Assembly: GCA_050246755.1 (NCBI GenBank)
Contig: JBFWVL010000001.1
Coordinates: 864,001-928,000 of the forward strand
Length of the DNA stretch: 64,000 bases
Direction of reading: 5' to 3'
Origin: Bacteriovoracia bacterium
GTDB taxonomy: Bacteria > Bdellovibrionota > UBA1018 > CAIPTA01
In this document: one piece after another, positions 1-64,000 of the stretch
Position numbering within the stretch: position 1 is the stretch's first letter
Layout of the letters: each line of letters begins with the position of its first letter
Made by a program: the position numbers and the translations under genes
Notes under the pieces: generated by a model
The model's database searches: none
Seen by the model: only the letters and a program-made list of their open reading frames with translations
What the model was told of the DNA's origin: nothing

Positions 1-1656
1 GAGCACGTTGGCGGTGAGATCGCGCAAGATATAAGGAGCATCCCAGAAAACCTCTACGGCTTCCGGCGGAATTTTCACGGAGCGTACGCCGCTGCCGCCG
101 CCGGCGAGAAAATCGCTGGTAGCAATCTTATACATTTTGTCTTTTTCGAGGGGGCGGCCGTTAAGGGTAATCTCTTTGATCTCGCAGCCGTCGCCGGTGA
201 AGGTAAGGTTGGAAGACCAGGAAAATACTCCCGCGCCGCTGAAGGCCCCTACTTTCACGAGGTCGTATACTTTGCTGCCGGGAATGGTGATGGTTGCGAG
301 CTGGTTATCGAAAGGCAGAACGTTGAACACGTCGCCGTAGGTTACGGGGCCGGCGGCAATATTAGCGCGGAGGCCGCCGCCATTGGTGAGGCCGATATCG
401 GCTTCGGGAAGAGCATCGCGGGTGGCGTCGGCCACCAAATTGCCAAGGGCAGATTCCCTCGAATATTCGCGGGTGATTTCATCCAAAGCGGAGAACTCGA
501 GCGGGGCTTCTTTCAAGGCGCGTACTTTTTCGAGGTCGGCGGCGAGGAGCTTGGTCACCGCGGCATCTGGTTTGATCTGTTCGCCGAAGAAAACGGCGGG
601 CTCAGGAGCGCCGCGGGATTTTTTGATGTCGTAGGGATCGCAGGTTTTTCCCTTGGCGCCCTCCACTACTTGCTCACATACGGGCACTAGGCCGGAAACC
701 TCGGAAGTGTGATTTGCCACGTTCACGGTGGCCCAACCTACGTATTTTCCGCCCGAGAAGGCTTGAAGCACGGCGATGCCATTTACTTTTTTCGCTACGC
801 CGCGATGGGTGTGGCCGGTGAGCACGAGGTCCACGAGGCCGGGAGGCAGCGTTTTGGCGAAATCCAGGGATTCGGAGTCTTTGGCGTTGCAGGAGCTGAG
901 GTCTTCCTGGCTGGTGAGAGAATTATCTTCGCAGATAGCGCCTACGTGCATCGTCACGATCACTACGTCTACGTTCTCTTCTTTTCTTAGGCGTTCGGCT
1001 TCGTTGCGCACGCTCGGCAGAAGAGGCTGAAACACGAGGCCGGTGAGATTGAGGGCGTTGGTAGAGCCGGGAGTTCCAGGGCTAGCCGCACCCACGATGC
1101 CCACGCGGAGGCCGCCTACTTCCACTACCATCGAGGCCTTCAGCCATTCGGGCATCGCGCCCGAGGTGGTGCGCATGTTCGCGGCCAAGAATGGAAACTT
1201 CGCTTCTTTGATTCTGGCTTTGAGGGCACCGCGGGGATCGTCGGAGGGAGAGCGAGGAACAGCTTTATCACCTTCGGGGCCGTAGTCGAACTCATGGTTA
1301 CCAAGCGCAGAAGCGGTGAGGCCGAGATGATTATAGAGGCGCACTACCGGCGCACCTTCGAATCGGTTGGAAGCCATCGATCCCTGAAAAAGATCGCCAC
1401 TATCGATCCAGAGCAGCGGGCCCTTGGTATTTTTCTTCAGCGTCTTGATATAGGTGGCGAAAACGGAAGCGCCGCCGATGGAGAGCTTCTGCCCGTCGCC
1501 GCTGATTCCCTCTTCAGCTTCAAGAGCGCCGTGAAAATCGGTGGTGGAGACTACGGTGAGCGTGGCAGGAGCTTTCGAACTGATTTGACGATCGACTGGT
1601 TGGGCAGAACAAGCCGTAAGAAATGCCAGCGCGATAAATGAAATTCTAGCTCTCAT
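1..1656 (-). CDS. 5'-nucleotidase / UDP-sugar hydrolase family lipoprotein (partial, runs off the left edge)
   Basis: Read manually on the minus strand (not in the ORF track). ATG at 1656 with GGAGG SD; signal MRARISFIALAFLTAC (lipobox); metallophosphoesterase motifs TTDFHG and GNHEFDYG; C-terminal NGGGLRANI and LPFDN typical of 5'-nucleotidase. Confidence 0.9.
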   Translation of the reverse strand, partial: MRARISFIALAFLTACSAQPVDRQISSKAPATLTVVSTTDFHGALEAEEGISGDGQKLSIGGASVFATYIKTLKKNTKGPLLWIDSGDLFQGSMASNRFEGAPVVRLYNHLGLTASALGNHEFDYGPEGDKAVPRSPSDDPRGALKARIKEAKFPFLAANMRTTSGAMPEWLKASMVVEVGGLRVGIVGAASPGTPGSTNALNLTGLVFQPLLPSVRNEAERLRKEENVDVVIVTMHVGAICEDNSLTSQEDLSSCNAKDSESLDFAKTLPPGLVDLVLTGHTHRGVAKKVNGIAVLQAFSGGKYVGWATVNVANHTSEVSGLVPVCEQVVEGAKGKTCDPYDIKKSRGAPEPAVFFGEQIKPDAAVTKLLAADLEKVRALKEAPLEFSALDEITREYSRESALGNLVADATRDALPEADIGLTNGGGLRANIAAGPVTYGDVFNVLPFDNQLATITIPGSKVYDLVKVGAFSGAGVFSWSSNLTFTGDGCEIKEITLNGRPLEKDKMYKIATSDFLAGGGSGVRSVKIPPEAVEVFWDAPYILRDLTANVL

Positions 1657-1767
1657 GAGAAATCCTCCAGCCGAAAAGGCTGAGAAAATTAGACCATAAA
1701 AAGCTCCCCTCTTCACTCGAGAAAAATGGATTCCGCGGCCGTGTTCGCGACGCCATATTTTTGACGG

Positions 1768-1807
1768 AAAAAAGAAAAGCGGGCTCATCTCCAAAGAGAT
1801 GGCCCGC
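1768..1807 (-). terminator. intrinsic terminator of the 1827-4121 gene
   Basis: Minus strand GCGGGCCATCTC-TTTG-GAGATGAGCCCGC followed by TTTTCTTTTTT. Confidence 0.85.
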
Positions 1808-1826
1808 GGTAACTGGCTCTATTTCA

Positions 1827-4121
1827 TTAGCGCTTTGCGGCCTGGGGAAGCTGCGCAGCGTATTCGCGGGAGATGTCCGCGAGCGTCTGTTTAGCGGCTT
1901 CGATGCGGTCGTCGGCCACTTTACGATCTGCGGTGTAAGGAACCAGCAAAGCGTTTACTTCGGCCAAGCGATTGGTTTTCTGGGTGATGGTCTCATTGGT
2001 AGCGATGATTCGCTTATCGAGACTATCACGCAAAGCGGTCTGATCTTTGATGAGCTGTTCGCGATTTTTCACGGAAGCTTTATAGGTCGCGATTTGTTGC
2101 TGAATCGAAGAAACCCGGCTGGCGGTTTTATTCACTTCGGCATCAAGCGCGTCGTAGTTTACCTTCGCCTTATACGCACGGTACGCATCGGTAGAGCGAG
2201 CCACGGCGCGAACCGCGGAGTTCAGCTCTTCGATGGTAGCGTAACGCTGCGACTGCAAATTGGAGAGTTCGTTCTGCAAGCTAGGAATCACGTACTGATT
2301 TAGATCGCGGATACGAGTGTCCATTTGATCGCGGCGGCTTTCGAGGCCGGCAACCCAGCGGCGGGCTTCGGCTTCGCGGCGCACGATTTCGTCGCGCTGG
2401 CGATACACGTCTTGCTCGATCTGGCGCTCGATGCCGTCTTTTTCGGCGGATCTGGCAGCCAAATTATTTTGGGTTTGGGCCAGCGATTGGTTCGCCGTGT
2501 TCAGACGAGCGATGGCGGCATTGAGTTCGTTCCGCTGGGCCGTGCAATCCGGCGCCGAAGGCACAGGTACGGGAGTAGGCACTGGTACCGGCGTGGGAAC
2601 CGGAGTGGGCGTAGGAGTAGGATCAGGGGTTCCGGGGCCATTGCCTCCGCGGCCACCACGGCCTTGTCCGTCGCCACGGCCTTCGCCGCCCCTATCGCCA
2701 CCACCAAAGCCGCCGCCGCGACCACCACGGCCTCCGCGGCCGTTAGCGTCGTCTTCGGCGCTAGCGATAGCGCGGTTTACCAATAATTCGAGGGCGCTAG
2801 CCGCACGTCCGCCTTCGCAGGCACGGAGAGCTTGCTCTCTGGCTAATTGATCAGCCTGAGCGGCAGTCACTTGCTGTTGGTAGGAGCGTACGTTCTGCGT
2901 AAGGGTGCGGATCTCGTTCTCGAGTCCACCCAACCGGCGGTCGCCATCCTTACGGCGACGGATCTCGAAGCTAGGGTCGAAGCTGCGTAATGCGCTTTCG
3001 GCCTCGGCCAAACGCATGCGGGCACGACGGGTTTCGTCTACATTGCGATCAAGCTCGCCACGTAGCTGCTCCGACTCGGCATTGCGATCCGCAAGGTCTT
3101 GCGTCTTGCCGGAAATATTTTGCTCGATATTCGAAAGGTTACTTTCGGCATTCGACTGGCGGTTCTGGTCGTTCTGCAGAAGCGAGCGCAAACGGTCGTG
3201 CTCGGGAACGAACGGTTTAAGGTTCGCGAAAGCGATTTCGTAGGCGGACTGTGCCGATACCAAGAGTGCTTCCTGAGAAGCGATCGAAGCTTTCAACGTA
3301 ATGATATCGCCGTGGGCTTTATCGATCGCGGCTTGGGCGTTATTGCGGGCGGTGATCAAGGCCGGAAGATCGTGGTTCGAAAGCTGGTCGAGAGCGCCAG
3401 CGAGCGTTGCTTTCTCTTGGTTCAGCTTCGCGTAGCGCGCTTCGAGCGCGGCCAATTCGGCATTCATCTTGCCGATATTTTGCTGGGCCGCTACCGCTTT
3501 GGTCACGATATCGCGCAGAAGGCCGGCACGAACGGAATCTACTTTGGTCGCGTCGGTAGTATTTACTTCCGGTGGGAGAAAGTTCTTCTCGAACTGAACG
3601 GAGTTCAGGGCCGGAGAGGCCACGCAGCGTTTTTCGAGTTGCGTGAGCACGGCGGTAGCTCCGCTCATAGAGAAAGGCAGCTCGCCCATTCCGCCAGAGG
3701 CATCCACGTTCAACTGGGCGGAGGCTTTCATTTCCGCGATGAATTTATCGGTGCCACGAGGGAGATTCCAGAAGGTATCTTCGCCTTTAGCAGTGCGCGG
3801 AAGCTTTACGAAAGTATAAGTGCGCCCGGATTCGATGGTTACGCGGAAACTACTCACTTTTGAGGGAGACTTGAAGGGGCGGATCAAAAGCTCCATTGGG
3901 TGCGCGCCGCTTTTATCGATCACCACGTTGAGGGAGTAGGCGCCGTAGTTGCCGAGATAAGTGGCGGTGGCGGCAACGCAGTTGCCCTTGCCCTGCACTC
4001 CGGGTTGGGAATCGTCGAGCGACCAGTCTCCGGAAGAATAGATGGTTTTAGCGTGGGCTTGAGAAGAGAGGGCTAAGGTGATCGTGGTGAGAACGAGCAG
4101 GGCTGGTAGACGAGCGCGCAT
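1827..4121 (-). CDS. large secreted protein: IalB-like N-terminal domain + long coiled coil with Gly-rich/Pro-Thr insertion
   Basis: ATG 4121 with GGAGG SD; signal peptide ending AHA; N-domain GDW...C...FSMSGATAVLTQLEKRC resembles IalB-type folds; long heptad-rich helix. Confidence 0.75.
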   Translation of the reverse strand: MRARLPALLVLTTITLALSSQAHAKTIYSSGDWSLDDSQPGVQGKGNCVAATATYLGNYGAYSLNVVIDKSGAHPMELLIRPFKSPSKVSSFRVTIESGRTYTFVKLPRTAKGEDTFWNLPRGTDKFIAEMKASAQLNVDASGGMGELPFSMSGATAVLTQLEKRCVASPALNSVQFEKNFLPPEVNTTDATKVDSVRAGLLRDIVTKAVAAQQNIGKMNAELAALEARYAKLNQEKATLAGALDQLSNHDLPALITARNNAQAAIDKAHGDIITLKASIASQEALLVSAQSAYEIAFANLKPFVPEHDRLRSLLQNDQNRQSNAESNLSNIEQNISGKTQDLADRNAESEQLRGELDRNVDETRRARMRLAEAESALRSFDPSFEIRRRKDGDRRLGGLENEIRTLTQNVRSYQQQVTAAQADQLAREQALRACEGGRAASALELLVNRAIASAEDDANGRGGRGGRGGGFGGGDRGGEGRGDGQGRGGRGGNGPGTPDPTPTPTPVPTPVPVPTPVPVPSAPDCTAQRNELNAAIARLNTANQSLAQTQNNLAARSAEKDGIERQIEQDVYRQRDEIVRREAEARRWVAGLESRRDQMDTRIRDLNQYVIPSLQNELSNLQSQRYATIEELNSAVRAVARSTDAYRAYKAKVNYDALDAEVNKTASRVSSIQQQIATYKASVKNREQLIKDQTALRDSLDKRIIATNETITQKTNRLAEVNALLVPYTADRKVADDRIEAAKQTLADISREYAAQLPQAAKR
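2545..2745 (-). repeat. low-complexity GRGG / PTPVP coding repeat
   Basis: Encodes GRGGRGGRGGGFGGG...PTPTPTPVPTPVPVPTPVPVP. Confidence 0.85.
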
Positions 4122-4150
4122 GAAAAAAACCTCCGGAACGAACAACTGGG

Positions 4151-4166
4151 AGCAACAAAGGAGCCC
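4151..4166 (-). promoter_or_regulatory. candidate sigma54 -24/-12 promoter for the 4121 gene
   Basis: Minus strand GGGCTCCTTTGTTGCT (GG-N10-GC) 30 nt upstream of the ATG; IHF-consensus AATCAATGCTTTG at 4238-4250 (minus). Confidence 0.5.
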
Positions 4167-4269
4167 GTACTATATTATAGTTGATTGAATTAGTCAATTT
4201 ATTGTGTGGCTACGTCCACCTGACCATAGCACCCTCACAAAGCATTGATTTTATTTAATAAAATGGAAT

Positions 4270-4311
4270 AAAAAAGGCCCGAGCACCCGACGCAGGAGGG
4301 GTACCCAGGCC
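4270..4311 (-). terminator. intrinsic terminator ending the DUF1328-hemerythrin-small protein operon
   Basis: Minus strand 13-bp stem GGCCTGGGTACCC/GGGTGCTCGGGCC (with G-U pairs), loop CTCCTGCGTC, then TTTTTT. Confidence 0.85.
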
Positions 4312-4333
4312 AATCTAAAAGAAGGAAGCGCCT

Positions 4334-4594
4334 TTAGTTAACGGCGTCTTTCACTTCGTCGCCCACGTTCTGGGCCTTATGCTTCAGTTTCTTTCCGGCG
4401 CATTCCATTTTGCCATTCACGAGCTCGCAGGTTTTATCCTTCATGTTTCTCGCGCCTTTACGCACGGTTTTTTTCGCGTCTTGAGCAGCCTCGGCCACAT
4501 CTTCCTTCATTTCACTTTCGGCATGCGCCCGCGGAAGAACCGAGGGGAAAGTGGAAAATGCGAATATCGTTGCCATTAGAATTACTTTTTTCAT
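4334..4594 (-). CDS. small secreted LEA-like/hydrophilic protein with one Cys pair
   Basis: Signal peptide ending AHA; K/D/A-rich amphipathic helices; AGGAG SD. Confidence 0.8.
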   Translation of the reverse strand: MKKVILMATIFAFSTFPSVLPRAHAESEMKEDVAEAAQDAKKTVRKGARNMKDKTCELVNGKMECAGKKLKHKAQNVGDEVKDAVN

Positions 4595-4636
4595 TACTGC
4601 TCCTTTGTTTGTTGATGGAAATTTACGGCGTTACGC

Positions 4637-5155
4637 CTAATTTACGCCCGCGAGCACTCCTCTACTCTCTTCTAGAGCAGAGGTGCGAATCGGCAATTGA
4701 ATGATCGGCGCAAGTTTTAGCTTCTCCCGGGCTTCCCAATAACGGTCCCCGAGCTCCACAAGCTCCTCGCGGCTGAGAACTTTCTCCGCCATAGGAAAAA
4801 AATCCTCCTCTTCTTCTTTGAGGTGGTGCTCAAGAAGCTCACATAATACCTTCGTGCGCGTCACCCATTGGTCGTCCGTGGCTGCTTGCTTCAGCTTCAT
4901 CGCCTCGAATTCGGTAACGTCGTGCTCCTCAAGGCCCTCCATCGCGAAAGGACGCAATTTCTCCTCGGTGAGGGCACGCGTGATGAGCGTTTCCTCTTCG
5001 GCAAAGGTATGGCACTCGAGCAAAGGAAGAAGCACAGCATAAATTTTTCTTTTCTCTTCCACGCTTTCGGCCGCCTTAAGTGCCGCCATATTCTGGCGCA
5101 AGAGCTCATGATCCACGAGCAGCAGTTTTATAATGTCGGAGGAATCGTTGCGCAT
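4637..5155 (-). CDS. hemerythrin-like (HHE cation-binding) protein
   Basis: Motifs DH...HTFAEE...EH...HHLKEEE. Confidence 0.9.
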   Translation of the reverse strand: MRNDSSDIIKLLLVDHELLRQNMAALKAAESVEEKRKIYAVLLPLLECHTFAEEETLITRALTEEKLRPFAMEGLEEHDVTEFEAMKLKQAATDDQWVTRTKVLCELLEHHLKEEEEDFFPMAEKVLSREELVELGDRYWEAREKLKLAPIIQLPIRTSALEESRGVLAGVN

Positions 5156-5198
5156 ACTGTTCTCCAGAATCCTTTGTTGGAATACTCAAATAAATCCA

Positions 5199-5381
5199 CT
5201 AGTGGCGGATATGAGGTCCGCGGCCCGAAACAATTCCGGCCACAAAACTAATTACGGCTAAGATCAAGAACACCACTAGTAACGCACGGCCGATTTCCAT
5301 CGATACGCCGGCAATTCCTGTAGCGCCCAGCACTATGGCTATCAAAGCAACCACGAAAAATCCCAAAGCAGTTCTCAACAT
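5199..5381 (-). CDS. DUF1328 (UPF0391, YtjA-like) small membrane protein
   Basis: MLRTALGFFVVALIAIVLGATGIAGVSMEIGRALLVVF matches the family pattern; GGGAGG SD. Confidence 0.9.
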   Translation of the reverse strand: MLRTALGFFVVALIAIVLGATGIAGVSMEIGRALLVVFLILAVISFVAGIVSGRGPHIRH

Positions 5382-5445
5382 AAATTCCTCCCGATTGAGG
5401 GTTAAACGCCTTTTTTAGGCTTCACCCCACGTTTACCGGCTAAAT

Positions 5446-5461
5446 TGCAACGTCGATGCCT
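5446..5461 (-). promoter_or_regulatory. sigma54 -24/-12 promoter for the DUF1328 operon
   Basis: Minus strand AGGCATCGACGTTGCA, close to consensus TGGCAC-N5-TTGCW. Confidence 0.75.
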
Positions 5462-5569
5462 ACGCCGTTTGGAGCCGTACTGCCCTTTCTTGCATAGTAG
5501 GGAGATTCCGGTGGGGCATTGCGCCTCGGTCCATTGGGGACATTTGGTACCCGTGCTATCAATGAACTT

Positions 5570-7102
5570 ATGGAAAAAATACCAATGATAGCCGTGGTTG
5601 AAGACGACGAAGACATTAAAGAACTGGTGACGGCATTCTTCCGTCCCAAAGGGTACCAAGTGACACCCTTCGCTGACGCGCGTTCTCTCCTAAAGGAAGC
5701 GGAAAAAGGAAACTTTCCCTACGACGTAATCCTAACGGACTTAATGCTTCCCCATATTTCGGGGATCGACCTTACAAAAAAATTGCGCGGAATGGGAAAT
5801 GAAACGCCCATCATCCTGATCACGGCCCATAAGGGCTCCGAGAAGGCGATCGAAGCCATCGAAGCCGGCGCGTATGATTTCGTGGTTAAACCCCTACACT
5901 TTCCGCAACTTCAAGTTTCGGTAGAGCGGGCCCTACACTTCAACCGCATTCGCTCGGAGAATCAGGCACTGAAGACCGCGGTAGCCATGAAAGAAAGCGG
6001 AGGCGTAGATGGAATTATCGGGCGCAGTCCCGGGCTATTGCGGGCCGTAGATCTAGCCAAAAGAGTGGCCGATAGTGCCGCGAACGTTTTCGTAACCGGA
6101 GAAACCGGAACGGGCAAAGAAGTGATCGCCAAAGCGATTCACTATTTCGGCCAGCGTAAAAAGCACCCTTTCATCGCTATCAATTGCTCGGCCATTCCCG
6201 AGAATCTTCTCGAAAGCGAGTTATTCGGGCACGCGAAGGGCTCGTTCACCGGCGCCTCCGATAAAAAAATCGGGCTTTTCGAAGAGGCCGGCGAAGGCAC
6301 GCTCTTTCTCGACGAAATCGGCGATCTGAGCCTTCCCTTGCAAGCGAAACTGCTGCGCACTCTTCAAGAACGCAGAATCAAGCGCATCGGCGAAAATCAG
6401 TTTCGTCCGGTGAATGCACGGATCATTTCGGCCACGCACAAAGATCTTCGCGCCGAAGTGAAGGAAAAAACCTTTCGTGAAGATCTTTTCTTCCGCCTCA
6501 ACGTGATTCCAATTAACTTGCCGCCGCTGCGCACGCGCAAGGAAGATATTCTTCCTCTCGCGGAATTCTTCCTTAAGAAATTTTCGGCGATCAACGGTAA
6601 AAAAATCGAAGGCTTTAGCAAATCGGCCCTCGAGTACCTCTTGAAGAACCCATGGACTGGAAACGTGCGCGAGCTGGAGAACAGTATCGAGCGCGCCGTG
6701 GTTCTCTGCGATAGTAACCTGCTGAACAGCAGCGATCTCGTATTGGATCCGATGTCCAATATGGACAGCTCCGTTCCGGCCTTCGATGAGGCCAGCGCGG
6801 TGGCTAGCGCAGCCGCCACCCCTTCTTCGCCCCAGAGCAGCGGATCAAGTGCCTTCTACGGGCTCGCGGGAAGCTCCGACGAAAGCTTGGTAACCCTCGA
6901 TGAGCTAACTAACCGTTACCTGCTCTTTGCCCTAAACAGAAATCATGGCGCTAAAGACAAAACGGCCCGTGACCTCGGGATCGACCGGAAGACCCTATAC
7001 CGGCGCCTGCAGGATATGAATCGCGCCAAGCCAGATCAGCCACTCCCAATGGCGGAAGATCATTTTGGCGCGGCCACCGCGAACTCCAGCTTCACGCAGT
7101 AG
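5570..7102 (+). CDS. NtrC-family sigma54-dependent response regulator (REC-AAA+-HTH)
   Basis: REC (VEDD, TDLMLP, KP), Walker A GETGTGKE, ESELFGHAKGSFTGA, Walker B LFLDEIG, Fis-type HTH LGIDRKTLYRRL. ATG 5570 preferred over TTG 5519. Confidence 0.97.
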   Translation: MEKIPMIAVVEDDEDIKELVTAFFRPKGYQVTPFADARSLLKEAEKGNFPYDVILTDLMLPHISGIDLTKKLRGMGNETPIILITAHKGSEKAIEAIEAGAYDFVVKPLHFPQLQVSVERALHFNRIRSENQALKTAVAMKESGGVDGIIGRSPGLLRAVDLAKRVADSAANVFVTGETGTGKEVIAKAIHYFGQRKKHPFIAINCSAIPENLLESELFGHAKGSFTGASDKKIGLFEEAGEGTLFLDEIGDLSLPLQAKLLRTLQERRIKRIGENQFRPVNARIISATHKDLRAEVKEKTFREDLFFRLNVIPINLPPLRTRKEDILPLAEFFLKKFSAINGKKIEGFSKSALEYLLKNPWTGNVRELENSIERAVVLCDSNLLNSSDLVLDPMSNMDSSVPAFDEASAVASAAATPSSPQSSGSSAFYGLAGSSDESLVTLDELTNRYLLFALNRNHGAKDKTARDLGIDRKTLYRRLQDMNRAKPDQPLPMAEDHFGAATANSSFTQ

Positions 7103-7544
7103 CGTGGCGCGGAGAATTCTTGTAGATCATCTCGATTTGATCGATTACGCCTTCGGCGGATTGCCCTTTAGAGACGACGCCAAGAAATTGGAATCTCTTC
7201 TTTAAGCGGCGCTCCTTTTCCACCTCGGCGCCGTCGCAGGCCGTAACTACGATTACGGGAATTTTTTTCTGCTCGAACCAATCCTGGGGCGCCGCTGGGT
7301 CGAGCGCGAGACCGCTTTCCGCGCGCTCCAGCGAACGAAAACCGTTCATCTCGGGAAGCTGCCAGTCGGTCAAAATTAAATCGTAGCCATGGGCCGACAT
7401 TAAATTTGCCGCTTCGAAGGCATCGTGCGCCAAGGAAACGTTACAGCCGAATTTACGCTCTAAATTAAGCGCCAGCAATTGCCCGTAGGTTTCGTCGTCT
7501 TCAACGAAAAGAATACGGCGGGAAGAAAGCGGATGTTCCAGCAT
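7092..7544 (-). CDS. single-domain response regulator (receiver)
   Basis: ILFVEDD, LILTDWQLPEMNG, VVTA, K; no output domain; AGGAG SD. Confidence 0.9.
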   Translation of the reverse strand: MLEHPLSSRRILFVEDDETYGQLLALNLERKFGCNVSLAHDAFEAANLMSAHGYDLILTDWQLPEMNGFRSLERAESGLALDPAAPQDWFEQKKIPVIVVTACDGAEVEKERRLKKRFQFLGVVSKGQSAEGVIDQIEMIYKNSPRHATA

Positions 7545-7614
7545 AGAAGCTCCTGTTCATCGCACAGTATAGCTTTGCTGGCGCAAAGAAGAGGCGGCCA
7601 AAGTGCCGCGAGAA

Positions 7615-7899
7615 TTACTTAGGGGCTTTTTGCTGCGCGATCCAAGACCGCAATGCGGATAAGCAGGCTTCGGCCTCCGCAGCATCATGGGATTCCGCCA
7701 CCTGCTCTAATTTTTCTCCTAGAACCCCCAAGGAATCGTAGCCAAACGTGGCGGCATTCCCTCTAAGCTGGTGGCCCACTTTCGAAAAAACTTCGAAATC
7801 GCTTTTTTCCAATGCTCCCTGCAGAGAACCTAAATCTTGAGCACGACGATCTATGTACTTTTGGCGCATTTCATCCGGAATAGTTAATACGAAAGTCAT
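7615..7899 (-). CDS. stand-alone Hpt phosphotransfer protein
   Basis: GHQLRGNAATFG motif; ATG 7899 preceded by GGAGGG (alternative start 7911). Confidence 0.9.
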   Translation of the reverse strand: MTFVLTIPDEMRQKYIDRRAQDLGSLQGALEKSDFEVFSKVGHQLRGNAATFGYDSLGVLGEKLEQVAESHDAAEAEACLSALRSWIAQQKAPK

Positions 7900-8082
7900 G
7901 ATGCCCTCCATCAGCTAGAGAATTAGCGAAAAAATAATTTCCAGTTTTATTTTCTATCACGATGAACTGGGCCCATAAAGGTAGTCTTGGAGGCTGACGC
8001 CTTTTGCCACATGAACGGGGCGAATCCGGCATGCGCCGGCTTGATTATACTTTTTAGCCCGCTTTTTCCGGTGTTTGAGAAC

Positions 8083-8098
8083 TGGCATCGCACTTGCG
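8083..8098 (+). promoter_or_regulatory. sigma54 -24/-12 promoter for the csbD operon
   Basis: TGGCATCGCACTTGCG, near-perfect consensus, 52 nt upstream of the csbD ATG. Confidence 0.85.
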
Positions 8099-8150
8099 TA
8101 GCCGTAAGAGCAGTTCGTTCTCACACCGTCAAAAAAGGGGCAAATAAATA

Positions 8151-8387
8151 ATGATCAATGAAAATATCGCCAAAGGTAAGTGGAAAGAGTTCAAGGGACA
8201 AATCCAAAAAGCTTGGGGCAACCTTACCGACGATGAACTTGAAAGCAGCAAAGGCGACGTTAACTCGCTCTCCGGCATGATTCAGAAAAAATACGGAATC
8301 GCGCAGGAAGAAGCTCGCTCGAAACTGAACGACATGATGGCCGGCTTCGGAGATAAAGAAGACAAAGACGCATCAAAACGCCATTAA
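8151..8387 (+). CDS. csbD: CsbD/YjbJ family general stress protein
   Basis: KGKWKEFKGQIQKAWGNLTDDEL...G.IQKKYG is the CsbD signature. Confidence 0.93.
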   Translation: MINENIAKGKWKEFKGQIQKAWGNLTDDELESSKGDVNSLSGMIQKKYGIAQEEARSKLNDMMAGFGDKEDKDASKRH

Positions 8388-8409
8388 TTGGCAACCCAAG
8401 GAGTTAACC

Positions 8410-8640
8410 GTGAAAAAAAGCTCACCGGATTTAAAAAATCAATCCATGAATGAAAAGCCTTCGGTGAGCTCGGGTCAGGCCGACGATGCATTCGGTGGGC
8501 GCCACGGTGGCCGCGAAGACATCCGCAGCAGAGCCGGAGAAGAAAATCTTCTAAAAAATGCTTCCAGTCCAGAACAGGAATTTAACCGTGGCAATCCGAA
8601 ACGCGAGTCGCCGGAACAGAAAAATTCGGCGAGAGAATAG
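8410..8640 (+). CDS. small hydrophilic (hydrophilin-like) hypothetical protein
   Basis: GTG start with AGGAG SD; highly polar sequence; in operon. Confidence 0.7.
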   Translation: MKKSSPDLKNQSMNEKPSVSSGQADDAFGGRHGGREDIRSRAGEENLLKNASSPEQEFNRGNPKRESPEQKNSARE

Positions 8641-8672
8641 TAAGAGCGCCCAAAAGTAAAACAGGAGAATCT

Positions 8673-8939
8673 ATGCAAAATGCAATGAATCAAGATAAAG
8701 CGGAACAAAAATGGAACTCGGCTAAAGGATCTATCGATCGCGCCGTAACGGAAGCCAAGAGCATCGATACCGACGACCTCCGGGCCGTAGCGACCGAGCT
8801 CACCGGCAAAGTACGCGATGTTTCCACGAATCTATACAACGATTCTGTAGGGTTCGTAAAACGCTACCCCGTTAGCTCGGCTCTTGGCCTAGCCGCCGTT
8901 GGTTTCTTCTTGGGTGCATTCACCGCAAAAAGAAAATAA
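8673..8939 (+). CDS. ElaB/YqjD/DUF883-like tail-anchored protein
   Basis: Helical N-part; C-terminal FVKRYPVSSALGLAAVGFFLG...KRK tail anchor; AGGAG SD. Confidence 0.8.
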   Translation: MQNAMNQDKAEQKWNSAKGSIDRAVTEAKSIDTDDLRAVATELTGKVRDVSTNLYNDSVGFVKRYPVSSALGLAAVGFFLGAFTAKRK

Positions 8940-8969
8940 TTATCCCGCGCATCACGCATGCACACGGGA

Positions 8970-9004
8970 AACGCCGGCTTGGAGATCCAAGCCGGCGTTC
9001 TTTA
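8970..9004 (+). terminator. intra-operon hairpin / weak terminator
   Basis: Perfect 13-bp inverted repeat AACGCCGGCTTGG-AGAT-CCAAGCCGGCGTT followed by CTTT. Confidence 0.6.
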
Positions 9005-9022
9005 ATCACGGAGAGGAAATTT

Positions 9023-9559
9023 ATGAGACAGATTCTTATGTTAGTGGGTCAGAGCCTGATGCAACAATTTCTTCGCTCTCCCGATCCGGGACATCACGCT
9101 GCGATCGGCCCCGCTCTATTTGAGCCCGCCAAGGAATTTGCCGCCGAAACCGCACGTGAGGCGATTCGTAAATATGCGCTAGTAGCCACCCTCAGCTTCT
9201 TCTTCTCCCTCTATTTCGTGGCCGGCACATTAATTATGATCACTGCCGCCGCTTCCAGCTTTGACGCCTTTGGCTTCTTCGCTCCCGGCTCGTTCTTTTA
9301 TTCGGGAGTAGCCGTGACGGTTATCTCCCTAGGCGTTTTAGGCGGATGCTATGCATCGGTACGTAAAGGAAAGAAGAAAAAGACAAAAGCCGAAGTGGTA
9401 GAGGCCCAGGTTCCGGCAATTTCGGCTCCGGCTTTTCAATTCGGGCATGTGGCGGAAGCTATTGTTTCGGGAATCATATCCGGCATTGTTAGCCGAAGAT
9501 TTTCCAAGCCTGCACCCGCGCCAACCACGTTACGCGAACGACTCCGCCAAGTAATATAA
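9023..9559 (+). CDS. two-TM membrane protein, YqjE/holin-like position
   Basis: Two hydrophobic segments then a basic patch; follows the ElaB-like gene as yqjE follows yqjD. Confidence 0.6.
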   Translation: MRQILMLVGQSLMQQFLRSPDPGHHAAIGPALFEPAKEFAAETAREAIRKYALVATLSFFFSLYFVAGTLIMITAAASSFDAFGFFAPGSFFYSGVAVTVISLGVLGGCYASVRKGKKKKTKAEVVEAQVPAISAPAFQFGHVAEAIVSGIISGIVSRRFSKPAPAPTTLRERLRQVI

Positions 9560-9577
9560 TTTTAGGGAGAAAGCCTT

Positions 9578-10723
9578 ATGGCCGTTACCAACCGAAAATC
9601 GGAAGGAACGAACTCGGGCCGCCACTGGCCTCTTCCTCCGGTGAACCGCAAGCTTCTTCTAATCTTGGGGCTCGCCCTGGTGGCGATTTCTTTAATCCCA
9701 TTTTGGGGATCGGTAACGGTGGCGGCGGTATTCGCCTTCGGGCTATATCCCTTCGTAAAAAAAATAGCGCAGCGATTCGGGCATGGCCGGCCCCGGATCA
9801 TCGTGGGCCTATGCGTGGCTGCGCTCGCGCTCACCATGATGATGCCCGTCACTTTCTTTAGCGTTCGCCTTTATAATCTCGCCACTACTCCCAAGGACGG
9901 AAATGCTTCCGGGATTTTTTCTTCGCAAACCCTCACCAAAATTGCCTCGGCCAAGGAAAAGATAGAGGCTAGCTTAATTTCTTACGGCGTGAAGGGAAAA
10001 GTTTTCCGTTCTGAGACGGAAGGCATGGAAGCTATCCGTGGCGGGTCCACGAAGGCGATGAACTTCTTCCTCGCCTTTTTTTCGGCAGTGCTTACCTCGC
10101 TTCCAGACGTTTTCCTCGAATTGCTGGTATTTTGCCTCTTCCTCTATCTTTTTCTTTCCCGGGGAAAGCAGATCCGGGATTCCGCGGTGAAATTCGGCAT
10201 CGTGCCCGCCGGAGACGTGGATCGCGTCTCGCACGTAATGCAAACGAGCTGTTATAACTCCCTGATCTCGAATCTTCTCATCGGCCTCATTCAATCCTCG
10301 GTAGTGGCCGCCGGCGCACGGTTGGGAGGGTACAACGAAGTGGTATTGATTTTCTCGGTGGTTTTCCTGCTCTCTTTCATTCCGTTTATCGGCTCTTCCC
10401 CTCTGGCCTTCTTGTTGGCGGGACTCAGCTTACTGAACCAAAACAACGGAAGCGCCGTTATTTTGCTCGTTACGGGGATGATCTCGGGCACTATCGATAA
10501 CGTGATCCGCCCCTACCTCGTAGCCAACGGAGAGAATGAAGTGCATCCGATCGTGAGCTTCGCCGTAATCATCGGCGCAATCGGGGTATTGGGAATAAAA
10601 GGCATATTCTTGGGGCCGGTGATCCTGACAGCCACGGTAGGACTGCTAAATATGCCGCCTCGCGGAGAAAAGGCGGCAGGTATTTCCAATATCCGCCACG
10701 TAAAAACGAAGCAGGCAAGCTAG
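9578..10723 (+). CDS. AI-2E family transporter (YdiK-like)
   Basis: SFIPFIG, IDNVIRPYL, GIKGIFLGPVI motifs. Confidence 0.92.
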   Translation: MAVTNRKSEGTNSGRHWPLPPVNRKLLLILGLALVAISLIPFWGSVTVAAVFAFGLYPFVKKIAQRFGHGRPRIIVGLCVAALALTMMMPVTFFSVRLYNLATTPKDGNASGIFSSQTLTKIASAKEKIEASLISYGVKGKVFRSETEGMEAIRGGSTKAMNFFLAFFSAVLTSLPDVFLELLVFCLFLYLFLSRGKQIRDSAVKFGIVPAGDVDRVSHVMQTSCYNSLISNLLIGLIQSSVVAAGARLGGYNEVVLIFSVVFLLSFIPFIGSSPLAFLLAGLSLLNQNNGSAVILLVTGMISGTIDNVIRPYLVANGENEVHPIVSFAVIIGAIGVLGIKGIFLGPVILTATVGLLNMPPRGEKAAGISNIRHVKTKQAS

Positions 10724-11359
10724 CTACCGTAAACGAACCTGATCCTCGAGTTCGTTAGTGTCGTCGGCCTTCTTGGGAAAGTGCTCGGCGAGTTTTCCGC
10801 CCACTTCTTCCACCACCTCGACGAGCGCATCCCCGGCCGTTCCATTCCGGAGGCCGATAACGATCTTCTTCACTTCTTCGTCCCAATAGGTGGGAGAAAC
10901 TTTTTCGTTGATGCCTTTATCGGCCAATATCACCACACGACGCTCGCGCAGAGAAATATAGATTAAAATCCCGGTGTGGTCGCGAGTATTAAATAACCCT
11001 TCTTTTACGAAGGCGAGCTGCGCGGCGGAGAAAACTTCCTGCTCCATCCAAAGGTCGCCGAGCAGTTTCCTCATTATCCAGGCCGAGCGGCCCAGCAGGG
11101 CGCCCAACGCCAAGCCACCGCCTTGCAGCGCGAAAATCGTAGAGAGCTCCGCGGCGAAGGGCCAATAGTGCGAAAGCCATAGTCCCGTGCAAGTCCCGGC
11201 GGCTAAACCGAGAACTCCGAGAAGAAATACCAGCCATGCGTAGTGAACGCTTTTGGCCGCTATCACGGGCACAATCTCGCCACTGGTTTTAGCTTCGGCC
11301 TTACCAACCGCTGCTTTGATCCGCTGGAGGTCTTGTTTAATAAAAAATCTGCTATTCAT
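10724..11359 (-). CDS. TPM domain membrane protein
   Basis: AEAKTSGEIV, TRDHTGILIYISLRERRVVILADKGI, NEL.D motifs; start at MNSRFF. Confidence 0.9.
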   Translation of the reverse strand: MNSRFFIKQDLQRIKAAVGKAEAKTSGEIVPVIAAKSVHYAWLVFLLGVLGLAAGTCTGLWLSHYWPFAAELSTIFALQGGGLALGALLGRSAWIMRKLLGDLWMEQEVFSAAQLAFVKEGLFNTRDHTGILIYISLRERRVVILADKGINEKVSPTYWDEEVKKIVIGLRNGTAGDALVEVVEEVGGKLAEHFPKKADDTNELEDQVRLR

Positions 11360-11364
11360 CGTGT

Positions 11365-12114
11365 TCACCAAGAGGAAGAGGAACCGCCGCCGCCAAAGCC
11401 GCCGCCTCCTCCACCCCAACTACCACCGCCGCCCCAGCCTCCTCCGCCGCCAAATCCTCCACCACCCCAGTGTCCCCGGCGAGAAGGGCCGAGCACCCCA
11501 CGGCGACTTAGCCCGAATATGCTGAGGAATGCGGGAAACACAAAAAGAAGGAAAAAAATGAGCGCGAAAACCATGATGGGCATGGGAACTATCGGCCGTC
11601 TCTTATACGCCTGCGCATCCCCTTCCCCCTCTTTCAGGCCGAGGGGGATTTTCTCCTGCAGGCTAGCGATTCCGGCGGTGATTCCTCCGTAGTAATTTCC
11701 ATCGCGAAAAAGCGGGCGCACCGTATTGTCGAGCACCCGGCGCGTGAAGGCATCCGTGAGCTCGCCTTCCAGCCCGTAGCCCACTTCGAAACGCATTTTG
11801 CGTTCTTTAGGGGCCACTACGAAGAGCAATCCTTTATCTTCTTTCTTCCGGCCGAGCTGCCATTTCTCGGCCACGGCAATAGAAAAATCCTCAATCGCGC
11901 GCCCTTGCAACGAAGAGGCAATGTATACCGCAATCTCTACGCCCGAATTTGCTTTGATATCCCTAAGCCAGGCCTCGAGCTGCTGCACTTCTCCGGGTTG
12001 CAAAATTCCCAGTTCGTCCACCACCGGAGCTGGCGCGCGAATCGCGATGCTGCTGTCCCAGGCCCAAGCTGGGAGAGAGAAAAACAGCAGCAGTGCCAAG
12101 CTCGCGAGACGCAC
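11365..12114 (-). CDS. TPM domain protein (YgcG-like) with Gly-rich tail
   Basis: WQLGRKKEDKGLL...RFEVGYGLEG; C-terminal GGGFGGGGSSSSW. Confidence 0.93.
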   Translation of the reverse strand: MRLASLALLLFFSLPAWAWDSSIAIRAPAPVVDELGILQPGEVQQLEAWLRDIKANSGVEIAVYIASSLQGRAIEDFSIAVAEKWQLGRKKEDKGLLFVVAPKERKMRFEVGYGLEGELTDAFTRRVLDNTVRPLFRDGNYYGGITAGIASLQEKIPLGLKEGEGDAQAYKRRPIVPMPIMVFALIFFLLFVFPAFLSIFGLSRRGVLGPSRRGHWGGGGFGGGGGWGGGGSWGGGGGGFGGGGSSSSW

Positions 12115-12689
12115 TAGAATTTCACTTCGGGCGCTTTCTCGGCGCCGGCCGTGGTGGCCTTAAACGTTTCGCGCGGTTCTAGGTGCAGCAAAAATTTCGC
12201 GGTCAAGTTCGTGGGAAAGAAGCGAACCTGTTTATTGAAATCGGCTACGGTATCGATATAGCGCTTGCGGGCCACGGTGATCCGGTTCTCCGTGCCCTCG
12301 AGTTGCGACTGAAGATCGCGAAAATTTTCATTTGCTTTGAGATCAGGATATTTCTCGATCACCACCATCAAACGGCTAAGCGCGGAGGACAACTGCCCCT
12401 GAGATTGTTCGAACTTCTCGAAAGATTTGCTGTCCGACAACTTCGAAACATCTACCTTCGTCTGAGTGGCTTCGGCTCTCGCCTTAACCACCGCTTCGAG
12501 GGTTTCCTTTTCGTGCTTGGCATAGCCCTTCACGGTATTCACTAAGTTCGGAACAAGGTCCGAACGGCGCTGGTATTGATTTTCCACTTCCGACCAAGAA
12601 GCTTTCACGTCTTCGTCCAACCCTTGCAAGCTATTATAGCCGCAGGACATTAGGGTTAAACTCATCAATGCGATCCATATTTTCTTCAT
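12114..12689 (-). CDS. lemA: LemA family protein
   Basis: [31 protein letters not shown]. Confidence 0.95.
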
Positions 12690-12804
12690 GAATTCCTCCG
12701 AATTCTTATTGCTCTACTATAGGCTCGATTCCCGACGACGCCAGTGGCAGCCTGTCCGATTTTTCCGTATTTGACTTTTACTACCCGCGGCAAGATAAAA
12801 GGCC

Positions 12805-13914
12805 ATGGAAATTAGCCTGGAAATCACCGATCTCTCTCGCTCGGGAGCCGGAGTTGGACGCGACGCGTCTGGGCGGGTGATATTCGTTCCCTTTACCGCT
12901 CCTGGAGATCAGGTGCGCGTAGAGATCGACGCAGAAGAAAAAAACTACGCGGAAGCTTCCCTCCTGGAAATAGTACGGCCCTCGCTTCAGCGTGCAATTC
13001 CTCCCTGCCCGGTTTTTGGAAAATGCGGCGGCTGTGAATGGCAGCACCTTCCTTATGAACTCCAGTGGGCCACCAAGAAAAAAGGCGTGGAGCATTCGCT
13101 AGCCCGCGTGAGCGTGGACATAAAAAATATTCCCTGGGAAGAATTCCCGGCCGATAGAATTTGGGAATACCGTAACCGCATTCAGCTTCGTGGGCAGCAA
13201 AATGAAATCGGATTTTACGCCCGCAAGAGCAAACAGCTGGTGCCCATCGAAAAATGCTATATCGCAAGACCAGAGCTGAATGCTCTTATTCCTGAAGTTC
13301 GCGAAGAAGGAAAAAGCCGCGTACGAGAATATAAAGTGGAGCTGGAAACTTTTCCGGACGGAAAAACCACCAAGGCCTGGAACGCGGGCCATTCCGCGCA
13401 GGGTTTTCGGCAGGTGCATGACGAGCAAAATAATAAACTGAAAGCCTGGGTAAGCAGTCACCTCGAAGGGGGTGAAACCCTTCTGGATCTTTACGGCGGA
13501 AGCGGAAATCTCAGTCTCGAAATCGCCTCCCGGTTTCGAACCACGCTTTGCGTGGATGTTAGCAGCCCTATTCAGCGCCCCGAGGGTACTCCCGACAATT
13601 ATTTTTTCCAGCGTTCCCCGGTTTTGCCTTGGCTCCGCCGCGAGGAAAAACGCCTTCGTGCCGAGTGCGGCGAAATCCAGGTGATCGTCGACCCTCCCCG
13701 CGAGGGATTCGGCACAGATCTGGCCGCCATCGTGGAACTCTTGAAATCTCTTGGCGTGAAAAAGATATTATCGGTGGGCTGCGATGCCGATTCCTGGGCG
13801 CGCTCCCTGCACCGTTTTCTGAAACATGGATGGGAGCTCGAATCGCTCGGCGCGCTCGACTTTTTCCCGCAAACCCACCACATTGAGGCATTGGCGGTAC
13901 TGAAGCGCCTCTAG
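12805..13914 (+). CDS. rlmD: TRAM-domain uracil-5 RNA methyltransferase (RlmD/TrmA family)
   Basis: TRAM N-term, CPVFGKCGGC Fe-S motif, DLYGGSG, VDPPREG, DFFPQTHHIE. Confidence 0.8.
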   Translation: MEISLEITDLSRSGAGVGRDASGRVIFVPFTAPGDQVRVEIDAEEKNYAEASLLEIVRPSLQRAIPPCPVFGKCGGCEWQHLPYELQWATKKKGVEHSLARVSVDIKNIPWEEFPADRIWEYRNRIQLRGQQNEIGFYARKSKQLVPIEKCYIARPELNALIPEVREEGKSRVREYKVELETFPDGKTTKAWNAGHSAQGFRQVHDEQNNKLKAWVSSHLEGGETLLDLYGGSGNLSLEIASRFRTTLCVDVSSPIQRPEGTPDNYFFQRSPVLPWLRREEKRLRAECGEIQVIVDPPREGFGTDLAAIVELLKSLGVKKILSVGCDADSWARSLHRFLKHGWELESLGALDFFPQTHHIEALAVLKRL

Positions 13915-14034
13915 GCAATTGCCGCGCAGCAGGAAATGATTTCTCCTTGCCAATACCCCACGAACGTGAAAAATTTCCGACTCAATCCTGTAACTTTCCA
14001 AAGCTTAGCGAAGAGGCCGGAAGGTTCTGGAATT

Positions 14035-14119
14035 GCCCAGGTGGCGGAATTGGTAGACGCGCACGGTTCAGGGCCGTGTATTTAACGATGTGCAGGTTCG
14101 ATTCCTGTCCTGGGCACCA
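14035..14119 (+). tRNA. tRNA-Leu(CAG)
   Basis: GCCCAGG acceptor stem, anticodon arm CACGG-TTCAGGG-CCGTG, long variable arm, GGTTCGATTCC T-loop, encoded CCA. Confidence 0.96.
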
Positions 14120-14151
14120 TCACTCAATTTTTCATTTCACTAAAAGTCGGG

Positions 14152-14373
14152 CTAAGGCTTCGGCCTCAAGGGCTTCAGTAGGTGCTCTAAGCCATTTAGT
14201 TTTATTTCGTAGAGCAGTCCGAGTAGTTCACCTAGCTCCCCGCGCGGAAATCCTTCGCGGGCAAACCAAACCAAGTAGGGCTCGGGCACGTCGGGAAGAT
14301 AACAGTCCTTGTAGCGGCCAAAAGGCATCTTAGTCTGCGCCAATTTTACGAGGATGTCGCCCTTGAGTTCCAT
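14152..14373 (-). CDS. DUF3820 family protein
   Basis: MPFGRY...DVPEPYLVWF...LYEIKLNGLE. Confidence 0.9.
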   Translation of the reverse strand: MELKGDILVKLAQTKMPFGRYKDCYLPDVPEPYLVWFAREGFPRGELGELLGLLYEIKLNGLEHLLKPLRPKP

Positions 14374-14475
14374 AAGCCTGGCTCATGGTATACCTGCGCT
14401 CCCTTATTTAACACCCATAGAATCGGTGGCGAGGGCATCTTTACAGCAACTCGCACCAGGTGGTTTAATCACGGC

Positions 14476-15582
14476 ATGGCCCGCCCTTTAAAATACTTTT
14501 TGCTCTTTCTCTCGCTGGCCCTTCTTGCCGTGGTGCTGACGCCGCCGTTGATTCTCTTATACAAGGGAAGCGCGCAAATAAGCTTTTCGGGAGAGACCAG
14601 TAATTCCATTTGTGTTCGACCCTCGAGCACGATGATTTATGCTTTTAAGCCAAATTGCCGAGAATCCGCGCCGCGCACTGGGTCGGCTATCATAATGAAG
14701 TATAATAATCTCGGTTTGCGCGATCGTGATTTTCCCAAGAAGCGAAAACCCGGCGTGAAGCGCCTGCTATTCGTGGGCTCCTCGCTCCTGGTAAGCCCCG
14801 GCCTGGAAGATTCCGAAACCCTGCCGCGATTGCTGGAAAAAAAGCTCCGCAGGCAAGGCCTAAAGGTGGAAGTAATCAACGCGGGAGTTGCGGGGCACGT
14901 CGACATTCAGTCCTACATGCACCTACAAAGACTGCTCGACGCCTACCATCCAGATTATGTGGTCTTTATGCCCACTGTTTCCGGCAGCCTCATGCGGGCG
15001 CGCTTCATAGAAAAATTCGCCGTTCGTGACGAAACCGGTCGGCCGACCGCAATCAATATGAATTTCGTGAGAACTTATAACTGGATTCCCGGAATGGAAG
15101 AATCCGCGAAAACCAGCATTGGCTGGCAGTCCCTTTACCTCAGCCTGCAAGCCTGGAATCGCTTCACCCTTTCCTGGGGCTGTGTCCGCTTTCTCACCAA
15201 CGAAGCACGGCTCACGCAGTGTTTATTAGGAGATGCACTCGCCTACGCCGAATGGATCGCGGAAAAAACAAAACAAGCCAAAGCCAAATTCTTAGTGGTG
15301 GCCTTTCCGGGCGCGGTGAATAACTCATTAGCCGTGTCAACGTATGTTCCCCATCGTTTCACGAAAGTCATCGGCTACCTCACTCCCGCGTTAACGGTAT
15401 CCTCCGAAGCGTACCGGACGGAAATCGGGAGAAGAAATCTTCCCGTCTATTTCTTTACGACGGAAAATATTCCTAAAAAACACGGCTTCGTTGGAGACGA
15501 CCTACATTTCGATCTGGAAGGAACAAAATTCCTCGTGGATAAAAACTGGAAAGCTTTTTATGATTTTCTGGCGAAAAAATAG
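14476..15582 (+). CDS. membrane-anchored SGNH/GDSL hydrolase-like protein
   Basis: N-terminal TM; NNLGLRD; LFVGSSL (GDS variant); INAGVAG; DDLH. Confidence 0.75.
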   Translation: MARPLKYFLLFLSLALLAVVLTPPLILLYKGSAQISFSGETSNSICVRPSSTMIYAFKPNCRESAPRTGSAIIMKYNNLGLRDRDFPKKRKPGVKRLLFVGSSLLVSPGLEDSETLPRLLEKKLRRQGLKVEVINAGVAGHVDIQSYMHLQRLLDAYHPDYVVFMPTVSGSLMRARFIEKFAVRDETGRPTAINMNFVRTYNWIPGMEESAKTSIGWQSLYLSLQAWNRFTLSWGCVRFLTNEARLTQCLLGDALAYAEWIAEKTKQAKAKFLVVAFPGAVNNSLAVSTYVPHRFTKVIGYLTPALTVSSEAYRTEIGRRNLPVYFFTTENIPKKHGFVGDDLHFDLEGTKFLVDKNWKAFYDFLAKK

Positions 15583-15599
15583 AAGAATCCAATCGATCA

Positions 15600-16481
15600 T
15601 CAATTCTTTTTCATTAGCTCCAAAAACGTGCGGGCATTCAGGGAAAGCGCGAAGCTCTTCCTCTTGGCCAAAAGCAGATTCAAAGTAAGCGGCTTTTCCG
15701 GCGCGATCTCCACTAGTTTCCCGCTATCGATCTCTTTTTCCACCATAAATCTCGCGAGAAACGCCACGCCGCCTTTCTCCAGGCAAAGCCTCTTCTGCGT
15801 CTCCTGGCTATTGGACTCGAAAGCGATGCGTGGGTCTTTCCCCATTAAGTCCATCAAGCTCTGAGAGGGATGATTCTGGTATTCGGCGCGGATCGAGCTG
15901 ATCAAGCCCACTTCGCGGACGGCGCTCTTTAGCTTGGCCAACCCCGTTTCCCCCTTGGGAAGAAGTTGCGGATGGCAAACGATGGCCATCTCCACCGGAA
16001 ATAGCGGTTCGTAGCTGATTTGCGGCACGTTCAAGGGAGTCACGAAGAGGCCGAACTCGATTTCATTGTTCAGCATTCCCGCCACGATCTCGTTCGGCGT
16101 GCCCGAGAAAGTACTGGTGATCACTTTCGGGTGTGCCGCGCGCAGCTGCTGCAGTTTCTTCACGAGCAAATAGTTCGTGACATGATCGGAAGCCCCGAAG
16201 CGTAGGTGCCCTTCGCATACGGGTTTAGTGCCCCGGCAGGTATTCTCGATATCGGAAACGGCTTGAAAGATCCCGGCGCTCTTTTGAAAAACCTCGTTGC
16301 CTACCGCCGTGAGCGAAACCCCCTTCTTAGACCGCTCTAGTAACCGCACGCCCTCGCCGTCCTCGAGCAAAGCCACCGCCTTACTGAGGGCCGACTGGCT
16401 GATGCGCAGTTTGCGGGCCGCTTCCGTAAAACTGCCAGCTTTCGCTACTTCGTAAAAATACCTAAGGTGATTTAATTCCAT
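15600..16481 (-). CDS. LysR family transcriptional regulator
   Basis: HLRYFYEVAKAGSFTEAARKLRISQSALS HTH. Confidence 0.96.
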   Translation of the reverse strand: MELNHLRYFYEVAKAGSFTEAARKLRISQSALSKAVALLEDGEGVRLLERSKKGVSLTAVGNEVFQKSAGIFQAVSDIENTCRGTKPVCEGHLRFGASDHVTNYLLVKKLQQLRAAHPKVITSTFSGTPNEIVAGMLNNEIEFGLFVTPLNVPQISYEPLFPVEMAIVCHPQLLPKGETGLAKLKSAVREVGLISSIRAEYQNHPSQSLMDLMGKDPRIAFESNSQETQKRLCLEKGGVAFLARFMVEKEIDSGKLVEIAPEKPLTLNLLLAKRKSFALSLNARTFLELMKKN

Positions 16482-16499
16482 GTTTTTATTCTAGCGCAG

Positions 16500-16547
16500 G
16501 CATTCCTAAAAGAGATGCTGTTTATGAAAAACATCTGATTTTCAGAT
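16500..16547. promoter_or_regulatory. candidate LysR T-N11-A boxes
   Basis: GCAT-N11-ATGC (16500-16518) and perfect palindrome ATCTGA-TTT-TCAGAT (16533-16547) just upstream of lysR. Confidence 0.5.
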
Positions 16548-16557
16548 AAAGCGATGA

Positions 16558-16599
16558 AGGCCGAATGCTTCTTTTTCAGAAACATCCGGCCTATTTTTT
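16558..16599 (-). terminator. terminator hairpin downstream of 16617-17096
   Basis: AGGCCG...CGGCCT stem whose mismatches become G-U pairs on the minus strand; T-run on the plus strand. Confidence 0.6.
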
Positions 16600-16616
16600 A
16601 AGACGAGTTCCGAGAA

Positions 16617-17096
16617 CTAGTTCTTGAGGTAACGGGCGCAGTTGAGAGCGGCATGGATGCGAGATCCGTTGCGCTTAACCAAAATCAGGCTACCTTCCAA
16701 ATCAGCGCCAGCAGCCACAGGAGCAGCGTAGGAAAAGTCGATATCGGCGATCACCACGTCGAGCTCTCCAAGTTTGGTGCCGAGGATATTTTCACCCGCA
16801 CGCTTGGTATCGCTGAAGCGAAGATCCACGTTGCCTTCGTAACGGGCCGAGCGACTGTCGAGAACTCCGTTTACATCTTGGAAGCGCGCGATCGTCTTAC
16901 GTCCGTCTTGTACAGAAGGATCCGAGAGAACCATCACGGCGGCCACGCGGGTTCCGGCTTCCGCGCCGGTGTGATTGAAGATCTTTACGTTCAGGTCGCC
17001 ACCGGTGGTTTGGCAAATGAAGCCGTCTGCCTTTGCGTTAGCGGCGAGCAGGGAAGCGGCGATGGTTACTACGGACAATACATTGAAAAGTTTCAT
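16617..17096 (-). CDS. secreted hypothetical protein (terminal Cys pair)
   Basis: Signal peptide ending AKA; GFIC...LNC; AGGAG SD. Confidence 0.8.
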   Translation of the reverse strand: MKLFNVLSVVTIAASLLAANAKADGFICQTTGGDLNVKIFNHTGAEAGTRVAAVMVLSDPSVQDGRKTIARFQDVNGVLDSRSARYEGNVDLRFSDTKRAGENILGTKLGELDVVIADIDFSYAAPVAAGADLEGSLILVKRNGSRIHAALNCARYLKN

Positions 17097-17274
17097 GGTT
17101 AAATTCTCCTAGAGGTCGTTATAGTAAAAATCCTTCTTGTTAATCCTTGGCCAGAAGTCGCTTTTCATTTCTGTGTCGATCTCGTCGGCGATAGGGAAAA
17201 TAAGCGCAGCCAACGATTTTGTAAAATGCATAATTACACGTTTAATATACTTATATAGAATATATAAAACGACG

Positions 17275-17312
17275 CAAAAAAGCGCCCAGGGTTTTGCCAA
17301 GGCGCTTTTTTG
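17275..17312. terminator. bidirectional intrinsic terminator
   Basis: CAAAAAAGCGCC...GGCGCTTTTTTG. Confidence 0.85.
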
Positions 17313-17344
17313 ATTTTCGAAACTGGGTAACTGCGGAGCCGCGC

Positions 17345-17989
17345 TTAGCGCGGCAAATCTTTTTTGCCGAGATCGGTCACTTTACCATATTTGCGAAGCC
17401 CTCGGCTCCAAGTGTCCAAACCTGGAAGATAGCTAGTTTCACCGCTCTCCTCGTGAGTATAAATATCTTCCATATAAATCCACGCGCTTTTTCCATTGAG
17501 GCAGCGCACATTCAGCCAGCGGTCTTCACGGAACTGGGTTTCGTCGAAGGCCTCCACCACGCTGAAGAGGCCTTGGTCGGCGCTGTAGATTTTTCCATTG
17601 TAGCGAACCGAGAAAATCCCTTCGGATCCACCAATAAGATATTCGAGAGACTCTCCCCGCTTTACGAGGTCGTGCACCAGCTCGCCGTCGCCAAGGTAGA
17701 AATCGGAAGACGCCACCAGGCGAACAATGCGGGAAGCCGAATGGTAGCCGGCCTTACGCGCGCGGTTCCAAGGATGAAAAACCGCCCGGTAAGGAAGGGC
17801 ACAGCTGATTTTTTTCTCGGCATCGAGGTCCATCGCGACACGGGCCGGAACAGAAACACCTCTCTTCACCACGGAAAATCCCGCGGGGTATTCGCCCGAC
17901 CAGCCGGAGGCTTGGTACCAGCCGCTATCGTAGGCAGCAAAGCTCGAGAGCGAAGTGAGGCCAATAAGAATTAAAAACAAAGAGCGCAT
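17345..17989 (-). CDS. secreted hypothetical protein
   Basis: Signal peptide ending SFA; WSGEYP motif; GAGG SD. Confidence 0.75.
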   Translation of the reverse strand: MRSLFLILIGLTSLSSFAAYDSGWYQASGWSGEYPAGFSVVKRGVSVPARVAMDLDAEKKISCALPYRAVFHPWNRARKAGYHSASRIVRLVASSDFYLGDGELVHDLVKRGESLEYLIGGSEGIFSVRYNGKIYSADQGLFSVVEAFDETQFREDRWLNVRCLNGKSAWIYMEDIYTHEESGETSYLPGLDTWSRGLRKYGKVTDLGKKDLPR

Positions 17990-18076
17990 GAAAATTCCTC
18001 GGTATAGGAGCTTGATATCGCACTAGACGCATTGCGTCAATGCTTCTCGAGGCCTCTTTTGCTTCGAACCCCAAGC

Positions 18077-18092
18077 TGGCCCCTATTCTGCA
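18077..18092 (+). promoter_or_regulatory. sigma54 -24/-12 promoter for the yihY-DUF748 operon
   Basis: TGGCCCCTATTCTGCA (GG-N10-GC); upstream palindrome GACGCATTGCGTC at 18026-18038. Confidence 0.6.
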
Positions 18093-18106
18093 AAGATGCT
18101 TTTTCT

Positions 18107-19063
18107 ATGACTATGATTCCAAAATCGAAAACACGAAATAACGAAGTAAATTCAATTACTTCAACAAGGCGATTTTGGCCCTGGGAATATTGGCGCACCG
18201 AACTCGAGACATTTTTCCCCGCATTCGGCGGGAAATTTTCCCGCGATCGCACCACCACCTTGGCCGCTTCGTTGGCTTTTTACACCGTGCTCTCGCTCGC
18301 TCCGCTCTCGGTGGTGATTCTTTTCGCTTTTTCCCAGCTCGATCAGTCCCTCATCGATCGCTTTGCCAATGAAACCGCCCGCCTCGTAGGTACCTCGGGC
18401 GGCTCGGCTGTGCTAGCGGCCATAGAAAGCGCCAAGGCCCGACCTGCCACCGGCGGCCTCGCGAGCATCGTGAGCTTCCTGGTGGTTCTTGTTTCGTCGG
18501 GAGCCATGTTCGCGGAAGTACGCGATTCACTCTCCATCGTGTTTGAAAACGTGGAACCCACCGAAGTACCCTCTAGTTTTCTCGGTAAATCTTGGGGCCT
18601 GGTTCGTACGCGCCTGCTCTCGGCTGGGTTTGCGCTCACCGTAGTTCTAGTAATGGCGATCTCCCTGGTACTTTCGGCCTTCCTAACCGCCATGGCCGAA
18701 CGAGCGGGCCTGGTCTCAATTGATTTAGTGATCAGTCTCAGCCTCTACGCTGCCATCTTCACCCTTCTATTCATGTACGGCACGAAACCCGGGCTCCGCT
18801 TTCGCGATGCTGTACGCGGCGGAGTCCTAACTGCCGTTCTCTTCATTGCCGGAAAAATCCTGATCGGCTTCTACGTGGGTAATAGCTCCATCGCTAATTC
18901 CTACGGAGCGGCGGGATCTCTCGTGGCGCTGCTCGTGTGGATTTACTGGGCCACCTTGATCGTTTTCTCCGGCGCCCAATGTGCCTGGCTGCTGGCCGAA
19001 AACCGCTACCGCACCTATGGCACCCCCGCCGATGTGCTGCATTTCAAGGGCAAAAAGCGATGA
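18107..19063 (+). CDS. YihY/virulence factor BrkB family membrane protein
   Basis: AASLAFYTVLSLAP and YGAAGSLVALLVWIY motifs; exact start uncertain. Confidence 0.92.
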   Translation: MTMIPKSKTRNNEVNSITSTRRFWPWEYWRTELETFFPAFGGKFSRDRTTTLAASLAFYTVLSLAPLSVVILFAFSQLDQSLIDRFANETARLVGTSGGSAVLAAIESAKARPATGGLASIVSFLVVLVSSGAMFAEVRDSLSIVFENVEPTEVPSSFLGKSWGLVRTRLLSAGFALTVVLVMAISLVLSAFLTAMAERAGLVSIDLVISLSLYAAIFTLLFMYGTKPGLRFRDAVRGGVLTAVLFIAGKILIGFYVGNSSIANSYGAAGSLVALLVWIYWATLIVFSGAQCAWLLAENRYRTYGTPADVLHFKGKKR

Positions 19064-20142
19064 GAAGCTCTAATCGCTCTTGGTGGAGCCGGCCCCACTG
19101 GATCCTATTCTCGGTGATCGTGATTTTGGTGGCCATCCGCGTGGCGCTTCCGAGCATCATTCTCAGAAAGTTAAATAATTCTCTCGCGAACCTCGAGGGA
19201 CCGCTCTGTGGCCATATCGCCGACGTGGACCTCGCCATCATTCGCGGCGCCTACGAGCTGCAGGACTTCACCCTCATGAGCCGCACCAAAAGTGGCGCGT
19301 GCCGCGAAAAGCTTCTTTCGGTGGAGCGCACCAAAATTTCCGCCGCCTGGGGCGAGCTCTTAAAGGGAAAAGCGCGGCTACGCGTGGACCTATTCGCTCC
19401 CCAGGTGGCCGTGGACCCTCTCATCACGGCCCTTGAGACCAGTGACAAACGGGCGGAAGCCGCCGTGGGGGCGCAGAAAACCTGGGACATTCTCGTTCCC
19501 TGGCGCATCGATGCGCTCGGAATCCGCGAAGGCAAAGCCTACTTCGTGCTTTTTGGCCAAGGCGGAATCAGCACGCCCCTAGAACAAGTGGAAGGAGAGG
19601 TGACCGGGATCGAATCCAGCATCGCCTCCGAGCTTCCGATTCTCTACCGCATTAAGGGTTCTATTTTTGGCGGATCTTCTTTAGTAGCCGCCGGCTCCAT
19701 GGCCCTCGGCCCTGGTCCCACCCGCTGGGAAGTAGATTTCAATGCCGAGCAGGTAGACCTCACCAACGCCAATCCATTTCTCTACAACCGCGTTCCGCTC
19801 ACATTCACTACCGGCAAACTGGATCTCTTTGGCGAAGCCGCCGGCAAAGGCGCCGACGTAGAGGGATACGTGCGAACGATTTTTACGAAAGTAGACGTGG
19901 TGGGGAATCGCGAGAAGTGGAAAAACTTTAGCCAAGGGCTCTACGAAATCGTGAGTGCGCTTTTCTTCGTGATTTCCAAAAATACGCGCGTGCACACCGT
20001 GGGTACGGAACTAGTATTCCATAAAAAAGGAACCGATACGGTAGTGGACTGGGCCGGCGCTGTAGCGCGAGCCCTTCAACATTCTGGCGGTAAACTCGTT
20101 CCTCGCGGCGTAGACAATAGTCTCGGGCTGCCAAAACCTTAA
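19060..20142 (+). CDS. DUF748/AsmA-like protein
   Basis: ATGA overlap with the yihY stop; N-terminal TM then GHIADVDLAIIRGAY, G.LDLFGE, EGYVR pattern of DUF748. Confidence 0.75.
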   Translation: MRSSNRSWWSRPHWILFSVIVILVAIRVALPSIILRKLNNSLANLEGPLCGHIADVDLAIIRGAYELQDFTLMSRTKSGACREKLLSVERTKISAAWGELLKGKARLRVDLFAPQVAVDPLITALETSDKRAEAAVGAQKTWDILVPWRIDALGIREGKAYFVLFGQGGISTPLEQVEGEVTGIESSIASELPILYRIKGSIFGGSSLVAAGSMALGPGPTRWEVDFNAEQVDLTNANPFLYNRVPLTFTTGKLDLFGEAAGKGADVEGYVRTIFTKVDVVGNREKWKNFSQGLYEIVSALFFVISKNTRVHTVGTELVFHKKGTDTVVDWAGAVARALQHSGGKLVPRGVDNSLGLPKP

Positions 20143-20165
20143 ACTGACCAGCGAAAGGAACTCTC

Positions 20166-20765
20166 ATGAAAAAACTTCTTCTAGCTCTCACGGCGATCGC
20201 GCATGCCTCCTTAGTCTCGGCTTGCTCTACTAGTCCCACTCCCCGCAATATGCCGGTCACGGAAAACAAGGACATCCGCACCGTGGAAGCCAAGTACGCC
20301 GCTAGCGAACTTGGCGCCCAGGAAGTAGCAGAGATCCGTTTTCCCAAAAATTCCACCCGCATCAGGAAAGCGGAGCTGAGAAAACTGAATGCGGCCCTCG
20401 TGAAGGCCCAGGCCGCAGGGAAGATAGAAGAAATTAAAGTGATCGCCTGGGCCGATCGGGAATTCCCTTCCTTCAATAGCGGCTCCCTTCCCAAAGCAGA
20501 CCAAGCCTTGGCGGAACGTCGCACGGAAGAGATTGGCAAGGCTCTGGCCAACAAGGTGAAAGACGTAGACGTGGATAAATATAATATGGCCGTATACCCC
20601 ACGGGCGTAGACCGCCTTTTTAAGACTTCCGACTTCCGGGTGAAACGCTCCCTAGAGCAAGCTGGGATCCCGAACTCCGATTCGGGAGTAAAAACACCTG
20701 CGATGTCGGGAAAGGCGCTCGTTATGATTTTGCTGGAGAAAAAACCGGCTCCCGCTTCGAACTAA
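20166..20765 (+). CDS. lipoprotein with OmpA-C-like degenerate motif
   Basis: Lipobox VSAC; IRF...KVIAWAD...DQALAERR resembles the OmpA-like peptidoglycan-binding fold. Confidence 0.6.
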   Translation: MKKLLLALTAIAHASLVSACSTSPTPRNMPVTENKDIRTVEAKYAASELGAQEVAEIRFPKNSTRIRKAELRKLNAALVKAQAAGKIEEIKVIAWADREFPSFNSGSLPKADQALAERRTEEIGKALANKVKDVDVDKYNMAVYPTGVDRLFKTSDFRVKRSLEQAGIPNSDSGVKTPAMSGKALVMILLEKKPAPASN

Positions 20766-20901
20766 AAACCAATTTTTCCTTTTGCGGACGCTTTGGGCTC
20801 CATTGCGGGGCATAAAATCGCTCTTGTTCTCTATGCTGCCTAGAAACTCTTGAGCAAATCACAATGAAAAGGTACGAAGAGAAGGTTCTTCTTTCCCTCC
20901 T

Positions 20902-20978
20902 GCACTCGTAGCTCAGTTGGATAGAGCGTTGCCCTCCGAAGGCAAAGGTCGTGAGTTCGACTCTCGCCGAGTGCACCA
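20902..20978 (+). tRNA. tRNA-Arg(CCG)
   Basis: GCACTCG acceptor stem, anticodon arm TTGCC-CTCCGAA-GGCAA, GTTCGA T-loop, CCA end. Confidence 0.96.
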
Positions 20979-21390
20979 TTTTCTGAAATCAAAACAAATA
21001 TTTGTCGATAGCTTAGTCCATTAGCTCGAAGAGCAAGAACTTCAGAACCATGCCCGACCCTTGGGCCTTAGCATGGACAATTCCCATCTTTGTGGGCTCT
21101 CTTTGCTGATAGAGCGGCGGACCATCATTAAGCAGGAAAAATTGTTCAGCCGTTGGCGCATCTGCATTTTGCCGTCGCGCAAGGCCATCCCCAAAATGGC
21201 ACCAGCAAATTTTTCAGCTTGCGGCGGTCATTTTTCCGCCAAGACATAACCATTCGCCGACCAAATCCTAAAATTCAACATTCCTTTTCAGTGGTAAGAA
21301 TAATCACGATTGAGAAATTGGTTTCCCTCAACCGCTGCCGGGATTAGCCATCTTTCCCTCCGCAAATCCCGGCAGCACCTTAGGTAAAGT

Positions 21391-22278
21391 ATGAAGACTA
21401 TTTTCTTGGCCGCTTTCCTTGGTTTCTTGCAGCCCATTCTTTCTTTTGGTCAATCTAACCTCACTGCGATTGATCCAAACTGTGCTTGCGACTCCCTGGC
21501 AAAGGATAACTTTGAAGAGCCCCTTCGATTCGAGTTTGGCCCGTATAAAGGAACTTGCGTAAATTCCTGCGTTTTTCGCCGCTCCTACTTGGCTACAATG
21601 CCCGAAGGTGTGATTTCCGCAGATGGTACGAAGACGGGGCTCACCAATATTTTACATAACGGGCGCTATTGGATGGGCGCTATCGCTGATCAAAAAATAG
21701 AATATGCAGATATTCTCTTTGAGGATTTCTTTTTGGGTGTGGCCCACGTTTCGATTCGGCTTCACTTTTTCCGCCCTCTCGAACTAACGGCACAGACGCC
21801 AAAACTTACCGGGCCCGCAACCACTAAAATATCAGATTTAGTTTTTTCTTCTGAAGCGGCTTACGGCCCAGGCAAAAGAATCAATCTAGTGGAAGGGGCG
21901 ATGGGAAATTACCTTCTCAGTCACCGCTTTCTCTCGCTAGAACAAGTTCACGCAACTTCCGTAGTTACCTTACGTCACTCTATCAAGCAGTTTCGGCTTC
22001 GCTTAAATCAAAGTCAGCTAAATGCCCTATTTCGAAGCGCCATCCTCAAAAGTCAGCGGGAAAGCTTTCGCACGGTTTACCAATTACTTTCTAATAACTG
22101 CGCTACGTCGGCCACTGGACTACTGCAAATAGTCTCTGGGTTCCCTCCTAAATTATTAGAAAATGGCCACCGGGCAGTTTCCGTCAGCGGAAATTACGGA
22201 ACTTTACCTTGGCTCGAAATGGTGGGCCTTTTAGAGACGAGCATTCACTTACCCAATTTGGAACAAGAGTTCCGTTAG
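21391..22278 (+). CDS. secreted DUF4105 (Lnb N-terminal-like) domain protein
   Basis: Signal peptide; AHVSIR and YQLLSNNCAT His/Cys motifs. Confidence 0.7.
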   Translation: MKTIFLAAFLGFLQPILSFGQSNLTAIDPNCACDSLAKDNFEEPLRFEFGPYKGTCVNSCVFRRSYLATMPEGVISADGTKTGLTNILHNGRYWMGAIADQKIEYADILFEDFFLGVAHVSIRLHFFRPLELTAQTPKLTGPATTKISDLVFSSEAAYGPGKRINLVEGAMGNYLLSHRFLSLEQVHATSVVTLRHSIKQFRLRLNQSQLNALFRSAILKSQRESFRTVYQLLSNNCATSATGLLQIVSGFPPKLLENGHRAVSVSGNYGTLPWLEMVGLLETSIHLPNLEQEFR

Positions 22279-22289
22279 GAAATTCATCG

Positions 22290-22937
22290 ATGAAATTTGT
22301 AAAAACTCGGGCGAGCAGCTTAGTAACTACCCAAAAAATTGTTGCCGGCGAACACCTCAATCCTAACGGGGTTCTCTTTGGTGGATATTTGATGTGCTGG
22401 GTAGATGAAATTGCCTTCATGTGCGCCAGGCGATTCACGGGTAAGCCTGGTTGCGTAACGGTGAACATCGACAATATCACGTTCAAAACCCCGATTAAGC
22501 TAGGCGAGCATGTGCTCTTGAGCGCCTGGGTGAATCATGTGGGAAAAACCTCTATGGAAATTGAGGTGAAAGTAGAGAAAGAAAATCCGAAAAAACTTCA
22601 ATTAGTTACTACCAATACCGCGCACTTAACTTTCGTATGCCTCAATAGCAAGCTTAAGCCGGTAGCGGTACCGAGAATTTCGCTCGAAACGATTGAAGAT
22701 CATCGCAAAAATCAAGAAGCCCAATTCCGGGCAAAGGTAAGAAAACGTCTCGGCAAACATATGGACCGAAAACTAGTCGAAGACTGGAACTCTCCCCGGT
22801 CGGGAACAAATGGGTTTGAGGGCGAGATCGGCGGAATGCTTCAGCGAAGGCTTTCTCCTGCGTTTCCTACTTATCCAATCAAAGAATGGATTAAATCAAA
22901 AATTTCAAATCGCATGCGCCAAAATTTTACGAAATAA
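22290..22937 (+). CDS. acyl-CoA thioesterase (hotdog fold)
   Basis: NPNGVLFGG...WVDE, VGKTSMEIEV, TFVCL. Confidence 0.9.
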   Translation: MKFVKTRASSLVTTQKIVAGEHLNPNGVLFGGYLMCWVDEIAFMCARRFTGKPGCVTVNIDNITFKTPIKLGEHVLLSAWVNHVGKTSMEIEVKVEKENPKKLQLVTTNTAHLTFVCLNSKLKPVAVPRISLETIEDHRKNQEAQFRAKVRKRLGKHMDRKLVEDWNSPRSGTNGFEGEIGGMLQRRLSPAFPTYPIKEWIKSKISNRMRQNFTK

Positions 22938-22970
22938 AAAAGCCGCTTTTAGCGAGCAGCCAGCGGCTTT
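22936..22970. terminator. bidirectional terminator between convergent genes
   Basis: AAAAAAGCCGCT...AGCGGCTTT. Confidence 0.7.
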
Positions 22971-22992
22971 CCAAGTACAAATGTTTAGAAAA

Positions 22993-23229
22993 TTACTGAA
23001 AGATCCAGCACTCTACGGCACCGCTAGAAAAGCTTTTCTGGCAGCCAATATTTTTTCCATACTTTGCCACAGCGAAATCTGGGCCGCCGTGTTCATCACG
23101 AACGCCAATCTCAGCGATATTTAACTTCTCGAACATTTCTGCCGCAGCACTGCCAGTGATTCTGAATTCGGCAGCCTGTGCCATAGAAGCCGCGGTGAGT
23201 AATGCGATTCCTAAGATGAGTGATTTCAT
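22993..23229 (-). CDS. small secreted protein with C-terminal Cys pair
   Basis: MKSLIL...AQA signal; GGAG SD; IGC...VECWI. Confidence 0.75.
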   Translation of the reverse strand: MKSLILGIALLTAASMAQAAEFRITGSAAAEMFEKLNIAEIGVRDEHGGPDFAVAKYGKNIGCQKSFSSGAVECWIFQ

Positions 23230-23443
23230 ATTTATCTCCAATGACTACAATTTTCTGCTTTTTAGCAGCAGCGTATAGCGATGAAAAGTCATGATTCGGT
23301 TAGGCAATCTCAATCATTTCCTAACGAGACTTTCGATCTCCTCTCTGCGAGTTTGAGCAGAATTCAAACTTCTAAGGCGCTCAATGTTCAGCATGCTACT
23401 GGAATTTGGATTCAGAACAACAATAACTAATTAGGAGTTTCTT

Positions 23444-23923
23444 ATGAAAATCGTATTCGCAATGATGATGGCAATCGGACTCAACGCTTCCGCTCAAGCT
23501 TGCAGCGAAGGTCAGGCACAATATTGGCCCTCCAATAACCCTGCTCTTGTTAACAGCGAAGGCGGCGCTCAGGACGTGCTCTGGACCTGCGTAAACGGCA
23601 AGTACGTAGAAGAGTACGCTGCTCCTGCCCCCCAGTACCGCAGCTGCGTAGAAGGCGACATTCAAAATTTCCCCGTGGCTGATAGCCGCAATGGTGGTGA
23701 GTCTGGAACTATTGATGCTTCCTTTGTGTGCCACAATGGAAAATACAGCCCCGTAAATGCCGGTGCTAAACGCGCTCGTCGCGCGGGTCGTGGCTACGTT
23801 TGCAAAAATGGTTCTGAAATGTACTTCGAGGAAAACAGCAGCAATGCTGGTGGTGAATCCGGTACCGTTCAAGTTCTTTACACTTGCAAAAATGGCCGCT
23901 TCGTTAAGAAATACGCTCGCTAG
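23444..23923 (+). CDS. secreted protein with three disulfide-bonded ~36-aa repeats
   Basis: Signal ending AQA; three C-x-[EN]G...G[GE]..G...C-x-NG[KR][YF] units; AGGAG SD. Confidence 0.85.
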   Translation: MKIVFAMMMAIGLNASAQACSEGQAQYWPSNNPALVNSEGGAQDVLWTCVNGKYVEEYAAPAPQYRSCVEGDIQNFPVADSRNGGESGTIDASFVCHNGKYSPVNAGAKRARRAGRGYVCKNGSEMYFEENSSNAGGESGTVQVLYTCKNGRFVKKYAR

Positions 23924-23961
23924 TCGATAATTTAAGCGAAGCAATTTCCGCTTATTTTTGG

Positions 23962-23988
23962 GGTATAGCCTTTGGGCTATACCTTTTT
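23962..23988 (+). terminator. intrinsic terminator
   Basis: GGTATAGCC-TTTG-GGCTATACC-TTTTT. Confidence 0.85.
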
Positions 23989-24154
23989 AATTTGTGGTGG
24001 CAACCCGAATGCCTTGGCTAAGATCATGGGACACTCGAAAGCTTCCACGGCCGAACGCTATGGTCACATAACCCTCAGTCACGTGGCAAAGGAGTTAGAA
24101 AAAAATCGTTTTGGCGATAAACCACTAATTTTATCTGAGATTCAGGATAGTTAG
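23972..24154 (+). pseudogene. C-terminal remnant of a tyrosine recombinase/integrase
   Basis: GGNPNALAKIMGHSKASTAERYGH matches box II (G.d...v..lLGH......T..Y.H); the N-terminal and catalytic core regions are absent. Confidence 0.85.
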
Positions 24155-24169
24155 AAGATACAGTGCCTT

Positions 24170-24187
24170 CTCTCGCCGAGTGCACCA
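24170..24187 (+). repeat. attR-like direct repeat of the tRNA-Arg 3' end
   Basis: Identical to 20961-20978. Confidence 0.92.
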
Positions 24188-24263
24188 ACTTGAAACCCTT
24201 CAGCACAACTGAGAGACTATTCTCAGTGATGCGTTCCCCACCCAACCGAATCAGGAATAACCG

Positions 24264-25022
24264 ATGACCTTCGCCGAAATCATCTTTTTGGTGAGGCCAT
24301 ATTTTTTTTGGTGTTTCCTCGCTTTTTTATTTTTATGGGAGCGCTGTTTCCCGGCCAATCAACCCGCTTCCCGGAATTTCTGGTGGACGCGAGCCCTGTT
24401 ATTTTTCGGCGTGCGCATTTTCGGAGTTCTATGGGTGAGAAGTCTCATGAACACTCATCTCACCGGACTCCACCCGTTCTTTTCCCTAAAAAATATCCCC
24501 ATTTTACCTGGGGCAATGATCAGTATTTTTGTCTTCACTTTTTTTCACTACTGGTGGCATCGCCTTCGTCACCGGAGCCATTTCGTTTGGCGTACTTTTC
24601 ATCAGATTCATCACAGTCCCGCCAGAGTGGAACTATTGACGAACTACTACAGCCACCTAACGGACTTTCTCGCCAACTTCGCCCTGTTTAATTTCGTTTG
24701 CGTTTTTCTTCTCGAGCTATCTATTCCTCAATTAATCTGCGCCAATATTTTAGACGGCGCCATAAACGCCTTTGCTCACGCCAACGTGAACACGCCCCGG
24801 TGGCTAGGCTACTTCATAATACGGCCGGCCCAGCATCGCCTGCACCACCAGCAGAATCTCCATTACTATAACTTTGGGATGATTCCGATTTGGGACCTGC
24901 TGTTTGGCACGTTCAAAAATCCCTTGAAACACGAAGCCCCCTGCGGATTTTCGCTGACGCAGGAATTTCAGCTCAAAGAAATGCTGCTCTTCAAGGAAAT
25001 TGGGGCACAGAGGAAAATCTAG
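24264..25022 (+). CDS. sterol desaturase / fatty acid hydroxylase family
   Basis: His boxes HRLRH, HQIHH, HAN, HRLHH; WDLLFGT. Confidence 0.92.
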   Translation: MTFAEIIFLVRPYFFWCFLAFLFLWERCFPANQPASRNFWWTRALLFFGVRIFGVLWVRSLMNTHLTGLHPFFSLKNIPILPGAMISIFVFTFFHYWWHRLRHRSHFVWRTFHQIHHSPARVELLTNYYSHLTDFLANFALFNFVCVFLLELSIPQLICANILDGAINAFAHANVNTPRWLGYFIIRPAQHRLHHQQNLHYYNFGMIPIWDLLFGTFKNPLKHEAPCGFSLTQEFQLKEMLLFKEIGAQRKI

Positions 25023-25237
25023 TTCTCCCAGCTCCACACTGAAAAAGGAATTAACGGCCATCCTGAAGCCCCTCACCGCGATGGACGCGCTGCGGGAGAG
25101 GCACAAAAGCTGATTCCCAAGCACAATTACTCGACCCCGCCGCCAGAACAGCGCAACATCTAAGTGCAGCTCTTCCGAGAAATCTGCGCACGCCACCTTC
25201 GGCCTGTAAAATCGTTTTTCCAGATGGGAGATGCCGG

Positions 25238-25954
25238 GTGGCTTCTAGTTTCGTGATTCTCCAAAATGCCGACTTCGAAGAGCCGGGCTTATTACTCGAG
25301 TGGGCCGAAAAAAGGAAACTTTCCGTTACGGTGATAAAAGCCTTCGCCGGAGAAAGTTTTCCTCCCACCGACGATATCACCCACCTCGCGGTGCTTGGCG
25401 GCCTGGTCAGCGTGAAGGACATGAAAGGCACTCCTTGGATGGAGGCCGAGGCCCAGTACGTAGTCTCCTGCCTCCGGGCGGGGAAGAAAGTGCTCGGGAT
25501 TTGCTTTGGTGCCCAGCTCCTCGCTCATTTACTCGGCGGCACCGTGAAAGCGGGAGCCCATTCCGAAGTGGGATGGCACCAGATGGAAATTGCCAAAGAC
25601 AAAAGCCTCAGCGCACTCAGCCCCCTTGCCGGAAAATCCTTTCCCCTCTTCCAGTGGCACCGCGAGGTGTTTACTTTGCCAAATGGCGCCTCGGCTTTCG
25701 GAAAAAGCTCCGCCACGGCTTTGCAGGGATTCGAATGGAAAGATCACGTGCTAGCGCTATCGGGCCATCCGGAAATGACTTTGCCGCTCGTGAAAAAATT
25801 CATTGCGCGTTGTTGGAGCGAAGATTGGTTCCGCCAGCAGCCAAGCACGAAATTCATCCAGAGTCCCGAGCTCATGCTCGGCGATGCAGACCGCCATCTA
25901 AAGAATAGCAATAAGCTGATCCTCGAGCTCTTTGACCGCTGGTCGCGTCTCTAG
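25238..25954 (+). CDS. type 1 glutamine amidotransferase
   Basis: LGICFGAQLLA, FQWH, HPE triad. Confidence 0.92.
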   Translation: MASSFVILQNADFEEPGLLLEWAEKRKLSVTVIKAFAGESFPPTDDITHLAVLGGLVSVKDMKGTPWMEAEAQYVVSCLRAGKKVLGICFGAQLLAHLLGGTVKAGAHSEVGWHQMEIAKDKSLSALSPLAGKSFPLFQWHREVFTLPNGASAFGKSSATALQGFEWKDHVLALSGHPEMTLPLVKKFIARCWSEDWFRQQPSTKFIQSPELMLGDADRHLKNSNKLILELFDRWSRL

Positions 25955-25988
25955 TTTCCGGTAAACTGGCGGACCCAGGTGAGGCGGC

Positions 25989-26017
25989 TTGCCTGCTCAC
26001 TGTGCCTGCTCTATGGT
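25989..26017 (+). promoter_or_regulatory. sigma70-type promoter (probably leaderless transcript)
   Basis: TTGCCT-N17-TATGGT, 8 nt before ATG 26026; no SD. Confidence 0.55.
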
Positions 26018-26025
26018 TGGACTCA

Positions 26026-26745
26026 ATGCTAGCCTTCCGCATTCTTTACGAAGACGATTTCCTGATAGTGGTGGATAAGCCCACCGGCTTTCATACCCAT
26101 CCCCCCGAAGATCAAGCCGTCCGGATTGCGCCGAAGTGGAACGGCCTGCGTATTCTCGAACGTCAGTTCCAGATGAAGTTATACCCGGTGCATCGCCTGG
26201 ATCGCGCGAGCTCCGGCGTCTTAGTTCTTTCGAAGAAACGGGAACTTAATGGCCATCTACAATCCCAGTTCGCCGAGCGCACAGTGCATAAGCAATATGC
26301 TTTTCTGGCGAGGGGGGAGATTCGGGGAAGCCGCACTCTAAACGACCCGATCGCCACCGAAGCCGGCGCTATGCAAGAAGCATTTACCGGCGTGGCTCCC
26401 GTGCACACGTTTGCTTTAAGCATTCCCACAAAAACGGGGGAAGAAGCGCGGGCCTTCACGATCGCCTGGGCCTATCCCGAGACGGGGCGCTTTCATCAGA
26501 TCCGCCGGCACCTCGCCCGGGCCGGCCATCCCCTCGTGAACGATTCCCGCCATGGCGATAAAAAACTAAACCGCGCCTTCGCCGAAAAGACCGGTCTTTC
26601 GCGGCTCCTCCTTCGCTGCATGGAAATGAGATTTCGCCACCCCGATTCCGGCGCGGAGATGAAAGTGCGCACCCGCTGGAGCCGCGACTGGCATAAGGTT
26701 TTTGAATTGTCGGGAATATGTCCGTTACCAAGAGAACGAGACTAG
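26026..26745 (+). CDS. truC: RluA-family pseudouridine synthase, TruC-like
   Basis: HRLDRASSG, TGRFHQIRRHL, HPLVNDSRHGD. Confidence 0.75.
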   Translation: MLAFRILYEDDFLIVVDKPTGFHTHPPEDQAVRIAPKWNGLRILERQFQMKLYPVHRLDRASSGVLVLSKKRELNGHLQSQFAERTVHKQYAFLARGEIRGSRTLNDPIATEAGAMQEAFTGVAPVHTFALSIPTKTGEEARAFTIAWAYPETGRFHQIRRHLARAGHPLVNDSRHGDKKLNRAFAEKTGLSRLLLRCMEMRFRHPDSGAEMKVRTRWSRDWHKVFELSGICPLPRERD

Positions 26746-28067
26746 ATTTTTACTTTTTCCAGGGCGGCCATCACCTTCTTGAAATTGCCCTGATTGAAAA
26801 ACCTCTTCCGGTCTAATATGAAATTCGGTAGCGAAAATTTTTCCTGCTGCGCAAGAATTTCCTGCGTGAGCTCGTGCGAAACGATGAATAGCGCGCTTAG
26901 GGGGGCGATATAATTATGGGCCAGGCCGCGGGGAAAGCCGCCGCCAGTTGGGCGCTCATGATGCTGCAGCACGATCAAATCCACGTCCGGCGGAATTTCC
27001 TGGAAAGAGCGAATCACGTCGGCGGATTTCGCGGGATGCAGGTGGTAACTCTTCACCGCTTCTTCGGGAAATTGGGCCTTGCTTTGCTCCAGCTCCTGGA
27101 GGGAATTGATCTTCGCCAGCTCGGGATGGCTTAGGGAAATATCGTGCATAAACGAAGCGAGCACCAGCTTAGAAAAAGTGGCTTCCGAGCCCCAGTCCAT
27201 TTCTTTGGCCAAGCAGCAGGCCATATGGGAAAGCAGGGTGCTGTGCTGGGATAGATAGTTTCCGCCCTTAGTCACTTTTCCGATCAAGGCCGACAGTTTC
27301 GGCTTATCGCCGATCGCTTTTAGCACCAGCTGAACGTTCTTCTTGGCCAGCGTTTGCACTTCGGGCGTAAATCCCACCCGGTGAACCAGCTCTTGCATCG
27401 CCTCTTGGGCCATCTCGGCCGTCGGCATAGCTTCTTCAGGCTTTAAATCCGTTCTCTTCAGTAGCTCATCTAACTCGTTCGTAAACTTTTGGATGAACTC
27501 GGAGGTCTCCTCCCGACGCAAGTACATATACTCCACGTGCTTTTCTTCGTAGTAGCGAGTGAGATCTTTCTCGTCGAATTCATCCCCGGTCTGAAAGAGC
27601 TTCACGAATTTCTCTCCCGAGAGCCGGATATAAATATCGCTCTTTAGCGGAGATACCCGGATCAAGAGGGAAGTGCGGATCGGGCAGTATTCCATGCCGC
27701 TCTCCGGCGGACTTTTCTCGGATAAAGGCTTTAAGAGCAAAGTGATGCCATCTACTAGCTTTACCAGCTCTACGGCGCCTAAAAGCTGTACTTCCGCTAA
27801 CTTAGACTGGTCCGGCGCTTTTCCCTTAGGGTCGTAAAAAAGAACTAGGGGAGTAGTTAACTTCTGCTCTCGAATATAAGTAAGCAGAGGAGAATCCACG
27901 GACTTGAACTCTCCGATGATGGAGTCTACTTTTTCGCCCTTCGTGAGGGCGGCAACCGCCTCGGTTTCACTGGAACATTCCAAAACGGTGGAAGGGAGGC
28001 GCGAGCTCAGCTGAAAGCTGAGAAGCTCCTTCAAATCCTTATTCTCCGTAACTAGAAGTACCCTCAT
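26742..28067 (-). CDS. pseudo-receiver + HD-GYP domain protein
   Basis: N-terminal REC-like fold lacking the canonical Asp residues; MHDI; HHERPTGGGFP (GYP to GFP). Confidence 0.8.
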   Translation of the reverse strand: MRVLLVTENKDLKELLSFQLSSRLPSTVLECSSETEAVAALTKGEKVDSIIGEFKSVDSPLLTYIREQKLTTPLVLFYDPKGKAPDQSKLAEVQLLGAVELVKLVDGITLLLKPLSEKSPPESGMEYCPIRTSLLIRVSPLKSDIYIRLSGEKFVKLFQTGDEFDEKDLTRYYEEKHVEYMYLRREETSEFIQKFTNELDELLKRTDLKPEEAMPTAEMAQEAMQELVHRVGFTPEVQTLAKKNVQLVLKAIGDKPKLSALIGKVTKGGNYLSQHSTLLSHMACCLAKEMDWGSEATFSKLVLASFMHDISLSHPELAKINSLQELEQSKAQFPEEAVKSYHLHPAKSADVIRSFQEIPPDVDLIVLQHHERPTGGGFPRGLAHNYIAPLSALFIVSHELTQEILAQQEKFSLPNFILDRKRFFNQGNFKKVMAALEKVKI

Positions 28068-28241
28068 TTACCCATTCCCTACTCGGCCGGAAGCCAAAAA
28101 TTGTGTCTATACTAAAGTTTACTCCCGGGATTTATAAACTGCCAAGAAAACCAAGCACTTACACGGAAGGTACCGGCCTAAGCGAAAAGGGTCTGAACGA
28201 TTCTTAAAAAGAAACAATCGTTCGTAAGCAATTTCTGTTGC

Positions 28242-28257
28242 TGGCCGTGTAATTGAT
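28242..28257 (+). promoter_or_regulatory. possible sigma54 promoter (GA at -12)
   Basis: TGGCCGTGTAATTGAT; IHF-like AACCAAGCACTTA near 28149. Confidence 0.35.
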
Positions 28258-28320
28258 GCATAAAGTTGTGCACCGCTGCAGACCCCAGGTGGGTATGACT
28301 GCCGCGCACCGAGGGGCCCC

Positions 28321-30804
28321 ATGAATATCCAAAAATTTGTTTTACTGCTTACGCTTTCCGCCACCGCCGTATTGGCTGGCTGCTCTAAGGAAAAACAAAC
28401 CGCCTACGAGCCACTCGTAGTGGGCATGAAACAGGAATCGGCCGTGGCCACTTCCGTAGTGAAGCCGGAAGCTAGGCTCCAGAGCCTGATGCCCGTGAAT
28501 TATAATTCGGTTATCACCGAGGTCACCCTCCGCCGATCTTCCCTTCTTGGCCGTACTTTCCTTTACGGAACCAGCCTCCAGTTTTCTTCCATCCCTGAAG
28601 AAGACATCAACGTAACCCTCATGGGCATTGCGCTCGGCCAAGTGCCCGCACAATTCCAGGTGATCGATAATTCCTTGCGCTTGATAACCGACGCCCGCCT
28701 GAATTTCGAATCGGACGTGAACCATCCCTCGCGCCTGATCCACGAATTTCCCATCCTTAAGCAGGATGCGGAAACGATCACCATCCGCGCGGAAAAAGCC
28801 TCTCCCATCTTAGGCTCCTTCATCTTCGGCCCTAAGAATGAAGTTCCCGAAATGGCCACCTTCATCCGTTCGCTGGAATATTCCGCCAGTGACGAACTCT
28901 TCCTGATCGAGAGCACCATCGAGCTCCGTAACGGATCTCTAGCGGAATTCATGGAAACCCTAACCCCCCGCGAACGCATCGTTACGGCCGACGTGAAGCC
29001 GATCTATAACGACGAAGACCTCAACGACAACGCCGCTCGCTTCCGTTTCCTCGATTCCGGAAAAGTTTTCATCGATCAGGATGCGAAACGCATTCCCACG
29101 AAAGTAGCTAACCGTTTCTTGCTCAAGAATGGCGAGCCGATCCGCTGGTACGTAACCCGTAACGTGAACACCAAATACCTCGGAGACATCAAAACCTCCG
29201 TGGAAGGATGGAACCGTTATAGCCGCGCGATGGGTAAAGCCGACATCATCCGCTTCGAAGGCCTCCTGCCCGAGGGCGTGAAAGTGGGAGACCCCCGCTA
29301 CAACGTGATCATCTGGGATAATATCCAGGACGCCGGCGCGGCCTACGAGAGCCAGAACGCCGATCCCCTCAGCGGCATACAATCGAACTCCCTGATCTAC
29401 GTTCCTTACGCTTGGATTAATATCGGGAAGCAATACTGGGCCGGAGCCAGCCATTCCGATAAGGAAAGTGCGCGCGCTGCAGCCGCCACGAAGATCCTCA
29501 AGAACCATAAGTTCATGGGCCGCGATCTTCCCGTAAATTGCATCGACAATGCCGAGCTCCACGTTTCCGAAGCCGCCAAGCAGAATCCCGAAGAGTTTGC
29601 CCGCGGCCTCCTCAAGGGCGTGATCTTTCACGAGATCGGGCACTCCCTCGGCTTAGCCCACAATTTCAAAGGTTCCCTTACCTTTGATCCGGACAATAAA
29701 GAGAAGCCGTTCTCCACTTCGATCATGGACTATAACCATTACAACGAAGAAGAGACCGCCTTCTACAATCTCGACACAGCCGATGGGCCTCTGCTCGAGT
29801 ACGACCGCCAGATCATCTCCGTGCTCTACAACGAGGGCAAAGACGTGAAGGCAACCGACGCGAAGCTTCCCGCCTGTAACGACGAAGAAGCCGACTCCTT
29901 CACGGGGGGCGTGGATCCGCTCTGCGCGCGCTACGATATCGGCGCCGATCCTACCAAACAGGCCCTGCGCATCTTGGATGTGATGACGAAGGACGATGCC
30001 CAAAATGGACGCATGCGTTCCCTATCGGCTGCGATCAAAAGCACCGTGGACGAACTGGGCAGTCCGGCCGACGTGAAAACACTGGACGAAGCCAAGACCG
30101 CCATCACCAAGCTGGCGACCGTAGTGAAAGGCACCGTGAATATTTACGTGGGCGGCGGCGCGAATAGCTTCGCCTATATCGGCTCGCAGGCGATGAAATC
30201 GCTCTACGTATTCCGCGACGACGTTCTCCCCGAAGGTTACGACGCCAACGAAATGCGCGAGCGCGCCCTTTCGGTGCTAGAAACCGCGGCCGACAATAAC
30301 TCTCTTTCGCCCGCCGCCAAGCAAGCTCTGGCCCAGGTGAGAGAAGCCGCGGGAGCTTTCCTCCTCCAGACCCAAGCCATCGCCAGCCTGGGCGCCCCGG
30401 AGAAAGAAGCCGCCTTGAATACCCTGCTCTCTACGCTGGATAAATCCTTCGTGGCCACGGAAGCTTCCTTGCTTTCGAAAGCCCGGGTAAGAATCCTCGA
30501 GGCCACTGCTTACCACGCCGAAGCTCCCGTGAGCTTCCTCACTCGTGGCGGCGCAGCGGTGGACGGCGAAGCGGCCGTGATCGGAATCCTCGAGCGCCTG
30601 GCTTCGGCAAAAGCGGGAGCAAACGATCGCCCGGTAGCGGAGCGTCTCTCGGCCATCAAAACCCTGGCCACCTACGCGAAGGCCGGCATCGGCAAAGACG
30701 CGGTTTCCCGCCTGCGTGAGTCCATCAACGTGGAAATCCGCGGCAGCACCGACGCCCGCAAGCGCGCCGACCTACGGAAACTATTGGCCACCCTGCCGTC
30801 GTGA
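28321..30804 (+). CDS. lipoprotein zinc metalloprotease (EcxA/DUF4953-like metzincin)
   Basis: Lipobox LAGC; GDPRYNVI; HEIGHSLGLAHNF; Met-turn SIMDY. Confidence 0.9.
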   Translation: MNIQKFVLLLTLSATAVLAGCSKEKQTAYEPLVVGMKQESAVATSVVKPEARLQSLMPVNYNSVITEVTLRRSSLLGRTFLYGTSLQFSSIPEEDINVTLMGIALGQVPAQFQVIDNSLRLITDARLNFESDVNHPSRLIHEFPILKQDAETITIRAEKASPILGSFIFGPKNEVPEMATFIRSLEYSASDELFLIESTIELRNGSLAEFMETLTPRERIVTADVKPIYNDEDLNDNAARFRFLDSGKVFIDQDAKRIPTKVANRFLLKNGEPIRWYVTRNVNTKYLGDIKTSVEGWNRYSRAMGKADIIRFEGLLPEGVKVGDPRYNVIIWDNIQDAGAAYESQNADPLSGIQSNSLIYVPYAWINIGKQYWAGASHSDKESARAAAATKILKNHKFMGRDLPVNCIDNAELHVSEAAKQNPEEFARGLLKGVIFHEIGHSLGLAHNFKGSLTFDPDNKEKPFSTSIMDYNHYNEEETAFYNLDTADGPLLEYDRQIISVLYNEGKDVKATDAKLPACNDEEADSFTGGVDPLCARYDIGADPTKQALRILDVMTKDDAQNGRMRSLSAAIKSTVDELGSPADVKTLDEAKTAITKLATVVKGTVNIYVGGGANSFAYIGSQAMKSLYVFRDDVLPEGYDANEMRERALSVLETAADNNSLSPAAKQALAQVREAAGAFLLQTQAIASLGAPEKEAALNTLLSTLDKSFVATEASLLSKARVRILEATAYHAEAPVSFLTRGGAAVDGEAAVIGILERLASAKAGANDRPVAERLSAIKTLATYAKAGIGKDAVSRLRESINVEIRGSTDARKRADLRKLLATLPS

Positions 30805-31469
30805 TCGCTCTTCCGTTCGTAGCCCTTAAATTATTCCTGAAAAGCCCGAGGCTCCTCGCCTTGGGCTTTTTTCCGGGTTTCTTTACGCTATTAGCCTCAT
30901 CGGTGGCCGTTTATTTTCTATGGACGGTCTATCTCATTAGCTATGCCGCGTGGATCAGTTATCCGGTGGCCATTCTCACGTTCGTGCTAGCCTGGCTCGC
31001 CTTCGGAAAAGTTTCTATCTTGCCGGTGGAAGATTTCCTGATCGATGAGTGCCAGCGCCAGAGGTTCGGCTCCGTGATCCTTCCCGGCAGACCTTGGAGC
31101 CTCGTGCGCACTTTGCTGGAGGTTCTTTTTGGGCTGATGCTCGCCTTTTTCGGTTTCTTCGTATTTTTGTTAGGGCTGGTTCCAGTATTTTCGATCCTGG
31201 CCTTGGTTTTCGCCAGCTGGCTCACTGCCTACAGTTTTCTCACCCCGGTATACCAGCGGAAATCTCCTAAGATAAGCGGGCGCCTGGCGCTTTTTTTTCA
31301 GGATGCCGCGGCGAATTTCTTTCTCGGACTGCTTTTGAATTTTCTGCTCTTCGTGCCGGCGCTCAACGTGCTGCTATTGGGTTATGCGCAGATCCTCGCC
31401 ACGCTCGTGGCCTTACGTAAGTTCCCAACGGCTAACAACCCACTGCTTTCTAGTACATATCGTAGGTAA
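30801..31469 (+). CDS. EI24/CysZ-like membrane protein
   Basis: Multi-TM; P.EDFL.D and LVPV/FVPALN patterns; GTGA overlap with the protease stop. Confidence 0.65.
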   Translation: MIALPFVALKLFLKSPRLLALGFFPGFFTLLASSVAVYFLWTVYLISYAAWISYPVAILTFVLAWLAFGKVSILPVEDFLIDECQRQRFGSVILPGRPWSLVRTLLEVLFGLMLAFFGFFVFLLGLVPVFSILALVFASWLTAYSFLTPVYQRKSPKISGRLALFFQDAAANFFLGLLLNFLLFVPALNVLLLGYAQILATLVALRKFPTANNPLLSSTYRR

Positions 31470-32586
31470 GCAAGCGGCATTCGATCGGCCCATTCCAAAG
31501 AGGAATCCGGCGAGTGGCGCGCAGCCCGATCACCTTCGCAAGCTCGGAGCTGCCGGTGAACACGGCCGCCCTCCAGCCGGGACACTTCTTCTTAAAAGTA
31601 TCTCCAAACTCTTTGTAGAGGGGCTTTAGGCTTTCCACGTCGTCGAGGCGTTCGCCGTAGGGAGGATTCATCACGATGAGCCCGGGCTTGAGGCCGGCAG
31701 GAATCTCAAAATCCTGAAAACTACGTAAGGCCACTTCCACCGTCTCGGCGAAGCCTAAGGTTTTCATTGCCGATTTCGACTGAGCCACCGCCTCGCGGTC
31801 TTGGTCAAATCCAAAGATCTGCCCGGCAACGGGATCTTTCGTGGCGTTCTCGGCATCGCCTAGGATTTTTTCCCAGCGGGGCTCGTGAAAATCGGGCCAG
31901 TTCATAAAAAGGAAACGCTCGCGCAAAAGCCCTGGCGCAATATTGCAAGCCTTCAGCATTCCTTCCGCAAGGAAAGTCCCGGAGCCGCACATAGGATCGA
32001 TGAGCGGAGTAGAAGGATCCCAGCCGGCGAGCTCGAGGATGGCGGCCGCAAGGCTCTCTTTAAGCGGAGCCGCCGCCCCTGGATCGCGGTAGCCACGCTC
32101 GTGCAGAGAAGGACCGGTCGCGTCCATATTCAGGGTACAAACGCCGTCGCGCACGTAGAGCACTACGCTGATGTCCGGGTTCTCTACATCCACATTCGGG
32201 CGGTCGCCCGTTTTTTCCCGCAAGCGATCCACGATCGCATCTTTGGCTTTTAATTTCGCGTACTGGGAATGAGAAAGGGCCGGGGACTTCTGCCCGCTCA
32301 GGGTGCAGTCCACCGCGAAGGTGAGATTTCCCTTCAGAAAAGTTTCCCACTTAAATTTTTTCACGTTCTCGTAGAGCTCTTCGGGGTCACGGCAAGGAAA
32401 AGAACGGAGCGGCAGAAGGATTCGGTTACCAGTGCGGAGCTCGAGGTGAGCGCGGTATAGTGTGTCCTGATCGCCAGTGAAAAAAACTCCGCCCGGTTGC
32501 TCTTCCGTGGTGGCACCAATGCGTTTCAGCTCTTCGGCGGTAACCGCCTCTACGCCGCGGGCGCAGGTAACAAAATATTTCGACAC
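31450..32586 (-). CDS. rlmL: THUMP-domain rRNA m2G methyltransferase (RlmL/YpsC-like)
   Basis: LHERGYR, APLKESLAA, DPMCGSGT, NPPYGERL. Confidence 0.8.
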   Translation of the reverse strand: MSKYFVTCARGVEAVTAEELKRIGATTEEQPGGVFFTGDQDTLYRAHLELRTGNRILLPLRSFPCRDPEELYENVKKFKWETFLKGNLTFAVDCTLSGQKSPALSHSQYAKLKAKDAIVDRLREKTGDRPNVDVENPDISVVLYVRDGVCTLNMDATGPSLHERGYRDPGAAAPLKESLAAAILELAGWDPSTPLIDPMCGSGTFLAEGMLKACNIAPGLLRERFLFMNWPDFHEPRWEKILGDAENATKDPVAGQIFGFDQDREAVAQSKSAMKTLGFAETVEVALRSFQDFEIPAGLKPGLIVMNPPYGERLDDVESLKPLYKEFGDTFKKKCPGWRAAVFTGSSELAKVIGLRATRRIPLWNGPIECRLLTYDMY

Positions 32587-32602
32587 GGGAACCTTCCTTA
32601 CA

Positions 32603-35248
32603 CTACTTTTCCGAAAGCGCGATCACTTCCGCCCGCAACTGATCGGCGATCTTGCGGTTGCTTTCCGGGCCGGGGGTGAGGTGGGCAAACGAAATGGGCT
32701 TGCCATAACGTACGCGCAGCTTTCCGGGCCTAGGGAAGTTCGATCCTTTTGGCATGATCCGGTAGGCGCCGTCAATAAAGACGGGTACCGCCATGGCATT
32801 TGGATGCCCAGCCAGGAGGCGCCCCACCCCTGTCTTAAAGTCCTGGATATTACCCGTGGGAGAGCGAGTGCCTTCCGGGAAAATCACCAGGGAACCACCT
32901 TCCTCGAGCGCGTAAAGACAAAGGCGCATGCTTTCGTCCACCCGGGCCTTTCGGTCGAAGGGCAAGGCATTCACCATGATCCGGGACCCAAGGGCGATCC
33001 ACCAACTGCTGAAGAAATAATCTTTGGCAGCCACGGCATAGGTGCGGTGGAGCATGGAGAGGGGCGAGGAAGTCGCGATCGCGATCATGTCGGCGTGGCT
33101 CGAATGATTTGGCGTAAAAACAAAAGGCCCGCCGCTTTTGAGGTGCTCCAGGCCTTCCACTTCCAAGCCGTGACGGATCCGGAACATCGCGCGGAAAAGA
33201 AAATTGATGATCCGGCGAGGGATGCGCCACGAAAGCTTTCCGTTCTCGGAGGGCACGAACTCCGAAAAGAGCACGCTTTTGCGTTTGCCGCTTTTCTTCT
33301 TGAGGGCTTCAGCCTCCTCGATCACCTGCACGAGATCCTGCACCACGTGGATGGTGGCGAAATCGACGCCCTCGAGCTGAATGTCGAACTTGCGCTCGAG
33401 CTGGCTCACGAGCTCCACGAAAGTAAGGCTATCCAGCCCGATATCTTTCATCAGCGAATGATTCGGGCGAATCGAGGCCGGATCCATTTTATTGATGCCG
33501 TTGATTCCGTCGGCGATGGCGCGCTCGATTTGATTATTTAAGTTTAATCCGTGCGCGGAAGATCCAGCACTGAGCCGTTCCACGGCCCTTGCCTCATCGC
33601 GCTCGAGCAAGATCTTCTTCACTTCGTGCTTCTTGATTTTACGCGTGCTGGTCTTGGGTAATTCGTCGAAAAGTATTTCCACCCGCTGCGGCCACTTGTA
33701 TTCGGAAAGACTGCGCACCACTTCCGTTACTTTTTCCGTGGCTAAGCCGCGGATCTCGTCCGTGGATTTTCCCAAAAACTTCACCCGGTCGGGAACGGCA
33801 GCGAGGGTAACTTTCTCGTTCCCGCCGCTATCGGGCATGCCAAGCACAGCCACTTCGAGAAATAGTCCGGTCTCCAGCACTAGGCTCTCGATTTCTTCGG
33901 GATAAACATTCTTGCCGGCGCCGGTGACGATGAGGTCTTTCTTCCGCCCGGTGATGCGGAGGATTCCTTCGGAGTCCAAAGTACCGAGGTCTCCGGTGCG
34001 GAACCAGCCGTTCTGAAAAGCGTCTTTATTGTGGGCTGGATCGAGATAGCCCGCGAACACATTCGGCCCTTTCGCCCAAATCTCTCCCTCAATCTCCGCC
34101 GGCAGCTTCATTCCTTCCGGGCTAAAAATCCCTATCTCTACGCCCGGCAACGCCCGGCCCACGTGATCCGGCCCGGCCGTATGTGGGCTGGTGAGGGCAA
34201 GCACCGGTGCGGTTTCGGTGAGCCCATACCCTTGGAGCACGCAGATCCCGATGCCACGGTAAAAATCAAATACGGAAGGCTGAAGGCGGGATCCCCCGGC
34301 CACGAAAAACCGGATTTTACCGCCGAGCGCGCGGTGAATCGGAAAAAAAAGCAAGCGACCCAGGCGGGGCATTGCGTGGGTAATTTCCGCGAAGTGTTTG
34401 AAAATTTCGGGCAGCGGCGGCGGTAGCGCATCGAGTTTGTTCTGCAGATTACGCGCAATCACTTCGAAAAGAAGGGGGACGCCGATCACGATCGTGGCCC
34501 TCGAATCCCGCAAGGCCCGCAACAAGTCTTCCGGCTTCAGCGTTTTTATATAAGTGACCGTGGCGCCCACTAAGCTTGGGATCACAAAACCGCCGGTGAA
34601 CTCGAGCATATGGGAAAGCGGCAATACGCTCACCACGCGATCTTTCCCGCTGGCCGCAATAGTTTTACGCACGCCCTCGGCGTTGGCCAAAATATTTCCG
34701 TGCGTGATCGGCACACCCTTGGGCTGGCCGGTGGTGCCGCTGGTATAAATCAAAACCGCCACGGATTCGGGCCGAACGGCATGATTGATCTCATCCGGGG
34801 CCTGGCTTCCAATCCAGGAATTTAGGGGGTTTTCCGTTTGCAGGTCCCAAACCAAAAATTTTGGAAATTCTGCTCTTAGCATTTCCTCGGTAGCCTTAGC
34901 CGGAATAATTCGCGAAGAAAGAATAGAGAATTTCGGCGCCGCGGAGCGAATAGTATTTAAAATTTCCACCGGGCTTGCGATCGCAGCCACCGGCACCAGC
35001 ACGGCCCCGAGATTGAAAACCGCGAGCGCCGCGATCCCCCACTCCGGGCCATTTTCCGAAACCAATACTACCCGATCGTTTTCAGCCACGCCTTGGGCGC
35101 GCAAATAAGCAGAAAATTTAAGTGCTTGCTCGCGCAGTTCCTTCCAGCCCACCGCGCGGTAACCTCCGGATTCCTTTTGCAAGCGAAACGCCGGGGCGTT
35201 CCCCCGAGTGGAGCAGAGGCCGAAGATTGTGGCGTGGAGATTAACCAT
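32603..35248 (-). CDS. fused acyl-AMP ligase - ACP - PlsC acyltransferase (Aas-like)
   Basis: YTSGTTGQPKG, GYGLTE, RTGDLG; ACP GLDSL; acyltransferase NHSSHAD and FPEGTRS. Confidence 0.92.
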   Translation of the reverse strand: MVNLHATIFGLCSTRGNAPAFRLQKESGGYRAVGWKELREQALKFSAYLRAQGVAENDRVVLVSENGPEWGIAALAVFNLGAVLVPVAAIASPVEILNTIRSAAPKFSILSSRIIPAKATEEMLRAEFPKFLVWDLQTENPLNSWIGSQAPDEINHAVRPESVAVLIYTSGTTGQPKGVPITHGNILANAEGVRKTIAASGKDRVVSVLPLSHMLEFTGGFVIPSLVGATVTYIKTLKPEDLLRALRDSRATIVIGVPLLFEVIARNLQNKLDALPPPLPEIFKHFAEITHAMPRLGRLLFFPIHRALGGKIRFFVAGGSRLQPSVFDFYRGIGICVLQGYGLTETAPVLALTSPHTAGPDHVGRALPGVEIGIFSPEGMKLPAEIEGEIWAKGPNVFAGYLDPAHNKDAFQNGWFRTGDLGTLDSEGILRITGRKKDLIVTGAGKNVYPEEIESLVLETGLFLEVAVLGMPDSGGNEKVTLAAVPDRVKFLGKSTDEIRGLATEKVTEVVRSLSEYKWPQRVEILFDELPKTSTRKIKKHEVKKILLERDEARAVERLSAGSSAHGLNLNNQIERAIADGINGINKMDPASIRPNHSLMKDIGLDSLTFVELVSQLERKFDIQLEGVDFATIHVVQDLVQVIEEAEALKKKSGKRKSVLFSEFVPSENGKLSWRIPRRIINFLFRAMFRIRHGLEVEGLEHLKSGGPFVFTPNHSSHADMIAIATSSPLSMLHRTYAVAAKDYFFSSWWIALGSRIMVNALPFDRKARVDESMRLCLYALEEGGSLVIFPEGTRSPTGNIQDFKTGVGRLLAGHPNAMAVPVFIDGAYRIMPKGSNFPRPGKLRVRYGKPISFAHLTPGPESNRKIADQLRAEVIALSEK

Positions 35249-35279
35249 CAGCGGAAATTTTAGGCTAAACTAAGAACGA

Positions 35280-36086
35280 ATGGAAACCCTCTCTTTTACC
35301 GAAAGCTTACACTCTAGGAGTAACCGCCTATTCCTCCAGCTGCGCACAGCATTGAAATTCCGCCGCAGTGGCTACCGTGAGAGCGGATCCGAAGATTTGG
35401 CCCTTAGCCCCGAGGCGGGGGTACTGGAATCTAGGTACGGGATGGGTGAGTTTTTTACGAAACTACACTCGAATAATTACCTAAAAAATCTCTCCACTTT
35501 ATCTTGGCTAGAAAACCTCCAGCCCTTCCTCGGCGAACTGCCAGAGCAAATGGAGATACTAGAAACCGGGGCCCATGATTTTTCCCGGCTTCCGGCCATC
35601 CGGAATTTTTTTACACTCAATAACTTTTCGCCCGCGATCACCGGCCTCGAGCTCGACCCGTTTCCGATTCTCACGGACCTGCATTCCCGGGCCGACAAAG
35701 CCGACTACTATATTTCGCTCACGAAAAATCCTGGCGACAAATTCCTTGCCGGAGACTTTTTCAAATCCGCTCTTCAGGCGGATTGTATCCTTTCTTTTTA
35801 CCCATTTGTTTCGGCCAACCCAGCCTTAGCTTGGGGCCTACCCGCCGAATTCGGCAGCGCCGAGAAATGGCTCGAAGGATTTTCCCGTACGCTGAAACCC
35901 GGAGGACTCTTGCTCGTGGTGCACCAGGGCGAATGGGAAGAGAAGGAATTCGATGAGGCTCGCAAAAATTTCCCTCTGGAGCTTCTCGCCAGAACCGAAG
36001 CAAATTCAGCAATCCTTACTTTACCTCACCCGCCTTGCCTAAGCGTCTACCGGCGTACACGGATTCCGGAAAATCTTTCTTCCTGA
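35280..36086 (+). CDS. putative class I SAM-dependent methyltransferase
   Basis: ILETGA motif-I-like, GLELD, GDF, LKPGG. Confidence 0.6.
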   Translation: METLSFTESLHSRSNRLFLQLRTALKFRRSGYRESGSEDLALSPEAGVLESRYGMGEFFTKLHSNNYLKNLSTLSWLENLQPFLGELPEQMEILETGAHDFSRLPAIRNFFTLNNFSPAITGLELDPFPILTDLHSRADKADYYISLTKNPGDKFLAGDFFKSALQADCILSFYPFVSANPALAWGLPAEFGSAEKWLEGFSRTLKPGGLLLVVHQGEWEEKEFDEARKNFPLELLARTEANSAILTLPHPPCLSVYRRTRIPENLSS

Positions 36087-36137
36087 ACCAATCGCCCTAC
36101 AATAAAGAGAACCCAAATCTTACTTCAAGGATGAAGC

Positions 36138-37328
36138 ATGACGATTCTCTCGGTTCTTCTCGCCCTATTTTCCACCCAAGCCTACGCCGCCAACGGAATC
36201 ATCGCCGAGCTTAAGCTCCTCGATCAGGTGGGTGCCGTAACTTTCGCGCGCGAAGAATCAATCGGGCTCGGTTACGCCTCGGTGACTGACGAACAACAAG
36301 AGAAACTTTCCGCGCTCATGCACGCCGACGGAAAATGCGGAGGCTTTGAGTCCGTGGAATTTCCTGCTAGCAATATCGCCGGCTCCGCAAAACGCGAATT
36401 GCAATCGCTAAGCTTCAAGGTGGCCGGAGAAGCACGCCGCGCGAAGTTCCTGATGAGCAATTTTTCTCTCGGCGCCAATCCCGCGCTCACGGCCGCCACC
36501 GAGGAACTGCGTGCCGAAAATATTCGCGCCACCGTGGCTTGGCTCTCCGCTTTCCCAAATCGCTATAATCGCGACCCTAAGGCCAATGCAGCCATCGATG
36601 CCATGGCCGAGCGCATTCGCGGCGTGCTTGCCAATTCACCGATCTCTTGGACTCTCGACCAAATCTCCCACCGCTCTACCACGCAGAAAAGCATCCGTGT
36701 GCGCTTCCCCGGAAAATCGCGCCCCTCGGAAATCATCGTAGTGGGCGGTCACCTCGATTCCATCAGCTCCGGCAACCTCGCTCCCGGCGCCGACGACAAC
36801 GCCTCGGGTTCCGCCTCTATCCTCGAAGCCCTGCGCGTATTCATCACCCAGGGCCAGCCCGAGCGCACCGTGGAATTCTTCTGGTACGCGGGCGAAGAAT
36901 CGGGTTTGCTCGGCTCTTCCGAAATCGCGCAGCAGTATAAGCGGGAAAGCAAAGACGTGGTGGCCGCACTTCAGCTCGACATGACGATGTTCCCCGGCGC
37001 CGGAAAATTCGTGATCATGAATACCACGGACTTCACCAGCGCCTGGCTACAGAACTATCTGAAGCTGATGAACGAAACCTACCTAAAAGTACAGATCGTG
37101 GATGAAGTATGCGGATACGCCTGCAGCGACCACGCGTCTTGGTACCGTCAAGGCTACCCATCGGTATTCCCATTCGAAGCCCCCTTCGACCGCTACAATA
37201 ACAATATTCATACCCCGCGCGACGTGATCGGACCCAATTCGGATTTCGAGCATTCGCTGGTATTCGCCAAGATCGCGCTACTCTTCGCGATGGACCTGGG
37301 TAACTCTACCGCGCGCCAGCCTAATTAA
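36138..37328 (+). CDS. secreted M28 leucyl aminopeptidase
   Basis: GHLDS, PGADDNASG, GEESGLLGS, CSDHASW. Confidence 0.93.
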   Translation: MTILSVLLALFSTQAYAANGIIAELKLLDQVGAVTFAREESIGLGYASVTDEQQEKLSALMHADGKCGGFESVEFPASNIAGSAKRELQSLSFKVAGEARRAKFLMSNFSLGANPALTAATEELRAENIRATVAWLSAFPNRYNRDPKANAAIDAMAERIRGVLANSPISWTLDQISHRSTTQKSIRVRFPGKSRPSEIIVVGGHLDSISSGNLAPGADDNASGSASILEALRVFITQGQPERTVEFFWYAGEESGLLGSSEIAQQYKRESKDVVAALQLDMTMFPGAGKFVIMNTTDFTSAWLQNYLKLMNETYLKVQIVDEVCGYACSDHASWYRQGYPSVFPFEAPFDRYNNNIHTPRDVIGPNSDFEHSLVFAKIALLFAMDLGNSTARQPN

Positions 37329-37331
37329 AAT

Positions 37332-38096
37332 TTACTGGCGGCGCGGATCGTTCGCGGGAATGCCGTTTACGGGAGCCACCACCGACAGAGAATCGGCCGG
37401 GTAGGTATAGAACTGGCGAAACTGGGTAAACTCCACCGTCACGTTCTTCGTAGCCAAATTAACTCCCGCCACCACGGCGTCGAGCTGGAGATTCTGATTT
37501 TGCTTCACGCGGTCGCCTACGCAGATTTTCACCACGCAGCCGCGCGCGTAGGTGAGGTCGTCGCGGTTATAGGTATTAAGATTGGGCATGTTATCGAACT
37601 GCACCGTTACCTTTTTGGTCCTCGGATTCGCGGCGATCACCGTGCCTCCGCTCGGGCGGTAGTTGGCGTGAAACGCACGCACCTTTTCTTCCTGAAGCAC
37701 GGAGCGGGTAAGATTGGCGGAATCATAGGTGAAGAAATTGCTCATCGAATCGAAACGCAGGGTGATTTTGTCCGTGACTGCATTGGTGCCGACGACGGTG
37801 CCGAGCGCCACGCCGAATCCGATATGCGCTACGCGATCGCCCACGCAAAAAGCGCCGCTGCAACCTTCCGCAAAGGTGAGCGTTTCTTTTTGTACGTTAT
37901 AGAGGCTTGGAAAATTTACGAGGCGAACCGTAACGAGCCCGGCCTGGGCATTCGTTGCCATCACCGTTCCGGGGTATACATTTTGGTAGGTGTAAAAAAT
38001 TTGCTGCCCAACTTGGATGGGATTATTGGCCGGCTCAACCGCGGCGAACGCCGAAATGGTCAGTAACCCGAAAATGAAAAATGCCGAAAACTTCAT
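37332..38096 (-). CDS. secreted protein with four SH3/KOW-like beta repeats
   Basis: Signal ending AFA; units [CQ]VG[DQ]...GTV...N.....T[VL].F...; GGGAG SD before ATG 38096. Confidence 0.75.
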   Translation of the reverse strand: MKFSAFFIFGLLTISAFAAVEPANNPIQVGQQIFYTYQNVYPGTVMATNAQAGLVTVRLVNFPSLYNVQKETLTFAEGCSGAFCVGDRVAHIGFGVALGTVVGTNAVTDKITLRFDSMSNFFTYDSANLTRSVLQEEKVRAFHANYRPSGGTVIAANPRTKKVTVQFDNMPNLNTYNRDDLTYARGCVVKICVGDRVKQNQNLQLDAVVAGVNLATKNVTVEFTQFRQFYTYPADSLSVVAPVNGIPANDPRRQ

Positions 38097-38241
38097 AGAT
38101 TCTCCCAAAGTTCCGGGAACTTATTAAAAATGATGCATTAAGTCAAACGTGATTTTCCTCTTTGTCCTTATATGCCGTTCTGCCCTTTTGCTTTTCTACT
38201 CCTGCCCCTTTGCCCCCGCTTTTGCTAAGATCCCGTTACTT

Positions 38242-39996
38242 ATGGATAAAGAACTCGCCGAACTAGTCGCCACCCCGAAACTTTCCCCCCTCGAAACAAT
38301 GCGCCATTCCTGCGCGCACGTGATGGCCCACGCGATCACTCGTCTCTATCCGGGATCCCAGTTCGGCGTAGGCCCGCATATCGAAAACGGCTTTTACTAC
38401 GACGTTCTTTTCCCCGAGCCCGTTACCGAAGAAATCTTGCCCAAGATCGAAGCCGAAATGCGCAAGGTGATCAAGGAAGGCAATTCCTTCAAGCGCTCGG
38501 AGCTGACTCCCGAAGAAGCTTCGAAATATTTCGCCGAGAAGGGCCAGCACTTCAAAGTGGAGCTGATCCGCGATTTGAAATTGAAGTCCGTGAGCCTCTA
38601 CGAAGAAGGCAAATTCACCGACATGTGCCAAGGCCCCCACGTGGCCAATACCAAGGACATCAAAGCTTTCAAGCTCACTCACGTAGCGGGCGCTTATTGG
38701 CGCGGGAACGAAAAGAACCCGATGCTTACTCGCATCTATGGCCTGGCGTTCAATACCCAGCAAGAGATCGACGATTATTTGAAGATGATGGAAGAAGCCA
38801 AGAAGCGCGACCATCGCAAGCTCGGCAAAGAGCTCGATCTCTTCAGTTTCCACAAAGAAGCGGCCGCGATGCCGTTTTTTCACCCCAAGGGAACGATCGT
38901 TTATAACCAGCTCGTAAACTTCATGCGCAAGCTCTACGTAAAGTACGGCTACCAAGAAGTGATCACGCCGCAAATTCTCGATGTGGAGCTCTGGCATACC
39001 TCCGGACACTACGACAATTACAAAGAGGCGATGTATTTCTCCGAGCAGGACGATAAGCCGGTGGCCATGAAGCCCATGAATTGCCCTTGCCACATGCTCA
39101 TCTTCGGCACCACTCAGCACTCCTACAAAGAGCTTCCGCTCCGCTTGGCCGATTTCGGCCGTCTTCACCGCTACGAGCGCTCGGGCGTGACGGCCGGCCT
39201 CACCCGCGTACGCTCTTTTTGCCAAGACGATGCCCATATCTTCGTGGCCGAAGAGCAAATCGGCGAAGAAGTGACGAAAGTGATCGCGATGATCCGCGAG
39301 GTATACGAAGTGATGGGCCTCTCGGAACCTCTCGTTTATCTTTCTACTCGCCCGGAAAAGCGCCTCGGCTCCGACGAGCTTTGGGATAAAGCCGAAGCCG
39401 CCCTCGAGAATGCCATCAAGGTGAACGGAATGAATTTCGTGGTGAACGCCGGTGACGGTGCTTTCTACGGCCCGAAAATCGATTTCAACGTGAAAGACGC
39501 AATCGGCCGCTACCACCAGCTCTCTACCATCCAGCTGGACTATCAGTTGCCCGCACGCTTCAAGCTCGAGTACGTAACGCCAGACAACGGCCGCGCCATG
39601 CCGGTGGTGATCCACCGCGCGGTGCTCGGTTCACTCGAGCGCTTCATCGGTGTGTTCATCGAACATACCGCCGGCGCCCTGCCGTTCTGGGCGGCTCCTA
39701 TTCAAGCGCGCTTCGTGCCGATCAATGATTCGCACGTGCCGTTCTGCAAAGCGGCCGCGGAGAAAATGAAGGCCCTCGGTTTGCGTGTGGACGTGGATGA
39801 TTCCAACGGCTCCATGGGCGCCAAAACCCGCGAAGCCCAGACGCAGAAGATTCCCTTCATGCTCGCGGTGGGCGACAGGGAATTGGCAGCCAACTCTTTC
39901 AGCGTGCGCAAATACGGCGAGAAAACTTCGGCTACCCTCTCGGAAGCCGACGCAATTGCGCAGTTTATGGCACTGAACGAGCCGCTGAAAAAGTAG
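38242..39996 (+). CDS. thrS: threonine--tRNA ligase (no N-terminal TGS domain)
   Basis: RHSCAH, GAYWRG, RDHRKLG, KPMNCP, GAFYGPK, HRAVLGSLERF. Confidence 0.97.
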   Translation: MDKELAELVATPKLSPLETMRHSCAHVMAHAITRLYPGSQFGVGPHIENGFYYDVLFPEPVTEEILPKIEAEMRKVIKEGNSFKRSELTPEEASKYFAEKGQHFKVELIRDLKLKSVSLYEEGKFTDMCQGPHVANTKDIKAFKLTHVAGAYWRGNEKNPMLTRIYGLAFNTQQEIDDYLKMMEEAKKRDHRKLGKELDLFSFHKEAAAMPFFHPKGTIVYNQLVNFMRKLYVKYGYQEVITPQILDVELWHTSGHYDNYKEAMYFSEQDDKPVAMKPMNCPCHMLIFGTTQHSYKELPLRLADFGRLHRYERSGVTAGLTRVRSFCQDDAHIFVAEEQIGEEVTKVIAMIREVYEVMGLSEPLVYLSTRPEKRLGSDELWDKAEAALENAIKVNGMNFVVNAGDGAFYGPKIDFNVKDAIGRYHQLSTIQLDYQLPARFKLEYVTPDNGRAMPVVIHRAVLGSLERFIGVFIEHTAGALPFWAAPIQARFVPINDSHVPFCKAAAEKMKALGLRVDVDDSNGSMGAKTREAQTQKIPFMLAVGDRELAANSFSVRKYGEKTSATLSEADAIAQFMALNEPLKK

Positions 39997-39999
39997 ACG

Positions 40000-40422
40000 C
40001 TACGCCAGCCAGCTATCGCGGAGGTATTTGCCGATCACCGCGATGATTCCACCGAGAAAAGTTCCCCAGGCCATATCGACGAAAGCCAGGGTAAGCGGCC
40101 AGTGATTTAGGGTGGCATGATTGGTCATATCATAGATGCCGTAAACGGTGAGACCATAGAGAGCTCCCCAGATAAAGGCCAACGACCAAGAATCTCCCGC
40201 CAGCACTTTTGGCAGCACGAACACGGTGATACCAAACGCCAGGATCACGTACACCGCAATGGCCGCCCACAGAACCACGTCGAACTTTCCGTCCGCGGTG
40301 ATCCGGCCCACGGGACCGAACTGTTGCACGTAGAATTTCTGCGCGATCAGCCCGATCCAAAGAAAATCCACGATGGCCAGTGAAACCAACACGGCGAAAA
40401 AAAGTTTAAGCTGCGTAACCAT
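40000..40422 (-). CDS. DUF2177 family membrane protein
   Basis: DFLW, YGIYDMTN.ATL..W, D.AWG. Confidence 0.88.
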   Translation of the reverse strand: MVTQLKLFFAVLVSLAIVDFLWIGLIAQKFYVQQFGPVGRITADGKFDVVLWAAIAVYVILAFGITVFVLPKVLAGDSWSLAFIWGALYGLTVYGIYDMTNHATLNHWPLTLAFVDMAWGTFLGGIIAVIGKYLRDSWLA

Positions 40423-40654
40423 AGTCACCTCTTGCCTAATTATAGCGGGAAAGCATCACTTGGATATACCGTGAGACAAGCTGACCAAGCTCCCCAAGCC
40501 AACAACAATAAATCTCATTTATGTTAAAAAATTGCGCGCCGCGTTTGTCTTTTTGACTTTCTTTTGGTGTCAGAACGATCCCGATCTACTTAGAAATACG
40601 CGAACCGAATTGATCCACAAATTGAAGATTACAGGCTTTTTTCGGGTGATAACT

Positions 40655-40670
40655 AGGCACATTGATTGCT
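40655..40670 (+). promoter_or_regulatory. sigma54 -24/-12 promoter
   Basis: AGGCACATTGATTGCT, 47 nt upstream of ATG 40718. Confidence 0.75.
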
Positions 40671-40717
40671 CCGGGGTGAGCTGATAGCCCTCTACAAAGA
40701 AATGGAGAACCTACGAA

Positions 40718-41197
40718 ATGAAAAAAATTATCCTTAGCTTGATGGTATTGGCAGCGACCGCGTTCACGCTCAATTCTGCTTACGCTCAAGAACTCACCCT
40801 CGACTCGATCGCCGATGCGATCCTACGCGGCCCCGGAAATGGTGGCGGACACGGTGGAGGCCGCGGCCCTGGTCATGGACCTGGTGGTCCCGGTCATGGC
40901 AACCCTGGGCACGGCGGTCCTGGCCACGGAAACCCTGGACATGGTGGACCCGGTTACCCTGGGAACCCCGGTTATCCCGGAAATCCTGGCTACCGCAACG
41001 TGATCCTGAGCTGCAACAGTGGCGGCTATCGCTTCCAACGTTGCGCAATTCGCGGCGCCCGCATCTACCGCGCAGAACTCTACCGCCAAAACTCGAGCGC
41101 AGCTTGCGTGCGAGGCCGCACTTGGGGTTTCGACTCCCGTTCGGTATGGGTAGATCGCGGCTGTAAAGCCGATATCATCGCCACGATCGGCCGCTAG
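40718..41197 (+). CDS. secreted DUF3011 protein with GHG/GYP repeat linker
   Basis: C.S......C...RQ.S...C..GRTWG....VWVDRGC; repeats GPGHGNPGHGG. Confidence 0.85.
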   Translation: MKKIILSLMVLAATAFTLNSAYAQELTLDSIADAILRGPGNGGGHGGGRGPGHGPGGPGHGNPGHGGPGHGNPGHGGPGYPGNPGYPGNPGYRNVILSCNSGGYRFQRCAIRGARIYRAELYRQNSSAACVRGRTWGFDSRSVWVDRGCKADIIATIGR

Positions 41198-41220
41198 TAG
41201 CGCTTCGTTGAACTAACCGG

Positions 41221-41256
41221 AGGCCACTTTCCACAAGGGAAGTGGCCTTTTTATTT
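41221..41256 (+). terminator. intrinsic terminator
   Basis: AGGCCACTTTCC-ACAA-GGGAAGTGGCCT-TTTTATTT. Confidence 0.85.
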
Positions 41257-41354
41257 ATACACTACCTGCTACCGAGGATTTTCGACAATCCCCTCTCCCT
41301 CGGCTATCCTAATAGCTAGGCCCAAGACGGGCCGAGGAGCTACGGCCTTCCAGG

Positions 41355-42782
41355 ATGAAAAACGGCAAGATCATATACGACCCTCTATACGGGTTCATTC
41401 GCCTCACCGAAACCGAATACCGAATTATCCATTCTCCTTTCTACCAGCGCCTGCGTTGGATTAAGCAGCTTGGCTTTTCGAACTATATTTTTCCCGGCGC
41501 CGAACATACCCGCTTCGCCCACGCCCTCGGCGTGATGCATATGGGCGATCAGATCGTGCGCGCCATCGGCAAAGCCGTACCCGACGAAAAGCTCTTCGAC
41601 GCGAACGCACGCGATCCAGACACTCTCTTCCACAAGAACATCCGCATCTCGGCGCTCCTCCACGATATCGGCACCTTCCCTTTTTCCCATACCTGCGAAG
41701 GCGCCTATATCAAGCACGGCGATTCTTCCTATAAGCCGCAGGATCGCGGGAAGCCCCTCCCGAATAATCACGAGCATCTCGGCGCCTATATTTTAAAAAA
41801 CACGAACTACGACGGCGGAATCACCAAGATCCTGCAAGACGATGGTATCGATACCCAGGAAATTGCCCACTTCGTGAAGGGCGCCAGCAGCAGCATCCTC
41901 GGAAACCAGATTCTCCACTCGGAAGTGGATTGCGACCGCATGGACTACCTCATGCGCGATGCCTACTATACCGGGCTAAAATACGGGCAGATCGACCGCG
42001 AGTTCATCCTGCACCACATGACGGCGTTCGATACGGGCGACGGAAAACCCGGGCTCGCCATCAAGGACAATGCGCTCCACGCCGTAGAAGATTTCCTGAT
42101 CGCGCGCTTTGGCTGGTATTCGCAGGTGGTGCGCAATTCCGGCGGTGCAAAATACGATATCCTCGCCGAAACGATCACCAAGCATTTGCTCGAAAAACGC
42201 ATGATGCACCAGTTCCAGGACATCCTCGGGATGGTGGAAAAGGATCCGGAGCGCTTCTTTGGGTTCAACGATTTCTACTTCATGAATATCGTGCACCAAG
42301 CCTACCTAGATAAAACGGTGAAGAACCCAAAGATCCAGGAAATGATGAAGATGCTTCTGTTCCGCCAGAGCCCAATCGAGTACCAGCTCGCTCCCTTCGA
42401 ACACAAGCTCGTTACCCGGGACGAGGATGGCCTGCGGAAACGCGAGGCCTTAGTGAAAAAAATCCAAGAGCTCGTGAACAACTTCGAGGCCTGCATCCGC
42501 GACCACGGTGACGGCACCGAATGGCTGCTCTACGATATTCCCGACAGCGATATCGTATTCTCCCGCTCGATGAACGACATCGTACGAAAACGTACGGGCG
42601 ACAATCTCCTCCAGGAACGCGATCCCGTAAAGATCATGGACCGCCAAGGTAACGTTTCGCTTCTGATTGATAAAGAAAACTCCATTATCCGGATCCTGTC
42701 GAGCGTAGTGAACTTTATTCCCGTGCTCTATATGAATCCAGCTGCCGATAAATTACTCCGCTCGAAAGGCCTAGTAGGATGA
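41355..42782 (+). CDS. HD-domain phosphohydrolase (SAMHD1/YdhJ-like dNTP triphosphohydrolase family)
   Basis: DPLYG, QRLRWIKQLG, HTRFAHALG, LLHDIG..PFSH, DCDRMDYLMRD. Confidence 0.9.
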   Translation: MKNGKIIYDPLYGFIRLTETEYRIIHSPFYQRLRWIKQLGFSNYIFPGAEHTRFAHALGVMHMGDQIVRAIGKAVPDEKLFDANARDPDTLFHKNIRISALLHDIGTFPFSHTCEGAYIKHGDSSYKPQDRGKPLPNNHEHLGAYILKNTNYDGGITKILQDDGIDTQEIAHFVKGASSSILGNQILHSEVDCDRMDYLMRDAYYTGLKYGQIDREFILHHMTAFDTGDGKPGLAIKDNALHAVEDFLIARFGWYSQVVRNSGGAKYDILAETITKHLLEKRMMHQFQDILGMVEKDPERFFGFNDFYFMNIVHQAYLDKTVKNPKIQEMMKMLLFRQSPIEYQLAPFEHKLVTRDEDGLRKREALVKKIQELVNNFEACIRDHGDGTEWLLYDIPDSDIVFSRSMNDIVRKRTGDNLLQERDPVKIMDRQGNVSLLIDKENSIIRILSSVVNFIPVLYMNPAADKLLRSKGLVG

Positions 42783-43267
42783 TCATTCAACTTGTTATCG
42801 CCCTTGCCTCTTTCACTCAAATCGCCCACGCCGAGCGCCGGGCAGAAATTTATTGCAAACCGGCCCAAAGAATCTCGGATGGCGGAAGCTACGTGGAGAT
42901 CATGGAAAAAGACGGCGTTTACCACTATACCTTCACCAAGAGCTCCTTTGCCGGGCCTAGCGTCATCGCCGATTTTCCCGTAAGCATCGAGCGCGACCTC
43001 AGCGATTCCGGCTGTGAGCTGAAAATTTTAAAGTCGGCCACCCTGGACCACCGCTTCTCGGTGATCCAGCGAAAAGGCAGCACGAAGTGGACGCTTATGC
43101 CGATCAGCGATAAGCCCAAAAGCAAAGTTTCTGAGCTCGTATGCGAAGTAAAAGCTAGCGTAAGCTGTGAGCCCGCGAAGAAAAGCTCTGCCCCGGTGAT
43201 CGTACCGCTATGTAACGACGCCAACGCCGATAGCCCGCTCTGCAGCGGCGGGGCTAGCGCGGATTAA
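42779..43267 (+). CDS. secreted Cys-rich hypothetical protein
   Basis: Signal ending AHA; six Cys; ATGA overlap with the HD gene. Confidence 0.7.
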   Translation: MIIQLVIALASFTQIAHAERRAEIYCKPAQRISDGGSYVEIMEKDGVYHYTFTKSSFAGPSVIADFPVSIERDLSDSGCELKILKSATLDHRFSVIQRKGSTKWTLMPISDKPKSKVSELVCEVKASVSCEPAKKSSAPVIVPLCNDANADSPLCSGGASAD

Positions 43268-43285
43268 TAGCACCGCCAAAAACCA

Positions 43286-44113
43286 CTAATACAAACAATT
43301 AATACGATTGTAGTCGTTCTGCCCGAGCTTGCGCCGGATGAGATTCACTTCCAGGAACGGAAACATCACGGCATCGAGGTACTGGCTATTGAGGCCGGCA
43401 TTGCATGCGGGCGCGCTCGTTCCGTCCGTGGAGTCGGCAGTGGAACCATTGCAGCTGTGAAGCAAACCCAATACGTGGCCAAGCTCGTGCAGCAAAAGAC
43501 TCTCCACATCCACGCGCATTTTTCCCGGCGCATTAAATTCCTCGAAGTTCAGCAAAATACTAGAGCCCGTGATCCGTCCGCCCAGCGTGATCCAATCCGT
43601 TTGTCCCTGCACCCCAGTGGGAAGCAGGCGGCCCGGAGCCCCCGTGGAGGTAACCGCGCAAGAAGATCGGATGTTTTGGTGCGTGCCGGAGGCGGTAATT
43701 TTCCAGATACCCACCACGTCGGTGACTTGGGAAGTATAGGTCGCCTGGGAGCAATCTGATAAGGCGGGGATCTCGCGCCCAGCTTCCGTCCCGGTTCCAT
43801 CGTTGGTAATCGAGAATCCGCTGCGGCCCCGAAGATTCGCCCATCCGTTCCAAGTATTCGTAGCACTGCGGAGAGCGGGCAATATCTCGCCGTTGTCGGT
43901 CAGATAAAAATCATTGTCGAAAACCACGGGCACGGGAATCGAAGCCCAGGATCCCTGTAAGCTATTCCGTCCTTGGTCGGCCGGAAGCTGGCAATTGGTG
44001 AAATTCACGATGCGTCCCGAAGCGGAAGCGCCGGAAGGCCGCGCCGAACAGGCCGACGCCAGAACCAAGCCTAATAGAAGAATCCAAATCCGTTTGGTTG
44101 TCGTTCCGAGCAT
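43286..44113 (-). CDS. matrixin-like (M10) metalloprotease lipoprotein
   Basis: Lipobox ASAC; HELGHVLGLLH; Met-turn AVMFP. Confidence 0.88.
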   Translation of the reverse strand: MLGTTTKRIWILLLGLVLASACSARPSGASASGRIVNFTNCQLPADQGRNSLQGSWASIPVPVVFDNDFYLTDNGEILPALRSATNTWNGWANLRGRSGFSITNDGTGTEAGREIPALSDCSQATYTSQVTDVVGIWKITASGTHQNIRSSCAVTSTGAPGRLLPTGVQGQTDWITLGGRITGSSILLNFEEFNAPGKMRVDVESLLLHELGHVLGLLHSCNGSTADSTDGTSAPACNAGLNSQYLDAVMFPFLEVNLIRRKLGQNDYNRINCLY

Positions 44114-44311
44114 ATCCTTCGCTCCTGGCCATCCTCGGCCTCTGTTCATTTTCCGCTCCGGTAAGAATGGTGTCAATTTCCGTCGAGAAGCGGGCCGAAT
44201 TCATTCATCTTTCTCGACCTATTTACTTCTTCGGCCGAATCCAAAAAAATCTGATTCACTAGTGAATTCAATGCGTTTCCTTCCTTGCATTTCAAGGTTC
44301 AATTTGTTATT

Positions 44312-44350
44312 GAAGCCCCTGAGCTTCTCATCCGAGGGGCTTTTTCTTTT
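44312..44350 (+). promoter_or_regulatory. rimP-leader-like terminator/attenuator
   Basis: AAGCCCCT...AGGGGCTTTTTCTTTT downstream of a TTGCAT-N17-TATTGA promoter candidate and upstream of rimP. Confidence 0.55.
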
Positions 44351-44437
44351 AGCTCGCACTAATTCTGTTCGTTCGCGCTTCGAAGGAAAAGTTCTTCGCG
44401 GGGCGAAGTTGCGAAAAAACTTAATGGAATCAATAGG

Positions 44438-44983
44438 ATGACCAACGGACCGACTTCCCTCGCGGAACGGCTCGAAAGCATAATCGCCCCCTCGGTGAAA
44501 ACCCTGGGTTATGAGCTTCTGGAACTGGAATACCAGCCCCGGACCGCTCATGGAGGCGCACTGCTTCGGCTTTTCATCGACAGTCTTTCTGGAAATCCGA
44601 TTTCGTTTGAGGATTGCGTCGCCGTAGATAATGGACTCGATCCTCTTTTCGAGAGCCCGGAATTTATTGCAATGCTTTCAGAAACTTTCACGCTGGAAGT
44701 TTCTAGTCCAGGTATCGATCGGCCGCTCAAGAAGCCCAGTGATTTCAGCCAGCATGCGGGCAAGCGAGTGCAGATCAAAACCCACCGCGCACTCACGGCG
44801 GAAGAAATGGCGAACTCGAAGTATTTCGAGCATCACCAGAAGCAGAAGAATTTTTTTGGAATTCTCCGGGGATTTTCCGGGGACTTCGTAGAAATGGAGA
44901 CGGATAACGAGCGGTTCAAGATCCCGTTTGCCCTGATAGCCAAGGCGCACCTTGATCTCACCAGCGAATTATCCGTCGATTAG
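44438..44983 (+). CDS. rimP: ribosome maturation factor RimP
   Basis: LRLFID, LEVSSPGIDRPL; position before nusA. Confidence 0.95.
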   Translation: MTNGPTSLAERLESIIAPSVKTLGYELLELEYQPRTAHGGALLRLFIDSLSGNPISFEDCVAVDNGLDPLFESPEFIAMLSETFTLEVSSPGIDRPLKKPSDFSQHAGKRVQIKTHRALTAEEMANSKYFEHHQKQKNFFGILRGFSGDFVEMETDNERFKIPFALIAKAHLDLTSELSVD

Positions 44984-45003
44984 AAAATAGAAAAGGAATC
45001 AAC

Positions 45004-46404
45004 ATGAATTTCTCCGAACTAAGCAGAGTGATCGATGCCGTAGGCAAAGACCGTGGCATCAGCCGTGAAATCATCATCGAAGCTCTCGAACAGGCGATGC
45101 TAATGGCCGCCAAAAAGAAACTCGGCCCCACGGCGGAGCTTGAAGCTCATTGGAATAACGATTCGGGTGAAGTGGAAATTTTTCAATTTAAGCGTGTAGT
45201 AGAGAACGACGATAAAATCGCCGACGATGACCGTGAAATCGCCCTCGAAGAAGCCAAAAAGCTCGACGAAGAAGCCAAGCTGAACGACGAGCTTGGCATC
45301 AAGCTCGAGAATGTGAATTTCGGCCGCATCGATGCGGGAACCGCCCGCCAGATCATCCTGCAGAAAGTGCGCGATGCCGAGCGCGATATCATCTTCAAAG
45401 AATACATCGGCCGTAAAGGCCAGATCATCAGTGGGATCGCCCGCCGGATGGAGCGCGGAAACGTGATCGTGGATCTCGGCCGCACCGAAGCCATCATGAC
45501 CCGCCAAGGCACGATTCCCGGCGAACAGTACAAGCCAGGCGATCGCGTGCAGGCATTGCTGGAAGACGTAGCCGAATCGGCTCGCGGCCCCCAGTTGATC
45601 CTCTCGCGCACTTCGCCTAACTATCTGATCCAGCTCTTCGAAATGGAAGTACCCGAAATCGCCGAAGAAGTGGTGGAGATCCGCCTCTGCGTGCGTGAAC
45701 CAGGAGAACGCGCGAAAATCGCCGTTTACTCCAACGACCGCGACGTGGATCCGGTAGGCGCCTGCGTGGGCATGAAAGGTATCCGCGTGCAAAACGTGGT
45801 GCAAGAACTGCGCGGCGAGAAGATCGACATCATTCCGTGGAACGAAGACGTAACCGTATTCGTTCGCTCGGCACTCGCTCCCGCCGAAATTTCGATGGTA
45901 CGCGTGATTCCGGCCACCAATACTCTCGAGATCGTGGTGGAAGACGACCAGCTCTCCCTCGCCATCGGGCGCAAAGGCCAAAACGTGCGCCTTGCCTCCC
46001 AGATCACGGGCTGGAAAGTGGATATCCTCTCGAAATCGAAGCTCGATATGCGCACTAAAAATGCGATCATCAATTTACAGAATATCGAAGGCCTCAACGA
46101 AACGCTGGCGCAGTCGATCTATCAGTGTGGTTTCTTGAACGTGCTCGATCTCTCCCGCCAGCCGGTGGAAACTCTGGCCCGCATCCCCGGTTTCGATACC
46201 GAGGGCGGAGCCGCTGAGCTGAAGCGTAAGGCCGAAGCTGCCGTGCAAGCCATGGGGATGGAAGCCGCTTCCGGACGCAATGCCGACACAACTCTGCCCA
46301 CTCCCGGAAGCGCCGGAAACAAAAATGCATCACTCGCTAATGCAGATGCCCGCCTGAAAGAGGCCTTTGCTAACGCCGGTGGAGGCGAAAAAAAACCGGA
46401 GTAG
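45004..46404 (+). CDS. nusA: transcription termination/antitermination factor NusA
   Basis: S1/KH motifs, DPVGACVG, AIGRKGQNVRLA. Confidence 0.98.
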   Translation: MNFSELSRVIDAVGKDRGISREIIIEALEQAMLMAAKKKLGPTAELEAHWNNDSGEVEIFQFKRVVENDDKIADDDREIALEEAKKLDEEAKLNDELGIKLENVNFGRIDAGTARQIILQKVRDAERDIIFKEYIGRKGQIISGIARRMERGNVIVDLGRTEAIMTRQGTIPGEQYKPGDRVQALLEDVAESARGPQLILSRTSPNYLIQLFEMEVPEIAEEVVEIRLCVREPGERAKIAVYSNDRDVDPVGACVGMKGIRVQNVVQELRGEKIDIIPWNEDVTVFVRSALAPAEISMVRVIPATNTLEIVVEDDQLSLAIGRKGQNVRLASQITGWKVDILSKSKLDMRTKNAIINLQNIEGLNETLAQSIYQCGFLNVLDLSRQPVETLARIPGFDTEGGAAELKRKAEAAVQAMGMEAASGRNADTTLPTPGSAGNKNASLANADARLKEAFANAGGGEKKPE

Positions 46405-46462
46405 TTGGGGCCCCTGAAGGATACCTAAACTAACGGTTTGATGGATTTGGAGATACTAGAGA

Positions 46463-49279
46463 ATGTCTGAACAACAACAAGAATCCCTGAAAGTCTTTGA
46501 GCTCGCTAAAGAGCTCGGACTGGATTCATTTACTTTGCTCGATAAACTGAAACAGATAAATATCGAAGTGAAGAGCCACATGAGCAGCCTGGCCGCCGAT
46601 CAAGCGCAGGCCATTCGTGATGCGCTAAATAAAAGCAATAAACCCGCCGCCAAAGCGGGCGCCGTTAAAAAGCGCGCTTCGGCGACTGCGCCCGCGGGCG
46701 CCGCTTCGGCCGCGAAAAAACCAACAGCGAAAAAAGCCGCCGCGGAAGAAGCGCCCAAGCCGGCAAAAACCGCAGTGGCGAAAAAAGCCGCTTCGGCGAA
46801 CGAAGAGCCTAAACGTAAAGTTATTAAGCGCCGCGTGGGCAGTGAAGGCACCGAGCCCGAAAGCACCTCCATTCCCGAGCAAGAAGCAACCGCTTCAATG
46901 GAACCGCAGGAAGAAGCCCCTGTGGCTGAAGCCGCGGCTCCCGAAATGGAAATGGCGGCTCCTGAAACCGCTCCAGCCGCCACTGAAATACCCGAAGCTC
47001 CAGCTGCCCCCGTGGCCACCGCCCCGGCTCCAGCTGCCCCCGAAGCTCCTCGCAAGCCCACGATGGATTTCACGCCTAGGATGAATGCTCCCGGCACGAA
47101 AGTTATTTTCCGCACTCCCAATCAGCACCAGCGCGTGGTGGAAAAAGATGAGCTTTCCGGCGAAGGCACTGCCCGCCGCCTAAAAATCATTCAGGCTGCT
47201 CCTCCGGTAGTTCCCGGAAGCCGCCCCAGTGCTCCCACCTACCGTACTCCCGGTGGCCCGGCGGCCAATCGCCCTCGTCCGCCCGGATCTGCTCCCCAGC
47301 AAACTTCTGCCGAAGGCACGGACATGTTCCGGCCCATGACTTCTTATACGGCGAAGGAAGAAGAAGGCAAAAACAAGCGCGGCGGTAATACCACCCGCGG
47401 CCCTACTCCCGAAGAAATCAGAATCTCCGATTTCCGTAAACGCGAGCTCGTGTTTCAGCCGAAACGCAAAAAGTTGCCTCCCGGCAAGCAAGTGAAGCAG
47501 ACGGAGATCACCGAAATGGCGGCTCATAAAAAGAAGATCCGCATGGAAGACAGAATCATCGTTTCCGAGCTCGCTCAGCGTATGGGCGAAAAAGGTAACG
47601 ATGTAATGAAGAAGCTCGTGCAGCTCGGCGTGATGGCCGGGCTAAATCAAGCAATCGATTTCGATACCGCCACCTTGATCGCTCAAGAATTTGGCTGGGA
47701 AGTAGAAAACGTTGCCTTCAACGAAGCCGAAATCCTTAAAGCGGAAGAGTCTTCAGACCGGTTTGTTCTGCGTCCGCCGATCATTACCGTGATGGGACAC
47801 GTGGATCACGGGAAGACCTCTCTCCTCGATGCTATCCGCAAAGCCGACGTAGCCGCCGGTGAAGCCGGTGGAATTACCCAACATATCGGCGCCTATTCCG
47901 TGATGATCAACGGCAAGCCGATCACCTTCCTCGATACCCCCGGCCACGAAGCCTTCGCGAACATGCGTTCGCGCGGCGCCACGGTGACCGACATCGTAGT
48001 GCTGGTGGTAGCGGCCGACGATTCGATCATGCCGCAAACCAAGGAAGCGATTCAGCACGCGATCAACGCAAAAGTTCCGATCATCGTGGCCGCCAATAAA
48101 ATGGATAAGCCAGATGCGAATGTGGAACGTCTGAAAAAAGATCTCTCGGCCAATAACGTGCTGGTGGAAGAATGGGGCGGGGAAGTTCCCCTCGTTCCAA
48201 TTTCGGCGCTGAAGAAAACCGGGATCGAAGATTTGCTCGCCACCATTCAGATTCAGGCTGAGGTTCTCGATCTTAAGGCCGATCCGGAGCGTGCCGCCGA
48301 GGGAATTATCCTCGAAGCCCGCATGGAAAAAGGCCGCGGAATCGTGGCCGACCTTCTCGTGAAAAAAGGCACCCTTCGCAACGGCGACTTCATGGTAGTC
48401 GGTACCGCCTACGGGCGCATTCGCGCCATGATGAACGACCGTGGCCAGAACATCACCGAAGTTGCCCCAGGATTTCCTGCGGAAATTTACGGCTTGAACG
48501 ACATCCCCTCCGCCGGCGATTCTTTTAACGTGGTGAAAGACGAGTCTGCCGCAAAAGAAATTTCTGAAGATCGCCGCAAAAAAGCGCTTGAGAAAAAGAC
48601 GGCCGCAACCGTGGCCAAACCTCTCACGATGGAAGAGCTCCTCGCAAAGATGCCGGTCAAAGGCATGAAGGAGCTTAACGTGCTCGTGAAAGCCGATGTG
48701 TACGGATCTGCCGAAGCCATTCGCGAATCGATCGAGAAGATCAAGAGCGACAAAGTAAAAGCGAAGGTAATCCAATGCGGAGTGGGCGTGATCAATGAAA
48801 ACGACGTGAATATGGCGAAAACCGCCAACGCGCTGATCATTGGCTTCAACTCCAAGCCCGACGGTAAGGCGCGGGACGTGGCCAAGCGTGAAAAAGTGGA
48901 AGTGCACCACTATTCGATCATCTACCAGCTGCTCGACCAAGTTCGCGAATCGATGGAAAATCTGCTTGAGCCTATCCGCCGCGAGACCCAGATCGGTAAG
49001 GCGGAGGTGAAGCAAGTGTTCACTGTTTCCAAACTTGGCACCGTAGCCGGATCCGTAGTGGTAGACGGCAAAGTGGTCCGCAACTCTTTCGCCCGCGTGA
49101 TGCGCGGAAAAGATATCGTGGCCGAAGGCAAAGTCGTTTCTCTGCGCCGGTTCAAAGACGACGCTTCGGAAACCATCAAGGGCCAGGAGTGCGGTATTGG
49201 CGTGGAGAACTTCGAGAAGTTCCTTCCTAACGACATAATCAATGTCTACAACGTGGAGCTCGTGAAGCAGACGCTCTAG
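46463..49279 (+). CDS. infB: translation initiation factor IF-2
   Basis: [21 protein letters not shown]. Confidence 0.98.
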
Positions 49280-49310
49280 TAACGAGCGGCAACCTTGTAC
49301 GTGATTTCCC

Positions 49311-49784
49311 ATGCCGGATCCGAATCGCCGAAATAAGCAGGTAGCTAACGCCATCCGTGAGGAGCTCGTTAAAATCGCCCGCCAGGATATCAGTGATCCC
49401 CGCCTAGAACGCGTGGGCATGATCACTTTTTCCGGCGTGGAACTTACGCCCGATCTGCGCAATGCCACGGTTTGGGTTTCTTTCATGGGGCGCGAACAAA
49501 AAGATCCCGACGTAAAAGCCGCCCTCGCCGCCCTCGAAAGCGCCAACGGCTTCATCCACCGCCTGCTGATCAAGCGTATTCCGATGAAGATGCATCCTCA
49601 TCTACATTTCAAATTCGATAAGATCTTTGATCGCGCGGCCACCGTAAATGAAGCGCTGTCGGAAGCCGCTGGGCTGGAAAAAGAAACCTCCGCCTACCGA
49701 AAAGAAAAGGGCGATCCTGCCGAAGGCATTCAGCCCGTTTATCGCAAGAAAAAGGGCGCGCCCGAAGAGAAAGACGGCGAATGA
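49311..49784 (+). CDS. rbfA: ribosome-binding factor A
   Basis: DPRL, V.LTPDLR.A.V, P.L.F..D. Confidence 0.95.
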   Translation: MPDPNRRNKQVANAIREELVKIARQDISDPRLERVGMITFSGVELTPDLRNATVWVSFMGREQKDPDVKAALAALESANGFIHRLLIKRIPMKMHPHLHFKFDKIFDRAATVNEALSEAAGLEKETSAYRKEKGDPAEGIQPVYRKKKGAPEEKDGE

Positions 49785-50707
49785 GCCTCTCCCTTCGTTC
49801 CGGCGTGCTCCTCGTGGATAAACCCGCGGGCATGAGCTCCGCCGACGTGACTAATCAGATCAAGAGAAAGCATAAATTTGCCCGCATCGGCCATGGCGGC
49901 ACCCTTGATCCCTTTGCCACCGGGCTCCTAGTAGTTTTACTCGGCGAAGCAACGAAAGTGGCGCGCTTTCTTCTCGAAGGCGAAAAGGAATACGAGGCAG
50001 AAGCTCAGATCGGCAGCGAAACGGCCACCGGCGATCCCGAAGGTGAAGTAATTGCCACCGCGGAAGTTCCGAGTCTTGATCAGGCCGCATGGCAAACCCT
50101 CACCGAACCATTCTTGGGCCGCATTACCCAAACCCCGCCGATTTATTCCGCCATCAAAGTAAAGGGAAAGCCGCTCTACGAGTATGCCCGCAAGGGCGAA
50201 GCCGTGGAAGCCAAGCCACGGGAAGTATTCGTGCGGGAAATTGAAATCCAAGAGGCCGAAAAAAATAGGCTCCGGTTTCGCGTACAGTGCGGAGGCGGAA
50301 CCTATATTCGCGTGCTCGCCGTAGACTTGGCGCGGGCCGCTGGTACCTGCGCCCATCTCATCTCGCTTCGCCGTATTGGCTCCTCCTCTTTCCGTGTAAG
50401 CGATGCCCTCTCTCTTCAGCAGGTTCTCGATACCGCTACGGACGAGCTCAAGCTTCAGGGAATCACCCAGGCCGTTTCGCATTTACCAAAAATCGTCTGC
50501 GATAGCGGCGCAGCTCAAAGAATTCGCCAAGGAAACCTCGCGGCCTTTGATTTCCTCAAGAATCAGCTCGAAAAGCCCGGTTATTTCCTTGTGGCCACGC
50601 GCGAAGGCGAAACCGAAGTGCCCGTGGCGATTGCCAATCACAACCCCATGCTGATTCCCTTCTGTTCGATCGAAAGAGTTTTTGACCCGCTTCACTGGCG
50701 GACGTAA
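49781..50707 (+). CDS. truB: tRNA pseudouridine(55) synthase
   Basis: GHGGTLDPFATG, PPIYSAIK, GTYIR. Confidence 0.97.
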   Translation: MSLSLRSGVLLVDKPAGMSSADVTNQIKRKHKFARIGHGGTLDPFATGLLVVLLGEATKVARFLLEGEKEYEAEAQIGSETATGDPEGEVIATAEVPSLDQAAWQTLTEPFLGRITQTPPIYSAIKVKGKPLYEYARKGEAVEAKPREVFVREIEIQEAEKNRLRFRVQCGGGTYIRVLAVDLARAAGTCAHLISLRRIGSSSFRVSDALSLQQVLDTATDELKLQGITQAVSHLPKIVCDSGAAQRIRQGNLAAFDFLKNQLEKPGYFLVATREGETEVPVAIANHNPMLIPFCSIERVFDPLHWRT

Positions 50708-50719
50708 AATTCACAGAAC

Positions 50720-52939
50720 ATGCTAAGCCGACGCCTACGCGGAGAGCGTGGACAGACCTCCCTGTTCATGGCGCTCTTCATCTCCACGATGATCCTGCTA
50801 TTCGCTTTTACGACGAATATCGGGATGCTTGTGCACGCGAAGATCAATTTACAAAATGCCGCCGACGCCGCCGCCTACGCAGGTGCCGCCGTACAGGCCC
50901 GACAGCTCACCGCCGTGGGCTACCTGAACTACGAGATGCGCCGAGCCCTGAAAGAATTTCTTTTTTACTATACGGTGCGCGGGCAGAACGCGGCCCTGCC
51001 CTGCTACCCCATGAATTCCGGCGGAGCGCTCAATCCCTTTGCCGGCTGCCCGCCTGTATCGGGTGATGCGCGCTATAACTTTCAAATCTTCGATCGTCGG
51101 GAAACCATCAACGAAACCGAAGGTGATTTTTTGCCCACGGTCTGCGTGATCTTCGATAAGGACAATAACTACTGCCAGAAAAAAGGCGTAGCGGGGATTC
51201 CGGAGTTTCCGAGCGGTGGCGGCTGGGGGGTGGCCGATCCGATCGTAGCCGCCGTTCGTGGCGCCACGAACCAGATTATCGATAAAAAGCTGGCCGACTG
51301 TTTCTCCCGTACGGATATTAACCGCCAATTTCTCATCGCTTGGCTTTTCAATCTCTATCCGATCCAAGATAGCCTATCCATGCTTCGCACTGGCCAAGAT
51401 GCCGACGACCCCTTCCCTTTCAGCAACGGCCTCGAGCGTATCGGAATTCTTCCCCGCATGGCCATCTTGCGCGCCCGCATCGATAACTACGAAGAAGTGC
51501 TCAACCTGAATCTCGAAGCGGAAGGATCCAGCCTCACGATCACCGAAGATTCGATCAATACGTTCCGCGGCCTCGTGAGTGAAAATAAAAAACTCGATTA
51601 CTTCGAGCGGCCGCTCCAATCCTTCCTTAGCGCCAAAAATAATTTGGTCGGCTTGGGCGACAATGGAATATTTTCCAATATCGAGCTCACGGAACTCTTG
51701 CCCACGAGCGCCGGCAGCGTTGCAGTGAATCCGGATCTTCGCAATCCCCCCATTCTAGCGCGATTCAACGAAATCGTGGGGCCGGTGGCCGTGGCGAATT
51801 CCAAATTTGAAACCATGACCGGCACCTCCGAAGACCGCGGTAACTGCCGGCAATTTCGTGAGCTTAGAATCATCCCGCGATTCCCCTTCGGGGTCACGAA
51901 GGACCCTAACGTGATTACCTACTACGCCGTCCGCCTCCAGGCGCGCGCAAGACTGCTATTTTCCCCCTTTGGAACCGATGGCACCGTGAGCCTCTCGGCC
52001 TATTCCGCGGCCAAGCCCTTTGGCAGTCGCGTGGGTAAGGACATTGGGCTGGATCAAAATCACCTCATGCTGGCCCAAGGTCTCCTCGAAAAGGGCGATA
52101 TTTCTACCCTCGGTTTTCCCAATCCTCTCGTTTCCGCCGACGATACCGATTCCGCTTTGGGCGGGTTCACGCGCCTGTCCCACCTTGGGTATATTCGCGC
52201 CGCCATGGCCTATACGAATCGGCTAGATATTGGGGCCCGCCTAGCTGGCGCATATGCACCCTGGGAAGTCGGGTATTATACGGTTCCCGCCAACTTCGAT
52301 GCCCCCGAGAGCATCGGTCTTTTTGAAGATAACCCCGTCTACCAAGGAAAGTATTTTGCCCTTAGTGCTCCCGTGGTTCCCGTAAACCAAAATGGTGGTA
52401 GCGGTGGCCTCGAATTTTTGCGCTCGCGGGTGGCAGGCTACCTCGTGGGCGATATTACTCAGCGAGATACCCTAGAACGCGGTCCTTTCGCGGCCTTTTT
52501 AGCGGCGGTTATGTCCGATGATAAGTGGGCGGCTCTTTTTGGGTTTATGGAAAGCCAGAATCAGATGCGTCACCATTTTATTCCCGACCCTCTCCTGAAC
52601 GACGAACCCGAGCTGCTCTCTTACGTAAAAGGCATTGGACCTCGTTTCACCGTGGCCGGAATGTCGCAGCCCCAGCGACGGCAGCTAACCTCCTGGAATA
52701 ACCAAAAAACCGCCCTAGACGCCGACCTCGGTATCGCGGCCAATTCCGAGCTCGGACTGGATATAGGGCGTAGCGGTTATTCCGTACGTTTCGTGTCCTT
52801 TAAAACCCTCCAGGCGGGCGGAAGAGCCACTAATGATCCAAGCCAAATTGGACTCCAGTGGTCCAATCCCTTTAATCGTTTTGGCGCCGGCGATTCGGCC
52901 GCACGTATCCAAGATGACCTTCGCAAAATAAAACACTAG
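50720..52939 (+). CDS. TadG-like (Tad domain) pilus-associated protein
   Basis: RGQ prepilin-like site + TM + LQNAADAAAYAGA; long Cys-containing C-terminal region. Confidence 0.8.
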   Translation: MLSRRLRGERGQTSLFMALFISTMILLFAFTTNIGMLVHAKINLQNAADAAAYAGAAVQARQLTAVGYLNYEMRRALKEFLFYYTVRGQNAALPCYPMNSGGALNPFAGCPPVSGDARYNFQIFDRRETINETEGDFLPTVCVIFDKDNNYCQKKGVAGIPEFPSGGGWGVADPIVAAVRGATNQIIDKKLADCFSRTDINRQFLIAWLFNLYPIQDSLSMLRTGQDADDPFPFSNGLERIGILPRMAILRARIDNYEEVLNLNLEAEGSSLTITEDSINTFRGLVSENKKLDYFERPLQSFLSAKNNLVGLGDNGIFSNIELTELLPTSAGSVAVNPDLRNPPILARFNEIVGPVAVANSKFETMTGTSEDRGNCRQFRELRIIPRFPFGVTKDPNVITYYAVRLQARARLLFSPFGTDGTVSLSAYSAAKPFGSRVGKDIGLDQNHLMLAQGLLEKGDISTLGFPNPLVSADDTDSALGGFTRLSHLGYIRAAMAYTNRLDIGARLAGAYAPWEVGYYTVPANFDAPESIGLFEDNPVYQGKYFALSAPVVPVNQNGGSGGLEFLRSRVAGYLVGDITQRDTLERGPFAAFLAAVMSDDKWAALFGFMESQNQMRHHFIPDPLLNDEPELLSYVKGIGPRFTVAGMSQPQRRQLTSWNNQKTALDADLGIAANSELGLDIGRSGYSVRFVSFKTLQAGGRATNDPSQIGLQWSNPFNRFGAGDSAARIQDDLRKIKH

Positions 52940-53026
52940 TAGTTGTCAAATCGTTTCCGTCATGGGAAGACTGAGTGGGCTCATTCCCGAGTGTTCAACT
53001 TTTTATCAAACGTTTTAGGAGCAGTT

Positions 53027-53443
53027 ATGGCCAAGAAAAAGACCAAAAAAACCGCGAAGAAACCGGCTAAAAAAGCCGCGAAAAAAACCGCGAAGAAAGC
53101 CACCAAAAAAGCGGCTACCAAAAAAACCGCAAAAAAAGCGGCCCCAAAAAAGACGGCTAAAAAAGCGGCAGCTCCCAAAAAGACTGCGAAAAAAGCAGCG
53201 CCGAAAAAAGACACGATGAAGAAGGCCGCCGTTGGCGCAGCCGCGGCTGGCGTTGCCGGCGCTTCCCTTTTCAAGGCAGAAGAATTTCAAGAGAAAAACC
53301 GCAGTGGCTTCGGCGTAGCCGCCGAAGGCGAAGAAGCGGAAGAAGGCACGGAGAGCTGGGAAGAGTTCAACGAAGAAGAAGCCGACGATGAAGAAGAAGA
53401 AGGCGATGACCCTTGGTCTCCTTCTAAATTCGACGAGGAATAG
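53027..53443 (+). CDS. histone H1-like Lys/Ala-rich protein with acidic C-terminal tail
   Basis: ATG 53027 with AGGAG SD; KKTAK/KKAAK/KKAAP repeats, then E/D-rich tail. Confidence 0.8.
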   Translation: MAKKKTKKTAKKPAKKAAKKTAKKATKKAATKKTAKKAAPKKTAKKAAAPKKTAKKAAPKKDTMKKAAVGAAAAGVAGASLFKAEEFQEKNRSGFGVAAEGEEAEEGTESWEEFNEEEADDEEEEGDDPWSPSKFDEE

Positions 53444-53449
53444 GATTTT

Positions 53450-53728
53450 ATGGCAAACGTAAAACAAGCAGAGAAACGTAACCGTCAGAACATTAAGCGC
53501 CGTGAGCGTAACCGCTCTAACCGCTCGATCGTGAAGACCGCCACCGCTAAAGCAGTGGATGCAATTCGCAGCGACGCAAAATCAGCTGCCAAAGTTTTGA
53601 TCGAATCGTCTTCGATCATCGCCAAGGCTGCTCACAAAGGAGCGCTTCCTAAGGGCCGCGCCTCCCGCAAAATTTCGCGTCTCGCAAAAGCCCTCAATAA
53701 AGCTACCGCTAGTTCCAAGAGCGCATAA
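53450..53728 (+). CDS. rpsT: 30S ribosomal protein S20
   Basis: MANVKQAEKRNRQ...ASRKISRL. Confidence 0.96.
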   Translation: MANVKQAEKRNRQNIKRRERNRSNRSIVKTATAKAVDAIRSDAKSAAKVLIESSSIIAKAAHKGALPKGRASRKISRLAKALNKATASSKSA

Positions 53729-53756
53729 GTTAAGTTCAGAACACATCTAAAACGGG

Positions 53757-53792
53757 CAAAAGCCGCTGATCGTTCAGCGGCTTTTGTTTTTT
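53757..53792. terminator. bidirectional terminator between rpsT and holA
   Basis: CAAAAGCCGCTGA-TCGT-TCAGCGGCTTTTG-TTTTTT. Confidence 0.9.
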
Positions 53793-53806
53793 GCGCGAAG
53801 AAAATA

Positions 53807-54814
53807 TCAGGCAGTTAACTGCAGAACCAGCCGGGTTACAATATGGCTGTTAGGCAGCCTGGAACTCTTTAAGAGCGCATCTGCTTCGGCTAGCCGTGCT
53901 AGCCCCTGGATCACGCCTTTTCCGCCCAAGCGGCGGGAAGCGGGCAGCAATACTTTAGCGGCACCAGGAAAAATCCCCCACTCCGAGGTAATACTCGTAT
54001 CGCTTTTACCTTCTGCCCTGGAGGCAAGGATCCCCAGCAGCCAGCGATATTGCCGGGCCAGCAGCCCTACCAGGGCAATCGGCTCTTCCCCTTGCCGCAG
54101 CAAGCTCTCCAATAAAGCGAGCGCCGCTCCCCGGTCGCCAGAAAGCACTCCGCCACTAAAACCAAAAACATCTTCGGGAGAAACCTTGAAGCCAACGGCG
54201 GCGATATGCTCTTTCTTAATTTCCAGATGCTCTCCAGCATACAGCGCCGCGCGATCGAGGGCGTGCTTCAGCTCGGATAGCGATCCTCCGCTATTCCAGT
54301 CCACTAGCAATTGCCGCGCATCGGGTGCGAGCTCTTTGCCACAGTCCCGAAGAAAGGATTGCAGCCACAAATTCCATTCTCCCCCTACGGCCGGCTCCAG
54401 CTTTACCTGCACCACCGCCTCGCCGGCCTTGGCCACTGCCTGGAAAAACTTTACGCGCCCGTCTACTTTGCTGGCCTGAATGAGCAGCGTGCAACGCTCG
54501 GGCGGATCCTGAATCAGGGGCAGAAGAATCTCCCATTGTTTCGCGGAAACTCTTTCTCCGTGACGGATCAGAATCATTTTTTGCGGGTCCCAGAGCGATA
54601 GCGTGCGAGCATCGTCGAGCAATCGCTCCGGCTCAAGCTCATCTCCGTAGAGAATGTCCTTTACGGGATTAGCAGACCCGGCAAAAAGGACCGCGGCGAC
54701 TTGATCGGCGTAGTGATCCTGCTTAAAAGTATCCTCGCCAACGAAGAGATAAAACCCGCGAAGCTTCTTCTTCTGTAGCTCTTCCTTAATACGGTTTTCG
54801 CTAAGAACGGCCAT
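53807..54814 (-). CDS. holA: DNA polymerase III delta subunit
   Basis: YLFVGED, SLW, GEEPIALVG.L, D..LKS; follows lptE and is convergent with rpsT. Confidence 0.9.
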   Translation of the reverse strand: MAVLSENRIKEELQKKKLRGFYLFVGEDTFKQDHYADQVAAVLFAGSANPVKDILYGDELEPERLLDDARTLSLWDPQKMILIRHGERVSAKQWEILLPLIQDPPERCTLLIQASKVDGRVKFFQAVAKAGEAVVQVKLEPAVGGEWNLWLQSFLRDCGKELAPDARQLLVDWNSGGSLSELKHALDRAALYAGEHLEIKKEHIAAVGFKVSPEDVFGFSGGVLSGDRGAALALLESLLRQGEEPIALVGLLARQYRWLLGILASRAEGKSDTSITSEWGIFPGAAKVLLPASRRLGGKGVIQGLARLAEADALLKSSRLPNSHIVTRLVLQLTA

Positions 54815-54816
54815 AA

Positions 54817-55383
54817 TTAAAAGATATCAATCATTCGTTGATAAACGCTGGCCATCATCTGCGAGGCCAAAAACTGGATGGCTAAGCGCTGCTCGCTATC
54901 GTTCAAAAGAGAATTCGTAGCACCGGCGTCTCCGATATTGGTAGCACCGGGGTAAATTTTTGCCCCAGTTTCCGAACGAGTGAAAAGCACGCGACCGAAG
55001 GTATCCGTCAATCGTACGTCGCAAGTAACCGAGGCACTGAACTGTGTTCCCACGCTCACTTGTTCATTCAGCTCGGTATTGAGCACCACGGCCTTCTGGT
55101 CGGCCAAAGAGGTGTCCGCAGCCATTACTTCTCCGCTTAAAACGGCATCGGCCTCTTTTTCGGAATTCACTAATTGAAAGGACCGGGACTTCTGGATTTC
55201 CCGGATTATGGCCGTGGTAAAAAGATTTTCCACGCCAGGGCGATACGTGCGGTTTTTGAAACTAGTTACGTAGATCTTCTCAATCCCAACTTTTTGAAGG
55301 GGGTTTTTTCGATCTTGAAAATGGTAGGCACAGCCCGAAAATAGGCCGATTGCGCACAGCAGAAAAAGCAGCTTTCCCTTCAT
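54817..55383 (-). CDS. lptE: LPS assembly lipoprotein LptE
   Basis: Lipobox SGCAYHF; F.NRT, ADAVLSGEV; upstream of holA. Confidence 0.85.
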   Translation of the reverse strand: MKGKLLFLLCAIGLFSGCAYHFQDRKNPLQKVGIEKIYVTSFKNRTYRPGVENLFTTAIIREIQKSRSFQLVNSEKEADAVLSGEVMAADTSLADQKAVVLNTELNEQVSVGTQFSASVTCDVRLTDTFGRVLFTRSETGAKIYPGATNIGDAGATNSLLNDSEQRLAIQFLASQMMASVYQRMIDIF

Positions 55384-55421
55384 GCCTTGTATGTAACATA
55401 GAACCACTGCTACAAGAACGC

Positions 55422-55739
55422 ATGGACAAACGCTCCAAGAAAAAAAGCGGTCCACTCCGGATCGGAGAGGTTCTCCAAGACTTTCTGAAAACCTCCATGC
55501 CTAAAGCCGTGGGCGAGGAAGTGCGCGTATTTGGGGCCTGGCCCAAAGCCGTAGGCCAAGATATTTCCAAGCAGGCCAAACCGGTGGGTTTCCGGAATGG
55601 AATCCTATTTGTAGAAACCCAGCATCCCATTTGGACCACCGAACTCACGGCGAAGCGCCATCAGATACAAAAAAAACTAAACGAAGCACTGGGCCAAGAG
55701 ATGGTGCGCGATATTCATTTTCGCCAGGCGCGGTTTTAG
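55422..55739 (+). CDS. dciA: DciA (DUF721) helicase loader
   Basis: W...VG..I.....P.....G.L.V.....W..EL pattern. Confidence 0.8.
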   Translation: MDKRSKKKSGPLRIGEVLQDFLKTSMPKAVGEEVRVFGAWPKAVGQDISKQAKPVGFRNGILFVETQHPIWTTELTAKRHQIQKKLNEALGQEMVRDIHFRQARF

Positions 55740-56929
55740 CCGGAGCTAACCCAAGGCCGGCAAAGAAGGCCCAAGGTAGGCTTGGGCACGAAACGCGTGG
55801 ATTTTCGCGGCATACGCGAGCGCCCGAGAGCGATCGCCCGCACTTGAGCGGGAGTGGAGGCGGGCAGAAAAAAACCAACCTGGGCCTGATCCAGCGCAAG
55901 CTGCTCGAGTAGCAGGGCCAGGCCCGAGACCGGAATGGCCGTTATTTGAGCGTGTTGATTTAACACTGCAAAATCCAGGCAGGCTACTGGTAGCATTTGC
56001 AATTCAGGCACTTCTTTTTGTGCCCGTGGCAAATGAACCAGCCTTGGCTTTTCGTGGTGCGAATGCAATACCACGCAGTGAGGTTCGCTGGACTGATACG
56101 AAGCCAAAAATTCTGCAATATTGCCCACGCGCAATTCTTCCGGCTCACTTATCCGGCAACCCGAACGCTCCAAATCAGCCAGCAAAACCTCAGGCAACAT
56201 CCAGCGTTCGTAGTGAACGGCACGATGAATTGGCAAAATGAGAGTATCGGAACGGGCCATAGAGCAAATACAGGCAAGAATTTTCCCATCACCAAGGCCC
56301 ACCCGAGCATTTTCTTTGGCGGCAGCAAGGCGATGATGGCCATCTAGAAGAAAAAGCGGGGCGCCAGAAAATAACGCCTGAATTTTTTTCGTGAATGCGG
56401 GATCAGTAAGATCCCATACCGAGTGGTGTCCGTATTTTTCGCTGGAAAAAGAAAGCATCGCCTTGCGGCCCTGGCACGCGCCCTCCAAAATGGCGTGAAG
56501 CTCTCCGCCGATGCTCTCTTCGCATCCCACAAAAATTGGGGCCATATCCGCTTCACAGGCTTCCGTTCCTTGGCGCGCGCGTTCTACCCCTTCCGTCAAT
56601 ACGTCCTCATGCACGAATAGCTGTGGCTCGTGCACGTCCAGAGCCACATACACCGCCCACCGATCGACGGCTTGCCCATCTACTTCTTGGCGTTGGTGAA
56701 GGGCATAAAAAGAAGGATCGTCCGACAATTCAATATCGCCACCCGAAATCCAGGCCTGCCAGGCTTCGCCGCGCTGCTCGGGAAATCCCACCAGCACGTT
56801 GCGAAAAGCACGAGAATAATCAGGCCCGCCCCATAGATGCTCGGCAGTGTCCAGATCGGAAACGGTTAGATCAGCCAAGCGCGGGCGATGCTTTGCGGAA
56901 TAGTACGCGGCTTGAAAAGGATGCAGCAT
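55736..56929 (-). CDS. DUF1015 family protein
   Basis: PF.A start, HE, LDGHHR, ILPIHR, MPRKSTRF.PK..G. Confidence 0.85.
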   Translation of the reverse strand: MLHPFQAAYYSAKHRPRLADLTVSDLDTAEHLWGGPDYSRAFRNVLVGFPEQRGEAWQAWISGGDIELSDDPSFYALHQRQEVDGQAVDRWAVYVALDVHEPQLFVHEDVLTEGVERARQGTEACEADMAPIFVGCEESIGGELHAILEGACQGRKAMLSFSSEKYGHHSVWDLTDPAFTKKIQALFSGAPLFLLDGHHRLAAAKENARVGLGDGKILACICSMARSDTLILPIHRAVHYERWMLPEVLLADLERSGCRISEPEELRVGNIAEFLASYQSSEPHCVVLHSHHEKPRLVHLPRAQKEVPELQMLPVACLDFAVLNQHAQITAIPVSGLALLLEQLALDQAQVGFFLPASTPAQVRAIALGRSRMPRKSTRFVPKPTLGLLCRPWVSSG

Positions 56930-56938
56930 GCGCGGGCC

Positions 56939-59008
56939 TCAGAAGGGAAGATTTTCCATGATCTCGTCGGAAAATACTTCCTGTTGGCCCATACGGTCAA
57001 GCGCGCGCACGGCGGTGAGGTCGAATGGATCTTTACGAAGGGCATTGGTCAGCTTAGTTTGCGCGTCGGCTTTTTTTCCGCTCTCTAAAAGGCGTTCCCC
57101 GAGTAAGGCCCAACCTTCGCTGCGCCCCGGAGAAGAAACCGTAAGGACTTCAAACATCTTTTGGGCAAGCGGAGATCGATCGAGCTTCACGTAGGCTTTG
57201 CCCAACATGAAGGGAACCGAAAAACCCATTTTGTCTTTCGGTACGTCGCGAAATAGTTCCACAATCTCAGCGTAACGGCCTTCTTTCCAGCGATGGTATC
57301 CCATAGCTTTAAGCACGCTAAAGTCCCCATTTGCCGAGGACATCGCTCCTTCGAGAATTTTCCCGGCTTCGCCAGTACGGTTTTGCAAGCAGGAAAGAAT
57401 CGCATCAACGGCCATGATCAGCGGCGATGGCTTACTGCCCATCGGTCCATCTAAATTGAGCTCGCGGATCCAGCTACGAGCGGAATTATAAAATTCGGGG
57501 GCCTGCATTTTTCGGAAATTAATGATGCGCGAAGGCGGATCAAGGTCCGGAGCGGAATCTACGAACGCGCGGAAATCAGTTTCAGATCCACGAAAACCAA
57601 TGCGGCGCAGGCGGTGAATCGCCAAACCCAGCCGGGATTTGGCCGAAGAAGGATCAGCGGAGATGGCCCGCAAAAAGGCCGCTTCGGAAATATCTCTCGA
57701 TTTCGGATCCAGCTCATAAGCCCACCCCAGAGCAAAGGAGGCGTCGGCAAAAAGAGGATCGTCTTCTCGTAGGGAATTGGCCAACGGGGCAATAACCGTC
57801 ATTGCTTCTTCGCCCTTATTAGAGCGCAGGAGGGCAACGGCTAAGTTGTATTTATACATCGGTACGTTCGGCTCAGCGGCGATCAGCTTGCGCAGAATTT
57901 CCGCAGCAGCCTCGGGATCGCGGTCAAAAACATACATGGCGAACAGATTTTCAATCTCATTTTTCGTGCGGACATCAGTAGCCACCGCGCGCACCTGCTG
58001 CAAATTACTCAGCGCACCCTCGGAATCGAATAGAAACTCGCGCTTCACCAAAGCCTGAGCGACGCCGAGAAAAACTTTCTCCTTCCCGGTGGAAGCGGAT
58101 TCCATCGAGGAAATAGCCTCCTTCGCCCCTTGAAGGTCGTATAACGCCAGGGAACGCTTCAGCGCCTCCTCGGGAGTTAAATTACTTTGCTTAATGGCAG
58201 TTACCGCCGCTTTGGGTTTCTCGGCGGTCTGGTTCTTGGAGAACCATATGTAACCTAAGAATCCCGCAATCATAAACGCCACGATGCCTATCGTGGTGTT
58301 AAAATGCCGCTGGCGCTTGGCGGCGGCGGCCTCTTCGCTTTCAATTGAGAGAATATTGGGAGGGCTTTCGTTTTTTTCGATCGGAACCTGCACCATGCTG
58401 GAGCCAACGCCCGCAGCTCTCTCGGGCCCGCGCATAAGCGTATTAATGGGCTTAGGCCGAGACCCCTGGAAGTCCTTCAGTTCGCTGGGCAAGGTATCCG
58501 CCTTCACCGTGGCTCGCTTGAGCATTTCGTCGGCCGCTTTTCCATCAAAAGTGGGCATTTCATCGGGCGTAGGTTCGGAAGGCAACGGTGCCGCAGTGGA
58601 AGTATCGGTCACGAGCGAAAGATCTTCGAATTCGCCGAATTCCTCCGCCATCTCCTGATTCAGCCACTCGGCACCCGAAACTTTCTCTTCCACCAAACTT
58701 TTAGCGTTGGGCGTAGATAAAAATTTAGTGGCCTCTTCCGGCTCGGGATCCGAGTGCGTCAGCGTGGCCGTCATCTGGGTTTGCCGCTCTTCTTCCGGCG
58801 GAGCTTCGAGGCCAAGCTCAGGGAAAAAACGGGCTAGCTCAATTTTTTCTTCCACCGCAAACCAATAAGAATTCGCGCGCGACAGTTCCGTTTTGTTCTT
58901 TAATTGTTTTTTCTTGATTAGGTTAAGCACTTCTAGATGCTTAAATGGACCACGAATTGTATTGCTTACGTCGCGAATCAGCCAAATATTTTGGTCCTTA
59001 TTTTCCAT
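56939..59008 (-). CDS. GYF_2-like N-domain, acidic linker, single TM, periplasmic TPR protein
   Basis: WLIRD....RGPF....V...I...L.........W; TM IGIVAFMIAGFLGYIWF; multiple TPR-like repeats. Confidence 0.75.
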   Translation of the reverse strand: MENKDQNIWLIRDVSNTIRGPFKHLEVLNLIKKKQLKNKTELSRANSYWFAVEEKIELARFFPELGLEAPPEEERQTQMTATLTHSDPEPEEATKFLSTPNAKSLVEEKVSGAEWLNQEMAEEFGEFEDLSLVTDTSTAAPLPSEPTPDEMPTFDGKAADEMLKRATVKADTLPSELKDFQGSRPKPINTLMRGPERAAGVGSSMVQVPIEKNESPPNILSIESEEAAAAKRQRHFNTTIGIVAFMIAGFLGYIWFSKNQTAEKPKAAVTAIKQSNLTPEEALKRSLALYDLQGAKEAISSMESASTGKEKVFLGVAQALVKREFLFDSEGALSNLQQVRAVATDVRTKNEIENLFAMYVFDRDPEAAAEILRKLIAAEPNVPMYKYNLAVALLRSNKGEEAMTVIAPLANSLREDDPLFADASFALGWAYELDPKSRDISEAAFLRAISADPSSAKSRLGLAIHRLRRIGFRGSETDFRAFVDSAPDLDPPSRIINFRKMQAPEFYNSARSWIRELNLDGPMGSKPSPLIMAVDAILSCLQNRTGEAGKILEGAMSSANGDFSVLKAMGYHRWKEGRYAEIVELFRDVPKDKMGFSVPFMLGKAYVKLDRSPLAQKMFEVLTVSSPGRSEGWALLGERLLESGKKADAQTKLTNALRKDPFDLTAVRALDRMGQQEVFSDEIMENLPF

Positions 59009-60146
59009 CGCGGAAGATCCTTGGCACTCTGGCCGAAATACCAGTTAGAATTTCCCAGGAAATACTTTTTGCGTGGCCAGCCAGCTCTCCGGCAGTTATC
59101 CGATCCGCCCCATCGCGGCCGAGTAAAGTGGCTCGGTCTTCGGCGGAAATTCCAGGAACACGAGATACGTCGATGGCGGTAAGATCCATGCTCACCGCAC
59201 CAATCACGGGGCATCGCTTGCCCCGGATCAAAACTTCGGCTTTATTAGAAAAAGCGCGGCGATACCCATCGCCATAGCCCACGCCGAGAATTGCCATCCG
59301 CATTTTTTTCTTCGCGCGGAAGTGCGGCCCGTATCCAACCGGATCTCCCTTTTTCAAATCGCGCACCTGATATACCTGCGCCGTCCAGCGCGCGATCGGG
59401 TGAAGCTCCTCGTCGTCGGCGCCGTAGAGATGCAGGCCGATTCTGGCGAGATTGCCGCCTGGATAGGCACCGGCAGCGAGGCCCGCGGAATTGGCCATAT
59501 GCCGATAGCGAGGATTGATGCCGTGCTTGGCGAACTCCGCCACGATCGAATCAAATGATTTTACTTGAGCGCGAGTGAGCGGAAGGCGCGCTTTCTCTCC
59601 GGCCGCAAAATGGCTCATCAAACCTTGAACGTCGATTCCCGGCGAGGCCCGCAATATTTTTAAGCATTCCGCGATCTCGCTAGGATCGATTCCTAGCCGA
59701 TTCATTCCCGTATTGAACTTTAAGTGAACGGAACGTGTTCCGGTTGCCTCACGCAGCGTTCGGCTGAGCTGACGCAAGACGTTCAGCGAAGAGATTACGG
59801 GAAGGAGATCGCAAGTTTGGAGGCAACGATGCAGCTCTTCATTGTACTGTTGTATGCCAGATAAAATATAAATTGGGCGTGTGATTCCCTCACGCCGTAG
59901 CTCTATTCCTTCTTCTACGTTAGCCACGCCATACCCGTGCAGAAGCGCATCTGCTGGAAGCTTTTCCAACGCAGCGGCAATATCTCGGTGGGAGTGGCCA
60001 TAGGCGTCGCTCTTCAAAAGCACGAGCATTTCTGCGCCGCGCGCGCGTTTTAAAAGCTTACGGTAGTTTTTTTCAAGAAGGCCGAGATCGATCTCGAGCG
60101 TCGTTTGACGCACTTGCCAGGTTCGGCCCTGAGGAACCTTTTCCAT
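58998..60146 (-). CDS. alr: alanine racemase
   Basis: KSDAYGH, HLK.NTGMNRLG, GYGDGY, G.VSMD. Confidence 0.95.
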   Translation of the reverse strand: MEKVPQGRTWQVRQTTLEIDLGLLEKNYRKLLKRARGAEMLVLLKSDAYGHSHRDIAAALEKLPADALLHGYGVANVEEGIELRREGITRPIYILSGIQQYNEELHRCLQTCDLLPVISSLNVLRQLSRTLREATGTRSVHLKFNTGMNRLGIDPSEIAECLKILRASPGIDVQGLMSHFAAGEKARLPLTRAQVKSFDSIVAEFAKHGINPRYRHMANSAGLAAGAYPGGNLARIGLHLYGADDEELHPIARWTAQVYQVRDLKKGDPVGYGPHFRAKKKMRMAILGVGYGDGYRRAFSNKAEVLIRGKRCPVIGAVSMDLTAIDVSRVPGISAEDRATLLGRDGADRITAGELAGHAKSISWEILTGISARVPRIFRDGK

Positions 60147-61668
60147 AGGAAGATTGTAGCAAGGGCATCACATGTTCGCAAAACGATCCTAATCGCCGGG
60201 TAAGGGTAGCGATCAATTCGAACGTCTGTTCTAGCTCCCCGTCGGCGTTCATCCGCTCGTCGAAGAGAACAAGCAGTAAACCTTTTCCTTTACCTGCCGA
60301 AGTAAATGGAAAAAACTCAAAACCCGCCTGGAATAGCGGCATATGCCTTTCACGGCTTCGGTTCCACCGGCCAAAAGCCTCCGTATCTTTTAAGGCCTCC
60401 AAGTAGGAAAGATTGCCCATGAATATCCGTGCGTCCTGCAGGAATGCAAGCGCACTATCGGGCAAATCGGACCGCGTGGACACGCTTTCCGGCACCAGCG
60501 AGAAGGAAGAGGGCGAGTAGCGGTAGGTAATACAGGTGATTCCCGGCGCGTAGTCCGCGAACAGCGCTCCCAGTTCTCCCCATACATGTTTTCCGGTAGC
60601 CTGCGGTAGAATGGAATCTTCGAACCGATCCAGCAGCTTGAGCTTGCTCTCGAGAAAGCGCGCACGCACGCTGCTGACGATTTTCTCACCCTTTGCTCGC
60701 TCCGCTTCCGCTTCGCGCTGACGGGCGTACCCCAACGCGCGATCGGCAGAGCTTTTCACCGTTTCGATATATTCGCGCGCGTCATTGTCCAGCCCGCCGA
60801 AATCAAAATCAGCCTCACGCCGCTCATTCGCGCCCTCTTCTTTTAGCGAAAAACCGAGCAAGAAAATCCCGGCGGCACCGAATAGAAATGCAATCCAGTA
60901 AAGAAAAGATGTTTGATTGGTGGCGGCGGGGTCTTTGGGCCATTCGCTGCCTGCCAGCAGGCCCAGCGATGGCAAGCTGGACCATGCTCCTAGTGCGGGC
61001 TTGGCTTCCAGGCCAAGATAGCGCGCCGTGAAGCTAGCGGTCTTTCCAGCGCTGATTTCTTGAATTCCGGCGGAAACCGGGCGCAAATTAGCGCCGTTCG
61101 AGCCGATGAAACGATGAAGCGGGTGATAGACGATCGTACCGTCGGATAAAGCTATCCAGTTACGAATACCCTCCGAAGAGCGCAAATCGGAGAAAAATTC
61201 CTCGGGAACGTACGCCGAAGCGTAGGGCAAGCCGTCGGCGCTCCCTTTAATAAATAGAAAATATTTTCCCTTGGAAAGAAACAACGCCACCCGGGTATTT
61301 CCCCCCGCGTGGGCCTCGAGCGCGTCTTCCAGTAAAGCATTATCGATCACGCCGGCGGCACGAATGCGCTTTCCACCCACAATCATCCACTTCGGCGCGC
61401 CGGGCTCCGCCATGGCAGTATCGGTAAAGAAAGAGCGCATTTTGGCTTTTTTCCGCCAGCGCTGCGAGGCCTGGCTGGCTGTGGAGTCTGCTTGGCTAAG
61501 ACTCTCTTCGATTCTTTTGCCGAGAGAGCGATTCTGCGAACTAAGAACTTCTTCTACAGCTTTGGTGGCTAGGCTATCTTCGCCCTCCACCCTTTTTCGC
61601 TCCGCGTAAAAAAGCAATGCAGCTAGCAGAACCAAACTAAATGCGGTAATTCGGAGTGGTTTACGCAA
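60073..61668 (-). CDS. two-TM sensor-like protein (Cache-like periplasmic region, GAF-like C-term, no output domain)
   Basis: TM1 and TM2; DGTIVYHP Cache-like motif; coiled coil then GAF-like FPF....GLLLV. Confidence 0.55.
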   Translation of the reverse strand: MRKPLRITAFSLVLLAALLFYAERKRVEGEDSLATKAVEEVLSSQNRSLGKRIEESLSQADSTASQASQRWRKKAKMRSFFTDTAMAEPGAPKWMIVGGKRIRAAGVIDNALLEDALEAHAGGNTRVALFLSKGKYFLFIKGSADGLPYASAYVPEEFFSDLRSSEGIRNWIALSDGTIVYHPLHRFIGSNGANLRPVSAGIQEISAGKTASFTARYLGLEAKPALGAWSSLPSLGLLAGSEWPKDPAATNQTSFLYWIAFLFGAAGIFLLGFSLKEEGANERREADFDFGGLDNDAREYIETVKSSADRALGYARQREAEAERAKGEKIVSSVRARFLESKLKLLDRFEDSILPQATGKHVWGELGALFADYAPGITCITYRYSPSSFSLVPESVSTRSDLPDSALAFLQDARIFMGNLSYLEALKDTEAFGRWNRSRERHMPLFQAGFEFFPFTSAGKGKGLLLVLFDERMNADGELEQTFELIATLTRRLGSFCEHVMPLLQSSYGKGSSGPNLASASNDARDRSRPS

Positions 61669-61750
61669 AATAATCTCCTTTCCATAGGCTCATTTCGAAA
61701 CGAGCGCTCCCCCTATTCCACTCCAGACGCCTCTATTATACAAGTCCCCC

Positions 61751-63370
61751 ATGCAGTCTATGAAATCAGTTGATGCCCTGGTGCTTGGATCTGGCCTAGC
61801 GGGCCTGAACTTCGCACTCGAATTCGCCGAACGAAATCCGGAAGCGAAGATCCTACTGATCACTAAAAGCGTGCTGCTGCACGAAGGCGCCACCAATTGG
61901 GCTCAGGGTGGAATTGCAGCCGTGATGGACGGCGAAAGTTTTGAAAGCCATATCGAAGATACTCTCCGCACCGGCGGCGGCCTCTCTCAGGCGAAAGCCG
62001 TGCGCACCGTGGTCACCGAAGGCCCGGATCGGGTGCGCGACCTAATCCGTCGCGGGGTTCAGTTCACGCGCCGGGAAGACAATATCGATCAGTATGACTT
62101 CACCCGTGAGGGCGGGCATTCCGAGCGCAGAGTTCTTCATGTGGCCGACCACACCGGCCGCGCCATCATGGAGACGCTTACCGCCGCCGCGAGGGCCAAT
62201 CCACGCATCGAGATCGCCACCGAAACGATCGCGGTTGATCTCATCTCGGATCATAAGCTGAAACGAATTCGGAATCCTGCCGGAGCCACCTGCCTCGGCG
62301 CCTACTTGCTGCACATACCAACAAATACTGTATATGGAGTGGCGGCGAACGTTACTATGATCGCCACCGGCGGGGCCGGCAAAGTATACAAGTACACCTC
62401 CAATCCCGACACCTGCGTGGGCGACGGCATCGCCATGGCCCACCGCCTCGGCGCACACGTGGCCAATATGGAATTCATCCAGTTCCATCCCACCTGCCTT
62501 TACCATCCCGACGCAAAATCGGCGCTGCTCAGCGAAGCCCTGCGCGGCGAAGGCGCCTATCTCGTGAATAAAGCCGGCGAAAGATTTATGGCGAAGTATC
62601 ACCCTAGCCTCGAGCTCGCTCCCCGCGACATCGTGGCCCTCTCGATCGACAAAGAGATGAAACAGCGGGGCGATCATTGCGTTTACCTCGACATCTCCCA
62701 TAAGGGCGCGGATTTCGTGCGCTCTCACTTTCCCCACAACTATTCCACGTGCCTCCAGTTTGGCTTTGATCTCACGAAGGGCCCCGTGCCCGTGGTGCCC
62801 GCGGCTCACTATACCTGCGGCGGTATCATGAGCGACCTCGACGGCCGCGCGAATCTGGCGGGCCTCTACGTGGCGGGAGAGTGCGCGCACACGGGCCTCC
62901 ACGGGGCCAATCGCCTAGCCTCTAATTCCCTGCTCGAAGCGGCAGTATTTTCTTACCGCGCGGCCTTGCATGCGGGCGCCTATTGCAAATCTCTATCAGT
63001 GAAAAAAGCACTCAAACCCGAGGTTCCGGAGTGGAATCCTGGCTTCGCGAAGGCGGAAGAGGAAGAAGTGATTATCTCCCATAACTGGGATGAGATCCGC
63101 ACGCTAATGTGGAACTACGTGGGGATCGTGCGCTCGAATCGTCGTCTGGAATATGCGGCCCGCAGAATTGCCCTGCTTAAGCAGGAAATAAACCAGTGCT
63201 ATTGGGAGAGAAAGCTAAATAAAAATCTAGTGGAGCTGCGCAACCTAGTTACGGTAGCGGATTTAATCGTAAGCTGCGCCCAAATGCGAAAAGAGAGCCG
63301 CGGCCTCCATCAGAATATTGATCATCCGGATACCGACGACTCTCTCTTTGGCCGCGATACGATTCTTTAA
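61751..63370 (+). CDS. nadB: L-aspartate oxidase
   Basis: GSGLAG, WAQGGIAA, REGGHS.RR, QFHPT, HGANRLASNSLLE. Confidence 0.95.
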   Translation: MQSMKSVDALVLGSGLAGLNFALEFAERNPEAKILLITKSVLLHEGATNWAQGGIAAVMDGESFESHIEDTLRTGGGLSQAKAVRTVVTEGPDRVRDLIRRGVQFTRREDNIDQYDFTREGGHSERRVLHVADHTGRAIMETLTAAARANPRIEIATETIAVDLISDHKLKRIRNPAGATCLGAYLLHIPTNTVYGVAANVTMIATGGAGKVYKYTSNPDTCVGDGIAMAHRLGAHVANMEFIQFHPTCLYHPDAKSALLSEALRGEGAYLVNKAGERFMAKYHPSLELAPRDIVALSIDKEMKQRGDHCVYLDISHKGADFVRSHFPHNYSTCLQFGFDLTKGPVPVVPAAHYTCGGIMSDLDGRANLAGLYVAGECAHTGLHGANRLASNSLLEAAVFSYRAALHAGAYCKSLSVKKALKPEVPEWNPGFAKAEEEEVIISHNWDEIRTLMWNYVGIVRSNRRLEYAARRIALLKQEINQCYWERKLNKNLVELRNLVTVADLIVSCAQMRKESRGLHQNIDHPDTDDSLFGRDTIL

Positions 63371-64000
63371 AAGATCTGTCTCTCCCGCAAATCCCCAAGA
63401 GGAGATAGCTCATTGATAGCTTTTTTTCGCGGAACGGCGACACAATACTGGTCCATTTCCGGAATCATCTTTCCCTGGAATAAACGGTTGTACCAAGAAA
63501 AATAGGCACAACCTCTCGCGTAATTCTGCCGCTTGAAATTAAGAACGCCGAGATAATATGCGGCCGTGAAATGGTGCGGGTACTGCCAAAGAAGCTCATT
63601 TAGTGTAACTTCCGCTTCCTGGAAAGCTCCTGCTTCCATCTCTAGCTTTGCTTTTTCGAGGCAAATTCTCCAGTTGGTTGGAAGCAAAGCACAGGCCCGC
63701 GAAATCTTTCGTCGATCCCCCTGGTTATTTGCTTCTAAATATTTAGATAAAGAAACTTGGTAAGTCATTCCGACAAAGAACACTCCCAACGCCAGCATCC
63801 CAATTCGAGCCAGGTACGCATTGGCTAGGAAATTACTTGGTTGCGTAGTCACCATATAGCCCAAAAAAATGGCCGCGAAGAGAAACGGCACCGCGTTTTC
63901 GAAAGGAAATTGAAAAAACATCTGCACCAGCATGTAGCCACAAAAGGCGAATGCCAGCTTCTTTTCCATCGATCTTTTGCCGTTAAAAAAAGGGAATAGC
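63367..64000 (-). CDS. O-antigen ligase-like membrane protein with C-terminal TPR (partial, open at right edge)
   Basis: Frame stays open beyond ATG 63969 to the window end; FQFPF TM motif followed by TPR. Confidence 0.6.
   Translation of the reverse strand, partial: LFPFFNGKRSMEKKLAFAFCGYMLVQMFFQFPFENAVPFLFAAIFLGYMVTTQPSNFLANAYLARIGMLALGVFFVGMTYQVSLSKYLEANNQGDRRKISRACALLPTNWRICLEKAKLEMEAGAFQEAEVTLNELLWQYPHHFTAAYYLGVLNFKRQNYARGCAYFSWYNRLFQGKMIPEMDQYCVAVPRKKAINELSPLGDLRERQIF

Follow-up and report, generated by a model that had tools for sequence, protein, structure and literature searches.

In Vibrio, the luxO and luxU genes lie in adjacent order, and the targets of LuxO are the Qrr small RNAs. 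LuxO is a sigma54 activator according to the name of its NCBIfam model, and the accessible text of PMC10841015 describes a path that runs from sensor kinases through a stand-alone phosphotransferase, LuxU, to LuxO as the response regulator. In terms of general stress, yjbJ, ytjA, and ymgE are listed as under RpoS control in Salmonella (PMC5437024), and csbD is controlled by EcfG (PMC7083833) and is again a general-stress target in PMC13101641, as far as the accessible parts of these sources go. Two sigma54 regulators have been connected with general stress, Nla28 of Myxococcus xanthus, an activator with a suggested role in the general stress response that starvation induces (PMC9765219), and DVU3305 of Desulfovibrio vulgaris, a response regulator with the table entry "General stress response, transmembrane transport" (PMC4641369), both of which we liken to the present case by description and not by orthology. 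In the Rrp2-RpoN-RpoS system of Borrelia, sigma54 and its enhancer-binding protein stand atop an RpoS-linked programme (PMC4014564).

Here we analyse a locus of Bdellovibrionota which, with a probability of roughly 60%, is the center of a general-stress regulon of the stationary-phase type, driven by sigma54, that would run from kinase to Hpt protein to activator to −24/−12 promoters. Hybrid kinases would pass phosphate to a lone Hpt protein and from there to an NtrC-type activator, a direction of flow proposed by analogy with LuxU-LuxO; the activator would bind the predicted palindrome GGGGCA-N3-TGCCCC and open the csbD, DUF1328, and related −24/−12 promoters, and a lone receiver may act as a phosphate sink or modulator. 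No description of this wiring was found in the full-text literature searched, whose coverage left out subscription journals and most supplements; the accessible part of PMC12316311 names neither Bdellovibrionota nor csbD, and that of PMC3539863 is likewise blank for the terms looked up.

Gene Content of the Locus

The window is a stretch of 64,000 nt from Bacteriovoracia bacterium (GTDB lineage Bacteria; Bdellovibrionota; UBA1018; CAIPTA01), assembly GCA_050246755.1, contig JBFWVL010000001.1, positions 864,001–928,000 of the forward strand. The locus spans positions 4334–10723 of the window, and its gene calls were checked against Pfam and NCBIfam. The left operon, on the minus strand, starts with the gene for the small membrane protein DUF1328/YtjA (5199–5381), followed by a hemerythrin HHE-domain protein (4637–5155), which bears a weak likeness, under the cut-off, to the PA2171 persister family, and by an 86-residue protein (4334–4594) with a signal-peptide-like N terminus, a K/A/E-rich body, and no Pfam match, the family of which recurs at the stress loci of the activator clade described below. 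The center is occupied by a 510-residue sigma54 enhancer-binding protein of REC-AAA-HTH architecture (5570–7102, plus strand), a 150-residue single-domain receiver (7092–7544, minus strand), and a 98-residue stand-alone Hpt protein with its histidine in the motif GHQLRG (7615–7911, minus strand).

The right operon, on the plus strand, opens with CsbD/YjbJ (8151–8387). It continues with a very hydrophilic 76-residue protein without a family match (8410–8640), at the equivalent position of which a relative from the same genus carries a hydrophilic ORF unlike it, and with an ElaB/YqjD-like tail-anchored protein (8673–8939). A long GC-rich hairpin with a short T tail (8970–8999), read from the sequence and unflagged by a scan, separates the elaB-like gene from the one that follows and is possibly a partial terminator or an mRNA stabilizer. 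Downstream are a 178-residue membrane protein without a family match (9023–9559), which is genus-restricted among the loci searched, and an AI-2E family transporter (9578–10723), a gene type that recurs at clade loci. The original prediction had listed the enhancer-binding protein, receiver, Hpt protein, CsbD, DUF1328, hemerythrin, and AI-2E genes, all of which are present by Pfam match; its ElaB-like call is the weaker one, with no Pfam match and an NCBIfam PRK10132 hit of E = 0.006, and gains from a homolog (L279), retrieved with a profile made from this protein, that matches DUF883_C.

Sigma54-Type Promoters of the Stress Operons

Both operons are preceded by −24/−12 elements with the canonical 10-nt spacing from GG to GC. 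The DUF1328 element (5444–5462, minus strand; GG 5460–5459, GC 5448–5447; predicted start near 5435) scores 13.3 and the csbD element (8082–8100, plus strand; GG 8084–8085, GC 8096–8097; predicted start near 8109) scores 16.3 on a matrix that had other sites of the same genome as its training set; both elements are present, as had been claimed. Sites scoring at least 11 number eight in the 64-kb window, and the locus holds just these two; 0.6% of shuffled upstream regions reach a score of at least 10.

The elements are also kept in relatives. With the window included, a score of at least 10 is reached upstream of 20/36 csbD genes and 10/15 DUF1328 genes of the class, compared with control values of 114/1810 lead genes of the host genome (6%), 0/24 Hpt genes, 2/31 activator genes, and 1/31 csbD genes of Pseudomonadota. 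Some of the 16/36 csbD genes of the class without a site lack one because they are second in their operon. In other classes, a site precedes only 18 of 51 DUF1328 genes and 5 of 16 csbD genes. Some csbD genes of Myxococcota and Desulfobacterota likewise have sigma54 sites.

The motif GGCATCG, which had been noted in both window promoters, is indeed common to the two. Orthologous promoters vary at its positions, so it does not qualify as a conserved element of specificity, and as a regulon signature it was rejected: it occurs in 3 of the 146 sigma54 sites of the genome, has seven genome matches when combined with TTGC, and is lost in orthologous promoters.

An Upstream Palindrome as the Likely Specificity Element

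The palindrome GGGGCA-N3-TGCCCC was found de novo upstream of both window promoters and is, rather than GGCATCG, the likely specificity element. On the left, a predicted activator site (5512–5528; score 13.8) lies 51 nt from the GG of the DUF1328 promoter and also directly upstream of the activator gene, with a second, weaker one beside it (5535–5551; score 5.5); on the right, a site on the upstream side of the csbD promoter (7995–8011; score 12.2) lies 72 nt from the GG. The log-likelihood of the motif is 67, compared with 42–60 for eight random sets of the genome's sigma54 promoters and 21–26 for eight shuffles. In held-out genomes, the palindrome is found at 11/25 promoters against a background, taken from another genome, of 14/142. 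The distance from palindrome to GG is 48–55 nt in 10 of 14 sites. We infer that the palindrome is bound by the window activator.

The top-ranked host-genome promoter outside the training set precedes a YmgE/transglycosylase-associated gene, and proteins of unknown function lie downstream of many of the highest-ranked palindrome promoters. Helical phasing of the palindrome was set aside: the training value (R = 0.70 at 10.5 nt) is driven by close kin, and outside the training set R is 0.43 (p = 0.04). The BrkB/YihY-DUF748 operon (~18–20.8 kb of the window) is a weak candidate for regulon membership, with no −24/−12 site scoring at least 11 nearby. Two high-scoring palindromes are visible in that region, at 18181–18221, maybe inside coding sequence.

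The Activator Clade and Its Linked Genes

The activator comprises PF00072, PF00158, PF25601, and PF02954, that is, a receiver, an AAA sigma54-interaction domain, and a Fis-type HTH. Its motifs GETGTGKE and FLDEIG and its Asp57 are invariant, and the loop reads GSFTGA in the window, and several orthologs have GAFTGA; the accessible part of PMC4641369 lists an activator of the GSFTGA type for which targets have been assigned. Together with an RpoN in the genome and −24/−12 targets, these features identify it, at the level of sequence, as an NtrC-type enhancer-binding protein. It falls into a clade of 36 of 67 rows with an SH-like support of 99 (FastTree, nine long-branch or partial rows having been removed beforehand; a quick IQ-TREE run agrees), which spans nine families (f1, f4, f5, f7, f10, f20, f21, f23, and f29) and carries the signature KPLHFPQL and the almost invariant recognition helix IDRKTLYR. 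The host genome has 22 activators, one of them in the clade, and this is the sole one with a hallmark stress gene within 14 kb. Plasmids yielded generic activators only, with best rows 36–39% identical, and a search of representative proteins found the clade motif in 3 of the best 150.

Conservation of the cluster had been predicted and extends over the phylum: across the nine families, a lone Hpt gene is present at 33 and a hallmark stress gene at 32 of 38 clade loci, many of which were retrieved via Hpt, csbD, or DUF1328 and include non-independent kin. Among 11 less-biased loci chosen by the activator codon motif alone, all of family f20, the Hpt gene is present at 11 and a stress gene at nine, and at six the Hpt gene is immediately preceded by a hybrid kinase gene; the three scanned of these six kinases all have the architecture CHASE-HisKA-HATPase-REC. 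The codon pattern is noisy, with 22/30 loci being true activators and variant motifs missed, the clade activator is absent from 5/20 wider loci, and the count of 92/301 genomes is not a prevalence. The neighbors in relatives include genes for ferritin/Dps-like proteins, DUF2383, SODs of the Fe/Mn and Cu/Zn types, BON, and PLD with EEP.

The notion of an Hpt protein fed by hybrid kinases is supported by the kinases that adjoin it in relatives. The host kinase would be encoded outside the locus, and the best candidates are a poly-HAMP-GAF hybrid kinase (C5:244602–250223) and its neighbor (C5:250673–252844), whose homologs adjoin the clade activator in two relatives (G004 and G037). The lone receiver is ~51% identical within the genus and 28–34% at a few other loci; its close conservation is limited to the genus.

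Sigma Factors and Extent of the Proposed Regulon

The host genome encodes RpoD, two FliA, RpoH, RpoN, and one ECF factor, a protein of 169 residues that is classed as ECF. In a check that had been proposed for rpoS and sigB, RpoS over the cut-off was found in 0/301 phylum genomes, with the E. coli-type control giving a signal in 1/14, and SigB/F/G in 0/201. NepR was not found in the host genome, which is 95.7% complete, and the same genome has three STAS domains and one SpoIIE domain, yet no SigB. Since no RpoS or SigB was found in the sampled genomes, the linkage of activator, Hpt, and stress genes is conserved, and the promoters are of the sigma54 type, the stress genes are likely switched on by a sigma54 route. 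The broader suggestion that general stress runs through sigma54 and a multistep phosphorelay is supported by the same lines and by the hybrid kinases beside the Hpt gene in relatives; all of the computational checks that had been proposed turned out in its favor.

The regulon looks compact and patchy, not universal. csbD was found in 34/96 class genomes and DUF1328 in 135/301 phylum genomes; the module is absent from its usual site in HD100 and frameshifted in a relative (G181), and the transglycosylase-associated Bd1276 and Bd1857 of HD100 lie outside any such cluster. That one regulator governs the hallmark targets is predicted from promoters and linkage, and several hallmark genes lack sites; the host's Dps-like, GSP26-like, and PLD with EEP genes fall outside its 146 sigma54 sites.

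Induction by stress or dormancy is predicted from the identity of the genes. The wiring could be as proposed and its output a specific programme, such as a life-cycle stage or a single stress (e.g., osmotic or envelope), that is not cross-protective. The small apparent size of the regulon, the classic stress genes without sites, the many small membrane, lipoprotein, or secreted proteins among the targets, and the dispensability of the module in HD100 fit such an output, which we nonetheless consider unlikely: the recurring targets are common to the RpoS, SigB, and EcfG regulons, the neighbors cover oxidative, membrane, and storage functions, and the clade-linked kinase inputs vary (CHASE, CHASE3, PAS-GAF, or none), as expected of an integrator.

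Less likely still is that a classical kinase acts on the activator directly and that the Hpt protein and lone receiver belong to another relay. The Hpt gene is missing from the sequence covered at 5/38 clade loci, some of which are short contigs, some clade loci have classical or REC-HK kinases, and the Hpt-REC pair of the window is convergent with the activator gene and not co-transcribed with it. Against this stands the presence of the Hpt gene at most clade loci, where in relatives it often shares one operon with the activator or a hybrid kinase.

Sigma54 is widely used in the host, so a sigma54 site alone does not identify its activator, and two sister activators (C3:80245 and C4:88335) resemble the window activator in their recognition helices and lie near related sites of the TGAGAC type, which makes cross-talk possible. 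That such sisters or other activators serve the stress genes while the adjoining activator-Hpt pair has other targets is nevertheless improbable, for although the host has many activators, a sigma54 site precedes 12/55 stress genes even at loci that lack the clade activator, csbD has sites in two other phyla (5/21 and 2/11), and C3:80245 likewise adjoins an Hpt gene, the activator linkage is kept over nine families, the recognition helix is almost invariant, and the palindrome follows the presence of the clade activator (11/25 with it, 1/12 without it in the locus).

Should the general-stress regulon proposed here be real, it would show that a rewiring to sigma54 is possible for the same stress genes. 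It would bear on the prey-free stress survival of predators without RpoS or SigB, which is unexplained in the literature found, and strain differences in survival, relevant to biocontrol, could trace to presence or loss of a ~7-kb module; the regulator, relay, binding motif, and target promoters are named for direct testing. A wider proposal, which we hold to be evenly balanced, is that RpoS, SigB, and EcfG have a fourth counterpart in Bdellovibrionota, an architecture of general stress with no dedicated sigma factor, several hybrid kinases converging on one Hpt protein and one ancestral sigma54 activator, and a palindrome-marked regulon; it would have been overlooked because the usual site is without the module in HD100, the main laboratory strain.

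Comparison with Known Systems

Nla28 differs in its half-site, CT(C/G)CG(C/G)AG, and in controlling developmental genes, and csbD is not mentioned in the accessible main text of PMC9765219. DVU3305 differs in having a regulon of two local operons only, and the accessible main text of PMC4641369 has no mention of Hpt. In Borrelia, as far as the accessible source goes, sigma54 transcribes rpoS, whereas here rpoS was not found and the stress genes themselves carry sigma54 sites. The RpoS, SigB, and EcfG-NepR-PhyR systems share the hallmark targets yjbJ/csbD, ytjA, and ymgE, in the portions of the sources available, but depend on a sigma70-family factor dedicated to the response; no such factor was found here, and specificity would be that of an activator on shared sigma54.

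Most likely, the module is a relay of the LuxU-LuxO kind with a compact general-stress regulon as its output. The likeness lies in an activator-linked stand-alone Hpt protein fed by hybrid kinases, seen here as genomic linkage. Unlike LuxO itself, the window activator scores 350 bits, below the LuxO family cut-off of 800, the kinase inputs differ, and the predicted targets are stress-protein operons in place of Qrr small RNAs.

Organization of the module

The stress module of the window (4334–10723) centers on a 510-aa REC-AAA-HTH activator on the plus strand (5570–7102), a sigma54 enhancer-binding protein; the closest activator found, 80% identical, comes from an uncultured Bdellovibrionales bacterium. 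A lone Hpt and a lone receiver on the minus strand are convergent with it. DUF1328 leads the left operon, followed by genes for hemerythrin and a small protein of 86 aa. In the right operon, csbD precedes an ORF for a hydrophilic protein of 76 aa, an ElaB-like gene, a gene for a membrane protein of 178 aa, and an AI-2E transporter gene. ORF and domain analysis bears out the genes and domains of the original prediction. Judged by its divergence, the lone receiver is an accessory part, since its identity drops from about 51% within the genus to 28–34% at five other loci.

Downstream, a LemA gene and two TPM-domain genes (10724–12689, minus strand) are convergent with the AI-2E gene. The LemA-TPM operon is also present, a few kilobases off, in the related genome G002, in which a family search did not find csbD and a 389-aa ORF without a Pfam match (L119:7210–8379) takes the place of the AI-2E gene. 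Window positions 1827–4145 (minus strand) encode a protein of 772 aa that looks secreted, contains long coiled coils, and matches no family above the cut-off.

Sigma factors and sigma54 promoters

The 3.55-Mb genome (95.7% complete) carries five sigma70-family genes (RpoD, two of the FliA type, RpoH, and one ECF), one rpoN, and 22–23 sigma54 activators; NepR was not found in it. A check for rpoS and sigB, suggested by the original prediction, returned no RpoS above the cut-off in any of 301 phylum genomes and no SigB/F/G in any of 201. The 150 sub-threshold RpoS matches listed are ORFs of 484–761 aa, nearly all RpoD-length. The sigma-factor list of Bdellovibrio bacteriovorus HD100 in PMC3464611 is likewise without RpoS.

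The two predicted −24/−12 promoters stand: both contain GG-N10-GC, score 16.3 and 13.3 with a matrix built from the genome's other sites, and are the only sites scoring at least 11 inside the module. The GGCATCG common to both, proposed as a shared element, is not kept in orthologs. Counting sites that score at least 10 and lie 25–140 nt from the gene start, a sigma54 site precedes csbD in 20/36 cases and DUF1328 in 10/15 within the class, and hemerythrin in 5/7, three of the seven genes being from the window's own genome. Control rates are 114/1810 for lead genes of that genome (about 6%, mostly secreted or lipoprotein genes), 0/24 for Hpt genes, 2/31 for activator genes, and 0.6% for shuffles. 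Other classes have a lower rate (DUF1328, 18/51; csbD, 5/16), with a few loci overlapping the class set. None of the Dps-like, GSP26-like, and PLD + EEP genes of the window's genome is among its 146 sigma54 sites. That the wiring is sigma54-driven and its output a narrower program is conceivable, if unlikely.

Outside the phylum, csbD has a sigma54 site in 1/31 cases in the phylum of Colwellia, 5/21 in that of Myxococcaceae, and 2/11 in that of Desulfobacterales, with fewer than one csbD site expected from shuffles in each. Loci L306–L310, L316, L354, and L358, from two other phyla, have strong sigma54 sites before csbD/DUF1328 genes, with an activator within 1.5 kb at two of them; because of these sites, rewiring of stress genes to sigma54 may reach beyond Bdellovibrionota.

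Conservation and loss

CsbD was found in 34 of the 96 genomes sampled from the class, and DUF1328 in 135 of the 301 from the phylum. Activators near these genes form one clade (36 of 67 rows, nine families; SH-like support 99 in a FastTree tree of the 67 rows, in agreement with a quick IQ-TREE run on 51) with the signature KP-x-HFPQL and recognition helix IDRKTLY. One of the genome's activators falls in this clade, and it alone has a hallmark stress gene (csbD, DUF1328, and the like) within 14 kb.

The linkage of activator, Hpt, and stress gene, for which a synteny check of an activator-receiver-Hpt-csbD cluster had been proposed, recurs. Among 38 clade loci (the 36 tree rows, one partial gene, and one frameshifted gene), a lone Hpt is present at 33 and a hallmark stress gene at 32, counts that are biased because many loci were fetched via those same genes. 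In a less biased set of eleven loci chosen by activator codon motif alone (L276–L284, L286, and L287, all family f20), Hpt is found at 11/11, a stress gene at 9/11, and a hybrid kinase directly upstream of Hpt at 6/11. A bypassed Hpt, not upstream of the activator, is distinctly unlikely. Further recurring neighbors are ferritin/Dps-like, DUF2383, SOD, BON, PLD + EEP, OmpA-type, and AI-2E genes. The module is real and phylum-wide, yet patchy.

In two family-f5 genomes, a DACNK-sensor plus diadenylate-cyclase-like gene adjoins the clade activator-Hpt pair (L120:9568–10743 and L121:10085–11254); no hallmark stress gene was detected at these two loci.

At locus L278, Lon and then a 612-aa transporter stand on one side of the module, which spans about 7 kb; on the other side follow, in this order, PilZ, a 109-aa ORF, a nitroreductase, and AI-2E. 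In HD100, the flanking genes Bd2144, Bd2145, Bd2147, Bd2148, Bd2149, and Bd2150, of matching or similar lengths, are contiguous according to the gene table in supplementary file 2 of PMC3627812, so the module is absent at this site. In genome G181, the clade activator is frameshifted by a short deletion directly behind the receiver domain (L277:8197–9686; G181:C1, about 1762200–1763700), reflecting natural loss or an assembly error; a near-identical gene in L278 is intact. Given the HD100 site and the G181 frameshift, the module appears dispensable in some lineages.

A predicted activator site

Palindromic EM on the 130-nt stretches upstream from 40 stress-gene promoters recovered GGGGCA-N3-TGCCCC (log-likelihood 67 at width 15, with nulls of 42–60 for eight random sets of the genome's sigma54 promoters and 21–26 for eight shuffles). 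Its matches in the window, at 5512–5528 and 7995–8011, are predicted activator sites and were both part of the training set. The held-out test used 20 loci of other classes that carry the clade activator; a sigma54 site precedes 25 of their 61 stress genes. A palindrome scoring at least 10 accompanies 11 of these 25 promoters versus 14/142 other sigma54 promoters of the window's genome (Fisher p = 1e-4, an overstatement given the non-independence of kin). The palindrome is found at 1/12 in loci without the clade activator, and its distance to the GG is 48–55 nt in 10 of 14 sites. That another activator drives the stress genes is improbable.

Among the promoters of the genome that were not used in training, the top-ranked one belongs to a YmgE-family gene; further ones stand before a second DUF1328, USP, a KaiC-like-plus-kinase operon, CBS proteins, the operon of a sister activator and its Hpt, and many proteins of unknown function. 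The sister activator, related but outside the clade, is followed by its own lone Hpt (L006:2246–4074; G000:C3:80245–82073 in the window's genome), and upstream lie a sigma54 site and a palindrome scoring 13.8; the arrangement is kept in L126, L128, L130, and L133, and the pair may be the second tier of a cascade. The KaiC-like ATPase lies with a histidine kinase, the second DUF1328, and three receiver genes (L232:2200–7444; G000:C7:86200–91444), where two promoters combine a sigma54 site with a palindrome. CBS-domain genes flank a third sister activator (L137; G000:C4:84884–93018); the TGAGAC-N5-GTCTCA-type and sigma54 sites there suggest a separate small regulon. In the window, BrkB/YihY, DUF748, and a 199-aa protein (18181–20765, plus strand) have two strong palindromes at 18181–18221 and no clear −24/−12 site; L216 and L217 have homologs of the latter two proteins in their stress clusters.

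Candidate kinases and proposed mechanism

Three of the six Hpt-adjacent hybrid kinases were scanned, and all are CHASE-HisKA-HATPase-REC; REC-HisKA-HATPase-REC kinases lie near the module in L124, L157, L216, and L291. The window's genome has four hybrid kinases with a terminal receiver: C1:195865, C3:131675 (CHASE3-PAS), C2:75597 (CHASE3-GAF with three receivers, beside cheR/cheB), and C5:244602 (poly-HAMP-GAF). G004 has, upstream of its clade activator, a kinase that shares 65% identity with C5:244602 across 418 aligned residues, and in G037 a kinase beside the clade activator is 47% identical to C5:250673, a neighbor of C5:244602. We infer that C5:244602 and C5:250673 are the best candidates.

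The genes of the module, their motifs and linkage, and the enrichment of sites are direct observations. Phosphate would most likely flow from a hybrid kinase via Hpt to Asp57 of the activator, which would then bind the palindrome; ATP-driven opening of the sigma54 promoters would yield the small stress proteins, presumably upon stress.

Comparison with known systems

Links between sigma54 activators and stress or starvation have been described for Nla28 (PMC9765219), DVU3305 (PMC4641369), and Rrp2 (PMC4014564). In line with the original prediction, which knew of no description of this wiring, no account of csbD, ytjA, or ymgE being controlled directly by sigma54 via an Hpt relay turned up in full-text searches, which lay largely outside subscription journals. 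The module is alike in wiring to Vibrio LuxU-LuxO, whereas its activator falls outside the LuxO family (350 versus a cut-off of 800 bits). It has outputs in common with the RpoS, SigB, and EcfG responses as described in PMC5437024, PMC13101641, and PMC7083833, but none of their sigma factors was found; on sequence grounds, it is most likely a new form of general-stress control.
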